This document shows positions 1 through 64,000 of a DNA stretch of 64,000 nucleotides, in pieces. This DNA comes from Candidatus Brocadiia bacterium (lineage in GTDB: Bacteria > Planctomycetota > Brocadiia > CAIUPP01). Location: assembly GCA_050015075.1 (NCBI GenBank), contig JBEKCB010000006.1, forward strand, positions 1-64,000. Direction: 5' to 3'. Below the pieces are notes generated by a model. That model did no database searches and was not told the origin of the DNA. It was given only the letters and a program-made list of their open reading frames with translations. Both the position numbers and the translations under genes were made by a program. How positions within the stretch are numbered: position 1 is the first letter of the stretch; each line of letters starts with the position of its first letter.

Positions 1-266
1 CCACGGAAGACACGGAAAACACGGAAGCTGCTTTATACTGAAGCTAATCCCCCGGCCTTTTCCGTGTATTCCGTGTAATCCGTGGTTACACATTCCGCGC
101 AACGATTCGACGCGCTACTTTGCGTGAGCGCATAACCTGCGCAAAACCACGGAAGACACGGAAAACACGGAAGCTGCTTTATACTGAAGCTAATCCCCCG
201 GCCTTTTCCGTGTATTCCGTGTAATCCGTGGTTACACATTCCGCGGAACGATTCGACGTGCTACTT
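1..266. repeat. Tandem duplication (about 120 bp copies at 1-120 and 147-266, period 146 bp) of a palindromic element with 3x9-bp arms
   Basis: Both copies read CCACGGAAGACACGGAAAACACGGAA...TTCCGTGTATTCCGTGTAATCCGTGG...CTACTT and differ at 2 positions. The array may continue beyond the window start. Confidence 0.9.
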
Positions 267-764
267 CGTCGCGCCCTGCTCCGGCGCGGCGGCGGCCGCT
301 TCGCGGACGTTCAATTCCAGTTCGTCGCTGAACGTCTTGACCGGTCCGCTGGCGGTCTGTGCGGGGCCGAGCACCTCGCCTGCGCCGTCCTCCGAAACTC
401 GAATGACGGCCGTGACGACCGTGCGCCCGGCTTTGCGCGCCGTGAAGACCGCGTTCTTGTCCATGTCGCCGACCGCCGGGTCGCTCACCGTCCATGCGGC
501 CTTCTCGGTCTCTTCGGTCATGGACGGTATCGCCCACGCGGCCATCGCGCGCAACTGAAGACGCTCGCCGACCTGCAAAGTCACGGGACCCTTATCCTTG
601 GCCGACGCCTCCTTCGAATACGCGCGAATGAAAAGCTGTATGACCTTATGCTCGCCGCCGCCGGTGACCATCGGCTTCTTCTCCGAGCAACCGCCGAACG
701 TCATCGAGAGCGACACTGCCAGCAGGCCCGCCATCGCCGGGCGAATCGAGCGAGACGCAAACAT
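261..764 (-). CDS. Putative lipoprotein with a bacterial Ig-like domain
   Basis: Hydrophobic signal ending in lipobox-like TFGGC; Ig-like pattern (VTLQVGERLQLRA...WTVSDPAVG...GRTVVTA); AGGAGAGG RBS. Confidence 0.65.
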   Translation of the reverse strand: MFASRSIRPAMAGLLAVSLSMTFGGCSEKKPMVTGGGEHKVIQLFIRAYSKEASAKDKGPVTLQVGERLQLRAMAAWAIPSMTEETEKAAWTVSDPAVGDMDKNAVFTARKAGRTVVTAVIRVSEDGAGEVLGPAQTASGPVKTFSDELELNVREAAAAAPEQGATK

Positions 765-890
765 CTTTCCTCTCCTTTCAGAATCACTCCGGACGCCGCC
801 ATTATGCCAGCGCAGTCCCGGTGCCGCAACTTGGGATGTCGTTGGATTCCGAAGGGAACAAGACAGCGGATATCGAGGTCAGCCGTCAGG

Positions 891-1550
891 TCAATCGCGC
901 ACCCACCGGACGTACGCCACCCGGCTCAGCCAAAGCAGGCCGATGACTTCGATAAAGAGCAGGCACAGGAACACTGACCACTGCAAATTGAAACGCTCTG
1001 CGTCCAAGCCCATGAAATGATCGAACAAGCCCATTGGCCCGATGAACGCAATGAGGCTCAGGACTCCGCCGGCCGCCCAAGCGGTCACGGCCCGATCAAG
1101 AAGCACGCTGCACAGCACGGCCGAGGCGAACATCAGGAAGGCCACCGCCAGCATCATGCACGTATCCGGGGTGATGCCTTTGTACCAGGGGTCCGGCAAG
1201 AGCCAGCAGGAAACGATCAAGTACAAAATCACTGCGATCACCAGTGTCAGGACCGGCATGATGATTTTTGCATTCCAGATCGTACTGCGACGCACGGCTC
1301 GTTCTGCGATAAATGCTGAAGTCCCTTTTGCCCGCTCGCCCGCAAAAAGGCCGGCGCCGAGGGAAAGTGCGAGCAGTGTGAGACCGATAATTGCCGACTC
1401 GTCCCATACGCTTGTTGGAAGCCTGCAATACGAGGCCGTCGAATATGAGGCCGACGGCCACACCAGCGTCAGCACCAGCAGCCACCACGACTCGCGCCAC
1501 TCTTTCCAGACGAGCGCCGCGAACGGCGACCGAAAGGATTCTCCGCTCAT
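891..1550 (-). CDS. ABC-2-type transporter permease subunit
   Basis: About 6 TM helices; SPFAALVWKEWRE and FAGER motifs shared with the neighbouring paralogs; overlaps the upstream stop by 4 bp. Confidence 0.75.
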   Translation of the reverse strand: MSGESFRSPFAALVWKEWRESWWLLVLTLVWPSASYSTASYCRLPTSVWDESAIIGLTLLALSLGAGLFAGERAKGTSAFIAERAVRRSTIWNAKIIMPVLTLVIAVILYLIVSCWLLPDPWYKGITPDTCMMLAVAFLMFASAVLCSVLLDRAVTAWAAGGVLSLIAFIGPMGLFDHFMGLDAERFNLQWSVFLCLLFIEVIGLLWLSRVAYVRWVRD

Positions 1551-3667
1551 GGCAGCACCTTTCGCTTCGATGTCCCGTCGCGGTTCACGACCCAGACGGA
1601 ATAGTCCTCCGCCAGTGGCATGACTTCCAATTCTTTGTCCTTCCAGCGCAGAACAGAATCGACGAGCAACTCGTCATCTCCGAGCCACTGCGACTCGCGC
1701 CACCCTTGCGCAGGCTTCCAGACAGGCCTGGAGCGCTTGGTGGCAACATCCGTGACCACTGATTCCAACTCCCCGGCAGGACTTGTGTTATTCGCCCACA
1801 ACCGCACCATGGTCGTCAGAAGGTATTTGCCGGAAGGCGAGAGCGAGGCAATGCGCTCGTCAGTAATCGCGCCGCGCACGGACGTGTGAAGCAACTCGAA
1901 TTTCCGCGTCGCCAGGCTCCACAGTCCTATGCGCGTGCTATCTCCCATCAGTATTGCCTGACTATCCGGGGTGAAGCCGCCTATAATCCGAATTCCCTTC
2001 TCTCCTTCGTTCGACGAAAGTTCTCTGTCAATGTCACATGTCTCGCCCGTTTCGAGGGAGCAGAGAAGACTTCGCTGGCCCCCGTGCGGAAAATCCTCCC
2101 ACCAATACAGCAGCGCCCAGCGTCCGTCGAGCGAGATCGCGGAAAGGGAAGAGTGTCCCAGGTCTTTATGCCATCGCGGGCGGACGACCGATGCCTCGGC
2201 TGCGTCGGGCCGGTAGCCGTGGAACGCGCCTCCTCCATTATGGAGATAGCCAAAGGTCCAAATGCCGCCGCCCGTGGCGCGGGCGCCGATAAATCCCGAG
2301 AACTCGTCGCCTGCCCTGGCTTCCCTGTTGTCTGAGCAGACCCTTTCTGCGCCCGTGTGAATGTCCTTGAACACGATTCCATGCCCCTCGCGGAACGCCA
2401 CAGTGTGGTCATCCCACCAGCAACAAAGCCAGTATTTAAGCTCGACGGATGAAGGGAGCTTATTGACGGACGAAGGGACTGACCGGAGTACCTTTATTTT
2501 GCCTGTGGCAGCATCGGCCCAGCACAGTTTCCCGGAACCGCTGGACAATCTCGGGAAGTAGTGCGTAAAAAGAGGCGGGCACGCCCAATCGTCGCTCATG
2601 TAGAAGATAAACTTCGAGCCGTCCGGCGACCATATCCCGTCACTACGAAGGCCGTTCTCGTGGAAGCGTGACAATTGGATCGTTCGAGAGTTTTCCGTGT
2701 CCAGGATATATACTCCATCCCTCAACCAACCCTGCAGCCAGCCGTAACGGCATAAGGCGTATCGCCCCGCAGGCGAGGGGTTGAAAGGGTGCCACAGCGT
2801 CGGCAATGCGGGACGGGCTGCCGTGACCAGGAAGTATCCGGCGACGGACGGCACTGCCGAAACTATGACGAAAATGAAGACCGCCGCGGCCGCGCGCCGG
2901 ACATGCCGCAGGAATCCTCTGGGCGTCGCCGTCCAAAGCCACCGGGCGCACAGAAGCAGAATGCCTTGCGCCAAACCGACGGACACAAAGAGCGCAAACC
3001 ATCGCGCCCGAAGAGCGCTGGAAAATTCATACTGCACCACCGCAAAAAAGAGTTTGCCCATCCATGCCGTCCAAAGCACCAGGCACGGGCCGAAGATCGC
3101 CGTCTGAATGAGGGCCATCATCGCAGTCCCCGACCACGCGGCCACGCATGCGGACGTCAAAGAAAGAAGAAGCATTCCAAAGGTGAAGGAAACGTACAGG
3201 TAATATCTGAAGTATTGGTCGTACGCCAATGACTGCCCGCTCCAGTCCACTGCCGGCATGCCCCCGGCCGTCAGAAGTTGGGCGATCCAAAGCAGTCCAG
3301 CTATCACGCCGATCTTTACCCAGAATCGAAACCGGCGAGAGACCGGCAGCGCGCCCGCGAACGACTCGGTATCCGTTTCGCGCTCTCCCGCGAACGCGTT
3401 CGCCCCCAGCATCGCGGCCATGCCGCCCCACAGGGTCGGGATAAGGAGCCATAAGTCTGCTCGCAGATCACTTCTGGCCGGGGCCAAGCGCACGGCGACC
3501 ACCGCCGCCAGGGACAGCGCCAGCAGCGCGGCCCAGATGAGCCTCTGCTCGCGCCACTCCTTCCAGACCAGTGCACGGAAAGGCGAGCTGCGGCGGCCCG
3601 GTTCGGCGAGCCGGCCGCCCTGCCCCTGCGCGGCCGGCCGCGCCATCGCGTATCCGGACTGGCTCAT
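1547..3667 (-). CDS. ABC-2-type permease fused to a C-terminal TolB/WD40-like beta-propeller
   Basis: N-terminal TM region (SPFRALVWKEWRE, FAGERE); C-terminal repeats WSPDGSKF, ISLDGRWA, FTPDSQAI, LSPSGKYL. Confidence 0.7.
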   Translation of the reverse strand: MSQSGYAMARPAAQGQGGRLAEPGRRSSPFRALVWKEWREQRLIWAALLALSLAAVVAVRLAPARSDLRADLWLLIPTLWGGMAAMLGANAFAGERETDTESFAGALPVSRRFRFWVKIGVIAGLLWIAQLLTAGGMPAVDWSGQSLAYDQYFRYYLYVSFTFGMLLLSLTSACVAAWSGTAMMALIQTAIFGPCLVLWTAWMGKLFFAVVQYEFSSALRARWFALFVSVGLAQGILLLCARWLWTATPRGFLRHVRRAAAAVFIFVIVSAVPSVAGYFLVTAARPALPTLWHPFNPSPAGRYALCRYGWLQGWLRDGVYILDTENSRTIQLSRFHENGLRSDGIWSPDGSKFIFYMSDDWACPPLFTHYFPRLSSGSGKLCWADAATGKIKVLRSVPSSVNKLPSSVELKYWLCCWWDDHTVAFREGHGIVFKDIHTGAERVCSDNREARAGDEFSGFIGARATGGGIWTFGYLHNGGGAFHGYRPDAAEASVVRPRWHKDLGHSSLSAISLDGRWALLYWWEDFPHGGQRSLLCSLETGETCDIDRELSSNEGEKGIRIIGGFTPDSQAILMGDSTRIGLWSLATRKFELLHTSVRGAITDERIASLSPSGKYLLTTMVRLWANNTSPAGELESVVTDVATKRSRPVWKPAQGWRESQWLGDDELLVDSVLRWKDKELEVMPLAEDYSVWVVNRDGTSKRKVLP

Positions 3668-4587
3668 GCGCGTTTCCTTTCGTCAGCGGCGGACTCGCCC
3701 GCGGGTTTCCCGACCAGCGCGACGAAGATTTCCTCCAGCGTCATGTCGCGCGTCACGATCTGCGCGCCGGGCAGCGACGATTGAAGCTGCGGGATCGTCT
3801 CCGGCCCGAATTTCTCGAATACCATCAGCCACTCGCGCGGCTCTTTATGGAGCGACAGGACGCCGGGCATATTGAAGGCCGTGGGTGCGCCGTTCGTAAA
3901 CGTGATCTTCAGCTCGCGGAACCGCGCCTTGAGCGTATCCGTGTCCTCGACGAGCCCGATGCGGCTCTCCTCCATCAGCGCCACGCGGTCGGCCACGCGC
4001 TCGATGTCCTGCAGGAGATGCGACGAGATGAGCACGGTCCGGCCCTCGTCGGCGGCGACGCTGACGATGCTCTCGAGGAACTCCTTGCGCACCACCGCGT
4101 CGAGCCCATCGGTCGGCTCGTCGAGGACCAGCAGCCGCGGCTCGTGCGCCAGCGCCAGCGTAAGGGCCACCTTGGCCACCATCCCGCGCGAGAGTTCCCT
4201 GATCCGCTTCGACGGGTCAAGGTCGAATTTCCGGATCAGATCGGCGCACGACTTCTCGTTCCAGGTCGGATAGAATGACGCGGTGAACCGGGCGACCTCG
4301 GCGATTGTCATCCAGCGGTACATGTGGTGCGCCTCGGGAACGTAGCCGACGCGAGCGCGGATGGCGACGTGCTGCTTCGCCGAGTCGAACCCGAGCACGG
4401 TCGCGCCGCCGGAGGTGATCGGCGTCAGCCCGAGGAGCATTCGGATCAGGCTGCTCTTCCCCGCGCCGTTGCGGCCCATGAGCGCGAAGATTTTCCCCGG
4501 CGGCACCTCCAGGCTGACCTCGGAGACGGCCGTCTGCTTCCCGTAGCGCTTCGTCAGCTTCTCGATCCGGATCACCGCGTCGTCCAT
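3664..4587 (-). CDS. ABC transporter ATP-binding protein (YtrB-like)
   Basis: Walker A GRNGAGKS, signature LSRGM, Walker B LLVLDEPT, H-loop SSH. Confidence 0.92.
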   Translation of the reverse strand: MDDAVIRIEKLTKRYGKQTAVSEVSLEVPPGKIFALMGRNGAGKSSLIRMLLGLTPITSGGATVLGFDSAKQHVAIRARVGYVPEAHHMYRWMTIAEVARFTASFYPTWNEKSCADLIRKFDLDPSKRIRELSRGMVAKVALTLALAHEPRLLVLDEPTDGLDAVVRKEFLESIVSVAADEGRTVLISSHLLQDIERVADRVALMEESRIGLVEDTDTLKARFRELKITFTNGAPTAFNMPGVLSLHKEPREWLMVFEKFGPETIPQLQSSLPGAQIVTRDMTLEEIFVALVGKPAGESAADERKRA

Positions 4588-4610
4588 GGTCTTCTCCTGC
4601 TAAGACGTTT

Positions 4611-4725
4611 TTTGCCACGGATTTCACGGATTGCACGGATTAAAGGCAAGACGAAAACAAGCAACCGCCTGCTTAGACATTCCTCAAGCCGGTAATCCGT
4701 GTCCATCCGCGCAATCCGTGGCAAA
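4611..4725. repeat. Intergenic inverted repeat with 3x9-bp arms, same family as 1-266
   Basis: TTTGCCACGGATTTCACGGATTGCACGGATTA ... TAATCCGTGTCCATCCGCGCAATCCGTGGCAAA. Confidence 0.8.
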
Positions 4726-4741
4726 GCCTTTTCTTTTTGGT

Positions 4742-6799
4742 TCATTCCAGCAGCGGCCGCGCGCCGGTGCCATCGCGATTGATAACTACTGGCATCCAGC
4801 CGTAATTCTCTGACAGCAAATGGTCTTCTCCCAGCCACCGAAGGTTTTGGTACCATGCTCTCGAAGCTTCATCAACGGCTTGGGAACTCCCATTGTGCAG
4901 ATCAACAACGACATATCTTGACGTCGCGCCGGGCTTGCCGACCGTGGCTGTGTTTACACATCCCACGAGGGCGAATCCTCCTGCGGGAGACAGCATGGCG
5001 CCATAAATTCCCCGGCCGCTTGCCTGGGGCATTGGAATCCGGCGCAGGTCATGGGTGTCGGCGTTGAACAGACCGACTTCGGAATCCCTATATAAAAGAA
5101 TCTGATGGCCGACGGGAAGAAAACCCTGCACGTGCCACGAGGACGGAATCGCGCCTTCTTCGTCCGCATTCTCGGAAACGAGCAATATCGCCTTGGCCCG
5201 ATCAACCGTAGGCGCGAGATACCACGATCCTTGCTGCTGGCCGGCTTGCCTGATGGTCTGCTGGAGCAGCCACTGACCGTCGTTGCTGGCATCAATTCTG
5301 GACGGCGTCCCGCTGATGTCGCGCAGCATCAGGCATTCGGCTTCCAGAAGTTCCGGGGCGTAACGGAGGAAACGGAGTTCTCCTTTTGGTGATACGACCT
5401 TTGGCACAGCGAAGATGCCTGAGCGAGTGACGCACAACGGAAACGGATTCTCGAGCGAAGCATTGGAGAACGCGGTCGGCATCTTGCATTGCCGGAGCTC
5501 GTGACGTTCGATGTCTGCGAAAAAAATGTCCTGAGCTTTCTGGAAGGCAAACAGCTGGTCGCCATACCAGCCGAGCAGCAGCGCGGTGTCTGAAGGAATC
5601 TGCGACAAACTCGGGCAAAGCTCGTCGAGAATGTGCTTCTCGCCGGATCGGGCGTTCACAACGAAGTACGTTAACTTCGCTTCTTCGTCCGACAATACGT
5701 CTACTTCTATCATGACGAATTGGTTTCCGGACGGTGACCAGTTGCAGTCCAGCGATCTTACGCTGCTATTTCGATATCGGTCGAGCCAATGCGCGCAGCC
5801 TGAGTCAACGTCCACGAGAGCGGCTCGGAGCATGTACCATTTCGTGTAATGAACAAAAACATTGTAAGTCACGTAACGGCCATCAGGCGAGAGGGATGCG
5901 ACGTTGGCCACTGCGCCGTGACCTTCCAGAAAAAAGCTCAGCGGCGCGAGGAAAATTACGTAGATATATGCCGCCGCCAGCGGAGCCGCGACATAGCCGG
6001 CCATCAACGTCGCAGCCACCGATGCCGTGCGCAAAGAGCTTCGTAACGTCCTCTCCGCCCGAACCCACATTCGCCAGGCCGCAATGAAAATTGTCCCAAT
6101 CATCAGTGTGGGGAGCAGCACAGCCAGGATATCCTTGAGCAGTTTCGGGCCGATGGAGAAAGATTGAAAAAGCTCCGTCGCATAAACATAGGCCCAGCAT
6201 GCTGCGATGACCGGCATTGCGGCCAGGATCGTGGCGATCACGCTGCCGCCGAACGAAGCTATCAACGCCGGAACGATTGCAAGGACGATCACGACCGCGG
6301 TGAGCTCAAGGAACGGCGTCCCACCCCTCTCGGTTAGGAGTTTGTGGAAATCCACGATCGGCTGCCGTCCAATATGGACGAGCGCCGTTGCGCCGAGCGG
6401 GATCAATGCTGCAAGGACGAGGAAAAGGACAAACCCGAGCTTCACCCGGAATAGCTTGCCCCGCGAGCAGGGAATCGTCTCAAGGAACAGATCGGTGTCG
6501 TCGTCGCGTTCGCCGGCGAAGGCGTTTGCCGAGAGAACGAGGACGCCGATGACTCCCATCAAAAGCGCACAGATACATAGGAATCCATACGCGTTATCCC
6601 TGGTCTGATACAAGGCATAGTTAGAGCGGTCGGGTGAAACCACGACGGCCGCCCCTGCCAGCAAGGCGTACACCAGCCCCGCCAGCGAAAGGAAAATCCA
6701 CCTCTGCTGGCGCCACTCCTTCCAGACCAGCGCGCGGAAGGGAGAACTGCGGTGAGAGACTTGCATCGTCGCGTGCTCAATGCTTTGAATGGCCTGCAC
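4742..6799 (-). CDS. ABC-2-type permease fused to a beta-propeller (paralog of 1547-3667)
   Basis: SPFRALVWKEWRQ and FAGERD; TM N-terminal half; LSPDGRYV, WSPSGNQF, ASNDGQWL repeats; C-terminus VINRDGT matches the paralog's VVNRDGT. Confidence 0.7.
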   Translation of the reverse strand: MQAIQSIEHATMQVSHRSSPFRALVWKEWRQQRWIFLSLAGLVYALLAGAAVVVSPDRSNYALYQTRDNAYGFLCICALLMGVIGVLVLSANAFAGERDDDTDLFLETIPCSRGKLFRVKLGFVLFLVLAALIPLGATALVHIGRQPIVDFHKLLTERGGTPFLELTAVVIVLAIVPALIASFGGSVIATILAAMPVIAACWAYVYATELFQSFSIGPKLLKDILAVLLPTLMIGTIFIAAWRMWVRAERTLRSSLRTASVAATLMAGYVAAPLAAAYIYVIFLAPLSFFLEGHGAVANVASLSPDGRYVTYNVFVHYTKWYMLRAALVDVDSGCAHWLDRYRNSSVRSLDCNWSPSGNQFVMIEVDVLSDEEAKLTYFVVNARSGEKHILDELCPSLSQIPSDTALLLGWYGDQLFAFQKAQDIFFADIERHELRQCKMPTAFSNASLENPFPLCVTRSGIFAVPKVVSPKGELRFLRYAPELLEAECLMLRDISGTPSRIDASNDGQWLLQQTIRQAGQQQGSWYLAPTVDRAKAILLVSENADEEGAIPSSWHVQGFLPVGHQILLYRDSEVGLFNADTHDLRRIPMPQASGRGIYGAMLSPAGGFALVGCVNTATVGKPGATSRYVVVDLHNGSSQAVDEASRAWYQNLRWLGEDHLLSENYGWMPVVINRDGTGARPLLE

Positions 6800-6846
6800 C
6801 TTGCACCCTCCAAATCACCGCCCATCCGGTGATCGTTACCCGGCTC

Positions 6847-7248
6847 TCATTTTTCCTTCGTCTTTGCGCGCGCGTAGGCATCGGCGAGCGCGCGCTCGAT
6901 CTCCTCGCGGAGTTCCGCGCCGGGGATGCCGGCGCGGCGGGCTTCGGCGGCGATGTCTTCGAGTTTCGCGCGGATGTCCTCGCGACGGCCGTTCCGGCAG
7001 AGCTTCGCCGCGTTCTCGGACACGAAAACGCCCAGGCCCCGGCGCGTGGTGACGATCCCCTCGCGCTCGAGGTCGCGGTAGGCCCTGGCGACGGTGTTGG
7101 GATTGATGAGCGCCTGCGCGGCCATCTGGCGGACTGAGGGGATCATTTCGCCCGGCGCGCATGCCCCGCGCGCGATGACGGATTTCACCTCGTCCACGAT
7201 CTGCTGGAAGACCGGCACGCTCAGGCTGGGGTCAACTCGGATGTTCAT
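6847..7248 (-). CDS. GntR-family transcriptional regulator, YtrA subfamily
   Basis: PVFQQIVDEV...IPSVRQMA...INPNTVARAYRDLEREG...RRGLGVFV with a short helical C-domain; heads an ABC operon. Start taken as ATG 7248 after GGAGGG. Confidence 0.9.
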   Translation of the reverse strand: MNIRVDPSLSVPVFQQIVDEVKSVIARGACAPGEMIPSVRQMAAQALINPNTVARAYRDLEREGIVTTRRGLGVFVSENAAKLCRNGRREDIRAKLEDIAAEARRAGIPGAELREEIERALADAYARAKTKEK

Positions 7249-7258
7249 TGCGCCCTCC

Positions 7259-7282
7259 ACTGTACTACCGTAATAATACACT
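7259..7282. promoter_or_regulatory. Putative YtrA-type operator
   Basis: Minus strand AGTGTA-N12-TACAGT next to the gntR RBS; resembles the B. subtilis YtrA site (AGTGTA-N13-TACACT). Confidence 0.65.
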
Positions 7283-7390
7283 ACGATTTCGCCCGTGTCA
7301 AGGAAAAACCTGGTTTGACAGCGACTCGTTCAGCGGGTATTTTTACGTACTCGTAAACCGCGTCCCAAGGGCTTTCGGAGACCGCAAGTC

Positions 7391-8146
7391 ATGGAACGAC
7401 GCATCGCGTACCTGGGCGACAGCTCTTTGCCGGGGCCGGCAAGCTACCTGGCCGGCATCATGACGCATTTCCGCCTGCCCTTCGTCTACGTTCCGTCGTC
7501 TGAGCCTCCGCCGGAGGCGGTTTTCGAAGAGGCGATCGGTCTCTATGTCCTGAGCGACTATGCCGCCGAGAGGTTCACCGCCGCGGCCATGGAGCGCCTC
7601 TGCGGCCGCGTCCGCGACGGCGCCGGGCTGCTGATGCTGGGCGGCTGGGAAAGCTACCACGGCCTCGGCGGCAATTATGACGCGACGCCGCTGGCCGATC
7701 TGCTGCCGGTGGTCATGTCGAACGCCGACGACCGCCGGAACTGCTCGCAGTTGGTCCTCGTCCGCAAGCGCGCGGAACATCCGATCACGGCGGCGCTGCC
7801 TTTCGACACGCCGCCCTCGATCGGCGGCTATAACGAGTTCCGGGCGCGCCCTTCCGGCAAGGTGCTGCTGGAAGGCGACCGCTATCGCATTACGCTCAAG
7901 GGCGATCAACCGCAGCTCGCGCCGGAGACGCGTTTCCCGTTGCTGGTGGTCGAGGAGCGGAAACGCGGCCCGTGCGGCGCCGGGCGCAGCGCGTGCCTGG
8001 CCACCGACGTTGCGCCGCACTGGGTCGGCGGCTTCGTGGACTGGGGCGATAAACGCCTCACCGTGAAGTTCAACGGCGATTTCATCGAAGTGGGCGCCTG
8101 GTATGCGGCGTTCTTCCGCAACCTTCTCGTGTGGTGCCTGGGCTGA
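7391..8146 (+). CDS. Class I glutamine-amidotransferase-like protein (DUF1355/GATase1_like)
   Basis: YVLSDY..., GAGLLMLGGWESY, TPLADLLPV, GRSACLATDVAPHW motifs. Confidence 0.7.
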   Translation: MERRIAYLGDSSLPGPASYLAGIMTHFRLPFVYVPSSEPPPEAVFEEAIGLYVLSDYAAERFTAAAMERLCGRVRDGAGLLMLGGWESYHGLGGNYDATPLADLLPVVMSNADDRRNCSQLVLVRKRAEHPITAALPFDTPPSIGGYNEFRARPSGKVLLEGDRYRITLKGDQPQLAPETRFPLLVVEERKRGPCGAGRSACLATDVAPHWVGGFVDWGDKRLTVKFNGDFIEVGAWYAAFFRNLLVWCLG

Positions 8147-8269
8147 GCGAATTTGCGCGTGCACGCCCTTATGCAGAGCACATTAGCCGCGCCAACGGCT
8201 GCGCGGCTGGTGCATGAATAGAAAATGCGCGCCGGGCGCGCATTTTCTTAGGAGATCAGAAAGGAAACG

Positions 8270-9544
8270 ATGAAAGGGAAAGCGATTATCGGACAATCCG
8301 GCGGCCCGACCAGCGTTATCAACGCCAGCCTGGTGGGCGCGGTCGAGGCGGCGCGGGCCGCCCGGGATATCACCGGGATCTACGGGATGCGTTTTGCCAT
8401 CGAGGGGTTCCTTCAGGATGTCCTGGTGGATCTGGGCGCGCAGTCGCCGGCGACGCTGCGCAGGCTCAAGGCCACTCCTTCGAGCGGGCTGGGCTCGTCG
8501 CGCCACAAGCTCAAGGAAGAGGAACTGCCGCGAGTCCTTGAGCTGCTCAAGAAACACGACATCCGTTACTTCTTCCTCATCGGCGGCAACGACACGATGG
8601 ACACCATCCATCGCGTCGAGGCTTTCTGCCGGCGGGAAGGATACGAACTGCGCGGAGTGGGCATCCCCAAGACCGTGGACAACGACCTCTTCGGCACCGA
8701 TCACACGCCGGGTTACGGAAGCGCGGCAACGTATGTCGCGCGGTCCGTCGCGCAGGCCGGCTTGCTCGCCCGCGACATGCAGAAGGTGGACAAGTTCGTG
8801 GTCTTCCAGACCGTGGGCCGCGACGCGGGCTGGCTGGCCGCGTCGGCCGCTCTGGCGAAAAATGACGAGTCGCAGGCGCCGCACCTCATCTACACGCCGG
8901 AGAAGCCCTTCGATCGAAACCGCTGCCTCGCCGACGTGGAAGGCTGCATCGGCCGATACGGCTTCTGCTCGATCGTCTGCGGCGAAGGAACGAAATACGC
9001 CGACGGCACCCCCGTTTCCGCGACGACGGCTCAGGACGGGTTTGCGAACGTCGAGTTCGGCGCGATGGGCGGCGGCAGCGCGGCGATGCGCATCCACCGC
9101 ATGATCTCCGACGCGCTCAAAGTGCGGGGCGAATTCCAGGTGCCGGAGTCGCTGCAGATGTGCGCCTCGGACCGCGTCAGTCCGCTCGACGTGGCGGAAG
9201 CGTATAGGTGCGGCCGCGAAGCGGTGCGCCTGGCGGTGAAGGGCACGACGGGCGTCATGGTCGCGCTGGTGCGGCCGGCCGGAAAATACCGCACGACGCT
9301 CGGCACGGCGCCGCTCGCCGACGTGGCCGCGCGGGCCAAGCCGATGCCGCAGGATTTCATGAACGCGGAAGGCAACTTCCCGACGCGGGCGTTTCTCGAC
9401 TACGCGCGCCCGCTCGTCGGCGAGGTCGGCGATTTCGCCACACTGCGGATGGAGGCGCCCAGGAAACAAGGTCGCGCTGCCGGAAAGGCCGGACGAACTG
9501 TCGCCCGGGGTTCCCGCCGCGCTGAAAAAAGGAGCAGCCGATGA
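8270..9544 (+). CDS. pfp: Pyrophosphate-dependent 6-phosphofructokinase
   Basis: GQSGGPTSVIN, IGGNDT (Asp typical of PPi-dependent enzymes), PKTVDND, GRDAGW. Confidence 0.85.
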   Translation: MKGKAIIGQSGGPTSVINASLVGAVEAARAARDITGIYGMRFAIEGFLQDVLVDLGAQSPATLRRLKATPSSGLGSSRHKLKEEELPRVLELLKKHDIRYFFLIGGNDTMDTIHRVEAFCRREGYELRGVGIPKTVDNDLFGTDHTPGYGSAATYVARSVAQAGLLARDMQKVDKFVVFQTVGRDAGWLAASAALAKNDESQAPHLIYTPEKPFDRNRCLADVEGCIGRYGFCSIVCGEGTKYADGTPVSATTAQDGFANVEFGAMGGGSAAMRIHRMISDALKVRGEFQVPESLQMCASDRVSPLDVAEAYRCGREAVRLAVKGTTGVMVALVRPAGKYRTTLGTAPLADVAARAKPMPQDFMNAEGNFPTRAFLDYARPLVGEVGDFATLRMEAPRKQGRAAGKAGRTVARGSRRAEKRSSR

Positions 9545-10560
9545 ATCGCGAGAATAAAGCTTACGCGAAGTTCGCTCTGAGCCGCGAGATGATGGAGACG
9601 GCGGGCATAATCGAGCGCTTCAATTTCAGCCGCGCTCCCGAGGCGGAAAAGGCCATTGGGCAGCGGAAGAAGGTCTTCTTCACCGGCGAGGGATCGAGCC
9701 GCATTTTTCCCGCCAAGCAGTTCATCTACCAGGCGCTGCGGCGCCGCGCCGGCCTTCACGCCGCCACGGACGGGTCGCGCCAGGCCGCCGAATACGACCT
9801 CTCCGATTTTGCCGTCTTCGCCGCCTCCAATTCCGGCCAGACCAAGGAAGTGGTGCATCTCCTGCGCGACCTGAAGGCGCGCGGCCATGCGGCGCTTTTC
9901 TCGCTCTCGGCGTTCGCCGACACGCCTTTGGGCCAGGCCAGCACCGTCGCGTACGTCCTCTCCTGCGGCAAGGAAGGCGCCACCGCCGCCACCAAGAGCG
10001 TGGTCGAGCAGACCCTGTTCTACCACGCCATTCTGGACCGCGTGACGGGCGCCAACGCCCTGCCGCGACGGGCCAAAGAGCTGGCCGAGAAATTCTCCCG
10101 CGCGCTTTCGCTCACGATTCCGCCGGCCATCATCCAGAAACTCACCGCCGCCGACGTCATCCACTGGTCGGGTCGGAACACGGGCGCCGCCGAGGAACTG
10201 ACGCTCAAGACCAACGAGATCACGCGCAAGCGTTCCGCGTACCTGGAAGGCACCTACGCCGTCCACGGCATCGAGGAAGTGATGAGCCGAAAGGACGCCG
10301 TCATCGTGCTGGATCCGTTCGAGGCCGAGGAGGAGAAGTTCGAAGAGGTGCTCGTCAAAGGGGTCGGGCTGACGGTGGTGGCCATCGCCTCGCGCGACAC
10401 GCGCTTTCCGACGATCCGGGTCCCGTCGGCCGATGCGCTCGACCACTACGTCCATCTGGCCGCCGGCTGGAATCTGCTCGTCGAGATCGGCCTGGCGCTG
10501 GGCGTGAACCTGGACAAGGCCGAGCGTGCGCGCAAGGTGGGCAACGTGCTTGTCGAGTGA
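9541..10560 (+). CDS. Double SIS-domain sugar-phosphate isomerase/deaminase (GlmS-C-like)
   Basis: TGEGSS, ASNSGQTKE, AATKS, EELTLKTNE...HGIEE; overlaps the pfp stop by 4 bp. Confidence 0.8.
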   Translation: MNRENKAYAKFALSREMMETAGIIERFNFSRAPEAEKAIGQRKKVFFTGEGSSRIFPAKQFIYQALRRRAGLHAATDGSRQAAEYDLSDFAVFAASNSGQTKEVVHLLRDLKARGHAALFSLSAFADTPLGQASTVAYVLSCGKEGATAATKSVVEQTLFYHAILDRVTGANALPRRAKELAEKFSRALSLTIPPAIIQKLTAADVIHWSGRNTGAAEELTLKTNEITRKRSAYLEGTYAVHGIEEVMSRKDAVIVLDPFEAEEEKFEEVLVKGVGLTVVAIASRDTRFPTIRVPSADALDHYVHLAAGWNLLVEIGLALGVNLDKAERARKVGNVLVE

Positions 10561-10643
10561 AGAAACTGCGGGAGAACAATAAACCGCGCCGCGCCTGTGG
10601 CGTGTTCACGCCATCCGGCCGCCGGCGAGGGGTATGCCAACCC

Positions 10644-12059
10644 TCACCGCGGACCTCCCAACAGGCCGAGGATGTAGGTACGGTAAACGGTCACGTCTTT
10701 GGAATCCGCCGCGTCGAAGAAATCCGGGTTGCGCTTCTGCAGGTCGAGAATCTTGTCGCACGCGGCGATCATCTCGGTGGCGATGTCCCGCGTAAGGCCG
10801 ATCGTCCTGGCGCGCACGTACGCCAACTGGAGGTTCGTTTCGTACTGACGCAGTTGGTCCATGATCGGCTTGGCGCGCAGGGCGAACCGGTCCATCGGCT
10901 CATAGACGGCGAATTGCTTGCTCTGCGGCGACACCAGGGCGGCGAGTTCCTGCGGAGTCTCCGCCATCCCGGCTATGGCCTGGAGCGCTACGCCCTCCTC
11001 TGCGGTGATCACCACGGGCCTTCCCACCGGGCAGACCTGGCGCACGGTGAAAGGAGTCTTGCTCGCGGTGTACTTCGCCTTGGCCGCCGTGGCGTCCTTA
11101 TCGCTCATCACTTCGATCTTGCCGCTGACGGTGAGGGCCACGGCGCCGAGGGTCTTGTCGGCCATCGCCTCCGCGAGTTCCTCGGGAAACTTCGATCCCT
11201 CAGCGTACGTGCGGAACGAGGCGGCGAAGCTGGCAAGGAACTTGTCGTGGAGGTCGCTGAACTTGTCGTTGGCGCCGGCGCTCTTGATGTTCGACCCGTC
11301 CGAGTTGATCGGGATAGACGCGCCCATTTTCGAGCGGGGCGACATCACGATCGCCTCGCAGGAGAGGCAGATCAACGCGCCGGCGGACATGGCCCATTTG
11401 TTCTCGCCGTTCACGTAGGATACGCATTTGATGTTGTGCCGGCGCAGGGATTGGATCGCGTTGCATAACTCCTGGGCGATCGAGATGACCCCGCCGGGCG
11501 TGTCCACGATGACGACGACGCAGGCCGGCTTGTTCTTGATCGCATAGGCGACTCCGCTGCTGAAGTGACGCACCGCCGGGCGGGAAGTGATGTCCCCCGT
11601 GACCGGGATGAACATGATGGTGTCCTTCAGGTCAACCTTTTCCGCGTTCTCCTCATAATCGTCGAGGATGATGAACTTGAGCTTGCCGGCGACGTCGGAA
11701 ACCGCGTTGGCGGGAAAGCTGTCGTAGTCCGCGGCGGGCACGCTGACGAGCTTGCCGTCGGTCCCCTTGAGCGTCATCTGATCGCCGTTGCCGGCGTTGA
11801 TGCTGGAGTAGATGATCTCGCCGGTCTTCCTGTTCTTATAGGCGTGGACCGTCGGATCGGCCGTGGCGTTGAGCGAGACGAGTTCGATTTTCTCCTTGGT
11901 TTTCTTGTTAACCATGATCGTGCAGCCGACGCGCGCGGCATTTTCGGCCTGGAGCCAATCGTCGAGGAAAGTGGTCGTCGGCTCCTCTGCGGCAGCCGCG
12001 GCGCTCACCAGGAAGGCCAGCGCAAACGCCCGAAAGCAACGACGCATGCCCGCGTTCAT
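10644..12059 (-). CDS. Secreted NfeD/ClpP-like (crotonase-fold) serine-protease-like protein
   Basis: Signal peptide; VDTPGG, WAMSAGALI, MGASIPI, ELAEAMAD motifs. Start taken as ATG 12059 after GGAGG. Confidence 0.65.
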   Translation of the reverse strand: MNAGMRRCFRAFALAFLVSAAAAAEEPTTTFLDDWLQAENAARVGCTIMVNKKTKEKIELVSLNATADPTVHAYKNRKTGEIIYSSINAGNGDQMTLKGTDGKLVSVPAADYDSFPANAVSDVAGKLKFIILDDYEENAEKVDLKDTIMFIPVTGDITSRPAVRHFSSGVAYAIKNKPACVVVIVDTPGGVISIAQELCNAIQSLRRHNIKCVSYVNGENKWAMSAGALICLSCEAIVMSPRSKMGASIPINSDGSNIKSAGANDKFSDLHDKFLASFAASFRTYAEGSKFPEELAEAMADKTLGAVALTVSGKIEVMSDKDATAAKAKYTASKTPFTVRQVCPVGRPVVITAEEGVALQAIAGMAETPQELAALVSPQSKQFAVYEPMDRFALRAKPIMDQLRQYETNLQLAYVRARTIGLTRDIATEMIAACDKILDLQKRNPDFFDAADSKDVTVYRTYILGLLGGPR

Positions 12060-12235
12060 CGTTGCGGTCCTCCAGAAAAGAGGGCTTACCACGTCAGATT
12101 ATGGCGCTGGCACAGAGTCTTGTCAAGCAAATACGGGAAACGGAACGAGGCGACGGAACGCTTGCAACGCGGAGGGAATTGAGCAAGAATAGATTCTGCA
12201 TTCGCTTTTCGCCGTTGCAGCGAGAGAGGATATTC

Positions 12236-13102
12236 ATGCGGAAACCGACGGTACTGATGACGCTGGCGCTCGTGGGCCTGATGTGCGTGGCGGCAAAGAA
12301 GTCGCCGGAGAAGGCGACGTTCGACGACTATGCCGACCGGATCGTGGCGGGCGACGCGCTGACCGAGGAGGAAATGGCGCAGGCGCGGAAAGGCTTCAGC
12401 ACGCAATTGATCCGGCCCGACCGGCTGGACTTCGGCCAGAACGCGCGCTATCGGATCGCGGAGATTCAGCTCAGCCACGGCAAAGCCCGCGAGGCGATCT
12501 CCACGCTGCGCGAGGTCGCCGCCGCGCAGCCCAAACCCGACGAGACGATCTGGGTGACGCGGTTCAACATCGCTGAGATCCTCGACGTCGCCCTCCACGA
12601 CGCCGACCAGGCTGCCGCGGAGTTCCAACAGGTCGAGGGAAACCTGCAACCGCTCGCGCAACGCGAGACGCTCGACATGATCGAGAGCGATCCAAGTCGC
12701 TTCGGCCAGGCGGTTTCCATGATCCAGAAGGCCGCTGTCGAGACGAAGGAGAAAGGCGCTCGTTGGGCGTTGCTGACCCGGCTCGGAAACCTGTATCGTC
12801 GCACGCAGCAGGATGACAAGGCGCTGGAGGTTTTCCAACAGGTCGCCAAAGAGGCCACGCCCGAGCAGATCGAGCGCCTTCGCCAGGAGGCCGTCGCGCA
12901 GGTCGAGGCGGCGGCGAAACAGATCCGGCGCCTCCGCGACGACAACCGCGACGATGAAGCGGACGATGTCGAGCAGGGCGTCGTGCGCCAATGCAACGCA
13001 CTGCGCATCCAGGGTCGCGACGACGAGGCTGATGCGATGCAGGCCGCGCTCGACAAGCTGGACGAGGAGTTGAAAGAGCAGGGTCCGCCCGCCGGCGCAT
13101 GA
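12236..13102 (+). CDS. Secreted tetratricopeptide-repeat protein
   Basis: Signal peptide; TPR-like helices (ARYRIAEIQL..GKAREAI, ALLTRLGNLY..DKALEVF); GAGAGGA RBS. Confidence 0.65.
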   Translation: MRKPTVLMTLALVGLMCVAAKKSPEKATFDDYADRIVAGDALTEEEMAQARKGFSTQLIRPDRLDFGQNARYRIAEIQLSHGKAREAISTLREVAAAQPKPDETIWVTRFNIAEILDVALHDADQAAAEFQQVEGNLQPLAQRETLDMIESDPSRFGQAVSMIQKAAVETKEKGARWALLTRLGNLYRRTQQDDKALEVFQQVAKEATPEQIERLRQEAVAQVEAAAKQIRRLRDDNRDDEADDVEQGVVRQCNALRIQGRDDEADAMQAALDKLDEELKEQGPPAGA

Positions 13103-13144
13103 ACAGTTCGCCGCCGTGCAGGCGGCGGACAACCGAAAAATTCC

Positions 13145-13173
13145 TTGACAACGGCAGTGCGGCTATGTACCCT
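13145..13173 (+). promoter_or_regulatory. Sigma70-like promoter
   Basis: TTGACA-17 bp-TACCCT upstream of the 13252 gene. Confidence 0.45.
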
Positions 13174-13251
13174 CATGGATACTTATGACTGTCCTTCGGA
13201 GGACGGTCAAAATCGGAGTCCGCTGTCATTTTGGAAAAAGGAGGCGCCGCT

Positions 13252-13707
13252 ATGCGTAAGCTCGTAACGGCTGCAGCCGCGGTGGCAGTGCTGTGCGCGA
13301 TGACGGCTTTTGCGCAAACGCCATCGTCCCGGCCCATGGCTTCGGACGAGCACATCATGTATGCTCATGGCGAAGCGGAAGTGCTCCATCGCGCCCTCTT
13401 GGAAAGCAAGCACGATCCGGAGACGCTGAAGCTTCTGGATCAGGCCCTGGCGGACCGGACGACGATGCTTCAGGCTGAACTCGACCGGACGTCGAAGGCC
13501 GGTGCGTATGTGAAGGCGATGAAGAGTGGCGACAAGGCTGCTACTGATGCGGCCAAGGAAGCTCTGAAGGCCTCCGCGCAGACGGTGCTGGCCGACGCGA
13601 AGACTTTCTCTGCGGATTGCATGGCGATCCGCGAGCACCTCCAGTCGTTGGAACCGCCGCACACGCGGCCGAGTTCCGCTGGAGCGCCCGCCGCCACCAA
13701 CCCGTAA
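13252..13707 (+). CDS. Hypothetical secreted alpha-helical protein
   Basis: AAGGAGG RBS; signal peptide MRKLVTAAAAVAVLCAMTAFA. Confidence 0.7.
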   Translation: MRKLVTAAAAVAVLCAMTAFAQTPSSRPMASDEHIMYAHGEAEVLHRALLESKHDPETLKLLDQALADRTTMLQAELDRTSKAGAYVKAMKSGDKAATDAAKEALKASAQTVLADAKTFSADCMAIREHLQSLEPPHTRPSSAGAPAATNP

Positions 13708-13729
13708 TCCGTCGCGCGAGTTTCAATGC

Positions 13730-13768
13730 CGAAGCGGGGAAAGGATTCTTCCTTTCCCCGCTTCGTTT
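13730..13768 (+). terminator. Hairpin, probable intrinsic terminator
   Basis: CGAAGCGGGGAAAGGA-TTCT-TCCTTTCCCCGCTTCG followed by TTT. Confidence 0.6.
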
Positions 13769-13797
13769 CCAACCGATGAGTCTGCAGAGGCCGAGCA

Positions 13798-14331
13798 ATG
13801 GACCTGCCCGCGGCGCCGGCGAATATGCGAACGCAGTGGCGACTGGACGGCGGGCGGCTTGTGCTCGAAATGCCGCGCGCCGGTTTTTCGATGTCCGCGT
13901 TCGGCGCGATGGCGGCGATGGCCGTCGTCGCAACGATCATCGGGGCAAGCGGGTTCGCGTGCTTCCTGATATTCATCGCACGGCGAACGGACATCGGCCC
14001 GGCCTTCAAGTGGCTCACGGGGATCCCATTCGCAATCGCCTGCTTCACGCTGCCGGGCGTGATCCTGTTCCAGGGCATTCTCTGGCCCGCTTTTCGCCGC
14101 ACGCGCGTCACCGCTGCGTCGGGCGGCCTGCGCGTCGAGCGGCGGCTCGGCCTCGTGCAGCGCGCCAGGGAACTCCGCGCGGACGAGATCGAGGGACTGG
14201 CGTTGACGCGGGTCGGCGCGCCGGCCGTCACGGCGCGCGGCGGGAAAGCGACGGTCCGGTTCGGCCAGGGGTTGCCGGAAGCGGAACTCGAATGGATTCG
14301 GGCGGCCGTCGCGCAGGTTCTGGGAAAGTAG
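13798..14331 (+). CDS. Hypothetical membrane protein (2 TM plus a PH-like C-domain)
   Basis: Two hydrophobic segments, then ...VRFGQGLPEAELEWI. Confidence 0.6.
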   Translation: MDLPAAPANMRTQWRLDGGRLVLEMPRAGFSMSAFGAMAAMAVVATIIGASGFACFLIFIARRTDIGPAFKWLTGIPFAIACFTLPGVILFQGILWPAFRRTRVTAASGGLRVERRLGLVQRARELRADEIEGLALTRVGAPAVTARGGKATVRFGQGLPEAELEWIRAAVAQVLGK

Positions 14332-14466
14332 CGGCGCAAACCACCTGAAAATCGGGTCCGGGCCTGCCGGGTTACAAAGCAAGCGCCGGATGCCTTGACC
14401 GCAATGCCGCATCCGGGCATAATACCGTACTGTTATCATTCCGACTTCCGCATTTAAGGAGATCCC

Positions 14467-15525
14467 ATGTCGCTCGTCAACACGGGGAAGATGTTCCAGG
14501 AGGCGATGAAGGGCGGGTTTGCGATCGGCGCGTTCAACGTGAACAACATGGAGCTGATCCAGGGCATCTTCTGGGCGGCGAAGGACCGACAGGCGCCGGT
14601 GATCCTCCAGATCAGCAAGGGCGCGCGCAAGTACGCGAACATGCGCTACCTCCGCGCGCTGATTGACGCGGGCTGCGCGGAATCGCCGGAGATCCCCGTC
14701 GCGATCCACCTCGATCACGGCGATTTCGAGACGGCGATGAAGTGCATTGACGAGGGATATACCTCGGTGATGTACGACGGCTCGGGAGACCCGCTCGAGA
14801 AGAACATCGCCGACACGAAGAAAATCTGCGAGCGCGCGCACGCGCACAAGCCCTACGTGAGCGTCGAGGCGGAGCTGGGGCAACTCGGCGGAATCGAGGA
14901 CGGCGCGCACGGCATAGCGGACAGCGAGATCGAAAAGCACCTCACCGATCCGGACCAGGCGCAGCGGTTCGTGAAGGAGTCCGGCTGCGACAGCCTGGCG
15001 GTGGCGATCGGCACGAGCCACGGCGCCTATAAGTTCAAGCGCGCGCCGAAACTGGCCTTCGACCGGATTGACTCGATTGCGAAGAGGCTGCCGAATTTCC
15101 CGCTGGTCATGCACGGTTCGAGTTCGGTCCCCCGCGAGTACATCGAGCTGATCAACCAGTTCGACGTCCTCGAGCCGGCCGTGAAGGAGATGCTGCAGGT
15201 CGCGCTCAAGGAGGGCTGGCAACAGATGCCCGACACGATGGGCGTGCCGGAAGAGGCGCTCGGCCGCGCCGCGAAGATGGCCGTCTGCAAGATCAACATT
15301 GACACCGACCTGCGGCTGGCGATGACCGCCTCGATCCTCAAGACCTGGGGCACGTGCAACCGCGAGCTGCTCAAGTGGATCGAGGCCGGCCGGCAGGGAT
15401 CGCGCCCGAAGTTCAGCTTCGATCCGCGCGAGTACCTCGGGCCCGGCCGCGAAGCCGTCCGCGCCGTGGTCGCGCGCAAGATGGACGTTCTCGGCGTCAG
15501 CGGGAAGGCGAAGCTGTTCCAGTAA
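14467..15525 (+). CDS. fba: Fructose-bisphosphate aldolase class II
   Basis: AFNVNNME, IHLDHG, SVMYDGS, VEAELG, AIGTSHGAYK, LVMHGSS, KINIDTD. Confidence 0.95.
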   Translation: MSLVNTGKMFQEAMKGGFAIGAFNVNNMELIQGIFWAAKDRQAPVILQISKGARKYANMRYLRALIDAGCAESPEIPVAIHLDHGDFETAMKCIDEGYTSVMYDGSGDPLEKNIADTKKICERAHAHKPYVSVEAELGQLGGIEDGAHGIADSEIEKHLTDPDQAQRFVKESGCDSLAVAIGTSHGAYKFKRAPKLAFDRIDSIAKRLPNFPLVMHGSSSVPREYIELINQFDVLEPAVKEMLQVALKEGWQQMPDTMGVPEEALGRAAKMAVCKINIDTDLRLAMTASILKTWGTCNRELLKWIEAGRQGSRPKFSFDPREYLGPGREAVRAVVARKMDVLGVSGKAKLFQ

Positions 15526-15540
15526 CCGCTCGACGGCGGC

Positions 15541-16899
15541 TTATCGCAGCCGGCAGACCCGCCGCGTGTCCAGCAGGAACGGGAAATAGGCCCCGGCGAT
15601 GTTGCCGAGCGGCAGGACATCGTCGGAGAGCTGGTAGCCCAGGTCCTTCACCATAAACCGCCGCCGCGCTTCGCAGCGACGGAGCACCGCCGGGCAGCGC
15701 TTCTTCAGTTCCGCGCGCAACTTTGCGTCCGCCAGGAGGACTCCGTCCTCCATGTTGACGCAGATGCCCGGCGCGCGCGAAACGGGGATGATGTCCGCTT
15801 GGATCGCGCTGCCGGAGGGCAAGGGAATGGATGACCCTTTCCAGAAGGGTGAACTGAGCCATTCATCCAGGTGAATGTAGTGTCCGGTGTTCACGCAGAA
15901 AGTGTAAAGGGAATCATCCCGCGCGCCTTCAGCCGCAGCAAAGACCTCGCCCGCGGGCGTTCCCACGCCCAACGCGGCATACCAGGCCCGCGTCACGGCA
16001 AGGTAATTCTCGATCAGCTTGAGCGTAGCGCGCCCTTTCCGCGACGCAAAGCCGTCGGCGTTCCTGACCAGCATTCCCGCGCGGCACGTGAGCGATCCCC
16101 ACACCCCGAACGCACTGGTCAGGTACTCGCCCTCTTTGACCACGTCGTTGCCGGGAGAAGCCATGCCGTTGGAAACGACTTTGCCGCAGGAAACCATGGG
16201 ATGGCAGGATTCGGGAAGGCCGCCGCCGTCATAGATCCTGGCCAACTCGAAACAGCGCGCTCCGGGCTTCAGCGCGCGCAGAAGGTTCAGCACGGACGTC
16301 GAGGTCCGGATCGCCGCGTATTCAAAAAGCGCGATCTGCTCCGGTTCATTCTGAAGGCGCAGTCCGTCTTTCGGACTCATGAACATATCGTTGGCATTCG
16401 CGGGCCGCGCGCCGCAGATGCCCGTGACGAGGTCAACAATGTACGCGGGCGCCTCGATCCGGTTCGCCATCAGGCTCTTCCACCCGGCAACGCCGCAGCG
16501 CATCCCGCTGCGGAGTCCGGCTTTGCGCAGGACAGGCGCCAGGTCCCATGACTTGGAACGGTCCTGGCCCATGAGACTGAATTCCTGGCAAAGCGCGATA
16601 TCGGCGAAGAACGGCAGCTTGGAGACGATATTGATGCATTCATTGCCGAGGCAGAGCGTGGCTTGCCCGTCGGCGGTGAGGATGAAGAGCGCCTCCTCGA
16701 AGCGCGGGTCAAACCCGGTGCAGTAGGCCATGTTGGCGCTGTGCTCGCGGTCCGCGTAGACCAGCAGGCAGTCGTATTGCGCCGCCTGCATTCGCTCCCG
16801 GACTTTGGCCAGCCTGGAGCGGTACACGCCCGCAGGGATTTCCGGAATCGTCTCGGGGCCGCCGAAGTCGGGAATCGTCATCTGGGTCATGGTCATCAT
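15541..16899 (-). CDS. M24 / Xaa-Pro aminopeptidase (creatinase-like) family protein
   Basis: YADREHSAN...GFDPRFEEA N-domain; NTGHYIHLDEW and NMEDG in a pita-bread-like C-domain. Confidence 0.7.
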   Translation of the reverse strand: MMTMTQMTIPDFGGPETIPEIPAGVYRSRLAKVRERMQAAQYDCLLVYADREHSANMAYCTGFDPRFEEALFILTADGQATLCLGNECINIVSKLPFFADIALCQEFSLMGQDRSKSWDLAPVLRKAGLRSGMRCGVAGWKSLMANRIEAPAYIVDLVTGICGARPANANDMFMSPKDGLRLQNEPEQIALFEYAAIRTSTSVLNLLRALKPGARCFELARIYDGGGLPESCHPMVSCGKVVSNGMASPGNDVVKEGEYLTSAFGVWGSLTCRAGMLVRNADGFASRKGRATLKLIENYLAVTRAWYAALGVGTPAGEVFAAAEGARDDSLYTFCVNTGHYIHLDEWLSSPFWKGSSIPLPSGSAIQADIIPVSRAPGICVNMEDGVLLADAKLRAELKKRCPAVLRRCEARRRFMVKDLGYQLSDDVLPLGNIAGAYFPFLLDTRRVCRLR

Positions 16900-16932
16900 C
16901 GAATGGGTCTCCCTAATTCCTTGTTCGTCCGA

Positions 16933-18288
16933 TTAGTGATGGCGGGCGAAGTGCCAGTCGCCGAGCGTGGGCGAGTCGCCCGGGTCGCCCTTCAGGAGTT
17001 CATTGTAGTTCTCCGCCGCTTTGCGGAAGGCCATGGCGTGCTCTTCGATGAGCTTGGGATAGAACTTCTTGAACGACGGAATGTAGTAGTTGCGGGCGTT
17101 CGCCGCCTCGCTCACCGGCAGGCTGCCCTTGCGCTGGCGCAGGTCGCGGTCGGAGAAAGCGATGCGCGTCGGCTTGCCGTCGCCGTAGACGTCGGCGGTG
17201 TTGAAAACGGGGTGCAGGTGCAGCGGCCGGTTCGAGCCGCCGGCGCAGACGCTGCCTTCGGCCCGGACGGCCTCGGCAAAGCGCGTGACCGACAGGCCGC
17301 CGAGTTCCTCGGGCACGTAGAGGCCGTGCGCGCAGTACCAGCCGCCCATGTTCGTCTTCGGGTCCTTCGGGTCGGTCCGATGCGCCCGCAGGCCGGGCAC
17401 GCCCTCGAGCAGGTCCCAGAAATAGTTCAAGGCCTTTTGGATGTCGGCGCACCGCGCGTCGTAGTGCTTGAGCTGCACCCGCCCCACCGCCGAACTCAAC
17501 TGGTGCATCCGGTATTTGTGGCCGCCCAGTGGAAGACCCACGAGTCCCTTGAGCGACGCGGTCGCGATATCGTCGGGCCTCTGGAAGCGCTCGTAATGCC
17601 CCCACGCGATCGCGCGTTCGTAAATCCGCCGGTTGTCGGTCACCAGGATCCCGCCTTCGCCGATCGCGAAGGCCTTCTCGCTCATGAGCGACATTCCCGC
17701 CACGTCGCCGATCGTGCCGAGTTTCTTCCCCTTGTATAGCCCGCCCTGGGCATGCGACACGTCCTCGATGACGAAGAGCTTGTGCTTGCGGGCGATTTTC
17801 ATGATCGGGTCCATGTCCGTCGGATACCCGAGGTAGTGCACGACGAGGATGGCCTTCGTGCGCTTGCTGATCCGGCGTTCGATGTCGTCGGGGGCCAGGC
17901 AGAGAGTGGCGGGATCAATCTCGCCGAAGACCACCGTCGCGCCCACGTTGTAACACGGCATGGCCGACGCCCAGTAGGTGACGCTCTGGCAGATGACTTC
18001 ATCGCCGCGGCCGATCCCGCAACCGAACATCGCCCCTTCGAGCGCGGCGGTGCCGGTGCTGTGCGCCAGCGCGTACCGGGTTCCCTGCCACTGGGCGAAC
18101 TCGGTCTCGAAGGCCTTCGTCACGCCGAGCTGCGACATGGCGCCGCGGTTGAGGACTTCGAGGACGGCGCGGCGGTCCTCATTGGTGATGATCGGCCACC
18201 TGAAGAGGTCGCGCGGCTTGGACCGCACCGCTTTAGGCCCGCCGAAAAGCGCAAGCTGCGACTTTGCGGATTTTGATTTGCTGCTCAC
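16933..18288 (-). CDS. DegT/DnrJ/EryC1/StrS PLP-dependent aminotransferase
   Basis: GTAAL, GDEVI, VIEDVSHAQG, SEK..IGEGG (Schiff-base Lys); GTG start. Confidence 0.9.
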   Translation of the reverse strand: MSSKSKSAKSQLALFGGPKAVRSKPRDLFRWPIITNEDRRAVLEVLNRGAMSQLGVTKAFETEFAQWQGTRYALAHSTGTAALEGAMFGCGIGRGDEVICQSVTYWASAMPCYNVGATVVFGEIDPATLCLAPDDIERRISKRTKAILVVHYLGYPTDMDPIMKIARKHKLFVIEDVSHAQGGLYKGKKLGTIGDVAGMSLMSEKAFAIGEGGILVTDNRRIYERAIAWGHYERFQRPDDIATASLKGLVGLPLGGHKYRMHQLSSAVGRVQLKHYDARCADIQKALNYFWDLLEGVPGLRAHRTDPKDPKTNMGGWYCAHGLYVPEELGGLSVTRFAEAVRAEGSVCAGGSNRPLHLHPVFNTADVYGDGKPTRIAFSDRDLRQRKGSLPVSEAANARNYYIPSFKKFYPKLIEEHAMAFRKAAENYNELLKGDPGDSPTLGDWHFARHH

Positions 18289-18320
18289 GAGTTTCTCCTG
18301 AACTGAGACTTTCCGGATGA

Positions 18321-20291
18321 CTACCGCTTGGCGATGCCCGAGACCTTGAACCTGACGACGCGCAACCCGCAGACCTTTCCGAAGTGCGCCACGTCGCTCT
18401 GAAGCCGTTGCATCGCCTGCCGGTTAAAAGGGGAACCATTCATATGGAGCGGGCGCGTGAGCGTCACCTCGGCCTGGGTCAGCGCCACCGCGAGCGCGAT
18501 ATCGCCCCATTCGAGGAACCCGGGCACGTGCACGCCCAGCGAGAAGGGATTCTTTCCAACGGTGTACAGGTAGCTGCCCGGCATTCCGGTCAGGTTCAAT
18601 CGCGCGAACCCTCCGTTCACCGCCGCGCAGAAAAGCGCCGCCAATGCGCCTTCGCCCGTGCCGGCCAGGCTCAGCGGGCCTTTGCTCCTCTTCCGCAGGA
18701 ATGACGCCATCAGTTCGATCCCGCGGGCGCGTTCGCCCATGAATGTCCTGCCCATCCACAGGTACGCCCGGGTCGTGTCGTGGTGAATCGCCGTATTGTG
18801 CTCCAGGTCGCCGAAGCTTCCTTCCGTGAAGAGCAGCACTCCCTGGCCGCGCGCCAGCGCCTGGTCCACCAGCGCCGGGTCCGGCGAGCCGGTTTTTCCT
18901 TCCACCTTGGGGATGATGGTGTAACCCGCCTTCGCATCCTTCGGGACGATGAGCAGAAGCGCGAAATGTTCCCCGCTCACGGTGGAGACCACCATCCGTT
19001 GCCAGGTGCGCCCCTCGATGCTCTCCGGCCCCAGGTCGCGCACGTCCCTGAGAATCAGCGCGTCGCCCATGTGCAGGATCCGGCGCAGCTCTTTGCGCTT
19101 GGCCGCCGGGCTCATGGACTTCTTCGCGCGCGCCTCGGCAATCAACTCCTCTCCGCGTTTGCGGCAGAAGACGGCAATGCTCGGAACGATCGGCGGACGC
19201 TTTCCTTTCCGGAAGCACATGAGCTGCTCCTGCGGCAGCGCACGGAAAAATTTCTCCGGTCGCGGCGAGCCGTCGCCGACGCCCTTGAGCCAGCGGTCGA
19301 ACCAGCCGTACATCGCCTCGCGGACCTCGGTCCAGTAACCGTGCGGGAGATTGAAGACCTGGTAGGTCAGTCGCTCATCCGCTCCCAGCGCCTGGTACAC
19401 CGGCCGCGCCCCCACGAACGAGCGGAGCATCTCCGCCGGATAGAATGACGAGTTGGTATCCTTGAGCGCGTTGCAGATCTTCAGCGCCCGCGGCGCGATC
19501 AGCGCCAGGATGCCGGCCATTTCGGTGAGCAATACCGCGCCCGGCAGCGTCTCGCAGATGCAGTTGGAGCCGGCGACGTAAGCCTCGAACGTTCCCACGC
19601 TCACCACCGGCACCGCCGCCGCGAGCCGCTCGTCCATCGCCGCGACCCACATCGTCTGGTTGCCCCCGCCGCTCGCGCCGGTGACGCCGATCCGGTCCGC
19701 GCGGACGCACGGAAGCGATCGCAGGAGGCTGACCCCGCGCATGTTGTCCACGATCTGCATCCCCATCAACGTCTCGCCGATGTCGTAAACCGAAGTGCCC
19801 AGGTGAGCGCCGTGGTACTCGTAATGGCCGTGCGTCGTAGCGCGCTCGCCGGCGCCGAAGGCATCCACGCTCAGACAGACATACTCCTCGCGAGCAAGGT
19901 GGTGTGCGCGTCCCTGCACACGGTCCGCCAGGTGGCCTTCGCCGAAATGCCCGTGCACGCTGAGCACCGCCGGGAACGGCCCGGCGCCGTCGGGGACGTA
20001 GAGACAACTGGTGACGTAGAACCCCGGGCGACTCTGATAGATGACCTTGTCAATTCGATAGCCGTCCATCCGGATCGTCCCGAGTATCCTCATATCCAGG
20101 TCCAGCGTGTCATCCGGCGCAGTCCCGAGGAGTTCCCAGAGTCGCGCGCGCAGCGTCCGGCGCCAGGGCTCCCATTCGGCGCGGCTCGCCGGAAGGCGGC
20201 GCTCGCAGAACATCCGCGTCGCCTCCAGGCTCATTTGAGTATGGGCGTGCGAGATAAAACCCTTGTCCCAGTCGGCAAGCGATCTTTCCAT
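18321..20291 (-). CDS. Two-domain alpha/beta-hydrolase (acetylxylan-esterase-like)
   Basis: IGVTGASGGG nucleophile elbow, VHGH, CICE, ALIAPRAL, PHGY. Confidence 0.8.
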   Translation of the reverse strand: MERSLADWDKGFISHAHTQMSLEATRMFCERRLPASRAEWEPWRRTLRARLWELLGTAPDDTLDLDMRILGTIRMDGYRIDKVIYQSRPGFYVTSCLYVPDGAGPFPAVLSVHGHFGEGHLADRVQGRAHHLAREEYVCLSVDAFGAGERATTHGHYEYHGAHLGTSVYDIGETLMGMQIVDNMRGVSLLRSLPCVRADRIGVTGASGGGNQTMWVAAMDERLAAAVPVVSVGTFEAYVAGSNCICETLPGAVLLTEMAGILALIAPRALKICNALKDTNSSFYPAEMLRSFVGARPVYQALGADERLTYQVFNLPHGYWTEVREAMYGWFDRWLKGVGDGSPRPEKFFRALPQEQLMCFRKGKRPPIVPSIAVFCRKRGEELIAEARAKKSMSPAAKRKELRRILHMGDALILRDVRDLGPESIEGRTWQRMVVSTVSGEHFALLLIVPKDAKAGYTIIPKVEGKTGSPDPALVDQALARGQGVLLFTEGSFGDLEHNTAIHHDTTRAYLWMGRTFMGERARGIELMASFLRKRSKGPLSLAGTGEGALAALFCAAVNGGFARLNLTGMPGSYLYTVGKNPFSLGVHVPGFLEWGDIALAVALTQAEVTLTRPLHMNGSPFNRQAMQRLQSDVAHFGKVCGLRVVRFKVSGIAKR

Positions 20292-20388
20292 GGACGGTAT
20301 TCCTTGTGATATGCGTATTCGCGGGCGCGCCGCCGTGTCGGAGAGATCGTACTGACGCGACCTCTAAAAAGCAAGGTCAAGCGTTCAT

Positions 20389-21957
20389 TCAGACGCCCTG
20401 GGCGGCGGCGCCGTCCGAGCGCGCCGACTCGACCAGGCGCTGTTTCCGATTCCAGAGGCGCTCGCTGAGCGAGACGTGATAGACGTGCGGATTCACGAAC
20501 CGCTTCACGCCCGGGTCGAGCCGGTCCACGTCCGCCTTTCGCCGCGCGCGCATCTCCTCGATCGTCGGCGAATCACCGACGCGCCGGCCTTCCTCCAGGA
20601 CCTTCACCAGCAGCGGTTCGACCGTCTGGATTTCCTCGCGGGCCAGGACCCTGCGCTTGGAAGGTTCCGTCGGATGCTGCAGGATGACCTGCGCCATCTG
20701 TCGGGGATCCTCGTCGGGCAGGCCGAGCAAGTCGGCCGTAGCCAGCCCGCGGCGGTCATAGAGCCGCCAGACGCCCTTTTCGCCGGGGTTGAGAGTCTTC
20801 TCAGGCACCTCGGAGAGTTTGATCGCGGGCGCCCACTGCTTCCCGTCGTGCACCGCGGCGAGCTTGTAAACGCCGTCGAGCGCGGGCGCGCCTTCGGAGC
20901 TGATGAGCCGCGTGCCGACGCCGAACATCAGGCGGCGGATCAGCCGGCCCGGATCCATGCCCCAGCGAGGCGCTTCCTCCTCGATCTGCGTGAGGATCTG
21001 CCAGATGACAAGCTCGTCGAGCTGGTTCGAGAGAAGGATGCACGGATCGGGAAAGCCCGCGGCGTCGAGCATCTTAGCCGCCTGGATGCTCAGGTACGCC
21101 AGGTCGCCCGAGTCGAGGCGGATGCCCGCCGGCCGGTGTCCCTGCCGGCGCAGTTCCTCGAAGACCCGGATGGCGTTCGGTATGCCGCTGCCGAGCGTGT
21201 CCACCGTGTCCACGAGCAGCAGGCAGTCATCGGGATAGACTTCGGCGTAGGCGCGGAATGCGCCGAGTTCGCCCTCGCCGAGGGCCATGAAAGCCTGCAC
21301 CATGCTGTGCGCGTGCGTGCCCTTGGCCGGGAAGCCGAGCGCGCGAGAGATGCCGACGTTCGAGCTGAAGTCCGCTCCGCCGATCAGCGCCGCCCGTGTG
21401 CCGGCGTTGGCGCCCCGCTCCTGCGCGCGGCGCATGCCGAACTCCACCAGCGGCTGCTCATGCGCGCTCTGCCGGATGCGCGCCGCCTTGGTCGCCACCA
21501 GCGTCTGGTAGTTGAGCTGGTTGAGCAGCGCGGTCTCGAGGATCTGCGCCATGGCCAGCGGGCCCTCGACCACGGTGATCGGTTCCTGCGGGTGAACCAC
21601 GCGGCCCTCGGGGACCGCGGCCATGCTGATCCCATCGAAGCCGCCGTTCGAGGCCAGCCAGCCCAGGAAGTCGTCGCCGAAGAGCCGCCGGCCCGTCTGG
21701 CCCGCCTGGCCGCGGAGGTACTCGATATCCTCATTCCGGAACCGGGTCTCGCGCATCCAGTCCAGGAGCCATCCCAGGCCGGCATTGACGCAGTACCCCG
21801 CGCGATGCGAACCGTAGTCGGGGTAGTGCCGGAAGAAGTGCTCGAACCTGGCGCGCTTCTCGTGCAGGCCCTTCCGGAAGTAGAGCTGCGCCATGGTCAG
21901 CTCGTACATGTCCGTGAAGAGGATGCCTTCGGCCATGCGCCGGTCAGCCGAGTTCAT
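20389..21957 (-). CDS. pncB: Nicotinate phosphoribosyltransferase
   Basis: [52 protein letters not shown]. Confidence 0.95.
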
Positions 21958-24221
21958 GGCGCGGAGCCCTTCCGGCCAAGAACCTCTCCGGTCTGCACGA
22001 ACACGGCGCCGGCCCGCGCCATCTCCTCTCGGGCGGCGGCGATGTCGCCGGGCTTGACTTCGATGCCGCGGATAGCGTCCTCGATTACAAAAACGTCGAA
22101 GCCCAGCTTTCGCGCGTCCAGCACAGTGGCTTTCACGCAGTACTCCGTCGCGAGGCCGCCGATCCAGAGCCGCCGGATTCCCCGGGCCTTCAGCGCCGCC
22201 GGCAACTCCGGCGCGTCAAAAGCCGAGTAGGCCTCTTTGGCCGGATCGGTCGCCTTGGAGACCACCAGGTCAATCGCCCGAGTATTAAGATCGGGATGAA
22301 AGTCGGCGCCCGGCGTGTTCTGCACACAGTGGTCCGGCCACGGCCCGCCGGCGCGTTTGAATGAGCAGTGATCGGCCGGATGCCAGTCGCGCGTGGCCAC
22401 GCGGAACAGCTTCTTCACGCGCAGCCACTGGTTCAGCGGCGGCACAACCTCGTCGCCGCGCGGCACCGGCAGCGCTCCGCCGGGGCAGAAATCCCGCTGC
22501 ACGTCCTCGAGGACCAGAGCATCGGTCGCCGTGTTGATCCGCGCAGTTCCGGCGGTCTGCCGAATATGTTCCGGCCGGCCGGTCGCGCCGGCGGCGGGGT
22601 TTTCCGACGCGCCCTGATGGTCCGGCACGCCGGACGCATGCAACCGTATGGCGGCGATCAAGTCCTCGGACGGTCCTCCTTTAGTCAGGTAGGCAACCGC
22701 GCCGGCGTCGCGCAGCGCCGTCGCCACGTCGTTGTCCGTGTGCATGGACAGCCCGATCACCTTGATGTTCGGGCTCGCGGCCAGAATTCGCTTCGTGGCT
22801 TCCACGCCGTTCATCCCAGCGCCGAGGTTGATGTCCATGATGATGACGTCGGGCTGAAGTTTCGCGGCCAGTTCGACGGCGACGGGGCCGTCGGCGGCCT
22901 GGCCAACGACCTCGATATCCGGCTCAAACTGGATGATGCCCGCGAGTCCTTCGCGCATGATCTTGTGATCGTCAACAATGAGGACGTGGCGAACGGCTGT
23001 CTTATCGCGCACGATGATCTTGCCGGCTTGCTCTTCCGTTCCAGCCGTCTCATCCCCAATCCGGGCGTGCGGTTGCGCGGCACCGACGGGGATCGTCAAG
23101 GTGATCGTGGTTCCTTTGCCCGGCGCGGTCGCGATGTACATCTCGCCGCCGATGTGGGCCAGCCTCTGCTCGATGCTGAACAGGCCGAAGCTGATCTCGT
23201 CGGCGCGGCGTTTCTTGAGCAGGTCGGGATCGAACCCCTTGCCCTGATCGCGGACGATCAGTTTGATGCGGTCGTCTTTCGTCCGCAGCAGCATCACCTG
23301 CGCTTCCAGGACGCCGGAATGTTTGACGGCGTTCAGGAGCAGTTCGCGCACGCACTCGAAGAGGAGAAACCGCGTCGCTTCCGTGGCCGGCTCGGCCTTG
23401 TTGTCCGCGTGCAGATGGACTGCGAACTGATTCGTTTGCTGCGTGCGGGAGGCCAGCCAGTTCAGGGCGCCGATCAACCCCGCCGTGTGGAGCACGGGCG
23501 GGCTCAATTCGACCGCCAGCGAGCGGGACGCCTCCAGGGCTTCCTTGAGAATGCCGTCCAGACCCTTTGCCGCGGCTTGTCTCCGATCCGGATTGTTGTC
23601 GCGCTTCAGCCACTCCACCTGCATTCGTGCCGCGACCAGCAATTGCTGGATGTGGTCGTGCAGAATGGTGGACAAGCGCTTGCGCTCGCGTTGCTCCGCC
23701 TGGGTCAGTTCCGTCGCCAGCGCGCGGAGTTGGTCGGCCTGCTGTCGCACTTCTGCGGTTCGTTCAACCACACGCTGTTCGAGCGATTGATTCAACTCGC
23801 GCAACTTCTCCTCGATCTGTTTGCGTTCGATCGCGTAGCGTATGGCGCTGGCGACGGACCGGGCATCGGCGCTCCCCTTGATGAGGTAATCCTGCGCTCC
23901 CTGGCGGATCGCCTCGGCGCCGGTCGTCTCATCGTCGGCGCCGGTCATGATGACGATGGGCAGTCCGGGGAATTCGGTCTGAACGCGCGTGAAAGTGGCA
24001 AGGCCCGTGCTGTCCGGTAACCCCAGGTCCAGCAATACCACGTCGAACTTCTGTTCGCGCAGTTTCGCCATCGCCGTGTCGAGCCGTTCCGCCACCATCA
24101 CCTCATAGCGCGCACCGCGACCCTGGCGCAGGCCGTGCTGGATAAGATGGGCGTCCGAGGGGCTATCTTCGACGAGCAGTACTTTGGCCGTCATAGTGTC
24201 CAATTCAGCGGCATCCTTCAA
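21954..24221 (-). CDS. Hybrid sensor kinase (REC-HisKA_3-HATPase-REC) fused to a C-terminal nicotinamidase (PncA) domain
   Basis: REC1 (LLVEDS...LLDLGLPD); H-box LHDHIQQ; N/G boxes [17 protein letters not shown]; REC2 (LIVDDH...IMDINL); then [33 protein letters not shown]. Alternative start ATG 24194. Confidence 0.85.
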
Positions 24222-24664
24222 CGTCTGGCGGGCAGCGCCACGACCGTGAGCCAGAAACTCTCGATGGATTTCACGATTTCCAGAAAGCGCTCGAAGTTAA
24301 CCGGTTTGGTGACATAGCAGTTGGCGTGAAGCTTGTAGGAACGAATGATGTCCTCTTCAGCCTTGGAGGTCGTCAGGACGACCACCGGAATCATTTTGAG
24401 GTCCGGGTCGTCCTTCAGCTCTGCGAGGACTTCGCGCCCGTCTTTACGCGGGAGGTTCAGGTCGAGCAGGATCAGGTCCGGCTGCTCCGCCTGCGAATAG
24501 GCGCCCTGGCGCCGCAGGAACTCCATGGCCTGGACGCCGTCCTGCACGTGGAAGACCTTGTTGGCCATCTTGGCCGTTTTCAACGCGGTCAGAGTCAGCT
24601 CGGCGTCGGTGGGGCTGTCCTCGACCAGCAGAATCTGAATCGGTCGCACGGTTGTCGGCGTCAT
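24218..24664 (-). CDS. Single-domain response regulator (Rcp1-like)
   Basis: [31 protein letters not shown]. Confidence 0.92.
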
Positions 24665-27594
24665 TCGTCGCTCCTCTTGTCAAAAATGGTGAAGAAGAAA
24701 GTCGTTCCCTCTCCGGGCTGCGACTCAAACCAGATTCTACCAGAATGCCGTTCAACAATCTTCTTGCACACGGCAAGGCCGATCCCCGTGCCGGGATACT
24801 CAAGGCGCGAATGGAGTCGCTGAAAGATCAGAAAAATCCGGTCATGATACTTCGGCTCGATGCCGATCCCGTTGTCGCGGACGCTGAATACCCATGCGTC
24901 TTTCTCCCGCCTGGCCCCGATGTGGATGTCCGGCGCGCGTGGACCGTGGAACTTGATGGCGTTGCCGACGAGGTTCTGCAGCAATTGAACCATTTGGGAC
25001 GGGTCGGCCGCGATCGTCGGCAGCGGATCGCTGCGAATGACCGCGCGGCTCGCCTCGATGGCGGCGCTCAGGTTGCCCACGGCGTCGTCCAGCGCCTGCT
25101 TCATGTCCACAGGCGTGCGGGCTCCGCCCCGGGAGCCTACGCGCGAGTAGGTCAGCAGGTCGTTGATCAGCGCCTGCATCCGTTCGGCCCCCTCGACGAC
25201 ATGGCCGATGTACTTCTGGCCGTCGGCATCCAGCCTGTCCTTAAGCTGCTGCTTGAGAAGGGACGCGAAGCCACCCACGGCCCTGAGCGGCTCCTGGAGG
25301 TCATGGGAGGCGACGTAGGCAAACTGCTCAAGGTCCTTGTTGGAGCGCGACAACTCGGCCGCGGTCTTCTCCAGTTCCGAGGTCCGCTGCTTGACCAGTT
25401 CCTCCAGTTGAAGGCGGTATCGGGCCAACTCCTGTTCCATCTTGTTCCGCTCTGTGACATCGCGGGCGGCGGCGAAAACGCCTTGCACTTCGCCGGCCTC
25501 ATTCCGGTAAATCGTGGCGTTGTACAGGACATCGGCGGTGCGGCCGGCACTGTGACGGACCGTCAGAGGGTAGTCGCGCACAAAACCGTCCGATAGCACC
25601 TTCCGATACCCCGCGCCGGCCCTTTCGGGATCGGTGAAGTAGCTGGAGAAATCGGTGCCGATCAGACGCTGGCGCGGAATGCCCGTGGCTTCCTCCGTCG
25701 CCTTGTTCACGTCGGTGATCTTTCCGTCAGGGCTGATGGTGACCAGCGGGTCGAGGCTGGCTTCGAGCAGGCTGCGGGCGTAGAGCGAGGCGACGCGCAG
25801 TTGGGCCTCCATCCGGTTGTGTTCAGTCACGTCGCGGGCGGCGGCGAACACGCCCTGCACCGCGCCCGCTTCGTTGCGATAAACCGTGGCGTTATACAGC
25901 ACGTCGGTGGTGCGGCCGGAGGCGTGGCGGACGGTCAGCGGATAATCGCGCACCGTGCCGTCGCGCAGCACTTGCTGGTAACCGGCGTTGGCCTTCGATG
26001 GCTCGGTGAAGTAGTCGGAGAAGTGGGTGCCGACGAGTTGCGCGCGTGGCACACCCGTCGCCGACTCCGTCGCCGCGTTGACGTCGGTGACGTTTCCATC
26101 GGGGCTGATGGTGACCAGCGGGTCAAGGCTGGCTTCGAGCAGGCTGCGGGCGTAAAGGGCTGTCGCGCGCAACTCCTCCGTGCGCTCAACCACACGCTTT
26201 TCGAGCGTCAGGTTCATCTCGCGCAACGCCTCCTCGGCGGACTTTTGCCGGGTGATGTCGGTGCTGACTTCCAGGATGTCCAGCGGCTTGCCGCGTTCAT
26301 CGCGGCGCAGTGCCCAGAGGAGCGCCACAGGAATCCGGGTCCCGTCCTTGGTGCGGCGAGTCACTTCGCCTTCCCAGCGGCCGTTCAACTCCAGATCGGC
26401 GTGAATCTGCTCCAGCGGCCGGTCGAAATGCGTCTGCAGCAATTCTGAAGCAGGCTTGCCCTCGGTCTCCTCGGCATCATAGCCATAAAGCCTGCGGTTA
26501 CCATCGCTCCAGCGGATGATGCGGTCATCCAGACTCCGGGCCAACAGGTTGCCGAGGTTCACCAGGGCCAGTTCCTTTTCCTGCGCGGCGCCGACGACTT
26601 CGGCTACGCGGGCGCGGCGCAAGCGCTCCGCCAGGAGGCTCAGGAAAATGCCTGCGCCGGCAAAGATGCCCAACGATACAGCGTCGGCCGCATGGGCGAT
26701 ACTGAACGACCCTGTCGGCGCAACGAACCAATAGTCGGCTGCCAGCACGGTCAGGACCGTGGCCACGACTCCTGGTCCGCCGCCGGCGACCGTCGCCGCC
26801 AGGAGGACCGCCGGATAGAAGGTGATGAACATGGGCACAGGCCCGACATGCTGCTCCAACCAGCTTTTCAGCCAGGCGGCCAGGGCAATGACCGCCGCCG
26901 CGAAGGCGTACCGGACGGCGGTTCCGGGCCATTTCCTGCCGGCGCCGCCTAATCGCAGATTACGATCTGCCAGCCGCACCGTGCGTATGAGGATGACCCC
27001 CGCAACCCCCAGAATGGCCAGCGACAGCAGCACGCCCAAGCCCAGCGTCAGCATGCTTTGCCGGGCGACCTTGCCGGCATCGCGACTCCGCGCGTCCAGC
27101 AAACGGTTCTCACGCTGCTCCATCACCGCGACGAGGTCCCGGATTTCGTCCGTGATGCGCTCGCCTTTCCCGCTGCTAATGATCGGCAAGGCCGCCTCCA
27201 AGCCGCCTTCCCTGCGATGCTGGATGAAATCCTTAAGAATATCGAGTTTTTCGCTGCAAAGCTTCTGAAGTTGCTCAAGGTCTCTCTGTTGATCGGGGTT
27301 GTCCCGGGTCAAGTATTTGACCGAGGCGACGTCGTTCTGAAACTCCGCGATGGCCGAGTCATACGGCGCCAGGAATTGCGCATCGCCGGTCAGAACAAAG
27401 CCTCGCGCGCCGGTTTCGGCCATCATGACCACCGATTGAACGCGCTCCAGGTTCTGCAGCACCTCGTGAGTATGGTCCACCCAGTCCTTGCTCTCGGTCA
27501 ACCGCTGGATAACCAGGTAGGATCGGACGCCCACGAAGCTGATGATCAGCAGCCCCAGGATTAACGCGACGGTGATTTTCGCTCCAAGTTTCAT
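24661..27594 (-). CDS. Membrane sensor histidine kinase: CHASE3, DUF4118-like TM block, 3 PAS, HisKA-HATPase
   Basis: [11 protein letters not shown]...LTRDNPDQQ (CHASE3); [10 protein letters not shown] block; PAS repeats; [36 protein letters not shown]. Confidence 0.92.
25450..26160 (-). repeat. Intragenic tandem PAS duplication (offset 372 bp)
   Basis: [21 protein letters not shown]...AARDVTE occurs twice; GGGCTGATGGTGACCAGCGGGTC at 25730 and 26102. Confidence 0.85.
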
Positions 27595-28164
27595 TTAGAG
27601 TTCTCCAAGGCCATCGAACTCCTCTCTAACGTCCAGACCTGCGCTGCGACAAACGACGAGGGGTTGTACGGTCGCTGATTTCGCGCATGGTCATGCGGTC
27701 CTCGTTCTTTCCGGACGGGCGCCACAGTTTCCCGCCGGAAGATTGCGTGATACCGCGACGCTTTCCGCCAGCACGCGGAAGCTTTTTTCACTGCCTGGCG
27801 CGGACGCGCAAGATCCGGTTTTTACGTTCGCTGCCTTCGCACGCGCGCCATTCCTGGACTTGTTCGTTTGCATGGCTGGGTTCTCCTTTCAGGCGCTTCA
27901 CATTGCTGAATGTGCCGATGCCACGAGCTTTCCCCTGCCCGGCGACGCCGACGTCAGCGCGATTATCCCACAATTGCGTTCGTTGATCCAACATGGAAGG
28001 CGGCCTCATCGGCGTCATGCCGGCGCCTCGCAGCGGGGTTTGTCCTATGCGAAGAGCGGGGAGACACCCGATTGTTTGCCGCCGTCGCTCTGCTAGAATG
28101 CCGGACGTGGGGCGAGAACTGGACGTCGGGGAATGCGGGGGCAAACCCGGACGGCCGGATAAAA

Positions 28165-28202
28165 GCAAGACGGCTCGACGTGAAGACGTCGAGCCGTCTT
28201 GC
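28165..28202. terminator. Perfect 17-bp-stem hairpin downstream of tmRNA (terminator or REP-like)
   Basis: GCAAGACGGCTCGACGT-GAAG-ACGTCGAGCCGTCTTGC. Confidence 0.5.
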
Positions 28203-28253
28203 CTTCCAGGATAAGGAAAAGGGCACTCGCGTCAGCAAGCGCCCTTCTCGCAT

Positions 28254-28615
28254 TGGTGGAGGCGGGGGGAATCGAACCCCCGTGCCGTGGCACTTCAACA
28301 GAAGCTTCTACGTGTGTGTTCCATCATTTGTCTTTTCTAGACCCTCAGGACTCCGATGGACAGGATTCCAGTTGGACCCGAGCCCGGACTTATCATTTCC
28401 CCACAACCCCGCCAGGCAGAAGGTTGCAAGTAGCCTGCTCTTGTCGCCCATTCCGGCCTCGCAGGCAAGACCGGATGAGCGTCGCAGCTAATTAGGCTGC
28501 GAGAGAGTAGTGCGTTTCAGCACTTAGTGTTTTTGCCGGGTGTTTAACGAGGCCTCCCGACAACCTCGACACGCCACTCCTGCATCATATTGCCCGGTCG
28601 AAGCCTTTCGCCCCC
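28254..28615 (-). ncRNA. ssrA: tmRNA, tag peptide (A)AETHYSLAA
   Basis: 5' GGGGGCGAAAGGCTTCGAC; 3' GGTTCGATTCCCCCCGCCTCCACCA; tag ORF GCT GAA ACG CAC TAC TCT CTC GCA GCC TAA at 28521-28492; 362 nt. Confidence 0.95.
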
Positions 28616-28746
28616 GGACAACCCGCAGAGGATCCGCTGCTGAAGCGAAAATTCCTCAACAGCGGTCTTGATCTGATTATATAGCGCCGCGACAGTTTTT
28701 GCAAAAGCGCCGGCCCGTTTTCGCGAGCGCGGAAGAGCTTTCGCGG

Positions 28747-29082
28747 TCACTCGAGGAGCACGTTCAGCTTCTGGAGAACGTCCTGCACGGCGGCTTCGGG
28801 CAACTCACAGCAGAGGGTTGCTCTTCTGGCGTGCCAGTCGAGACTCTTGACCTGATCGGAAAGCACGACTCCCGTGAGCTTGAGGCCGGTCGGTATTTGG
28901 ACTTCAAACGGATAGCCCTTGGCGTGACTGGTCACAGGGCAAAACAAAGCCAGGCCGACCTTTCGGTTGTACGCCTCGGGCGACAGAACCAATGCGGGAC
29001 GACGCCCTACCTGCTCGTGACCCGCTTGAGGATCGAATGCCAGCCAGACTATGTCGCCCCGTTTCGGACAATAGGCGGCCAT
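28747..29082 (-). CDS. mazF: MazF/PemK endoribonuclease toxin
   Basis: PKRGDIVW..FDPQAGHEQ.GRRPALVLS, CPVTS, DQVKSLDW. Confidence 0.95.
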   Translation of the reverse strand: MAAYCPKRGDIVWLAFDPQAGHEQVGRRPALVLSPEAYNRKVGLALFCPVTSHAKGYPFEVQIPTGLKLTGVVLSDQVKSLDWHARRATLCCELPEAAVQDVLQKLNVLLE

Positions 29083-29324
29083 TACAACGTCTCCCGGCCC
29101 ACAGGCATGCCCGCATCAATTTCTCGGTGCAGATTCTTCTTCGTCACATTCTTGAGCAATTCATCAAGCCGATAACGCCCGCGTCGAGTCCGGGCGACCA
29201 CGATCTTTCCGTCTCGAACCGAGATGTCCACCGCGGAACCGGAGGTCAGCCGGGCATCCCTCGCGTACGAGCGGGGAATCCGCACCGCCAGACTATTACC
29301 CCATTTCTGAACTTTCGCAACCAT
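29082..29324 (-). CDS. mazE: MazE/AbrB-type antitoxin
   Basis: KVQKWGNSLAVRIP...YRLDELL...HREID.G.PVGRE; 1-bp overlap with mazF. Confidence 0.93.
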   Translation of the reverse strand: MVAKVQKWGNSLAVRIPRSYARDARLTSGSAVDISVRDGKIVVARTRRGRYRLDELLKNVTKKNLHREIDAGMPVGRETL

Positions 29325-29339
29325 GTCTGTCCTCAATAA

Positions 29340-29360
29340 TGTATCTACAATGAGGATACA
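29340..29360. promoter_or_regulatory. Probable mazEF autoregulatory operator
   Basis: TGTATC-N9-GATACA palindrome just upstream of mazE. Confidence 0.55.
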
Positions 29361-29424
29361 CTACGCATCGCGATAACGCAAGCCGCGCCGGCCCGCCACT
29401 GTCGCCTGCCGCGCCTCCGCCGCC

Positions 29425-30789
29425 CTACTGGGCCGCCTTGACGCGCTGGTCCTGAACTTCGACCGGACAGCCGGTGAAGGTGTTGCCCTCCAGCGTGATG
29501 GCCTCCGCCACCGGGCTGATGCGGATGGCGATCTTTTGCTTTCCATCCCTGCTGTTCTCGAAGCGGCAGTTGACGATGGTGAGTTGGCGGGTTTTCCCCC
29601 TGATGTCCACGCCGTACTCCCCTTCCGCGCCGCCATTGTCGCGAATCAAACAGCCTTCGATGCGATTGCGGTCGCCCTGGCGATTCTCACCGGGCTCTTC
29701 GCGGAATAGCACGCCCACCTCGCCGTTGCGCTCGATGATGCAGTTGCGCATGACGTTGTCCGTGTCCCGGTGGCCGAAGTTCGTGCCGAACTTGAGGTTC
29801 TCGGACAACGTGCAGTCCTCGGCCAGGCCGTCGCAGGCCGCCCAGCACCAGTAGAGTCCCTGCGAGTTGCGTTTCGCGATGCAGCCCTTGAAGACCGGCC
29901 GCTGCGAGCCGCTGCCCGGATGGAAACCCAGGTCGCCGTTGTTGAGCGCCTGGCAGTTCTCGAAGTGCCAGTCGTCGCAGACCTGGAAGCTGAACCCGTC
30001 GCCGTTGAAGTCGCGAGCGGTCACGTTCCGGAACGTCCAGTGATTGCAGTACAGCCCGTAGCAGGCCCCGCCGTAGTTGTCGTTCAGCCGCGCATTCCCT
30101 GCGCGGTTTCCGTCGAGGACGATATCCTCGACCGTCACGTTATCCACGCTGCGCCCGTACAGGATGGAAAAGAGCGTCTCGACCTTCGCCCCTTCCTCCA
30201 TCCAGAAATCCTTCTCGGTGCGCCGGTCCAGGTACAGAACGTTCTCGCGGATCGCCGTGACCGTGAAGAGCTGCACCTCGGTCACGTCATGCTCCGAGTC
30301 CGCCTGCTTATTTTGGACGGCGATCCCGCAGCCGACGGTGAACCCTTTCGGGTCGGCCACCTGGAGGCAGTACTCGAACCAGTCGGCTTCGCGGACGACC
30401 GGCGAAGTGACGCTGGGCGCTTTTTTCAGGACGGTCGTGTCGCCGGACCCGCGCAGCGTGATGCCCGGATGCAGGAAGATGGAGTTGCGCATCGTGTATG
30501 TGCCGGGAAGGACGCGGACGGTGCCGCCGCCGAGGCGGTAGACGTAGTCCATCGCGGCCTGGATGACCTTGTCGTCATTGCCCTGCAAGTCGCCTTCTCC
30601 CTGGCCGACCGTGACCTCCATTCGCTGCGGGTTGCGGATCGGCCGCATCGTGTTGAAATCAGCGGGCAGGTTCCGGGACATTCCTTTGGACTCCTTCATA
30701 TCGGCCGCCATCACGCTCGCCTGCGCGCCGGCGCAGAACAGTGCAAGCGCCAGCCATCCAATGCGTCTCGCGTCAATACTCGACTTCAT
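29425..30789 (-). CDS. Secreted right-handed parallel beta-helix (pectin-lyase-fold) protein, copy 1
   Basis: Signal peptide; IQAAMD..GGGTVRVLPGTY, ITLRGSG, repeated NC/N-rich coils; 454 aa. Confidence 0.85.
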   Translation of the reverse strand: MKSSIDARRIGWLALALFCAGAQASVMAADMKESKGMSRNLPADFNTMRPIRNPQRMEVTVGQGEGDLQGNDDKVIQAAMDYVYRLGGGTVRVLPGTYTMRNSIFLHPGITLRGSGDTTVLKKAPSVTSPVVREADWFEYCLQVADPKGFTVGCGIAVQNKQADSEHDVTEVQLFTVTAIRENVLYLDRRTEKDFWMEEGAKVETLFSILYGRSVDNVTVEDIVLDGNRAGNARLNDNYGGACYGLYCNHWTFRNVTARDFNGDGFSFQVCDDWHFENCQALNNGDLGFHPGSGSQRPVFKGCIAKRNSQGLYWCWAACDGLAEDCTLSENLKFGTNFGHRDTDNVMRNCIIERNGEVGVLFREEPGENRQGDRNRIEGCLIRDNGGAEGEYGVDIRGKTRQLTIVNCRFENSRDGKQKIAIRISPVAEAITLEGNTFTGCPVEVQDQRVKAAQ

Positions 30790-30893
30790 GGACACTTTCC
30801 TCTCCAACGCACAACTTTCGTGTGGGCCGTTGCCGCTTCAGCCGGGATTCCTCGTTTGACCGTCCAACAAAGGGCAGTCAGTTTTCGTGCGTG

Positions 30894-30922
30894 AGACTAC
30901 GCTGTCGAGTTGCCCCTGTCAA
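30894..30922 (-). promoter_or_regulatory. Sigma70-like promoter of beta-helix gene 1
   Basis: TTGACA-17 bp-TAGTCT; same AAGCTGCTTGACAG context as the copy at 33408-33436. Confidence 0.6.
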
Positions 30923-30952
30923 GCAGCTTCCCGTCAGCCCGCCGCTTCTCCT

Positions 30953-31033
30953 GTCATTCCCGCGAAGGCGGGAATCCAGGCGTTTCCGTGCGCGGCTTGC
31001 CGGCCGAAGGAGAGTTCCGGATTCCCGTTTCGG
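30953..31033. repeat. ATTCCC-N8-GGGAAT (dRS3-like/REP-like) palindrome, second arm truncated
   Basis: GTCATTCCCGCGAAGGCGGGAATCCA...GGATTCCCGTTTC; full copy at 61696-61772. Confidence 0.7.
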
Positions 31034-31169
31034 TGAAATGGCCTAATTCATTGCAGTAACATCTCTTGTGACACACTGGGTTCGTTTTTTTCAAATCGTC
31101 TTTTGCGCATCATCTCTCCGCCCCTCAGCAGGTTGCGACTTCTCATCTCGCATATCAGAAAGAAAGGTC

Positions 31170-31250
31170 TCTCGCAAAGACGCAAGGAGCGCCAAGAACG
31201 GCATATTCAGGTTGTTTTTAGTTCTTTGTGCTCTTAGCGTCTTGGCGAGA
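31170..31250. repeat. Inverted repeat with 3x9-bp arms (different nonamer)
   Basis: TCTCGCAAAGACGCAAGGAGCGCCAAGAAC ... GTTCTTTGTGCTCTTAGCGTCTTGGCGAGA. Confidence 0.7.
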
Positions 31251-31338
31251 TCATTCCGTTCTTCATGCGGACGTCAATCGCAATTGAGCAGGCGTTATTA
31301 TAACACCGGATATTCGGCGCGGAGCGGTCAGGGCAAAT

Positions 31339-31424
31339 GAGTGCGCCTGCGAGCGGTTTCAGTGCGCTTGGAAGCGGTTTAAGTGCGCTTCAGTGCGCTT
31401 CGGAGCGGGTTGAGTGCGCTTTTT
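31339..31424. repeat. Short degenerate tandem repeats with about 10-11 bp period
   Basis: Alternating AGTGCGCTT and AGCGGTTT units. Confidence 0.65.
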
Positions 31425-31593
31425 CCGGCGAGTTCCGTTTGACAGAGCCGCAACTCGTCAGCGACGGCCCCGTACTTCCGCGACTGGCACGCGATCAATG
31501 CTCTTGACGAGTTAAATTGATGGTGATATGCTCCTTTCTGTAGTTTGCGGGAAAGTCTCGTGGTCAGATCGGCCTTGTTGCGAGGCGGGGTTC

Positions 31594-31818
31594 TTGGACC
31601 TTCAGGGCGTTCTTGAGGCGTTGCGACGGCAGCCGTTTGAGCCTTTTGCAATCTCATTGGCTGACGGCCGCAGTCTGCGCGTCACGCATCCCGAGGCTGT
31701 AGCGGTTGGAAGGCGCCGCATTATCGTTGTCAACCCGGACGACTCGTGGACGGTCATCGAGCCTTTGCTGATCGAGTCGTTGGATTACAACGGCGCTCAC
31801 CGCAAGCGGCGAAATTAA
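31594..31818 (+). CDS. Small hypothetical protein
   Basis: LRRQPFEPFAISLADGRSLRVTHPE pattern, which I recall from small Planctomycete proteins; TTG start assumed. Confidence 0.6.
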   Translation: MDLQGVLEALRRQPFEPFAISLADGRSLRVTHPEAVAVGRRRIIVVNPDDSWTVIEPLLIESLDYNGAHRKRRN

Positions 31819-31852
31819 TGGCCCTCGCACTTGCCGGCGGGGCCTGAGCCTG

Positions 31853-31912
31853 TCGCCCTCGTCCTCGGTCGTGCAGATGAGCAGTTCGAGGACGACGACG
31901 ACGACGAGGACG
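31853..31912. repeat. (GTC)n/(GAC)n hairpin element, copy 1
   Basis: Core CTCGGTCGTGCAGATGAGCAGTTCGAGGACGA (31864-31895) matches 34506-34537 at 28/32. Confidence 0.7.
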
Positions 31913-31964
31913 CGTACGATGCGATTCCCGCCTGGTCATTCATACCTGTATACGCCCCGCTGTG

Positions 31965-33329
31965 CTACTTGGCCGGTTTGACGCGCTGATCCAGGACCTC
32001 GACGGGGCAATCGGTAAAGGTGTTGCCTTCCAGCGTGATTCGTTCCGCCTCGGGGCTGATGCGGATGGCGACTTTTTGCTTGCCGTCCTTGCTGTTCTTG
32101 AAGCGGCAGTTGACGATGGTGATGTCGCGCGTCCTGCCCTGAATGTCCACGCCGCAGTCGCCCAGGGCGCCGCCGTTGTCGCTGATCGCGCAGCCCTCGA
32201 GGCGGTTGCGGTCGCCCTGGCGGTTCTCGCCCTGTTCGATCCGGAAATTGACGCCCGATTTGCCGTTGCGCTCGATGGCGCAATTGCGGAGGACGTTGTC
32301 GGTGTCCCTGTGGCCGAAGTTCGTCCCGTACCGGATGTTGTCGGACAATGTGCAGTCCTCGGCCAGGCCGTCGCAGGCCGACCAGCACCAGTAGAGCCCC
32401 TCGTAGTTCCCCTTCGCGACGCAGCTCTTGAAGGTCGGCCGCTGCGATCCGCTGCCGGGATGGAAGCCCAGGACCGTGTTGTTGAGCGACCGGCAGTTCT
32501 CGAAACGGAAGTCGTTGCTGCCCTGGAAGCTGAATCCGTCGCCGTTGAAGTCGTGCGCGATCACGTTCCGGAAGCTCCAGCGATTGCAGTTCTGCGCGAA
32601 AGCGGCGCAGCCGTAGTTGTCGTCCAGTTTCGCATTCTCGGCGCGGCTTCCGTCGAGGACGATGTCCTCGACCGATACGTCATTCACGTCGCGCCCGTAA
32701 AGGATGGAGAAGAGCGTCTGGACCTTGGCCTCGGTCTCCATCCAGTAATCCTTCTCGCAGTGGCGGTCGAGGTACAGGACATTTCCCTGGATCGCCGTGA
32801 CGGTGTAGAAGGCGATCTCCGTTATGTCATGCTCCGCGGCCGACGGCTTGTTCTGGACGCAAATCCCGCAGCCGACGGTGAACCCTTTCGGGTCGGCCAC
32901 CTGGAGGCAGTACTCGAACGCGTCGGCGTCGCGGGTGAGCGACGTGCTGACGCTGGGCGCTTTCTTGAGGATGGTCTTGTCGCCGGAGCCGCGCAAGGTG
33001 ATGCCCGGCCGGAGGAAGATGGAGTTGCGCATCATGTACGAGCCGGGGAGCACGCGGACCGCGCCGCCGCCCAGGCGGAAAACGTAGTCCACCGCCGCCT
33101 GGATGACCTTGTCGTCATTGCCCTGCAGGTCTCCTTCACCCTGGCCGACGGTGATCTCCATTCGCTGCGGCTTGCGGATCGGGCGCATAGTGCTGAAATC
33201 GGCGGGCAGGTTCTGTGACATTCCTTTGGGCTCCTTCATATCGGCTGCCATCGCGTCCACCGGCGCGCCGGCGCACACAAACGCTAGCGCCAGCCATCCG
33301 ATAGGCCTCGCGACTATGCTCGATTTCAT
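31965..33329 (-). CDS. Secreted right-handed parallel beta-helix protein, copy 2
   Basis: Same length as copy 1 (454 aa), with long identical stretches (GEGDLQGNDDKVIQAA, GFHPGSGSQRP, GTNFGHRDTDNV). Confidence 0.85.
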   Translation of the reverse strand: MKSSIVARPIGWLALAFVCAGAPVDAMAADMKEPKGMSQNLPADFSTMRPIRKPQRMEITVGQGEGDLQGNDDKVIQAAVDYVFRLGGGAVRVLPGSYMMRNSIFLRPGITLRGSGDKTILKKAPSVSTSLTRDADAFEYCLQVADPKGFTVGCGICVQNKPSAAEHDITEIAFYTVTAIQGNVLYLDRHCEKDYWMETEAKVQTLFSILYGRDVNDVSVEDIVLDGSRAENAKLDDNYGCAAFAQNCNRWSFRNVIAHDFNGDGFSFQGSNDFRFENCRSLNNTVLGFHPGSGSQRPTFKSCVAKGNYEGLYWCWSACDGLAEDCTLSDNIRYGTNFGHRDTDNVLRNCAIERNGKSGVNFRIEQGENRQGDRNRLEGCAISDNGGALGDCGVDIQGRTRDITIVNCRFKNSKDGKQKVAIRISPEAERITLEGNTFTDCPVEVLDQRVKPAK

Positions 33330-33407
33330 GGACCGCTTCCTCTCCAACACTTCAGCCGCGATTTCCCGTCCAACCGTCCTCCAAAGCCCGGCCTCCTTTG
33401 GAGCGCG

Positions 33408-33436
33408 AGATTACATGGTCGAATTACCGCTGTCAA
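33408..33436 (-). promoter_or_regulatory. Sigma70-like promoter of beta-helix gene 2
   Basis: TTGACA-17 bp-TAATCT. Confidence 0.6.
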
Positions 33437-33635
33437 GCAGCTTGCGTCAGTGGGCTTTTTCCGGCGAACTGCACTTGACAGGCTGATGTGATATCCGACT
33501 TGTCCGCCGTAGCCCTGAGCGCAGCCGAAGGGGCGAAGACGGATTAGCGAGTCCGGCGGCGAACTGTCAAGATGCGGACAATAGCCGGCGATGCGTACAG
33601 GAAAAAGGCCGAGAAAACGCGGCCCACGCTTGCTT

Positions 33636-33665
33636 CACACATCGTATTGTGTTATGCTGTGTGTG
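33636..33665. promoter_or_regulatory. Probable vapBC operator
   Basis: CACACA...TGTGTG inverted repeat just before the GGAGGTGA RBS. Confidence 0.5.
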
Positions 33666-33677
33666 GAGGTGATGACC

Positions 33678-33878
33678 ATGGCAACCAATCTGCAGCTCGA
33701 TGACCGACTCATCCGGAAGGCCGTCATGCTGGGCGGGCACAGGACGAAGAAGGCCGCTGTCACCCAGGCGTTGACGGACTACGTGCGCCATCTTCAGCAG
33801 GAGAAGATTCTCTCGCTGTTCGGTAAGGTGGATTTCGACCCTGATTACGACTACAAGAAACAAAGGGCGAAGGGGTGA
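33678..33878 (+). CDS. vapB: VapB-type antitoxin (DUF2191/RHH)
   Basis: MATNLQLDDRLI..A..LGGHRTKKAAVT.AL...DYDYK. Confidence 0.88.
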   Translation: MATNLQLDDRLIRKAVMLGGHRTKKAAVTQALTDYVRHLQQEKILSLFGKVDFDPDYDYKKQRAKG

Positions 33879-34288
33879 GAGTGCTCGTAGATACGAGCGT
33901 GTGGTCGCTGGCCTTGCGGCGCGGGCAACAGAGAGAACGGCCCGAAGCAGCGGAGCTTCGCCGCCTGATTGCCGATCACCGCGTGGAAATCATCGGCCCT
34001 GTCCGGCAGGAGATTCTTTCGGGAATTCGTGAGCCTTCTCACTTTGAAAAGCTCGAAGAGCGTCTTGCGGATTTCCCGGACTCGCCTATCAGGACTGAAG
34101 ACTATGTAACCGCTGCCAAGTTCTTCAATCTGTGTCGTTCGAAAGGCGTCCAGGGAGCAAACACTGATTTCCTGATTTGCGCCTTGGCCGTGCGAAACGA
34201 ATTCGCCATTTTTACGACCGACAAAGACTTCGCGCTTTTCGCCAAGTGCCTGCCGATTGTGCTGCATAAAAATGCAGAAGATGGGTAA
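33875..34288 (+). CDS. vapC: VapC PIN-domain toxin
   Basis: VLVDTSVW, QEILSG, TDFLICA, FTTDKDF; GTGA overlap with vapB. Confidence 0.92.
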   Translation: MRVLVDTSVWSLALRRGQQRERPEAAELRRLIADHRVEIIGPVRQEILSGIREPSHFEKLEERLADFPDSPIRTEDYVTAAKFFNLCRSKGVQGANTDFLICALAVRNEFAIFTTDKDFALFAKCLPIVLHKNAEDG

Positions 34289-34482
34289 ATATGGTCCTTT
34301 GAAAAGTGCTTCTGGAGCTTTTCGGCAAGATGCACCGGATTCTTATTGAAACTGTGACAGCATAAGTGTTATGTCGTTGTATCGAGCCTCTGTTGGGCGT
34401 GTCGTTGGATTAGATTACAAAGGCGCTCGGCGCGTGCGAGGAGATTCTTAACCTTCGCAGGTATCAGCAAAGTCACAGCCAA

Positions 34483-34540
34483 TCGTCCTCGTCGTCGTCC
34501 TCGCTCTCGGTCGTGAAGGTGAACGGTTCGAGGACGAGGC
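34483..34540. repeat. (GTC)n/(GAC)n hairpin element, copy 2
   Basis: TCGTCCTCGTCGTCGTCCTCG...TTCGAGGACGA between the convergent vapC and uvrA. Confidence 0.7.
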
Positions 34541-34565
34541 AGTTCTCGCCTGGGCGTTTATGCCT

Positions 34566-37435
<2,870 letters not shown>

Positions 37436-37439
<4 letters not shown>

Positions 37440-38428
37440 GGGAACGGCTCCTCCTCGACGGGCGCGGCGTTCGCCAGGCGCAGGCGCGCCTCGCGGACAT
37501 CGGCGGCGATGCGCTCGGCCAGCGACTCGGCCGACGGGAAAATCTCCTCGGCGCGGATGCGGTCCACGAACTGGACCTCGACATCCTGCCCGTAAAGGTC
37601 GCCGGAGAAATCCAGGATGTGCGTTTCCACGATGATCCGTTCCGAGAGATACGCCGGGCCGGTCGGCTGCAGCGTCGGCGCCGGGCCGATGTTCGTTACG
37701 GAATCGCGCATCGAGCCGCCGATCAGGCAGCGCGTGGCATAGACGCCCTGCGGCGGCCGAACCTCGTGATGCAGGTCCAGGTTGATCGTCGGGAAGCCGA
37801 TCCGCCGGCCGCGGCCCAGGCCGGCGATAACCGTGCCGCGGACGCACACGCGGCGGCCCAGCAGGCGCTCGGCCAGGCGCAGGTCGCCGGCGCGGATGGC
37901 CTCGCGCAGACGCGTGCTGCTGACCGGCGCGCCGTCGAGTTCCACCACCGGGACGGAGCGGGCCTCGAAATGGAATTGCGCCGCCAGACGGCGCATCAGC
38001 TCGAAGTCTCCGCGCCCGTCGCGCCCGAAGCGCGTATCGTGCCCGAGCAGCACGCCTTCCGCCTTCAGCCGGTCCACGAGAAGGTCCTTCACGAATTCCT
38101 CCGGTTCGAGCGCCGCGAGCGGCGGTTCGAACGTCAGCACGACCGTCGTGTCGAGCCCGAGCCGTTCGAAGAGCATCAGTCGGTGGTCCAGCGACAGGAT
38201 TTGTCCCCAGGACGCGCCATGCGGCAGGCGGGGCTTGCCCGTCAGGGCCGCGCGCGGCGGGCGGTCGAACGTGACGACGACGGCGTCGCCGCCGGTCTCG
38301 CGCGCCCAGGCGAGCAGGCGCCGCAGCACGCTGAGGTGCCCGCGGTGCACGCCGTCAAAAGTGCCAAGGGTCACCTTGGCCTTCGTGAACGGGCCGATCG
38401 CGGATGTGAGACCGTGGAACGTTTTCAC
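37436..38428 (-). CDS. ribF: Bifunctional riboflavin kinase / FAD synthetase
   Basis: [49 protein letters not shown]. Confidence 0.95.
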
Positions 38429-38528
38429 ATGTCACCGGACGCAAGTGCCTCGCTGCGCCAGATCATATCGGCAGGAGAAGCTACGGCCGCCCTGCGCCGC
38501 GCCGTATTCTTCCCGTTGTTCCTCGGCG

Positions 38529-40304
38529 TCATTGCATCTGCGAGCCGAGGTAATTCATCACTTCCTGCGACGGGTGCGCGTCGCGGCGCACGTCGGCGAG
38601 CCAGGTCTGCCTGACGGTGTCGCGCTTGCGGGACAGGAGATCCTCGGTGATGCCCGCGATGTTCTTTTCGAAATCTGCGCGGTCGGCGGGCTTCACGGCG
38701 ACCCGCTTCAGGAGGAAGACGGCGCGCGCGCCGGCCGGCTCCAGCGCCTTGCCCACTTCGTTGTCCTTGAGCGCGAACGCCGCATCGGCGAAATGGCTAT
38801 AGTCGTAGTCCCCGGGCAGACCGATCCTCATCGCGAACCGGTATCCCATGTATTCCTTGGGACGGGTGAAGAAATCGCTCTTCCCGCGCTCCACGCAGTC
38901 CTTGAGGTCCTTCTGGATTTCCTCCTGCGTGAAGGAAAGCGCCTTCAGCCGCTCGGCGACCGCGGCCTCGATTTTCGCCGCGGCGGCGTCGAGGCTCGAC
39001 GGGTTATCCTTCAACGCCTGCTCGGCCATTTCCTGCGCCAGATCGTATCCCTTCGCCGCGCGATAGTCCTTCTCGACCTGCTTGCGAATGGCGTCGAACG
39101 GCGCGGGACGCGGGTCCTGAATCTTCAGGATCTGAAAGATGAACTTGCCGTCGCGCGCCTCGAGCGTCACGCTGGGCCGGCGGATGTTCGAGGCCGACTG
39201 GCCGAAGGCCTTGGACCTGAGATCGGTCGCTCCCGGGAGTATCATGTCCGCCTTGTCGGCGGGGAACAGCGGGCTGACCTGGTGGACCAGGTTGAACTTC
39301 TTCGCGATTGCCGCGAAATCGGCGGCGCGGACTTCTTCCGATCCGAAAGGCACCTCGGTCTGGGTGGCGATCTCGTCGTTGACGTCCTTCATGTCCTCGT
39401 CCACGACGCGCATGGCCTCTTCCTTGCGCAGCTCGGCCTCGATCTGCGGGGCCACCTCGGCCAGCGGCTTGAACTTGGGCGGCTCGTCCGGCTTGGCCTC
39501 TTGCGGGGGCACGCGGACGCGGTACTGGTCCTTGTGCGCGTTGTAATAGGCGTTCACCTGCTGCTGCGTGATGACGACGCTGTCGAGATATCGCGCGGTG
39601 GGACACAGGAGGTACTCGATGCTGACCTGCTCCGGTTCCAGGTAGCCGACGTCGTTCGGGTCGCGCTCCGGCGGGGTGTTCTTGTGTTCATCGTAGAATT
39701 CCTGCACCGACTTGTCATCCGCGGCGACCAGCGGCGCGAACGCGTCGGCGCGGAGGGCGATGTATTCCGCCATGACGCGCTCGTTGTCGCGGGCGTACCA
39801 GAGCCAGGCTTCGTTTTCGGGGAGCGTCACCGACATCAGCACCGTGCGCGCCAGGGTGACGGCGGTCAGATAGGTCTTCAGCGAGTTTTCGAACGACTGC
39901 TCAGACAGGCGGGCCCGCTCGAGGAACACCGCGTACTCCTTCGCGTCGTAGCCCAAGCCGCTCTGAGAGGGGAAGCGCATCTTGAGGAGTTCGGCGATCT
40001 CATCGTCGCCGGCGTTGATGCCGTATCGTTTCGCCTCTTCCGCGAGGATGAGCATCTGCCAGGCCTGCGCCCGGGCCGCCTCGACGTCCGTCCGGCGCTG
40101 GCTCAGCGAACTGAGCGTCATGGCCAGCGCGTCCACCTGCTGCGCCGGCACCGCCTTGCCGAAGATTTTCCCTTGCGGCCCGGGGGTCTTGGCGAACAGG
40201 TAGTTCCACGGCACGAGCCAGGTCACCATGATGACCACGCAGATGACGACGAGCAAAACACCGGCCTTCTCTCGCATCCACTTGTTCATATCGGCCATGT
40301 GCAT
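38529..40304 (-). CDS. PpiD/SurA-N-terminal-domain membrane-anchored chaperone-like protein
   Basis: N-terminal TM; ILAEEAKRYGI..GDDEI, FYDEHK...YLEPEQV.IEY, PLAEVAPQIE, DFAAIAKKF. Confidence 0.7.
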   Translation of the reverse strand: MHMADMNKWMREKAGVLLVVICVVIMVTWLVPWNYLFAKTPGPQGKIFGKAVPAQQVDALAMTLSSLSQRRTDVEAARAQAWQMLILAEEAKRYGINAGDDEIAELLKMRFPSQSGLGYDAKEYAVFLERARLSEQSFENSLKTYLTAVTLARTVLMSVTLPENEAWLWYARDNERVMAEYIALRADAFAPLVAADDKSVQEFYDEHKNTPPERDPNDVGYLEPEQVSIEYLLCPTARYLDSVVITQQQVNAYYNAHKDQYRVRVPPQEAKPDEPPKFKPLAEVAPQIEAELRKEEAMRVVDEDMKDVNDEIATQTEVPFGSEEVRAADFAAIAKKFNLVHQVSPLFPADKADMILPGATDLRSKAFGQSASNIRRPSVTLEARDGKFIFQILKIQDPRPAPFDAIRKQVEKDYRAAKGYDLAQEMAEQALKDNPSSLDAAAAKIEAAVAERLKALSFTQEEIQKDLKDCVERGKSDFFTRPKEYMGYRFAMRIGLPGDYDYSHFADAAFALKDNEVGKALEPAGARAVFLLKRVAVKPADRADFEKNIAGITEDLLSRKRDTVRQTWLADVRRDAHPSQEVMNYLGSQMQ

Positions 40305-40359
40305 AGAGCGCGCTCCTCAGATAATCAGGTCATCGCAAGGCGCATACTCGAAACGCTGC

Positions 40360-40388
40360 ATTATAATCCGATCCGCCCGCGGCTTCAA
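40360..40388 (-). promoter_or_regulatory. Sigma70-like promoter for the SurA-like/ribF/uvrA genes
   Basis: TTGAAG-17 bp-TATAAT. Confidence 0.6.
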
Positions 40389-40418
40389 GGCATCCCTGAC
40401 TGAGCGGGAACGCAGACC

Positions 40419-40447
40419 TTGACACGCTCGCCGGGCGGTGCGATAAT
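40419..40447 (+). promoter_or_regulatory. Sigma70-like promoter upstream of the cobalamin riboswitch
   Basis: TTGACA-17 bp-GATAAT with an extended TG. Confidence 0.6.
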
Positions 40448-40459
40448 CCGACGAGTTGT

Positions 40460-40655
40460 TGCAACGCTCACAGGCGCCCGCGAGGGCGTGAAGGGAAGAC
40501 GGTGAAATTCCGTCGCGGTCCCGCCGCTGTGATCGGGGACGAAAGCCGCATCGCGCGCAGGAAACTGCGCGCGCTTGGCCACTGTTCGGGGCGATCCCCG
40601 GACGGGAAGGCGCGGCAAGTAGGATGATCCGAGAGCCAGAAGACCTGCCTGTGCG
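40460..40655 (+). ncRNA. Cobalamin (AdoCbl) riboswitch
   Basis: AAGGGAA..CGGTGAAATTCCG..GCGGTCCCGCCGCTGTGA, GCCACTG, GGGAAGGC, B12 box AGCCAGAAGACCTGCC; P1 CACAGGC/GCCTGTG; upstream of the cob/btu genes. Confidence 0.93.
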
Positions 40656-40884
40656 CGCTTCGCTTCATGTCGCATGGCCCGCTCGCAGAGCGGGACATGC
40701 TAAGGCTCCGAGGCTGGGCTGATGAAGATGCGGCTGGGCGGCCACACCGATTGCTCCCCTGCGCCTTCGAGGCAAGGGGCATATTGTTGTTCCAACCCGC
40801 GCGCTCCATCCCTCGACCTCCGCCTCATGAAGTAACCCCGTCCGCGGCCTCCGGAAGAGAGTCCGCCATGGAAAGGAGAGGGAC

Positions 40885-41985
40885 GTGAGCAGTCAGCGTT
40901 ATCCTGGTCGCACGGTGAGGTCGCGCAGGTCGGCGCCGGCGTTTGGGGTGGGCGCGTTCACGCTGATCGAGATGCTGGCCGTCATCGCCATCATCGGTAT
41001 CCTGGCCGGGCTGCTTCTGCCCGCGATCACCGCCGCGCGCGAGCGCGGTCGCGAGGCCGCGTGCAGCAGCAACCTGCGCCAGCTCTTCATGGCCACGGAG
41101 ATGTACTGCAACCATTTCGATGAGTACTACTTCCCCGCCGCCCGCGACGTGAACACGACCAACCTCGAACGCTGGCACGGCATCCGCCAGCAGACCGGCA
41201 CCGATCCGGTGACAAGTGCGCCGATATACACCCCGTTCGACCCGAGCCTGGGCAAGCTCGCTCCGTACCTCTACATCAACACCGTCGTCAACACCACCGG
41301 CACCGCGGGTAACACCGGCACCGTCGAGGCGCAGATCAAGCAGTGCCCCACTTTCGCCGGCAAGTGGATCGGCGCGGGCGCTTATGAGATCGGCTGCGGC
41401 GGCTACGGCATGAGCCACCTGTACGTCGGCAGCCATGAATACAAGACGCCGGTCTACTATACGAGCGACGTGGTGAGCGCGCCGAGTACTTTCGACGACC
41501 TGACCGCCGTCGAATGCGGCTCCAACCGGCATGAAGTGCGCGTGCCGGAGCAGACGCTCCTCTTCGCCGATGCGGCCGCGCCGGACGCCAATTTCTCCGG
41601 CAAGGTCATCGAGTACTCCTTCGCGGAGCCGAACTACTTTACCAATTCCGGGCGGTGGGACCCGACGCTGCCGCCCTGGGGCGACTTCCATCCCGATCCG
41701 AACTATCCGCCCGACACCGTGGACCTCTCGCACTCGGACAATCCGTCGCTCCATTTCCGGCACACCGGCAATGCCAACGTCCTCTGGTGCGACGGGCACG
41801 TCAGCAGCGAGGGGCCGCTGTTCTCGCGGACGCTGACCGCGACGATCTTCTCAACCGGCTTGCAGACGTCCGTGGACTACTCGACGTACGGGCTCGGATG
41901 GTTCGGCGCCGACGACAACTCGGCCTTCCGGCTCGAGAAGAATACCGCGCAGTGCGTGCAGATCCCTGTTCCACCGGCGGAATAA
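40885..41985 (+). CDS. Prepilin-type N-terminal cleavage protein with H-X9-DG motif (DUF1559-like)
   Basis: [31 protein letters not shown]...ACSSNLRQL; [15 protein letters not shown]. Confidence 0.9.
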
Positions 41986-42600
41986 ATGGCTGAATATCTC
42001 TACCTGGTCAGGCACGGCTCCACCGGGCCGGCGCGCGACGGCCGATATCTCGGCCGCACCGATCTTCCGTTGGACGCCGCCGGCCGGTCCCAGGTCGAGG
42101 CGCTGGCGCAGTCGCTCCGCGTGAAACGCAAGTGCGGGCGATGCGTGTGCAGCCCGCTCCAACGCGCCGCACAGACGGCCGAGATTTTGCAGTCCGCGAC
42201 CGGTTGCGTGCCCGAAACCGACCCAGACCTGCGCGAGATTGACTTCGGCCGATGGGAGGGTAAGATGTTCAACGAAATCCGCGATTCCAGCCCCGAGGAA
42301 GTCGCCCAATGGGCGCGGTTCGCGGTGGATTTCGCGTTTCCGGGCGGCGAAAGCCTGCGCGACTTTCTCGACCGGGTCCGGCGCGCGGCGGACCGGCTCG
42401 CCGCCGACGACGCGGACACCGTTCTCGCGGTCACGCATGCCGGCGTCATCAAGATCATGCTCTGCCACCTGCTCGGACTCGAGGCGCGCCGGTACGTCGC
42501 GTTCGAGATCGCGACCGCTTCACTGACGGTCGTGCGCCTGTTCGAAGGGAAAGGCGTCCTGTCGGAAATGATCCGCGTCGAGCGGCCGGAGCCGAAATGA
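41986..42600 (+). CDS. cobC: Alpha-ribazole phosphatase (histidine phosphatase)
   Basis: LVRHG, SPLQRA.QTA, LREIDFG.WEG, GGES, VTHAGVI; cob operon context. Confidence 0.85.
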   Translation: MAEYLYLVRHGSTGPARDGRYLGRTDLPLDAAGRSQVEALAQSLRVKRKCGRCVCSPLQRAAQTAEILQSATGCVPETDPDLREIDFGRWEGKMFNEIRDSSPEEVAQWARFAVDFAFPGGESLRDFLDRVRRAADRLAADDADTVLAVTHAGVIKIMLCHLLGLEARRYVAFEIATASLTVVRLFEGKGVLSEMIRVERPEPK

Positions 42601-42601
42601 C

Positions 42602-43147
42602 ATGGCGCACATTATCCTGGTGACCGGCGGCAGCCGCAGCGGCAAGAGCGCGCACGCGCTGGACATCGCGCAGCGCCTCGACGGGCCGCGCGCCTTCGTC
42701 GCCACCTGCCCGGCGCTTGACGACGAAATGCTGGCCCGCATTCAGATGCACCGGAACTCCCGCCGGCAGGCCGGCTGGCGGACGATTGAAGAAACCGACG
42801 ACCTCGCCTCCGCGCTCGCGCGGGCCGCGGATTGCCGCGTGGTGCTGGTGGATTGCCTGACGCTGTGGGTCAACAACCTGCTCTATAACGCGGAGCAGGC
42901 CGGCCGCGCGCTGGAGGAGAGCGACATTCAGAAGCACTGCGAGGCGGTGCTTCGCGCCTGCGCTCCGCTCGCGGGAACGGTCCTTTTCGTGACGAACGAA
43001 GTCGGCTGGGGAATCATCCCCGAGAACGCCTCGGCGCGCCGGTTCCGCGATCTCAGCGGCCGTTGCAATACCGTCATGGCCGCCGGCTCGGACGAAGTCA
43101 TCCTGGTCGTGTGCGGACTTCCCATCCATTTGAAGAAAGGAGACTGA
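42602..43147 (+). CDS. cobU: Adenosylcobinamide kinase / cobinamide-phosphate guanylyltransferase
   Basis: TGGSRSGKS, DDEM.ARI..H, VDCLTLWV.N, VTNEVG.G. Confidence 0.95.
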   Translation: MAHIILVTGGSRSGKSAHALDIAQRLDGPRAFVATCPALDDEMLARIQMHRNSRRQAGWRTIEETDDLASALARAADCRVVLVDCLTLWVNNLLYNAEQAGRALEESDIQKHCEAVLRACAPLAGTVLFVTNEVGWGIIPENASARRFRDLSGRCNTVMAAGSDEVILVVCGLPIHLKKGD

Positions 43148-43148
43148 C

Positions 43149-44216
43149 GTGGCGAACGTCCTGGAAGAAAGGCTCAACGGCATTCGCGAGCAGGATGCCG
43201 AGTGGCGCGCGAAGGCCCATGCGCGGCTGGAGCAGCTCACGATGCCGCACTGGGCGCTCGGCCGCCTGATGGACCTCGCCGAGGACCTGGCCGGCATGAC
43301 GCGCTCCATGAACCCGCCCGTCGCCCGGAAGACCATCGTCACGATGGCCGGCGACCACGGCGTCGTGGCCGAAGGCGTCAGCAAGTACCCGCAGGTCGTC
43401 ACGCTGGAGATGGTGCACAACTTCGTCACCGGCGGCGCCGGGATCAACGCCCTCGCGCGCGTCGTCGGGGCGCGCGTGGTCGTGGTGGACATGGGCACGG
43501 CGGGCGATCTGGCGGAACTGGCGAAGAGCGGGAAGATCCTGTCGCGGCGCATCGGATCGGGCACGCAGAACATCGCGCGCGGCCCGGCGATGAGCCGCGC
43601 CGACGCCATCCGCTGCATCGAAAACGGCATGGAACTCGCGCTCCAACTCGGCGACTCCACCGACGTCTTCGGCTCCGGCGACATGGGCATCGGCAACACG
43701 ACGCCCAGCGCCGCCATCGCGGCGGCCATCACCGGCTGCACGCCGCTGGCGGCCACCGGGCGCGGGACCGGGATTGATTCGGAGCAGCTCCGGCACAAGG
43801 TCAGCGTCGTCGAGCGCGCGCTGGAGGTGAACAAGCCTGACCCGACCGACGGGCTCGACGTGCTCGCGAAAGTCGGCGGCTTTGAGATCGGCGGCATCAC
43901 CGGGCTGATCCTCGGCGCGGCTCATCTGCGCAAGCCGGTGATTGTGGACGGCTTCATCTCGACCGCCGGCGCGCTGATCGCGCAGACGCTTTCACCGGAG
44001 GCGGCCGACTACATGATCGCCGCCCATCGCAGCGAGGAGTCCGGGCACGCGATCATGCTCCAGCATTTGAAGAAGAAGCCCCTGCTCGATCTCGGCCTGC
44101 GGCTCGGCGAGGGGACCGGCGGCGCGCTCGCCATGAACCTGGTGGAGGCGGCCGCGGCGATCCTGACCCGCGTCAGCACGTTCGACGAGGCCTCGGTCTC
44201 CAAGGCGAACGCATGA
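43149..44216 (+). CDS. cobT: Nicotinate-nucleotide--dimethylbenzimidazole phosphoribosyltransferase
   Basis: LGRL, DHGV..EGVS.YP, MGIGNTT, GGFEI, DGFI, LRLGEGTG. Confidence 0.96.
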   Translation: MANVLEERLNGIREQDAEWRAKAHARLEQLTMPHWALGRLMDLAEDLAGMTRSMNPPVARKTIVTMAGDHGVVAEGVSKYPQVVTLEMVHNFVTGGAGINALARVVGARVVVVDMGTAGDLAELAKSGKILSRRIGSGTQNIARGPAMSRADAIRCIENGMELALQLGDSTDVFGSGDMGIGNTTPSAAIAAAITGCTPLAATGRGTGIDSEQLRHKVSVVERALEVNKPDPTDGLDVLAKVGGFEIGGITGLILGAAHLRKPVIVDGFISTAGALIAQTLSPEAADYMIAAHRSEESGHAIMLQHLKKKPLLDLGLRLGEGTGGALAMNLVEAAAAILTRVSTFDEASVSKANA

Positions 44217-44971
44217 GACGCTTCATCGCGGCGATGAGATTCCTGACGGTGATCCCGTTCCCCGGAACCTGGGGCGCGGATGAAGCCTCGCTCGCCGGCA
44301 GCACGGTTTTCTTTCCCGCGGTCGGCCTGCTGATCGGGCTCGGCGCGGCGGGAATCGCCGCTTGCGCCGTCCGCTGGTTGCCGGCCGGTCCGGCGGCGGC
44401 GCTCGTCATCGTGGCGCTGCTGGCCGTCTCCGGCGGGCTTCACATGGACGGCCTTTCGGACACGGCCGACGGACTGCTGAGCGCGCGGCCGCGCGAGCGC
44501 GCGCTGGAGATCATGCGCGACAGTCACGTCGGCGCGATGGGCGTCATCGCCATCGTCTGCGCGCTGCTGCTGAAGTTCGCGGCCGTGGCGTCCCTGCCGG
44601 CGGCGGAGCTTTGGCGCACCGCCCTGCTCATGCCGGTCGCGGGCCGGGCCGCCCTCGTCGTCACGATCGCGCTGCTGCCCTATGCCCGGCCGGGAGGCGG
44701 CCTGGCCGCGCCGTTCTATCGCAACCGTTCGATGCTCGCCGCGCTGGCGGCTGAAGTCATCCTGCTCGTGACGGCGTGGCTCGTCCTCGACCTGGCCGGA
44801 CTCATCGCCGCGTGCGCCTCGCTGGCGGCGGTCCTGATCTTTGCGGTCTATACCTATCGCCGGATCGGCGGCGCGACGGGGGACACGCTCGGCGCGGCGT
44901 GCGAGATCGCCGAGCTGGTCCCGGCCATGGCCATGGCGGCCTGGTATTTTCAGGCGGGAGGCCATCCGTGA
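44213..44971 (+). CDS. cobS: Adenosylcobinamide-GDP ribazoletransferase
   Basis: FLTVIP, FPAVG, GGLHMDGLSDTADG, IMRDSHVGAMG, GG.TGDTLGA. Confidence 0.95.
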   Translation: MRRFIAAMRFLTVIPFPGTWGADEASLAGSTVFFPAVGLLIGLGAAGIAACAVRWLPAGPAAALVIVALLAVSGGLHMDGLSDTADGLLSARPRERALEIMRDSHVGAMGVIAIVCALLLKFAAVASLPAAELWRTALLMPVAGRAALVVTIALLPYARPGGGLAAPFYRNRSMLAALAAEVILLVTAWLVLDLAGLIAACASLAAVLIFAVYTYRRIGGATGDTLGAACEIAELVPAMAMAAWYFQAGGHP

Positions 44972-45894
44972 ACCGCGCGCGATATTGGATTGCGGCCGCT
45001 GCCGTTGTCGGCGCGCCGGCGGTCCTGTTTCTTTGCCTGAGCGCACGCGCTGCGCCGGCCGCTGGAGAGCCGGCCCGCAAGCCCCCTCAGCGAATCGTCT
45101 CGCTCGCGCCCAGCGTCACGGAGATGCTCTTTGCGCTCGGCCTGGGAGATCGCATCGTCGGCGCGACCGACCATTGCGACTTTCCGCCGGAGGCCAAAAA
45201 AATCCCGCGCGTCGGCGGACTCGGCCGGCCGAATGTCGAGAAGCTGCTTTCGCTCTCCCCGGATATCGTCATCGCGACTGATCTCGAGCGCAAGGACCTC
45301 GCCGAGGCGCTGCGGCGCGCCGGAATCAACGTGCTGGAGTTGAAGATCGGCAATTTCGCCGAACTCTTCGAGGCCGAGCGGAAGATCGGCGATGCCGTCG
45401 GCGAGCCGGAGGCCGCGGCCCGGCAAGTCCGTGAAATGCGGGCTCAGCTCGACGCGGCGGCGAAGCTCTCCGCGGGCGTCCCGCGCGACCGGCTGCCCAA
45501 GGTCTTCATCGAGGTCTGGTCCGATCCGCTCATCACCGCCGGAGGAAGGTCCTTTCTCGACGACGTCATCGCGCGCGCCGGCGGAGTGAATGTCGCGCAC
45601 GATCTCGTGCAGGATTATCCGACGATCAACCCCGAAAAAGTCGTCCAGTGGAACCCGGACGTGATCCTGCTCTGCTACATGACTGAAGCGAAGGACGCCG
45701 CGGCGCAGATCGCCGGCCGGATCGGCTGGGGCGGCATCAAGGCCGTGCGCGAAGGGCGGATCATCGCCGACATCTCGCCGGACGCGCTGCTGCGGCCGGG
45801 GCCGCGCCTCGTCGCCGGAGTGCTGCAGCTCGCCGAGCGGCTGCATCCGCCTCATGCCGCACAGCCCGCGCCGCGAAACCCGCCGGAGAAATGA
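44968..45894 (+). CDS. btuF: Cobalamin ABC transporter substrate-binding protein
   Basis: RIVSLAPSVTEMLFALG, CDFP, PNVEKLL.L.PD, AGG.NV, LLRPGPR; GTG start. Confidence 0.85.
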   Translation: MNRARYWIAAAAVVGAPAVLFLCLSARAAPAAGEPARKPPQRIVSLAPSVTEMLFALGLGDRIVGATDHCDFPPEAKKIPRVGGLGRPNVEKLLSLSPDIVIATDLERKDLAEALRRAGINVLELKIGNFAELFEAERKIGDAVGEPEAAARQVREMRAQLDAAAKLSAGVPRDRLPKVFIEVWSDPLITAGGRSFLDDVIARAGGVNVAHDLVQDYPTINPEKVVQWNPDVILLCYMTEAKDAAAQIAGRIGWGGIKAVREGRIIADISPDALLRPGPRLVAGVLQLAERLHPPHAAQPAPRNPPEK

Positions 45895-45901
45895 ACTCGC
45901 C

Positions 45902-46873
45902 ATGAATGCGCGACGCGGTTGGGGCATGTTCGTCATCCTGCTCGCCCTCCTGGCCGGAGCGTGCGCCTTGTCGCTCCTGGCCGGCCCGTCGTGGGTTCCG
46001 CTTTCGGAGATGCCTGAGTCAAACATCGTCCGGATGCGGGTCGCGCGCATCCTGCTGGGCATCATCGCCGGCGCGGGGCTTTCGGTCTCCGGCGTGATCT
46101 TCCAGGCGCTGCTGCGCAATCCGCTGGCGGAGCCTTACGTGCTGGGCGTCTCGTCCGGGGCCGGGCTCGGTGCGGCGGTGGCGATCGTGCTGGGTCTTAG
46201 CGGCACCGGCGTCTGGGGCGTGCCTGCCCTGGCCTTCATCGGCGCCCTGTTCACGATCCTGCTGGTTTACGGCCTCGCACGCACGTCCTCGGGCGCGGTC
46301 CCGGTGCCGACGCTCCTGCTCTCGGGCGTCATCGTCGGCGCGGTCTTGAGCAGCATCCTGATGTTCATCGTGTCCACCTCCGAAGGCGAGAAACTGCACA
46401 ACGTCATGTGGTGGCTCCTCGGAAGCCTGCAGGCGCTGGACTGGCGGCCGCTGGAGATTTCGGCCCCGCCGGTCGCGGCCGGGCTGCTGCTGGCGGTGCT
46501 CCTTTCGCGCGACCTGAACCTGATGACGCTCGGCGAGGAGCCCGCCGCGCACCTGGGACTGAACGTGGAGCAGACGAAGAAGCTGTTCTTCCTGGTGGCA
46601 TCGCTCATGACCGGCGCCACGGTGGCGGCGTGCGGGCTGATCGGCTTCGTCGGGCTGATCGTGCCGCATATCGCGCGGCTGATCATGGGGCCGGACCACC
46701 GGCGGCTGGTGCCGGCCGCGGCGCTGGCCGGGGCGACGTTTCTCGTCCTCGCCGACAGCTTCGCGCGCAGCGTGCTGCCGGTGGAAATCCCCATCGGCGT
46801 AGTCACTGCGTTCCTGGGCGGACCTTTCTTCCTGTTCATCCTGCGGCGCAGGACGTCGCCCTATTGGAGGTAG
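45902..46873 (+). CDS. btuC: Cobalamin ABC transporter permease (FecCD/BtuC)
   Basis: QALLRNPLAEPYVLGVSSGA, LGEE.A..LG, IGFVGLIVPH, EIPIG. Confidence 0.88.
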   Translation: MNARRGWGMFVILLALLAGACALSLLAGPSWVPLSEMPESNIVRMRVARILLGIIAGAGLSVSGVIFQALLRNPLAEPYVLGVSSGAGLGAAVAIVLGLSGTGVWGVPALAFIGALFTILLVYGLARTSSGAVPVPTLLLSGVIVGAVLSSILMFIVSTSEGEKLHNVMWWLLGSLQALDWRPLEISAPPVAAGLLLAVLLSRDLNLMTLGEEPAAHLGLNVEQTKKLFFLVASLMTGATVAACGLIGFVGLIVPHIARLIMGPDHRRLVPAAALAGATFLVLADSFARSVLPVEIPIGVVTAFLGGPFFLFILRRRTSPYWR

Positions 46874-46875
46874 CC

Positions 46876-47655
46876 GTGCTCTCGGTCAAGAACGTCAGCG
46901 CCGGATACGGCCGGAAGCTCGTGGTGCGCGATGTGACGATGCGCGTGGCCGAAGGCGAGTTCGTCGGGCTGATCGGCCCGAACGGCTCCGGCAAGACCAC
47001 CCTGCTGCGCGTCATCAGCGGCGTGCTGGCGCCGTCCGAGGGCGAGGTGCTGCTCCGCGACGCCCCGCTCCGGACGATCGGCAAGCGGCGGCTGGCGCAG
47101 ATGATGGCCTGCCTGCCGCAGGAGCTGGCCTCGGACCTGGCGTTCACGGTGCGGGAGATCGTGCTGATGGGGCGCTCGCCGCATCTTTCTAGGATCGGCC
47201 GCGAGACGCGGCAGGATTCCGAGGCGGCCGAGAAGGCGATGGCGCTGGCGGACATCGCGGACATCGCGGACCGTTTCATGACCGAGATCAGCGGCGGCGA
47301 GCGCCAGCGCGCGTTCATCGCGATGTGCCTGGCGCAGGAGCCGCAGATCCTGCTGCTCGACGAGCCGACGAGCCACCTGGACGTCGGCCACCAGTTGTCG
47401 CTGCTCGACCTGGTCAAGCGGCTGAACCGCCGGAGCGGAATGACCGTCGTCGCGGTCTTCCATGACCTGAACCTCGCCTCTGAGTACTGCGACCGGCTGC
47501 TGCTGCTCCACCAGGGCCGCGCCGAGGCGCTCGGCTCGCCGCAGGAAGTCCTCACGGCGGAAATCATCCGGCGGGTCTACCAGGCCAAAGTCCTCACCGA
47601 GCCGAACCTCGTCTCCGGCAAACCGCACATCGTCATCTCCGCCGGGACAGACTAA
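46876..47655 (+). CDS. btuD: Cobalamin ABC transporter ATP-binding protein
   Basis: GPNGSGKTT, ISGGERQR, LLLDEPTSHLD, HDLNLA; GTG start after GGAGG. Confidence 0.88.
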   Translation: MLSVKNVSAGYGRKLVVRDVTMRVAEGEFVGLIGPNGSGKTTLLRVISGVLAPSEGEVLLRDAPLRTIGKRRLAQMMACLPQELASDLAFTVREIVLMGRSPHLSRIGRETRQDSEAAEKAMALADIADIADRFMTEISGGERQRAFIAMCLAQEPQILLLDEPTSHLDVGHQLSLLDLVKRLNRRSGMTVVAVFHDLNLASEYCDRLLLLHQGRAEALGSPQEVLTAEIIRRVYQAKVLTEPNLVSGKPHIVISAGTD

Positions 47656-48086
47656 AGTTGCTTTCATGCCCCGGAATTATTACAAGGCGTTTCAAACACG
47701 GCTGACCAAATCGGTCCTGCGATAAACCGCTCAGAATCGTCGTTTCCGTCAGGAATATCCCCACCTACTCAATTACCCGTGTTGAATTCTCTCAACATAG
47801 GGGATTCTCCTATGTTCGTCTAGGTTTTTCCTCTATTCGGCGTCAATCAGGGTCCGTTTGGTGTAGGGGCAGCGCAACACTCCCTCATTCCGCATTAAGA
47901 CCACGATCTGCGAGATAGCACCGTGTTTATAGGCCAACACTATGGTTGTGGTGAAGGCAGCAGTCTCGGCATAGCATTTGCTGAACCAAAATTGAGCAGA
48001 TTGGCCAATCCTTACCGCCAAGGATATGGCAACATCTTGTGCGCACTGAACTTGCGCCTATTCTTTGGAAAGGGAGGATTTTGCCG

Positions 48087-48749
48087 ATGCGCAGATTATG
48101 TCTCACGCTTTCGGTTGCAGCTCTCCTCAGCCTCATTGGCCGGTCGTCGTTCGCAACAAGCATCTTCGTCGAGAGCGATGCATCAACCCTTTGTGCCGCG
48201 GTGTCCTCCGGGGTGCCGACAACCGCGGAGCTTACGAAACTCAACGGCGGAAACACGGCCGGCCTGACGTTCCACACGGTCTTTCCAGGCGCGCAAGGGA
48301 CGTTCACGCCTGTGCCGCCTGGCGCTCCGGCCGGCACTGAAGTCGTCAGCATCCCTCTCATCGTGTCGAGCGTGAGCCCGAGCGGTTTCTTCGAAGTTAC
48401 CTTTGACCTGCCGAGCGTGTTCGAGGACGTTCAACTGACAGGCGTCGCCAACGCCGACGACAAAGGCCGGGCCTTCTTGAACGGCCACGCCATTTCCCCC
48501 GCGTTGTCCGCCACCGGTCACATTGACGAATTCGATAACGTTGGTTTCTCGACCTCCGACGCCTCTTACTTCGAGCCGGGTGAAAACGTCCTGCTCATCG
48601 CCGACGACAACACAGGCGGCCCAAGTGGTGTAGCTTTTTATGCCGACATCACCTACAACACGGTTCCTGAGCCGGCGACGATGACGCTGTTCGGGCTGGG
48701 ACTTGCCGGGCTGATCGGCCGCCGGATACGCCGGAGCAGCGGCAGGTAA
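48087..48749 (+). CDS. PEP-CTERM sorting-domain surface protein
   Basis: Signal peptide; ADDKGRAFLNG...FEPGENVL beta-sandwich; C-terminal VPEPATMTLFGLGLAGLIGRRIRR. Confidence 0.9.
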   Translation: MRRLCLTLSVAALLSLIGRSSFATSIFVESDASTLCAAVSSGVPTTAELTKLNGGNTAGLTFHTVFPGAQGTFTPVPPGAPAGTEVVSIPLIVSSVSPSGFFEVTFDLPSVFEDVQLTGVANADDKGRAFLNGHAISPALSATGHIDEFDNVGFSTSDASYFEPGENVLLIADDNTGGPSGVAFYADITYNTVPEPATMTLFGLGLAGLIGRRIRRSSGR

Positions 48750-48781
48750 GCGACCTTCGTTCTTTCGATGTGCGCCTTCTC

Positions 48782-48824
48782 GCGCCGCGCGATGTTCCAC
48801 AGGAATATCGCGCGGCGCTTTTTT
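48782..48824 (+). terminator. Rho-independent terminator
   Basis: GCGCCGCGCGATGTTCC-ACA-GGAATATCGCGCGGCGC-TTTTTT. Confidence 0.8.
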
Positions 48825-49017
48825 GTCGGCGAGTATTCCGGGTAAATAATACATCTCTTGTCAACCTTGCAAAGGTTTGTATGAACCTTCGCAAGTTTTT
48901 CCATTTTGTGCCATCCTGAAGGCTGCCGCCCGTCGAGAGTCTCTCTTCGAGCCTGAGCCTCGGAGCCGCAGCGCCGAAGTTGCGGGCGAAATCCCTTCTC
49001 AGTTACAATGATGGGCG

Positions 49018-50031
49018 ATGCGGCCTCAAGTCCCTTTGGCCGAATCCGGCCTCGTTCCAGGAGACCACGGTTTGGAGCTGTTCGGCGACTTTTCGCGCGT
49101 GCTGTTGAGCATCCTCTTCGAGGCGCTCCCTTTCGTGCTCCTGGGATCCCTGGTCAGCGGGGTCATGGAGGTCTTCCTTCCGTCGGAAGTGCTGACGCGG
49201 ATCCTGCCGAAGAACCGCTTCCTGGCCACGCTCAGCGGCGCGCTGGCCGGGCTGGCGCTGCCGATGTGCGAGTGCGGCGTGATCCCGGTGATGCGCCGGC
49301 TGATCCGCAAAGGCACGCCGCTCAATGTCGCCCTGGCTTACATGCTCGCCGCGCCGGTGGTCAATCCGATCGTCATCCTCAGCACGATGGTCGCTTTTCG
49401 CTCGATGCGGCCGCTGACCGTGACGGGATTGCGCATGGGCATGGGCCTGGTCATCGCCATGATCACCAGCGGCGTCGTGACGATGTTCGCGGGAACGAAG
49501 GCGCACACGATCGAACTGAAGGCGCCGGCGGCCGCGCGGCCGTCGTGGCGGCAAGGATCGCGCGAGGCGCTCGGTCACGCGGGCCGGGACTTCATCGAGA
49601 TCGGCGCGTTCCTGGCGATCGGCGCGGCGATTTCCGCGGCGCTGAACGTCCTCGTCGAGCGCAAGATCGTCGTCCAGTTCGCCGGTCAGAACGTCATGGC
49701 GACGGTGACGATGATGGCCATGGCGCTCGTCCTGAACCTGTGCAGCGAGGCGGACGCGTTCGTGGCGTGGAGCTTCCGCGATTTCTCGATCTCCAGCCGG
49801 CTGGCGTTCCTGGTCCTCGGGCCGATACTCGACATGAAGCTCATCGCCATGTACACGCGCGTCTTCCGCCGGCGGACGATCCTGATCCTGTGCGCGTGCA
49901 GCGTGGCGCTGGTCTTCACGGCGACCATGCTGCTCAGCAACCTCTGGCCCGAACTCGCCAAGCCGAGCCCGCTGACGGACGCCGCCCGGCAGGCGCAACA
50001 GCAGCAGCCGGCGCAGAGGTTGCAGCCATGA
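49018..50031 (+). CDS. Predicted permease, DUF318/UPF0718 (YcgR-like)
   Basis: EALPFVLLG, PMCECG..P, AAPVVNP, LCSEADAF, GP..D.K; start uncertain. Confidence 0.85.
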   Translation: MRPQVPLAESGLVPGDHGLELFGDFSRVLLSILFEALPFVLLGSLVSGVMEVFLPSEVLTRILPKNRFLATLSGALAGLALPMCECGVIPVMRRLIRKGTPLNVALAYMLAAPVVNPIVILSTMVAFRSMRPLTVTGLRMGMGLVIAMITSGVVTMFAGTKAHTIELKAPAAARPSWRQGSREALGHAGRDFIEIGAFLAIGAAISAALNVLVERKIVVQFAGQNVMATVTMMAMALVLNLCSEADAFVAWSFRDFSISSRLAFLVLGPILDMKLIAMYTRVFRRRTILILCACSVALVFTATMLLSNLWPELAKPSPLTDAARQAQQQQPAQRLQP

Positions 50032-50978
50032 ACCACCATACGATCCATCGCGTCGTCGGCGCCGGCCGCGTGGCGGTCATTCTCGTCTGGGCGGTCTTCC
50101 TCGCATTCGCCTGGTATACGACGAAATACCCGCACGCGGGAAAACCCGGCCGGCTGGGGATCATCAATCCCTCGTACCGCTGGCTGAGCCTGGCGTCGGC
50201 GGCGACGTTGATCCTCGTCAGCGCCGCCCTGCTGCCGGCGCGGCGGGACGAGCATGAGCATCACCCCGGCGGCGGCTCCGACCGCGAAGGCGACCACGAT
50301 CACGAAGAGCACGAAGCCGCTTCGCCCGGCGAGCTGGTCTTCCAGGCGCTGTTCCTCGCCCCGATTGTCCTTTCCTTGTGCAGCACCGGCAGCGGGCTCA
50401 GCGGCGCCAGCCTCTCGCGGCGCGGAGTCCATGAGATCCAGTTGCCGCAACAGACTCAAATCCGCTCCGCGGCGCCGACCGCGCGCGCGCCGGCGGTCCT
50501 GGCCGAACCGATAAAGCCTGCAGGCGCGGAATCCGAGGAAGTTCAGCCGCCGTTGTCCATGGCGGACCTCTACGAATACCTGCTCACGGGCGCGCCGGCG
50601 CAGTGGGTGGGACGGCCGGTGGACGCGATCGGCCAATACTTCGTGGACGAGCGCTGCAGCGCGAACCAGTTCGTCGTGACCCGCATCGTGGTCACCTGCT
50701 GCCTGGCCGACGCTGAGGTGATCGGTGTGCGCGCCCAGTCGCCAGAGCTGTTCAAGCCAAGCGCCGCAGTGAATTCCTCTCAGAGACCGCAGGCGCCCGG
50801 CAAGCCGCTTGCTCGCGTGGCCAGGCTGGGGCCATGGATCGAAGTGCGCGGCAAGCTGCAGGCGTTGAACGACCGGTTCGGCAACCCGGCGCTCTTCATC
50901 GGTGACGCTACCGTCTCAGAAGTTCCTCCGCCCGACGATATCCTGCTCTACCCGCGCCGCCGCAAAATGCCCTGGTGA
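50028..50978 (+). CDS. DUF1980/TIGR03943 (YcgQ-like) membrane protein with a His-rich loop
   Basis: TMs, INP, EHEHH..DHDHEEHE, VTCCLADA, WIEVRG; ATGA overlap with the permease. Confidence 0.8.
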   Translation: MNHHTIHRVVGAGRVAVILVWAVFLAFAWYTTKYPHAGKPGRLGIINPSYRWLSLASAATLILVSAALLPARRDEHEHHPGGGSDREGDHDHEEHEAASPGELVFQALFLAPIVLSLCSTGSGLSGASLSRRGVHEIQLPQQTQIRSAAPTARAPAVLAEPIKPAGAESEEVQPPLSMADLYEYLLTGAPAQWVGRPVDAIGQYFVDERCSANQFVVTRIVVTCCLADAEVIGVRAQSPELFKPSAAVNSSQRPQAPGKPLARVARLGPWIEVRGKLQALNDRFGNPALFIGDATVSEVPPPDDILLYPRRRKMPW

Positions 50979-51001
50979 AAGCGGCGGCCGCAGATAGCAC
51001 G

Positions 51002-51994
51002 CTATTCAGCCGGCCGCGCGAAACTCTCCCGAAGCATCAGGGCCGCCCCGAACAGGTAAATCGGCAGCCACGGTATCCAGCTCACCACGTGGCATGCCAG
51101 CGAACGGTCCGCGGGGACCTTGAATGCAGCCAGCAGCCCGACGAACGCCACCTGCGGCAGTCCCAGGCCGGAGAGGCCGATGGGAATCATGCTCGCGACT
51201 TCCACCGCGCACATGATCCAGAGGATGCGGACATACCAAACCTCATTGAGGCCGACGCCCTCCGCGCCTATGGCGATCAGGCAGAACAGAGGGCCGAAGT
51301 TCGCCACGAACATCCGCGCGACGTTGGCCGCGAGCGCGCCCAGCAGGCTCGGCCCGTGCGAGCGATAGGTCTCCAGCGATTCCAGGATTTTTCGCAGCGC
51401 GTCGTGCAGCCGATGCGGCATCAGGCCATGAAGCGACTGCACGTGAAAACGCTTGAGCCGGCCGGTGAGCCCCGTGGCGAGCATCAGCAACAAGATCAGC
51501 GTCGGGAGAGCCCCAATGATGAGCAGCGGCACGATCCAGGCGCGATGCTCCTGCGCGGCCTGCACGTCCAATGCCAGCGCCAGCGCGCCGACGCCGCAGA
51601 TCGCGACGACCTTCAGCGCCGCATTGAGCGACAGCGCCACGAACATCTGCGCGTGCAGCTTGTCCGGCCGCGCCAGCCGGTACCACGCCACCGCGCCGCC
51701 GCCCACCGTGCCCGGCAGGAACAGCGATACGAAGTTGACGACAAGCGTCGTCCTCGCCACGGCCCACCAGCCGCCGCTGAACCCGACGGGCCGGACCAGC
51801 AAGTAGAGCTTGAGCGCGTCGAGCATGATCGCGCAGACGGCGACCGGCACGGCGGCGAGCACCCACAGGTATTCCGCGCCGGCGAGCGCCGACCAGAGCC
51901 GCGAAGGCTTGGCGATGACGACCAGGCCGGCGATCATCGCCAGCACGAGGACCAGGCGCAGCCACCAGCCGACGCGCTGCCATGTCCAGCTCAC
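51002..51994 (-). CDS. UPF0104 / lysylphosphatidylglycerol-synthase-TM flippase-like protein
   Basis: Multi-TM; FLPGTVGG, IPIGLSGLG; GTG start overlapping the GT stop. Confidence 0.75.
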   Translation of the reverse strand: MSWTWQRVGWWLRLVLVLAMIAGLVVIAKPSRLWSALAGAEYLWVLAAVPVAVCAIMLDALKLYLLVRPVGFSGGWWAVARTTLVVNFVSLFLPGTVGGGAVAWYRLARPDKLHAQMFVALSLNAALKVVAICGVGALALALDVQAAQEHRAWIVPLLIIGALPTLILLLMLATGLTGRLKRFHVQSLHGLMPHRLHDALRKILESLETYRSHGPSLLGALAANVARMFVANFGPLFCLIAIGAEGVGLNEVWYVRILWIMCAVEVASMIPIGLSGLGLPQVAFVGLLAAFKVPADRSLACHVVSWIPWLPIYLFGAALMLRESFARPAE

Positions 51995-53115
51995 GAGAGG
52001 TCCTTCTTCAAAGCGATATCGCGCACGAGGCCGACAATGCGGTTGGCCTCGGACGCGCGATCTCGGAACCATGCCTGCACGCCCCGCTCGTAGGATCGCC
52101 AGGCGTCCTCATCCGTCAACAGCATGCGCGCCGCCTCCACGAGCCGCTCGAAGTCCCCGCCGCAGACGATGCCGGCGTTCCGCTCCGCCAGCGAGCCGCC
52201 TGAATCCACAGAGAGAGAGAGAATGGGCATCCCGGCCTGGGCGGATTGGACGAAAGTCTGAGGGAAGACGCCCTCCGAGGAACTCGTCGAGACAAAGATG
52301 CGATGTTGTGCGAAGAGCGCGTTGGCCTCGTCGAAGGGCAGGCCTTCGTAGAGCATAAGATTGTCCGGCGCGCGTCTTCGCAACCGCGCGATGTCCTGGC
52401 TCGGATCGGGCTGGCAGACGAGGGTGAAGGAGTGACCCGGCAGCCGCGCTGCCAGGTCAACGAAAATGTCCGCGTGCTTGCCCACCGCGTCGCGGCCCAC
52501 CCACAGCGCGCCCGCGCGCGGTCCCTCTGCCGCCGGCGGCGGTGGCGGCAACGGCGCGGGAAAGATCACCGCCGCGCGGCCATACGTGCGCCGGAGAACC
52601 TCGGCCTGCTGCGCGGTATCGCAGGAGAGCGCGCGGGCGTGACGCATGGCGAACTCGTGAAAGCGTCGGGCGAGGGGCGACAACGAGCTGTCGGGCTGGC
52701 CCGAGCATTCCTTGTCGCTGGCGCTGCGGCACATGTGCAGATGAGTTCTCCCCGCCGCAAACGCCGCGAAACTCACCAGGCCGTTGACGCCGCTGGCGCT
52801 CTGCGTGATATACAGGTCGTGCCGCCCCGCCAGCAGGCGCCAGACCAGCCGCGCCAGTTGCGCCGCCGTGAAGTGAGGACCCGGCGACATGCGAATCACG
52901 GGGCGTATCGTCATGCCCGGTTCGCGGCGCACCGGCTGGCCGATGTCCGCCACGTAGAGCGTCACCTCGAACCCGCCCGCCTGCGCCAGAAGCCGGGCGA
53001 TCTGGAGCGACTCCAATTCCGCGCCGCCGAACGGAAATCGGCATCCCGGCTCCGTGAGGGAGCACGCGGCCAGTGAGATAATCCCAACGGAGATCGGAGA
53101 ATCAGGGCGCTTCAT
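51991..53115 (-). CDS. Glycosyltransferase family 4 (GT-B)
   Basis: FGGAE, LWVGR...K, FVSTSSSEG.FP..F..S..AG.P. Confidence 0.8.
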   Translation of the reverse strand: MKRPDSPISVGIISLAACSLTEPGCRFPFGGAELESLQIARLLAQAGGFEVTLYVADIGQPVRREPGMTIRPVIRMSPGPHFTAAQLARLVWRLLAGRHDLYITQSASGVNGLVSFAAFAAGRTHLHMCRSASDKECSGQPDSSLSPLARRFHEFAMRHARALSCDTAQQAEVLRRTYGRAAVIFPAPLPPPPPAAEGPRAGALWVGRDAVGKHADIFVDLAARLPGHSFTLVCQPDPSQDIARLRRRAPDNLMLYEGLPFDEANALFAQHRIFVSTSSSEGVFPQTFVQSAQAGMPILSLSVDSGGSLAERNAGIVCGGDFERLVEAARMLLTDEDAWRSYERGVQAWFRDRASEANRIVGLVRDIALKKDLS

Positions 53116-53580
53116 CTTTCGCAGGCGATCCTCTTCAGGGGCTGAAATTCATGCGTAGCGTAGGTTCCCTGGGAAAAAGAGTCAAGTGGGCGAGGTTCAG
53201 GGCCTCGCGCAAGCGGTTGCGCGCTCTCTTCTGCCGCCCGTTTGTCGGCTATATCCTGTCGCAGTATACTGCCGCAGGATATAGCCGCCCGCTTTAACGC
53301 GAACGGGCTTGGGGCCGCGAACGTCTTTGGCTTTCTTCGCGCTCACTGTCTCCGCTCGTCCCTCGGCTATGTTCTGTCACGGTATACCTCCGTGGAATAT
53401 GGTCACCCGCTTCCGCGAAAAATGGACTTGGGGCCGCGTACCGCTCCGGCTTTCGCCGATCGGCCACGCCGCATGCGTTTTCCTTATCATTTCTTCAACG
53501 CCTTTCCCCGCCGGCGATCGGGGAGCGGAAGAAATGTCACAGCGGAACCGACGCATTTTACGCCCGCGCCGTTATTGTTC

Positions 53581-53609
53581 TTGACAGTGGGATTCACGGC
53601 GGATAGATT
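53581..53609 (+). promoter_or_regulatory. Sigma70-like promoter
   Basis: TTGACA-17 bp-TAGATT upstream of the hydrolase gene. Confidence 0.6.
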
Positions 53610-53663
53610 CCGCTGGTGTGTGTCGCTGGATTCCGAGAATAACCCGCTGCCCACGGAGGTCCT

Positions 53664-55910
53664 ATGTCAAGGATAGCCGCCTTCACCGCTTTGTTGATCC
53701 TGCTTGCGCCCTCGGCGCTGTTCGCGCAGACGCCTGAAGGCCCGGGCACGTGGGCCTTTCAGCCGGCTCGGGACGAGTTCCGGCCCGATGCGTTGCTGGA
53801 CCTGCGCTCGCTCAACGAGAAACAGGCCGGCGAATCGGGGTTCGTGAAGGTGGATGCCAACGGCGATTTCGTCCTCGGCAACGGCGACCCGGTGCGGTTC
53901 TGGGCGGTCAATACGAACGTCGGGCGCGATAAGCCGTTCCACGCCCGGCCGCTCTGGTCGGAGGCCGAGCCGGACCTGGCGCATCACGCCCGGTTCCTGG
54001 CCAAGCGCGGCGTGAACATGGTCCGGTTGCACGCGCACCTCGACCCCGGGCCCAAGGGCAAGCTGACGGAGTTCGATCGGGCCGAGCGCGACTGGATCTG
54101 GCGGGCAGTCGCCGCGATGAAGAAAGAGGGCATCTACGCGACCATCTCGCCGTTCTGGGCTGAGGGCTCCAGCGTCGGCCCGAGCTGGGGCATTCCCGGC
54201 GTGACGAAGGAGCAGAGCGCCGCCAGCCTGCTCTTCTTCGACCCGACGATGCAGGAAGGTTACCGGGCCTGGCTGAAAGCCCTCTACGCCGAGACGAACC
54301 CTTACACCGGCATCCCGCTGGCGAAGGACCCGGCGGTCGCGATCATCCAGCTTCAGAATGAGGACAGCCTGCTGTTCTGGACGTTCAACAGCATCCAGGG
54401 CGAGCAGCGGCGACGGCTCTCCAGGCTGTTCGGCGATTTCCTCAAGAGCAAATACGGCTCGCTGGACAAGGCGAAGCCGGCGTGGGGCGGCGCCGACAAC
54501 AAGGATGACGACCTCGCCGACGGCGTCGTCGCGCTGGACAATATCTGGGAACTGACCCAGGAGCGCAGCGGCGCGCGGGCCCGGCGGCTGGCCGATATGA
54601 CCGAGTTCCTCAGCCGGACGATGGACGACTTCAACCGGAAGATGGAGAAATTCCTCCGCGAGGAACTCGGCTGCAAACAGCTCATCAACGCGGGCAACTG
54701 GCAAACGGCCGACATGGTCAAGCTCAACGATGCGGAGCGGTGGAGCTATACGGCCAACCAGGTGCTGGCGGTCAACCGCTATTTCGACGGGATTCATATC
54801 GGCAAAAACAACGGCTGGGCGATCGAAAACGGAGACCAGTTCACGTCGCCCTCGGTGCTCCTCGAGCCGAGGCAACTGCCGGTCAGCCTCAAGCTGGTCA
54901 AGGGATTCCCGATGATGGTCACCGAGTCCGCCTGGGTCATGCCGGACGCGCACGCGAGCGAGGGGCCGTTCCTGGTGGCGGCTTACCAGTCGCTGTCCGG
55001 CGTGGACGCCTACTTCTGGTTCGCCACCGACACCGACGAATGGACTCCGCCGCAGTCGGCCAACGGCTACATGCCGTCGCAGGGCAAATGGCTGTTCGCC
55101 AACCCGGACATGCTGGGCGGTTTCCCGGCGGCCGCGTTGATGTATCGCATGGGCTACGTTCGCCGCGGAGAGCCGGTGGTGCACGAGGAGCGGTCGCTGG
55201 AGAACATTTTCCAGCGGCGCGACCCGATCATCGCGGAAGGCGCCGGGTTCGATCCCAACCGCAACTCCGGGAACATCGCCCCGGACTCGTCGGTCAAGGG
55301 AGGCGTCAACCCGCTGGCATTCCTGGCCGGCCGGGTGGAAGTCGTCTATGGCGGGCAGCCGCAGGCCAGCAAGGTGGCCGATCTGAAGCCGTTCATTGAC
55401 GAACCGAACAAGGAAGTGCGCAGCGTCACCGGCGAGCTGACGTTCAACTACGGCAAGGGCTTCTGCCTGCTGAACGCGCCGAAAGCCCAGGGCGTCGCGG
55501 CGTTCTTCAAGAACCGGAAGGACTTCAAGACTGACGACGTCGAGATCGCCTCCGACAACGATTACGGAACCGTGCTCGTCGTCTCGATGGACGACAAGCC
55601 GATCCGCGAATCCGGCAAGCTGCTCGTGCAGACGACGACGCAGTGCCGGCCGACCGGCTGGCGGGAGAAACCGGTCACGATCAAAGTGAAAGAAGGCACT
55701 TTCCCCGGCTTCGAGGTCGTCAATTTCGGCAAGGCGCCCTGGCAGGTGACGCGAGCCCGAGTCACGCTGACCATCCACAACCCCAGCCTGGCCAAGGCGA
55801 CGGTGCTTGACGCCAACGGCAATGCCGCCGGGGAAGCCAAGTTGGAGAGACGAGGCGACGAGGTCGAGTTCAGGTTTCCGGAAAACGCCTTGTACGTCAT
55901 CCTCCAATGA
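53664..55910 (+). CDS. Secreted clan GH-A (GH5-like) glycoside hydrolase
   Basis: Signal peptide; VRFWAVN, GVNMVRLH, NPYTG..LAKDPA, QNED (acid/base), VTE (nucleophile). Confidence 0.75.
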   Translation: MSRIAAFTALLILLAPSALFAQTPEGPGTWAFQPARDEFRPDALLDLRSLNEKQAGESGFVKVDANGDFVLGNGDPVRFWAVNTNVGRDKPFHARPLWSEAEPDLAHHARFLAKRGVNMVRLHAHLDPGPKGKLTEFDRAERDWIWRAVAAMKKEGIYATISPFWAEGSSVGPSWGIPGVTKEQSAASLLFFDPTMQEGYRAWLKALYAETNPYTGIPLAKDPAVAIIQLQNEDSLLFWTFNSIQGEQRRRLSRLFGDFLKSKYGSLDKAKPAWGGADNKDDDLADGVVALDNIWELTQERSGARARRLADMTEFLSRTMDDFNRKMEKFLREELGCKQLINAGNWQTADMVKLNDAERWSYTANQVLAVNRYFDGIHIGKNNGWAIENGDQFTSPSVLLEPRQLPVSLKLVKGFPMMVTESAWVMPDAHASEGPFLVAAYQSLSGVDAYFWFATDTDEWTPPQSANGYMPSQGKWLFANPDMLGGFPAAALMYRMGYVRRGEPVVHEERSLENIFQRRDPIIAEGAGFDPNRNSGNIAPDSSVKGGVNPLAFLAGRVEVVYGGQPQASKVADLKPFIDEPNKEVRSVTGELTFNYGKGFCLLNAPKAQGVAAFFKNRKDFKTDDVEIASDNDYGTVLVVSMDDKPIRESGKLLVQTTTQCRPTGWREKPVTIKVKEGTFPGFEVVNFGKAPWQVTRARVTLTIHNPSLAKATVLDANGNAAGEAKLERRGDEVEFRFPENALYVILQ

Positions 55911-56005
55911 CGGACCGTCTCGAAGATTCAGTTGGCATGTTCGGGAATGCCATGAAATGACTTGAAGTGGCTGTGCATCCGGATTATGCTGATGAGATGC
56001 CTGCA

Positions 56006-56206
56006 ATGAAGAAAGAATACGACTTCTCAAAGGGCCAACGCGGCAAGTTCTGCCGGCGTGACGCACGCTTCAATCTGCCAATCTATCTTGAAAAGGACGT
56101 GCGCAAATTCGTCGAGGGGATTGCAGGCAAGAAGAAGCGGGACGTATCCACGGTCGTAAACGACCTTCTCAAGTCGGACATGCGGCTTGCGAAAGCCATA
56201 AAGTGA
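56006..56206 (+). CDS. BrnA/CopG-like antitoxin (orphan)
   Basis: MKKEYDFSKGQRGKF...IYLEKDV...VNDLL. Confidence 0.7.
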   Translation: MKKEYDFSKGQRGKFCRRDARFNLPIYLEKDVRKFVEGIAGKKKRDVSTVVNDLLKSDMRLAKAIK

Positions 56207-56302
56207 GATGGTCGCGGGCACCCGCTCTTCGCAGCTCCGCTGCTTCGGCGGGCGGAGAAGAGTCGGGCTGGGTATGATGTTCATGCAGAGGAAGGCTGAG
56301 AC

Positions 56303-56569
56303 ATGGGCAAGCAGTATCAGGAATTTGCGATCAACTACTATCAGGACGCAGACGGCATTTTCACCGCCCAGGTTCCCGCCATTCGCGGCTGCGTAGCTTC
56401 AGGGAGGACGCTTGAGGAAGCCTACCGGAATGCGGCGGATGCCATCGAGAGTTGCCTGGAGGCGCGCGCCAAAGTGGCGGCAACGGCCCCGCTGTCCATG
56501 CTAGTCCCGAGCGCCCTCCTCGTTGGCCCGCAACCTTTCAAGAATCATCGCAGCAACTTCAGGCGCTGA
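56303..56569 (+). CDS. hicB: HicB-family antitoxin (orphan)
   Basis: DADG.FTAQVP.IRGCVASG.TLEEA..N..DAIE; 3' end overlaps the convergent TIR gene. Confidence 0.8.
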   Translation: MGKQYQEFAINYYQDADGIFTAQVPAIRGCVASGRTLEEAYRNAADAIESCLEARAKVAATAPLSMLVPSALLVGPQPFKNHRSNFRR

Positions 56570-57493
56570 AAATTGTTGGATGTCAATATAACCGTCAATT
56601 CCGTATAGGCCATCTATTTGCGCTTCGTCAAAGCGGAAGAACATAATGGCAGAACTCTCACGTTTCTTCATCAGGTCTCGGATAGGCCGCCACTCAAGCC
56701 CACACCATTCTTTCTTTTGATAATCGGCACAAAGGAACACGGCTATCAACTCAGATTGCTCGTGGTATAGACGCTGTAAGTACGTGTCGAGATTAGGGCG
56801 CGCAAACTCCGGTTTGTGATATTTATCGTAAAGGATCCGTTTCCTTCCCAATACTCTACCAAGGTCTTCCGCGACCATCTGCACGAAAGCGCGCCGCTCG
56901 CCGGGAAAGGATAGACCGACTGCAAATCTCTTTCTCTGCTTGGCATCCTCTTTGCACGACGCTGGCGCTACAGCGGCCGGCGGCGTTACGCATGGCGAAG
57001 GCGCGACGGCTTCGCGTTCACGAAGCGCCTTACTGAACTCCCGTAAATTTTCCAGAATCGGGCCGGCCTGGGCTGTAGGCTTTGGTAGTATGCCGAGTTC
57101 TCTCCGAATCCCTGGCTCCCAATCAGCCGCCCGCCGATAATCCGAAGCGAGAAGCGAAAGCCCGCAAAAAAAATCTTCAATGTCGGAAGTCCCAGATTCC
57201 CCCCTCACACAAGCAAGAACCTTATCCAATTGGCGTTGCGCTCGCGTCCGCCGCACCTCGTCCATATCATCTTCACTGACAACGCTGTACTCAGCCGCCG
57301 GAAGGCAGCTATGTCTAGGTTCTTCTTTGAAGTGTGTTGCCAAGCGGTCGGCGATGGCCTTGGAATCGGTAACATAGAAGACGTGGGGCATTCCAGGGAT
57401 GTCGGGAACCTTATCCATGCCTCTTCCCTGCATCTGGGGAACCGGCGAACAGGCTATGAGGAGGTATCGCCCGGCGCTCCTTTCCTTGCTCAT
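56501..57493 (-). CDS. TIR-domain protein with an unknown N-terminal domain
   Basis: FAVGLSFPGERRAFV..VA..L, YDKY, VFLCADY.KKEWCGLEW (WxxxE catalytic Glu). Start taken as ATG 57493, overlapping the R-M stop. Confidence 0.85.
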   Translation of the reverse strand: MSKERSAGRYLLIACSPVPQMQGRGMDKVPDIPGMPHVFYVTDSKAIADRLATHFKEEPRHSCLPAAEYSVVSEDDMDEVRRTRAQRQLDKVLACVRGESGTSDIEDFFCGLSLLASDYRRAADWEPGIRRELGILPKPTAQAGPILENLREFSKALREREAVAPSPCVTPPAAVAPASCKEDAKQRKRFAVGLSFPGERRAFVQMVAEDLGRVLGRKRILYDKYHKPEFARPNLDTYLQRLYHEQSELIAVFLCADYQKKEWCGLEWRPIRDLMKKRESSAIMFFRFDEAQIDGLYGIDGYIDIQQFSAPEVAAMILERLRANEEGARD

Positions 57494-60400
57494 GCCTTCG
57501 CCCCCGCTTCGGCTACGCCCGGCCAAGCGTAAGCGTGGCTCTTGGCAATCGTGTAGTTGGCGTCCAGCGTCGGTTGCAGAAGGACGATCCGCGCCAGCCG
57601 GCGCGCCATCGCGGTCACTTCGCGGGCTTCTTCGGCCTTCAACGCGCGGCCGAGCAATTCCTGTTCGCGGTAGCTGAGCCACTTCTTGATAACCTGATAC
57701 CCGCCGATGTAATACTCCCACACTTTCGCGGGGATGTTCTTCCAGTAGGCTACGTCATTCAGGTACACGTCTGTTGTGTCCGCGCCCAACAGCGCAATGG
57801 CCTTGCTCAGTGAAAGCCCGCGCGCTTCGGCGGCGTTGCGCAACGCTTCCAATTCGGCCTTGTCATACGGACGTTGCACAATCCGCCCCTTGGCCGGCAT
57901 GGTGACACCTTCCTTGCCCGCGTGCCCCCAACCGGCGGTTACGGCGAGGTCCGCCGCGTCCGGGTCCAAATTGCCGCCGCCCACTTTCGTCAGTAAGCCT
58001 ACGGTTCGGAAGATCGGCTCCAACTTGCCGGACGTGACGCCTGTTACTTCGGCTTCGGTATCGAGCAACGCCGCCAATTGCCGGCCCAAGGCGGCGGACG
58101 CTTCCAGCGTCTTGCGCGAATCGGGAAGCGGAATGCGCGGCCAGTCGCGCCGGATTCCGTCGGCGTTTTCGGCTAGGTACGCCGGGCTGTATCCCACGGC
58201 CAGGGCGTGAAGCCAGATTGTACCTGCCGCGTCCGCGCCGGCGTCAGGGTCATTGATTCCCAATCCGGCCAGGTACGCGCGCGCGGCGGAGGAAAGATTC
58301 GCCGTCGGCTCGGAAGGCCCACTTGCATCATGGAATAGTCCCTTTGCTCTCCCGGCCTCCTTCTGCAAGCGGATCGGCACGAAATAAGCGTCTGTGTGCA
58401 GAACGTGTTGGTCGGCGATATGGCCAACCAAGTGGAAAGTCGCGCCATCCGGCGCCTTCGCCGCGTGGCAGCGGATCAGAAGAAACCTGTTTCCATGCCA
58501 CGCTTGAGCCAGAAGTTCCGGGCGCACGCGGTTCCACAAGTTAGCGATTCGCTCAATATACGCCCACCGCAGGTCAAATGGTTTGAAAAGAAAACGCGCG
58601 ATGTTGCTGTCCCGGAATCCGCTCGCGGTCAACAATCGCTTGCGAACATCGGCCGCGCAGAATCCGGCCGCATCGGTTGTCAGCCCGGCGTGTAGGCGGG
58701 CAACATCTTCAAGTGCAACATTGGCGGCATAGTATGCCTTCATCCGGTCCGCAATGGTTTCTTTCTCAATTGCGTGAGTTCCTTGCTTCCTGTTATCATT
58801 CAATCCAAGCAAAGGTTCAGCTTCCGCCAACTCTACAACGGCGGGCCACGCCAAGTATCCTGTTGCGGTTTCGATTGGGCGGAATGAATAGGCATTCTCA
58901 TTACGTGGCTCGGCTTGCGTGTAGGCTGCATCAAATCGCTTAGCGTCCAAGGTGGCAAGTAGCTGGTGACGACGTTCTTCGGCTTTTGCCGCTTCCACGT
59001 CGTTTCGGAAAAGGACTTGCGCCTGCCCGCCAGCCTTGCGCGGCTTGCCGGTCTTGACCCATAGCGACGTTGCTACCCCCTGTTGTATGCCAGAAGAAAA
59101 GCCTCGAATCGCAAAGACGGTTTCACTCGTGCGTCCGTCCGAAGCGTACTCGGAAATCCTGCGGTCGCCGTGAAGGTTCTCAATCCAGAAGCGGTCGAAG
59201 GAATCCAGCAGGTGCTTGCGAAGGACCACAAACGACGGCTCACCCGTCCAAGATTGATTAGAGATGAAGGACACAACGCCCTTGCCACTCATCTCAGCAA
59301 TGCGCCTCTCGGCCAGGCGGAAGAAGCGAACGTACAAGTCGTCAAGGTAGTTCTTCGTTATCCCCCATTCCTTCAATCCCGCCTTGTACGGTTCAATCAG
59401 TCTTGCTTCTTCATCAAGTGCGACGCCTGCGAAACCGTTATATGGCGGGTTGCCCAGGACAACGAGTATCTTCCTGTCGCGCTTGACGTGTTCGGCGGCA
59501 TCCTTTTCCTGTTGCAGTTCTTCCATGAACCCCAAGACAGTTTGCTTCGGCTCCTTGGGCGGTTCCCAGCCGGTCAGGGCATTGGTCAGGTACACACCGA
59601 CGCGTTCATTGCTCTTGGCGGAGAGCGGAACGCCGAGTCTGTGAAGCAGCAATCCCAATTGCAAGTGCGATACGACGAAGGGTGCGGGGAGAATCTCAAA
59701 GCCGAATACCCGCGTCATGGCGGCCTTCTTCAAGTCCGAAGCAATCAGGGCGTCGCCGCCCTTGGCCTTCAGCGTTTCGGCAATCTTCTTCAGCACTTCC
59801 ACCAGGTACGCCGCAGTGCCGCAACAGGGGTCTAGCACGACAACGTTGGGATCGGCCAAGCCGTCGGCCAGGCCCAATTCTTCGCGCAGGACGGTATCCA
59901 CGCGAGCGACCTGGTATTGCACGATTTCGGGCGGCGTAAACCATACGCCCAATTCCTTCCGCAACTCCGGGTCGAAAGCTTCAAGGAACGGCTCATAGAA
60001 ATACTGGACGGCATGTTCGCCCTGAAACTTCTGGAAGAAGACGGCGCGGTCCACGCGGTTCAAGGCCCCGGTTGTCCAGTCCAGGACTTCCACAAGCTCC
60101 AGGTCGCCCAACTTTCTGGGCGTGGCGATCTGTTCATACAGGGCGCGGATGAAGGGGACGCGCAAGGAAAAAGCGCTCTCATGCCAGTTGAAGGCGTCTT
60201 CGCGCTCCGGGCGCTCCCTATGCCAGAGCACCCAGGCCGAAAAGACGCCGTAGAAGATCGTCTGAACCAATGTTGAGCGGAAGAAATGCGCGCCCTTTTC
60301 CCCTGTGAACTTCATTCCCAGGGCTTCTTCAAGCGCGCCGCGCACGGCGTCCAGGGCGGACAAGTCCTTGTGGTTTTCGACGCGGGCCCTGGCGTCGCGC

Positions 60401-61035
60401 GCGTAGGAAGCCAGAAACCAGGCCAGGTCTTGCGGGGCGGACAGGGGCGCGACGGACAGCATAACGCGCTTCAGGTATTCGCAGAAACGCGCGCCTTGCG
60501 CGGCTTCCTTTTGAGCGTCCTTTTCCTCCGCTGCTTTGCGCGGCTGTGCAGCCAATTTCCAAAAAGCCGACGCAGACTCGGCCAGCGTGAAGCGTTCCGC
60601 TGGAAGCGGATTACTTTGAGCGTCTCGCCCAAGCAACAGGAAATCGCGGTAATTCGTCACGAGTACAACGCCGTACTTCGCGGAGTACCGCTTGACCTGT
60701 TCGCTTTCGGCAACCTTCGTCACGTCCTCGGCCGGGCCTTTGACTTCCACCACGCCACGGGCGGGAAGTTGGCCTTGCATCCCCGGCGCGGTACTCCGCG
60801 CCATTGGGTTTGGATCATTCTTGCGAATCTGGTCCGCCGTGAAAAGGCCGAAGTCCGGTAAGCCCGCGCCCGAATCAGCCGGCGTCTGGACGCAGCGGAC
60901 CTTGGGCTTGAGGGTCTTGCCGATTTCGTCCAACAGATTCGACAAGGCAGGATAATATGACGTTTCGTCGGTAGCGGCCCCGGTATCGTGAATGTCGCGC
61001 ATGTGCTTCAGGTAGGCTTCAAGCGGATTCGTCAC
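57490..61035 (-). CDS. Single-chain Type IIG/ISP-like restriction-modification enzyme (nuclease, N6-adenine MTase, ISP-type specificity domain; no helicase)
   Basis: ETSYYPAL, PD...EVK, LVTNYRDF, YFYEPFL.AFD..LR..LGVWFTP, DPCCGT, GNPPY, VWEYYIGGYQVIKKWL; GTG start assumed. Confidence 0.85.
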   Translation of the reverse strand: MTNPLEAYLKHMRDIHDTGAATDETSYYPALSNLLDEIGKTLKPKVRCVQTPADSGAGLPDFGLFTADQIRKNDPNPMARSTAPGMQGQLPARGVVEVKGPAEDVTKVAESEQVKRYSAKYGVVLVTNYRDFLLLGRDAQSNPLPAERFTLAESASAFWKLAAQPRKAAEEKDAQKEAAQGARFCEYLKRVMLSVAPLSAPQDLAWFLASYARDARARVENHKDLSALDAVRGALEEALGMKFTGEKGAHFFRSTLVQTIFYGVFSAWVLWHRERPEREDAFNWHESAFSLRVPFIRALYEQIATPRKLGDLELVEVLDWTTGALNRVDRAVFFQKFQGEHAVQYFYEPFLEAFDPELRKELGVWFTPPEIVQYQVARVDTVLREELGLADGLADPNVVVLDPCCGTAAYLVEVLKKIAETLKAKGGDALIASDLKKAAMTRVFGFEILPAPFVVSHLQLGLLLHRLGVPLSAKSNERVGVYLTNALTGWEPPKEPKQTVLGFMEELQQEKDAAEHVKRDRKILVVLGNPPYNGFAGVALDEEARLIEPYKAGLKEWGITKNYLDDLYVRFFRLAERRIAEMSGKGVVSFISNQSWTGEPSFVVLRKHLLDSFDRFWIENLHGDRRISEYASDGRTSETVFAIRGFSSGIQQGVATSLWVKTGKPRKAGGQAQVLFRNDVEAAKAEERRHQLLATLDAKRFDAAYTQAEPRNENAYSFRPIETATGYLAWPAVVELAEAEPLLGLNDNRKQGTHAIEKETIADRMKAYYAANVALEDVARLHAGLTTDAAGFCAADVRKRLLTASGFRDSNIARFLFKPFDLRWAYIERIANLWNRVRPELLAQAWHGNRFLLIRCHAAKAPDGATFHLVGHIADQHVLHTDAYFVPIRLQKEAGRAKGLFHDASGPSEPTANLSSAARAYLAGLGINDPDAGADAAGTIWLHALAVGYSPAYLAENADGIRRDWPRIPLPDSRKTLEASAALGRQLAALLDTEAEVTGVTSGKLEPIFRTVGLLTKVGGGNLDPDAADLAVTAGWGHAGKEGVTMPAKGRIVQRPYDKAELEALRNAAEARGLSLSKAIALLGADTTDVYLNDVAYWKNIPAKVWEYYIGGYQVIKKWLSYREQELLGRALKAEEAREVTAMARRLARIVLLQPTLDANYTIAKSHAYAWPGVAEAGAKA

Positions 61036-61195
61036 GGCGTTGCACCCTCGCGTCTGCAACCTCGCGTGAAAAGCAGGCGGGGCGGAAAGCCGTGCGAGTT
61101 CCGACGGATCGGGTCGCGTTCCCTATCCGCCCCGTGTGAGGATTCTACAATTCCCCGCCCGAAAATGCTACCCGGCGTCAAGAGACAGGGCATGT

Positions 61196-61577
61196 TCCGG
61201 GGAAACCCTATTTCCTCCGCCTTCGCATGCCGCGAAAACGAGGCCTGGGCGATTGTCCCAGGCTGATACACGCGATTGGATTCGTTTTTTCAGATGGACT
61301 TGTCGCGCCAAGAGGTCGTTCGTCGGCCTTCGCGAAGCTGCGTCAATGGAGCGGGGATTTAGCGGCATGCGGGGGCCGATGCGGCATCATTCCGGCTCCT
61401 TACGGCGGCATTACGACGGCATGAAAGCGGCATGGTTGTAGTCCGGGGAAATAAACCCTATTTGCTCCGCCTTCGCGTGATGGCGTCAATGAAGAGGGGA
61501 TTTGGCGGCATGCGGAGGCCGAGACGACATCATTCCGGCTCCTCACGGCGGCATGGCGACGGCATGAAAGCGGCATG
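61196..61577. repeat. Imperfect tandem/dispersed repeats (about 108-bp unit at 61327 and 61470; 24-bp unit at 61203 and 61453)
   Basis: CCTTCGCG..CGTCAATG..GGGGATTT.GCGGCATGCGG.GGCCGA..CATCATTCCGGCTCCT.ACGGCGGCAT..CGACGGCATGAAAGCG occurs twice; AAACCCTATTT(C/G)CTCCGCCTTCGC occurs twice. Confidence 0.8.
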
Positions 61578-61597
61578 ACTATCAGAATGAGTCTGAT

Positions 61598-61613
61598 TGT
61601 TCCACGTGAAACA
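61598..61613. promoter_or_regulatory. parS centromere site
   Basis: TGTTCCACGTGAAACA matches the parS consensus TGTTNCACGTGAAACA; intergenic. Confidence 0.8.
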
Positions 61614-61658
61614 ATTTATAACTTATCTTATGTTCCTGATCCTGCAATGGCGGACTGC

Positions 61659-61795
61659 GGGCTGTTGAAAAAGGCCATTGCCGCGTCTTCGCCGCGTCAT
61701 TCCCGCGAAAGCGGGAATCCAGATCATTGCGCGGTGGGGCGAATTTTGGATTCCCGCTTTCGCGGGAATGACAAAGCGACTTTTATAGCGGCCCT
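61659..61795. mobile_element. Candidate MITE enclosing a double ATTCCC-N8-GGGAAT palindrome
   Basis: Imperfect 17-bp TIRs (12/17), flanking ACTGC at 61654 and 61796, inner hairpin at 61696-61772. Confidence 0.45.
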
Positions 61796-61808
61796 ACTGC
61801 CCGCCGCT

Positions 61809-62969
61809 TCAGCCGATGGCCTCGCGGATGCGGTGCAGGGCGTGGCGGATTTTGTCGAGCGACGTCGCGTACGAAAGGCGCAGGAACCCTTCGCCGTATT
61901 TCCCGAACGCCGTCCCGGCGAGCGTCGCCACGCTGCCCTGGTAGAGTAATTTGTCGGCCAGCTCGCGCGAGGTGACGCCCAGTTCGCTGATGTTCGGGAA
62001 GACGTAGAACGCCCCGTGCGGCATGCAGCAATGGATGCCGGGGATGTCGTTCAGGCCCCGCACGATCGCGTCGCGCCGGCGACGGAATTCCTCCACCATC
62101 TTGCGAGCTTCGCCCTGGTCGCCCGTCAGCGCGGCGATGCCGGCCATCTGCGTGAAAGCCGCGGTGCACGAGTTGCTGTTGCTGATCAGGCGGCTGGTCC
62201 AGGCGGCCAGCTCGCGGCGCATCACGCCGTAGCCGAGGCGCCAGCCGGTCATGGCGTACGTCTTCGAGAACCCGTCGAGGATGACCGTGCGCTCCTGCAT
62301 GCCGGGCAGCGAGGCGATGCTGACGCTCTCGCCCTCGTACAGAATCCGCGAGTAGATTTCGTCCGAGAGGACATAGCAGTCGTGTTCCTGCGCCTCGGCG
62401 GCCACGACCTCGAGGTCGGCCCGAGTCAAGACGCCGCCGCACGGATTCCCCGGCGAATTGAGGATGATCAGCTTGGTTCGCGGGGTCATGAGCGACCGGA
62501 ATTCGTCCGGGTCAAAGCTGAACTGGCGCTCTTCGCGGAGCCGCATCGGCACGGGAACGCCGCCCACGAAGTTGATCATGCTTTCGTAGATCGGGAATCC
62601 CGGGTTCGGATAGATCACTTCGTCTCCGGGATTGAGGAGCGCCATGATCGTGAAGAAAATGATCATTTTGCCGCCGGGGACGACGACGATGTTCTCCGCG
62701 GTCACCGGGATCCCGCGCGTCCGGGCCACTTCTTCGGCGATGGCGCGCCGCAGCGCCGGGAGGCCGGCGGCGGGCGTGTAATGCGTGTAGCCTTCGTCGA
62801 GCGCGCGCTGGGCGGCATGCCGGATGTCGGAGGGCGTGTCGAAATCGGGTTCGCCGATTTCCATGTGGATGATTCTCGCGCCTTGGGACTCCAGCGCTCG
62901 CGCGCGCGCCAGGACGTCAAACGCCGTTTCCGTGCCCAGTTTTCGCAAACGGTCGGCAAATGGCTTCAT
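61809..62969 (-). CDS. Class I/II PLP-dependent (aspartate-type) aminotransferase
   Basis: IGEPDFDTP, YTPAAG, NSPGNP.G, SDEIY, GFSKTYAMTGWRLG, GAFY, LRLSYA. Confidence 0.92.
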   Translation of the reverse strand: MKPFADRLRKLGTETAFDVLARARALESQGARIIHMEIGEPDFDTPSDIRHAAQRALDEGYTHYTPAAGLPALRRAIAEEVARTRGIPVTAENIVVVPGGKMIIFFTIMALLNPGDEVIYPNPGFPIYESMINFVGGVPVPMRLREERQFSFDPDEFRSLMTPRTKLIILNSPGNPCGGVLTRADLEVVAAEAQEHDCYVLSDEIYSRILYEGESVSIASLPGMQERTVILDGFSKTYAMTGWRLGYGVMRRELAAWTSRLISNSNSCTAAFTQMAGIAALTGDQGEARKMVEEFRRRRDAIVRGLNDIPGIHCCMPHGAFYVFPNISELGVTSRELADKLLYQGSVATLAGTAFGKYGEGFLRLSYATSLDKIRHALHRIREAIG

Positions 62970-63109
62970 GGCCGCCCTCCAGTCCACCCGTTACCGACTT
63001 ATGTATAACGAACTGGGCGGCGAGGAGTCAATGCCAATCTTCGGGCCAGAGAGAATGGATGAGAGCGGGCGGCTTGAGGAGGGTTCGAGCTTCGGTATTT
63101 TCCGTGCGG

Positions 63110-63478
63110 CTAATTCCGCATGACCTTGACGGTTTCATGCAGCACGGTCTCGGGATCGAGGTCGCTCAGAATGAATTTCGAGACGCCCGCGCGGCGCGCC
63201 TCTTTCGAGAGTCCCTTGACCTTGGGAGCGTTGAACATCACGACCGGAACGTGCGGATCGGATTTCTTCAGGCTTTTGACGAGTTCCCAATCTTCCCCGT
63301 GACCGACCTTCGCGCTGAGGATGACGACGCTCATGTACCGTTCCGCGATGATGGCAAGGCCGACGGTCCCGGAGAGGGCAATTTCCGCCTCGTAGCCGGA
63401 TTGAACAAATTGCTCTTGCAATCTGTCCACCGTACGCCGATCCTCGTCAATGATCAGAACTCTGCGCCGGGTGATCAA
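63110..63478 (-). CDS. Single receiver-like domain protein (atypical)
   Basis: VLIIDED N-terminal motif and REC spacing, but the phospho-Asp position reads VVILS; TTG start after GGAGG. Confidence 0.7.
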   Translation of the reverse strand: MITRRRVLIIDEDRRTVDRLQEQFVQSGYEAEIALSGTVGLAIIAERYMSVVILSAKVGHGEDWELVKSLKKSDPHVPVVMFNAPKVKGLSKEARRAGVSKFILSDLDPETVLHETVKVMRN

Positions 63479-63799
63479 ACGAACCTCCGGAAGAGAACAT
63501 AACCTTCGACGGACGCCCACAGAACCCCTATCTCTGTAGGAATTTACATGACGCATTGTATCAGGAAGAGGTTGCCCTGTCAATCATTTTTTTGTGGCTC
63601 GACTACAAAAACGCTGGACTCAGTTGTAAGGCGCGTTGTACCGGCATGTTATGATACGGCGCTTTTCGAATCCAACGGCATGGATCTTGCTGGCGCGGCC
63701 AGTTATTTCGTCTCGAAAGATCCTTTTTCGTCGCCAGGAGATTTTCGGTTCGAAGGAACACAGGGAAGCTACCGAGTCATAAATGGAACAGGCTTCGCT

Positions 63800-64000
63800 T
63801 CAAAATGGAACAACATTTTTCTCAGCACTTTTCTTTTCGTAAAGCAATTCATTTTTTTCGACCATCGTCTTGACCGAGAATTCGCGCTCAACGCGCTCAC
63901 GCGCGGCCGCACCGAGTCGCCGGCGCAGCGCCGCATCGCGCAGAAGCCGCAGGATGCGCTCCGCCAGCGCGGCTTCGTCGGCGGGCGGCACAAGGAATCC
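63800..64000 (-). CDS. Glycosyltransferase (GT4) C-terminal fragment, truncated by the window end
   Basis: GFLVPPADEAALAERILRLL.D...RRRLG.AARERV...FS...MV......LY. Confidence 0.75.
   Translation of the reverse strand, partial: GFLVPPADEAALAERILRLLRDAALRRRLGAAARERVEREFSVKTMVEKNELLYEKKSAEKNVVPF

Follow-up and report, generated by a model that had tools for sequence, protein, structure and literature searches.

How does a nicotinamidase come to stand at the end of a histidine kinase, and does the signal that passes through the kinase reach the enzyme? The question is raised by four genes that form a minus-strand array in the window, which is the whole 64,000-nt stretch of a Candidatus Brocadiia bacterium contig analysed here. 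In the order in which they are read, the open reading frame (ORF) list gives a CHASE3/PAS kinase, an Rcp1-like receiver, a kinase-PncA fusion and pncB:

24661..27594, minus strand: sensor histidine kinase, 977 aa (Pfam: CHASE3, membrane DUF4118, three PAS stretches, HisKA, HATPase_c)
24218..24664, minus strand: single-domain receiver, Rcp1-like, 148 aa (Pfam Response_reg, 75.3 bits)
21954..24221, minus strand: fusion ORF REC1-HisKA_3-HATPase-REC2-linker-PncA, 755 aa (ORF list, Pfam, NCBIfam)
20389..21957, minus strand: pncB, nicotinate phosphoribosyltransferase, 522 aa (NCBIfam NF006695)

Each gene overlaps the next by four bases, as a preliminary description of the locus had stated. Read in the sequence, the overlap is ATGA between kinase and receiver, TTGA between receiver and fusion, and ATGA between fusion and pncB, where the ATG of pncB lies over the TGA of the fusion. 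A scan of positions 20100-28000 returned no promoter-like sites, and five terminator-like sites against 6.7 expected from shuffles. The 148-aa receiver is a close match over residues 7-146 to the solved structures of Rcp1 (1i3c, the second-best match in the PDB, E = 2.8e-47) and RcpA (1k68, E = 3.1e-46). The pncB product scores over the equivalog cut-off (NF006695, 607.9 bits vs 469; TIGR01513, 455.2 vs 297.4) and is 97% identical to that of a sister species (G001), in which the ortholog of the sensor kinase has 870 aa and two PAS stretches. The locus had been called a phosphorelay, and the anatomy of a cascade is indeed present, but Pfam finds no Hpt domain in any of the four proteins, so this is a kinase-to-kinase cascade and not a classical His-Asp-His-Asp phosphorelay. 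Hpt matches in this genome (G000) lie on other contigs only, within open frames of 787-1001 aa. The one output-type domain that Pfam recognises in the four genes is PncA.

The fusion protein is made up of the following parts:

23832..24185, minus strand: REC1, input receiver of the hybrid kinase, residues about 13-130 (first of two Response_reg stretches)
23085..23687, minus strand: kinase core, HisKA_3 residues 179-244 and HATPase_c residues 287-379 (Pfam, both over cut-offs)
22644..22985, minus strand: REC2, NarL/UvrY-like receiver, residues 413-526 (Pfam; NCBIfam UvrY/NarL receiver matches)
22521..22643, minus strand: linker, residues 527-567 (no ATG; in-frame GTG at codon 532)
21957..22520, minus strand: PncA nicotinamidase domain, residues 568-755 (Pfam PF00857, PDB alignment)

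Pfam finds REC (two stretches), HisKA_3, HATPase_c, a further REC and, at residues 568-741, Isochorismatase in a single open frame, and the proposal that REC-HisKA_3-HATPase-REC-PncA forms one ORF was therefore upheld. The length of 755 aa holds if translation starts at a TTG, whereas the gene callers chose the in-frame ATG at codon 10, which gives 746 aa (P0005/P0137). NCBIfam matches to REC1 cover residues 13-150, and its acceptor-set motifs, an 18-residue stretch and YLIKG, can be read in the sequence. HisKA_3 (PF07730, 34.2 bits, cut-off 24) and HATPase_c (PF02518, 49.5 bits, cut-off 26.4) identify the protein as a hybrid kinase. REC2 has its acceptor Asp in the motif IIMDINL and is complete in the other residues expected of a receiver (the acidic pair, Ser/Thr and Lys), with D13, D14, D59, S88 and K110 invariant and Y107 of beta5 nearly so (alignment A1, 10 sequences), and its predicted structure has a pLDDT mostly of 85-96. 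It stands directly N-terminal to the catalytic domain in the same chain. It also retains the full S/T-Y/F switch set, which according to PMC9981736 is used by allosteric receivers.

The PncA domain scores 98.7 bits with PF00857 (cut-off 27) and 162.4 bits with NCBIfam PRK11609, just under the cut-off of 174. That it keeps its triad and metal ligands had been claimed from the motifs DVQRDF, VSK, TEYCV, DWH and DHC; all of these are found, and their residues are aligned in the match to Pyrococcus horikoshii PncA (1ilw/1im5, E = 6e-60), which bears the claim out. The Asp of LEDVQRDF, the Lys of VVSKAT and the Cys of ATEYCV align with their counterparts in 1ilw, as do an 11-residue stretch and WPDHCVQ, and we take these positions to be the catalytic Asp-Lys-Cys triad and the Zn/metal Asp/His/His site. 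The Cys of ATEYCV and domain positions D57, H59, H63 and H76 are invariant in 20 sequences. Within the one open frame both halves are under purifying selection, with dN/dS against G001 of 0.12 for REC1, 0.19 for HisKA_3, 0.29 for HATPase_c and 0.22 for PncA, and the fused PncA is the sole nicotinamidase match in a genome that is 93.6% complete. That the frame is kept says nothing in either direction, since a cell with a single PncA has to have it translated.

The fusion is confirmed as real and is not an assembly error. Contigs from four other peat runs span the linker with no indel, joint or stop (X8 record 25 covers 21771-22877 with 0 differences; X10 record 6 covers 22371-23300 with 19 substitutions and 0 gaps), and no stop codon arises across the junction from the read variants listed. 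G001 carries the full-length fusion at 82% identity, without stops. The preliminary description had allowed that reads might reveal a stop or frameshift in the linker, or that the fusion might be unique to this assembly; the contigs of the other runs contain neither, and the fusion is also present in G001, in P0138/P0139 and in those runs. One database copy, P0128 (504 aa), is frameshifted, with the break inside REC2.

The linker has no in-frame ATG, as described, but a GTG at codon 532 (22626-22628) is in frame, and internal initiation is therefore still compatible with the sequence alone. No Shine-Dalgarno-like purine run was seen in the sequence ahead of this codon. Linker length is identical in G000, G001, P0138 and P0139, while dN/dS for residues 532-565 is 0.98 vs 0.12-0.29 in the domains; structure prediction gives residues 531-559 a pLDDT below 50 and the whole model a pTM of 0.58. 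The last ~14 linker residues match the native N-terminus of stand-alone PncA: the 18 N-terminal residues compared in P0126 have their match in the fused form, from which the ATG of the stand-alone protein has been lost. The linker looks like a read-through spacer, and disorder is predicted for it.

Paralogous and sister-genus cassettes alike close with REC2: in all the unfused relatives examined, the kinase stops directly behind it and has no output. A PAS kinase, a REC, a 533-aa REC-HisKA_3-HATPase-REC protein and then a convergent gene are found at G002:C100; a PAS kinase, a REC-GGDEF protein, a 529-aa homolog and then a convergent gene at G000:C19; and a multi-PAS version that ends 5 residues past REC2 at G002:C37. 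The unfused L107, L108 and L003, whose ends were read, stop within about 5-9 residues of a conserved AAIR motif. The terminal-receiver hybrid kinases of G000:C19, G002:C100 and G002:C37 are 50-75% identical to the window protein over kinase and REC2 and belong to the same three-gene cassette, together with a sensor kinase and a small receiver, but they end a few residues past REC2 (529-533 aa), where the window protein continues through the linker into PncA. The other half of the fusion also has free-standing counterparts, as relatives carry stand-alone PncA proteins of 196-204 aa and 83-91% identity (P0126, P0143-P0147), and at L114 a stand-alone pncA with about 440 nt of upstream spacer overlaps pncB by four bases as in the window. 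Such stand-alone pncA-pncB operons (enzyme structures 1im5/1ilw) encode the same enzyme with the same overlap, whereas the pncA of the window is without its own start and makes up the last 190 residues of a signalling protein of 755 aa. In G002, G003 and G004 there is no PncA match, or a very weak isochorismatase-family one (best E 2.1e-5, 27% identity).

A third lineage (P0138/P0139/L113) has the same kinase-REC2-PncA-pncB body with PAS in place of REC1 and a PP2C-type gene upstream, so that both the input module and the upstream gene have been exchanged. The fusion does not reach beyond a single genus-level clade, within which stand-alone pncA occurs no less often. No protein among the 120 best matches of 193-615 aa combines REC with PncA, and in a search with P0074 as query the one combination in 120 best matches was P0074 itself. 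The REC-PncA pairing was thus found in G000, G001, the P0138/P0139 lineage and the independent P0074 only, and not as a family across taxa. A tree of 47 PncA sequences places fused and stand-alone forms in one 100/100 clade of 13 rows with an unresolved base, and it speaks neither for nor against a single origin; P0074, P0082 and P0119 sit on long branches with unsure placement. Judged from these comparisons, the kinase-PncA fusion is young and narrow in spread. Matches by tblastn that extend upstream of PncA were also seen in further contigs (L028, L049, L042 and others).

PncA had been described as normally a stand-alone enzyme, a view that needs qualifying, as long PncA fusions are many in the database (to PncB, NAD synthase, QueG, ArgH and others). 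Signalling domains occur in 7 of the 120 long PncA fusions among the matches listed. The likeness of the window protein to the PncA-PncB proteins of Nitrospina gracilis ('modular protein') and Patulibacter and to the PncA-NAD synthase, PncA-QueG and PncA-ArgH proteins lies in the use of PncA as a module in a longer chain; the difference is that most of their partners are NAD-pathway or unrelated enzymes. The signalling forms P0074, P0082/P0117 and P0119/P0120 share the C-terminal position of PncA, and P0074 (PAS-HisKA-HATPase-REC-PncA, whose sequence shows the same motifs) shares the kinase-REC-PncA logic as well. P0074 is taken as an independent event because its kinase is of the HisKA and not the HisKA_3 type and identity in the PncA part is no higher than 49% (best BLASTP segment). 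A protein 92% identical to it, P0263, is without PncA, and P0074 too is a lone recent derivative.

The reading that we favour, with a probability of about one half, is a fusion that arose by read-through and ties NAD salvage to a signalling operon by co-expression, the enzyme itself not being phospho-switched. The starting point would have been a cassette in which a sensor kinase and a small receiver were accompanied by a REC-HisKA_3-HATPase-REC hybrid kinase ending after its second receiver; this cassette would have come to adjoin, directly upstream, a pncA-pncB salvage operon. Loss of the hybrid kinase stop would then have turned about 30 codons of former spacer into a flexible tether, and the start of pncA would have been lost. 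The product would be bifunctional, a receiver-gated kinase joined to a complete and autonomous nicotinamidase, and the fused PncA with the translationally coupled PncB would convert nicotinamide to nicotinate and on to NaMN. Expression of the signalling operon would set both the timing and the amount of the two enzymes, and phosphorylation would probably not switch the nicotinamidase. Three observations point away from co-expression: the kinase-REC2-PncA-pncB body is kept in three lineages, as would at least be compatible with the unit being under selection; four kinds of signalling protein (HisKA_3 kinase, HisKA kinase, GGDEF-EAL and Ser/Thr kinase) have each acquired a C-terminal PncA independently; and the switch set of REC2 is complete in an operon whose sole output-type domain is PncA.

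It had been proposed that PncA serves either as the output of the cascade or as feedback on the kinase, and both roles are possible. As an output, the protein would be a one-polypeptide two-component system with an enzymatic effector, in which phosphorylated REC2 alters the activity of the tethered nicotinamidase; we regard this only tentatively. The signal might, on this less favoured account, run from the CHASE3/PAS kinase to REC1, whose phosphorylation would turn on the HisKA_3 kinase, and from there to REC2 in cis and to PncA. The last step could conceivably work by occlusion and release or by altered domain pairing, so that an outside signal would set salvage flux post-translationally, a proposition that we hold with some doubt. 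The order REC2-PncA is that of receiver-controlled enzymes, the acceptor Asp, Ser, Lys and beta5 Tyr are intact, the best receiver matches are to regulators of the NarL/UvrY type, the unit is kept under two different input modules (REC1 and PAS), and P0074 arrived at kinase-REC-PncA independently. Yet the same REC2 is widespread without any output domain, from which it follows that its ancestral job did not involve PncA. About 30 disordered linker residues that evolve neutrally, and a model without defined inter-domain packing, also argue against a switch, and the two kinase-REC-PncA forms known are derivatives at the tips of the tree. The 120 best shorter matches include no REC-PncA regulator, and by our judgement seven signalling fusions in 120, among the matches listed, are no clear excess over random upstream neighbours.

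The reverse direction, in which binding or turnover of nicotinamide alters the phosphorylation or dephosphorylation of REC2 and the cascade senses a product of NAD breakdown, is improbable. The C-terminal place of PncA beside a receiver would permit it, and no other ligand-linked cytoplasmic domain lies near REC2, but the catalytic and metal residues are all kept and the dN/dS of the domain is that expected of a working enzyme, translation of pncB is coupled as it is in the stand-alone operon, disorder is predicted for the linker, and no downstream output for such sensing is visible in the operon. Least probable is an assembly or annotation artefact, or a PncA made separately from an internal start, for which the codon-532 GTG and the frameshifted P0128 might be cited, but against which stand the open junction in four other runs, in G001 and in the JGI/ENA proteins P0138/P0139, the lack of a stop among the read variants listed, and a GTG that has no Shine-Dalgarno-like run in a linker from which the native PncA ATG is gone.

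In the receiver-controlled enzymes CheB, PleD/WspR and RpfG, the receiver is N-terminal to the catalytic domain in one chain, and the one-polypeptide hybrid two-component systems of Bacteroides carry kinase and receiver-output in one chain; these are old, widespread families in which phospho-control has been shown. The window protein resembles them in its receiver-then-enzyme order within one chain, and differs in having a nicotinamidase as its putative output and in being confined to a few tip lineages. Control of bacterial NAD salvage is known at the level of transcription, through NadR, NiaR and NrtR, and we know of no described case of a phosphotransfer cascade that acts on an NAD salvage enzyme. 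A search of the openly accessible literature found no description of a kinase- or receiver-nicotinamidase fusion, in agreement with the preliminary description, which knew of no example. Within that literature, the kinase-nicotinamidase fusion of this peat bacterium is undescribed, and it is rare.

If REC2 does control PncA, the fusion would add a new class of response-regulator output to two-component signalling and would tie environmental sensing, extracellular through CHASE3 or through PAS in the variant, to nicotinamide and NAD levels. It would then be the first phospho-control of NAD salvage in bacteria, and the fusions of PncA to a HisKA kinase, to GGDEF-EAL and to a Ser/Thr kinase would have reached the same principle by convergence. 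Close relatives provide natural comparators: an unfused PncA at 83-91% identity, the kinase lacking PncA, and the fusion under another input. If PncA is only a passenger, the locus would still be a clean and datable case of two genes fused when the spacer between them came to be read through.

The signalling and NAD-salvage unit comprises four minus-strand ORFs, which lie where the preliminary description had placed them:

24661-27594, minus strand: sensor kinase, 977 aa (Pfam: CHASE3, DUF4118, three PAS stretches, HisKA, HATPase_c)
24218-24664, minus strand: single receiver, 148 aa (Pfam: one receiver, nothing else)
21954-24221, minus strand: fusion ORF, 755 aa (Pfam: two receivers, the second, REC2, at 413-526; HisKA_3 179-244; HATPase_c 287-379; Isochorismatase, the nicotinamidase PncA, 568-741)
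20389-21957, minus strand: pncB (NCBIfam equivalog, 607.9 bits vs a cut-off of 469)

The junctions read ATGA (kinase/receiver), TTGA (receiver/fusion) and ATGA (fusion/pncB). The 755-aa length depends on a TTG start; gene callers start instead from the ATG of codon 10, for a product of 746 aa. The single receiver was rightly called Rcp1-like, with Rcp1 (1i3c) its second-best PDB match (E 2.8e-47). Pfam detects no Hpt domain in the four proteins, and Hpt matches in the genome holding the window (G000) fall on other contigs only. Because a classical phosphorelay has an Hpt and this operon does not, 'phosphorelay' fails as a strict term and applies loosely, to a kinase-to-kinase cascade. The sensor kinase carries two adjacent near-identical PAS units, each beginning with a 21-residue stretch, while its ortholog in the sister species G001 (L110:5821-8433) is 107 aa shorter, with two PAS stretches vs three (Pfam); the window's lineage seems to have duplicated a PAS unit in tandem recently.

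The kinase-PncA junction is real. Contigs from four further peat-metagenome runs, belonging to different studies and possibly to one sampling campaign, cover 21700-23300 with no indels or joints. Three show 0 differences (X8 record 25, over 21771-22877; X6 record 12 and X7 record 21, both crossing the linker), and X10 record 6 (22371-23300) has 19 substitutions and 0 gaps. Placed in the fusion frame, the listed variants give few amino-acid changes and no stop. Nor is the fusion unique to one assembly, as G001 carries it at full length (82% identity, uninterrupted by stops), with the gene order unchanged. Between G000 and G001, dN/dS is 0.12 for REC1, 0.19 for HisKA_3, 0.29 for HATPase, 0.20 for REC2 and 0.22 for PncA; it is 0.98 for linker residues 532-565 (34 aligned codons, zero indels). 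P0006, 88% identical over the searched residues 500-755, is a member of the G001 cluster and not a separate lineage. Another protein of that cluster, P0128 (504 aa), has an out-of-frame tail inside REC2, which reflects either a frameshift in this copy or faulty assembly of another G001-lineage record.

Paralogous cassettes ending at REC2 are present in G000 and its relatives. At G000:C19:12386-17600 (L107:5402-10581) a PAS kinase (719 aa), a REC-GGDEF protein (294 aa) and a REC-HisKA_3-HATPase-REC protein (529 aa) are followed by a convergent gene; this three-gene type recurs with a varying middle gene. The related genome G002 has on contig C100 a PAS kinase, a REC and a 533-aa REC-HisKA_3-HATPase-REC homolog, again before a convergent gene, and on C37 a multi-PAS version (75% identical over the kinase-REC2 part, 85% over REC2 alone) that stops 5 residues past REC2, next to a convergent helicase gene. 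Stand-alone PncA proteins of 196-204 aa (P0126/P0127, P0143-P0147) are 83-91% identical to the fused domain; at locus L114 such a pncA follows a spacer of ~440 nt and overlaps pncB by 4 bases. An 18-residue stretch at the end of the fused linker matches the N-terminus of P0126. In the simplest history, a pncA-pncB operon would have arrived downstream of a hybrid kinase gene, whose stop was then lost, so that ~30 spacer codons came to be translated. A tree of 47 PncA sequences places fused and stand-alone forms in one 100/100 clade (13 rows) without resolution at its base. With the PncA domain as query, G002, G003 and G004 gave no convincing match, and pncB elsewhere in the class does not exceed 49% identity. 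In G037, G027 and G007 the coordinates put the PncA match downstream of pncB, which suggests a reversed gene order.

Among solved structures, P. horikoshii PncA (1ilw/1im5) is the best match to the fusion's last 199 residues (E 6e-60). As first described, the catalytic and metal-binding motifs are kept: the Asp of DVQRDF, Lys of VSKAT, Cys of TEYCV and the DWH, DHC and PDHC histidines all match in the alignment, and the Asp/His/His/Cys positions are invariant across 20 homologs. NCBIfam PRK11609 scores 162.4 bits, slightly below its cut-off of 174; PncA, PncB, the HisKA_3 kinase and the receivers all show the sequence features of their families. The PncA domain finds exactly one match in G000 (93.6% complete), the fused copy. 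G000 also has NadA, and therefore probably de novo NAD synthesis; no SIR2-family match was found in it. Some PncA homologs (L116:1527-2075, L021:6001-6546, L023:6001-6552; two from Nitrospira/Nitrospirales MAG records) have His for the catalytic Asp (VHVQRDF/VHLQNDF) and Ser or Gly for the Lys, retain the metal ligands and Cys, and may be altered-function or inactive relatives.

Signalling domains occur in 7 of the 120 long PncA proteins listed (415-1322 aa): P0005 and P0006 (the window's type), P0074 (PAS-HisKA-HATPase-REC-PncA), P0082/P0117 (MASE4-GGDEF-EAL-PncA) and P0119/P0120 (Ser/Thr kinase-PncA). The others listed are mostly joined to PncB, NAD synthase, QueG or ArgH; fusions with epoxyqueuosine reductase QueG (P0010, P0013, P0019, P0024 and others) and argininosuccinate lyase (P0009, P0011, P0015, P0020) recur from several sources, with no obvious functional link. 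A REC2-linker-PncA query against proteins of 193-615 aa returned PF00857 alone in all of the best 120 matches, and among the 120 proteins listed for a query with the REC-PncA part of P0074, no second one was fused. P0263 (818 aa), 92% identical to P0074, stops at the receiver. Taken together, these results give kinase-REC-PncA at least two origins, each a tip-level derivative. In these searches REC-PncA does not form a conserved receiver-output family across taxa. In P0138 and P0139 (810 aa; cluster mates) and at locus L113, PAS stands where REC1 would be; the HisKA_3-HATPase-REC2-linker-PncA part is 91-93% identical to the fusion and pncB follows with identical 4-base overlaps. Upstream at L113:2-535, the C-terminus of a SpoIIE/PP2C-type phosphatase overlaps the fusion start by 4 bases and replaces the Rcp1-like receiver.

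We favour, at a probability of roughly 50%, a passenger fusion, with an autonomous PncA tied to the cascade through co-expression. An AlphaFold2 model of residues 405-755 has both domains well folded (mean pLDDT 85) and shows a predicted flexible tether without defined docking, since pLDDT is under 50 for residues 531-559 and pTM is 0.58. Control of PncA by phosphorylated REC2 is a tentative second possibility. REC2 retains its acidic pair and acceptor Asp as well as the Ser, Lys and beta5 Tyr, which section 11 of PMC9981736 describes as the residues that allosteric terminal receivers use, but the output-less relatives of REC2 carry identical residues, and the set therefore does not discriminate between the readings. 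Feedback of nicotinamide through PncA is improbable. Least credible is an artefact or a separately translated PncA; the linker lacks an in-frame ATG, as had been noted, but offers an in-frame GTG at codon 532.

Titles and abstract openings of the literature searched gave no description of a kinase/receiver-nicotinamidase fusion, in keeping with the original remark that no example was known. The architecture is real, undescribed, young and narrowly distributed. The unit probably works like a stand-alone pncA-pncB salvage pair joined to a terminal-receiver hybrid kinase. CheB, PleD and RpfG are receiver-controlled enzymes, and Bacteroides has single-chain hybrid two-component systems; if coupled, the fusion would act like either. 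Natural controls, in the shape of unfused and input-swapped forms, make it unusually testable.
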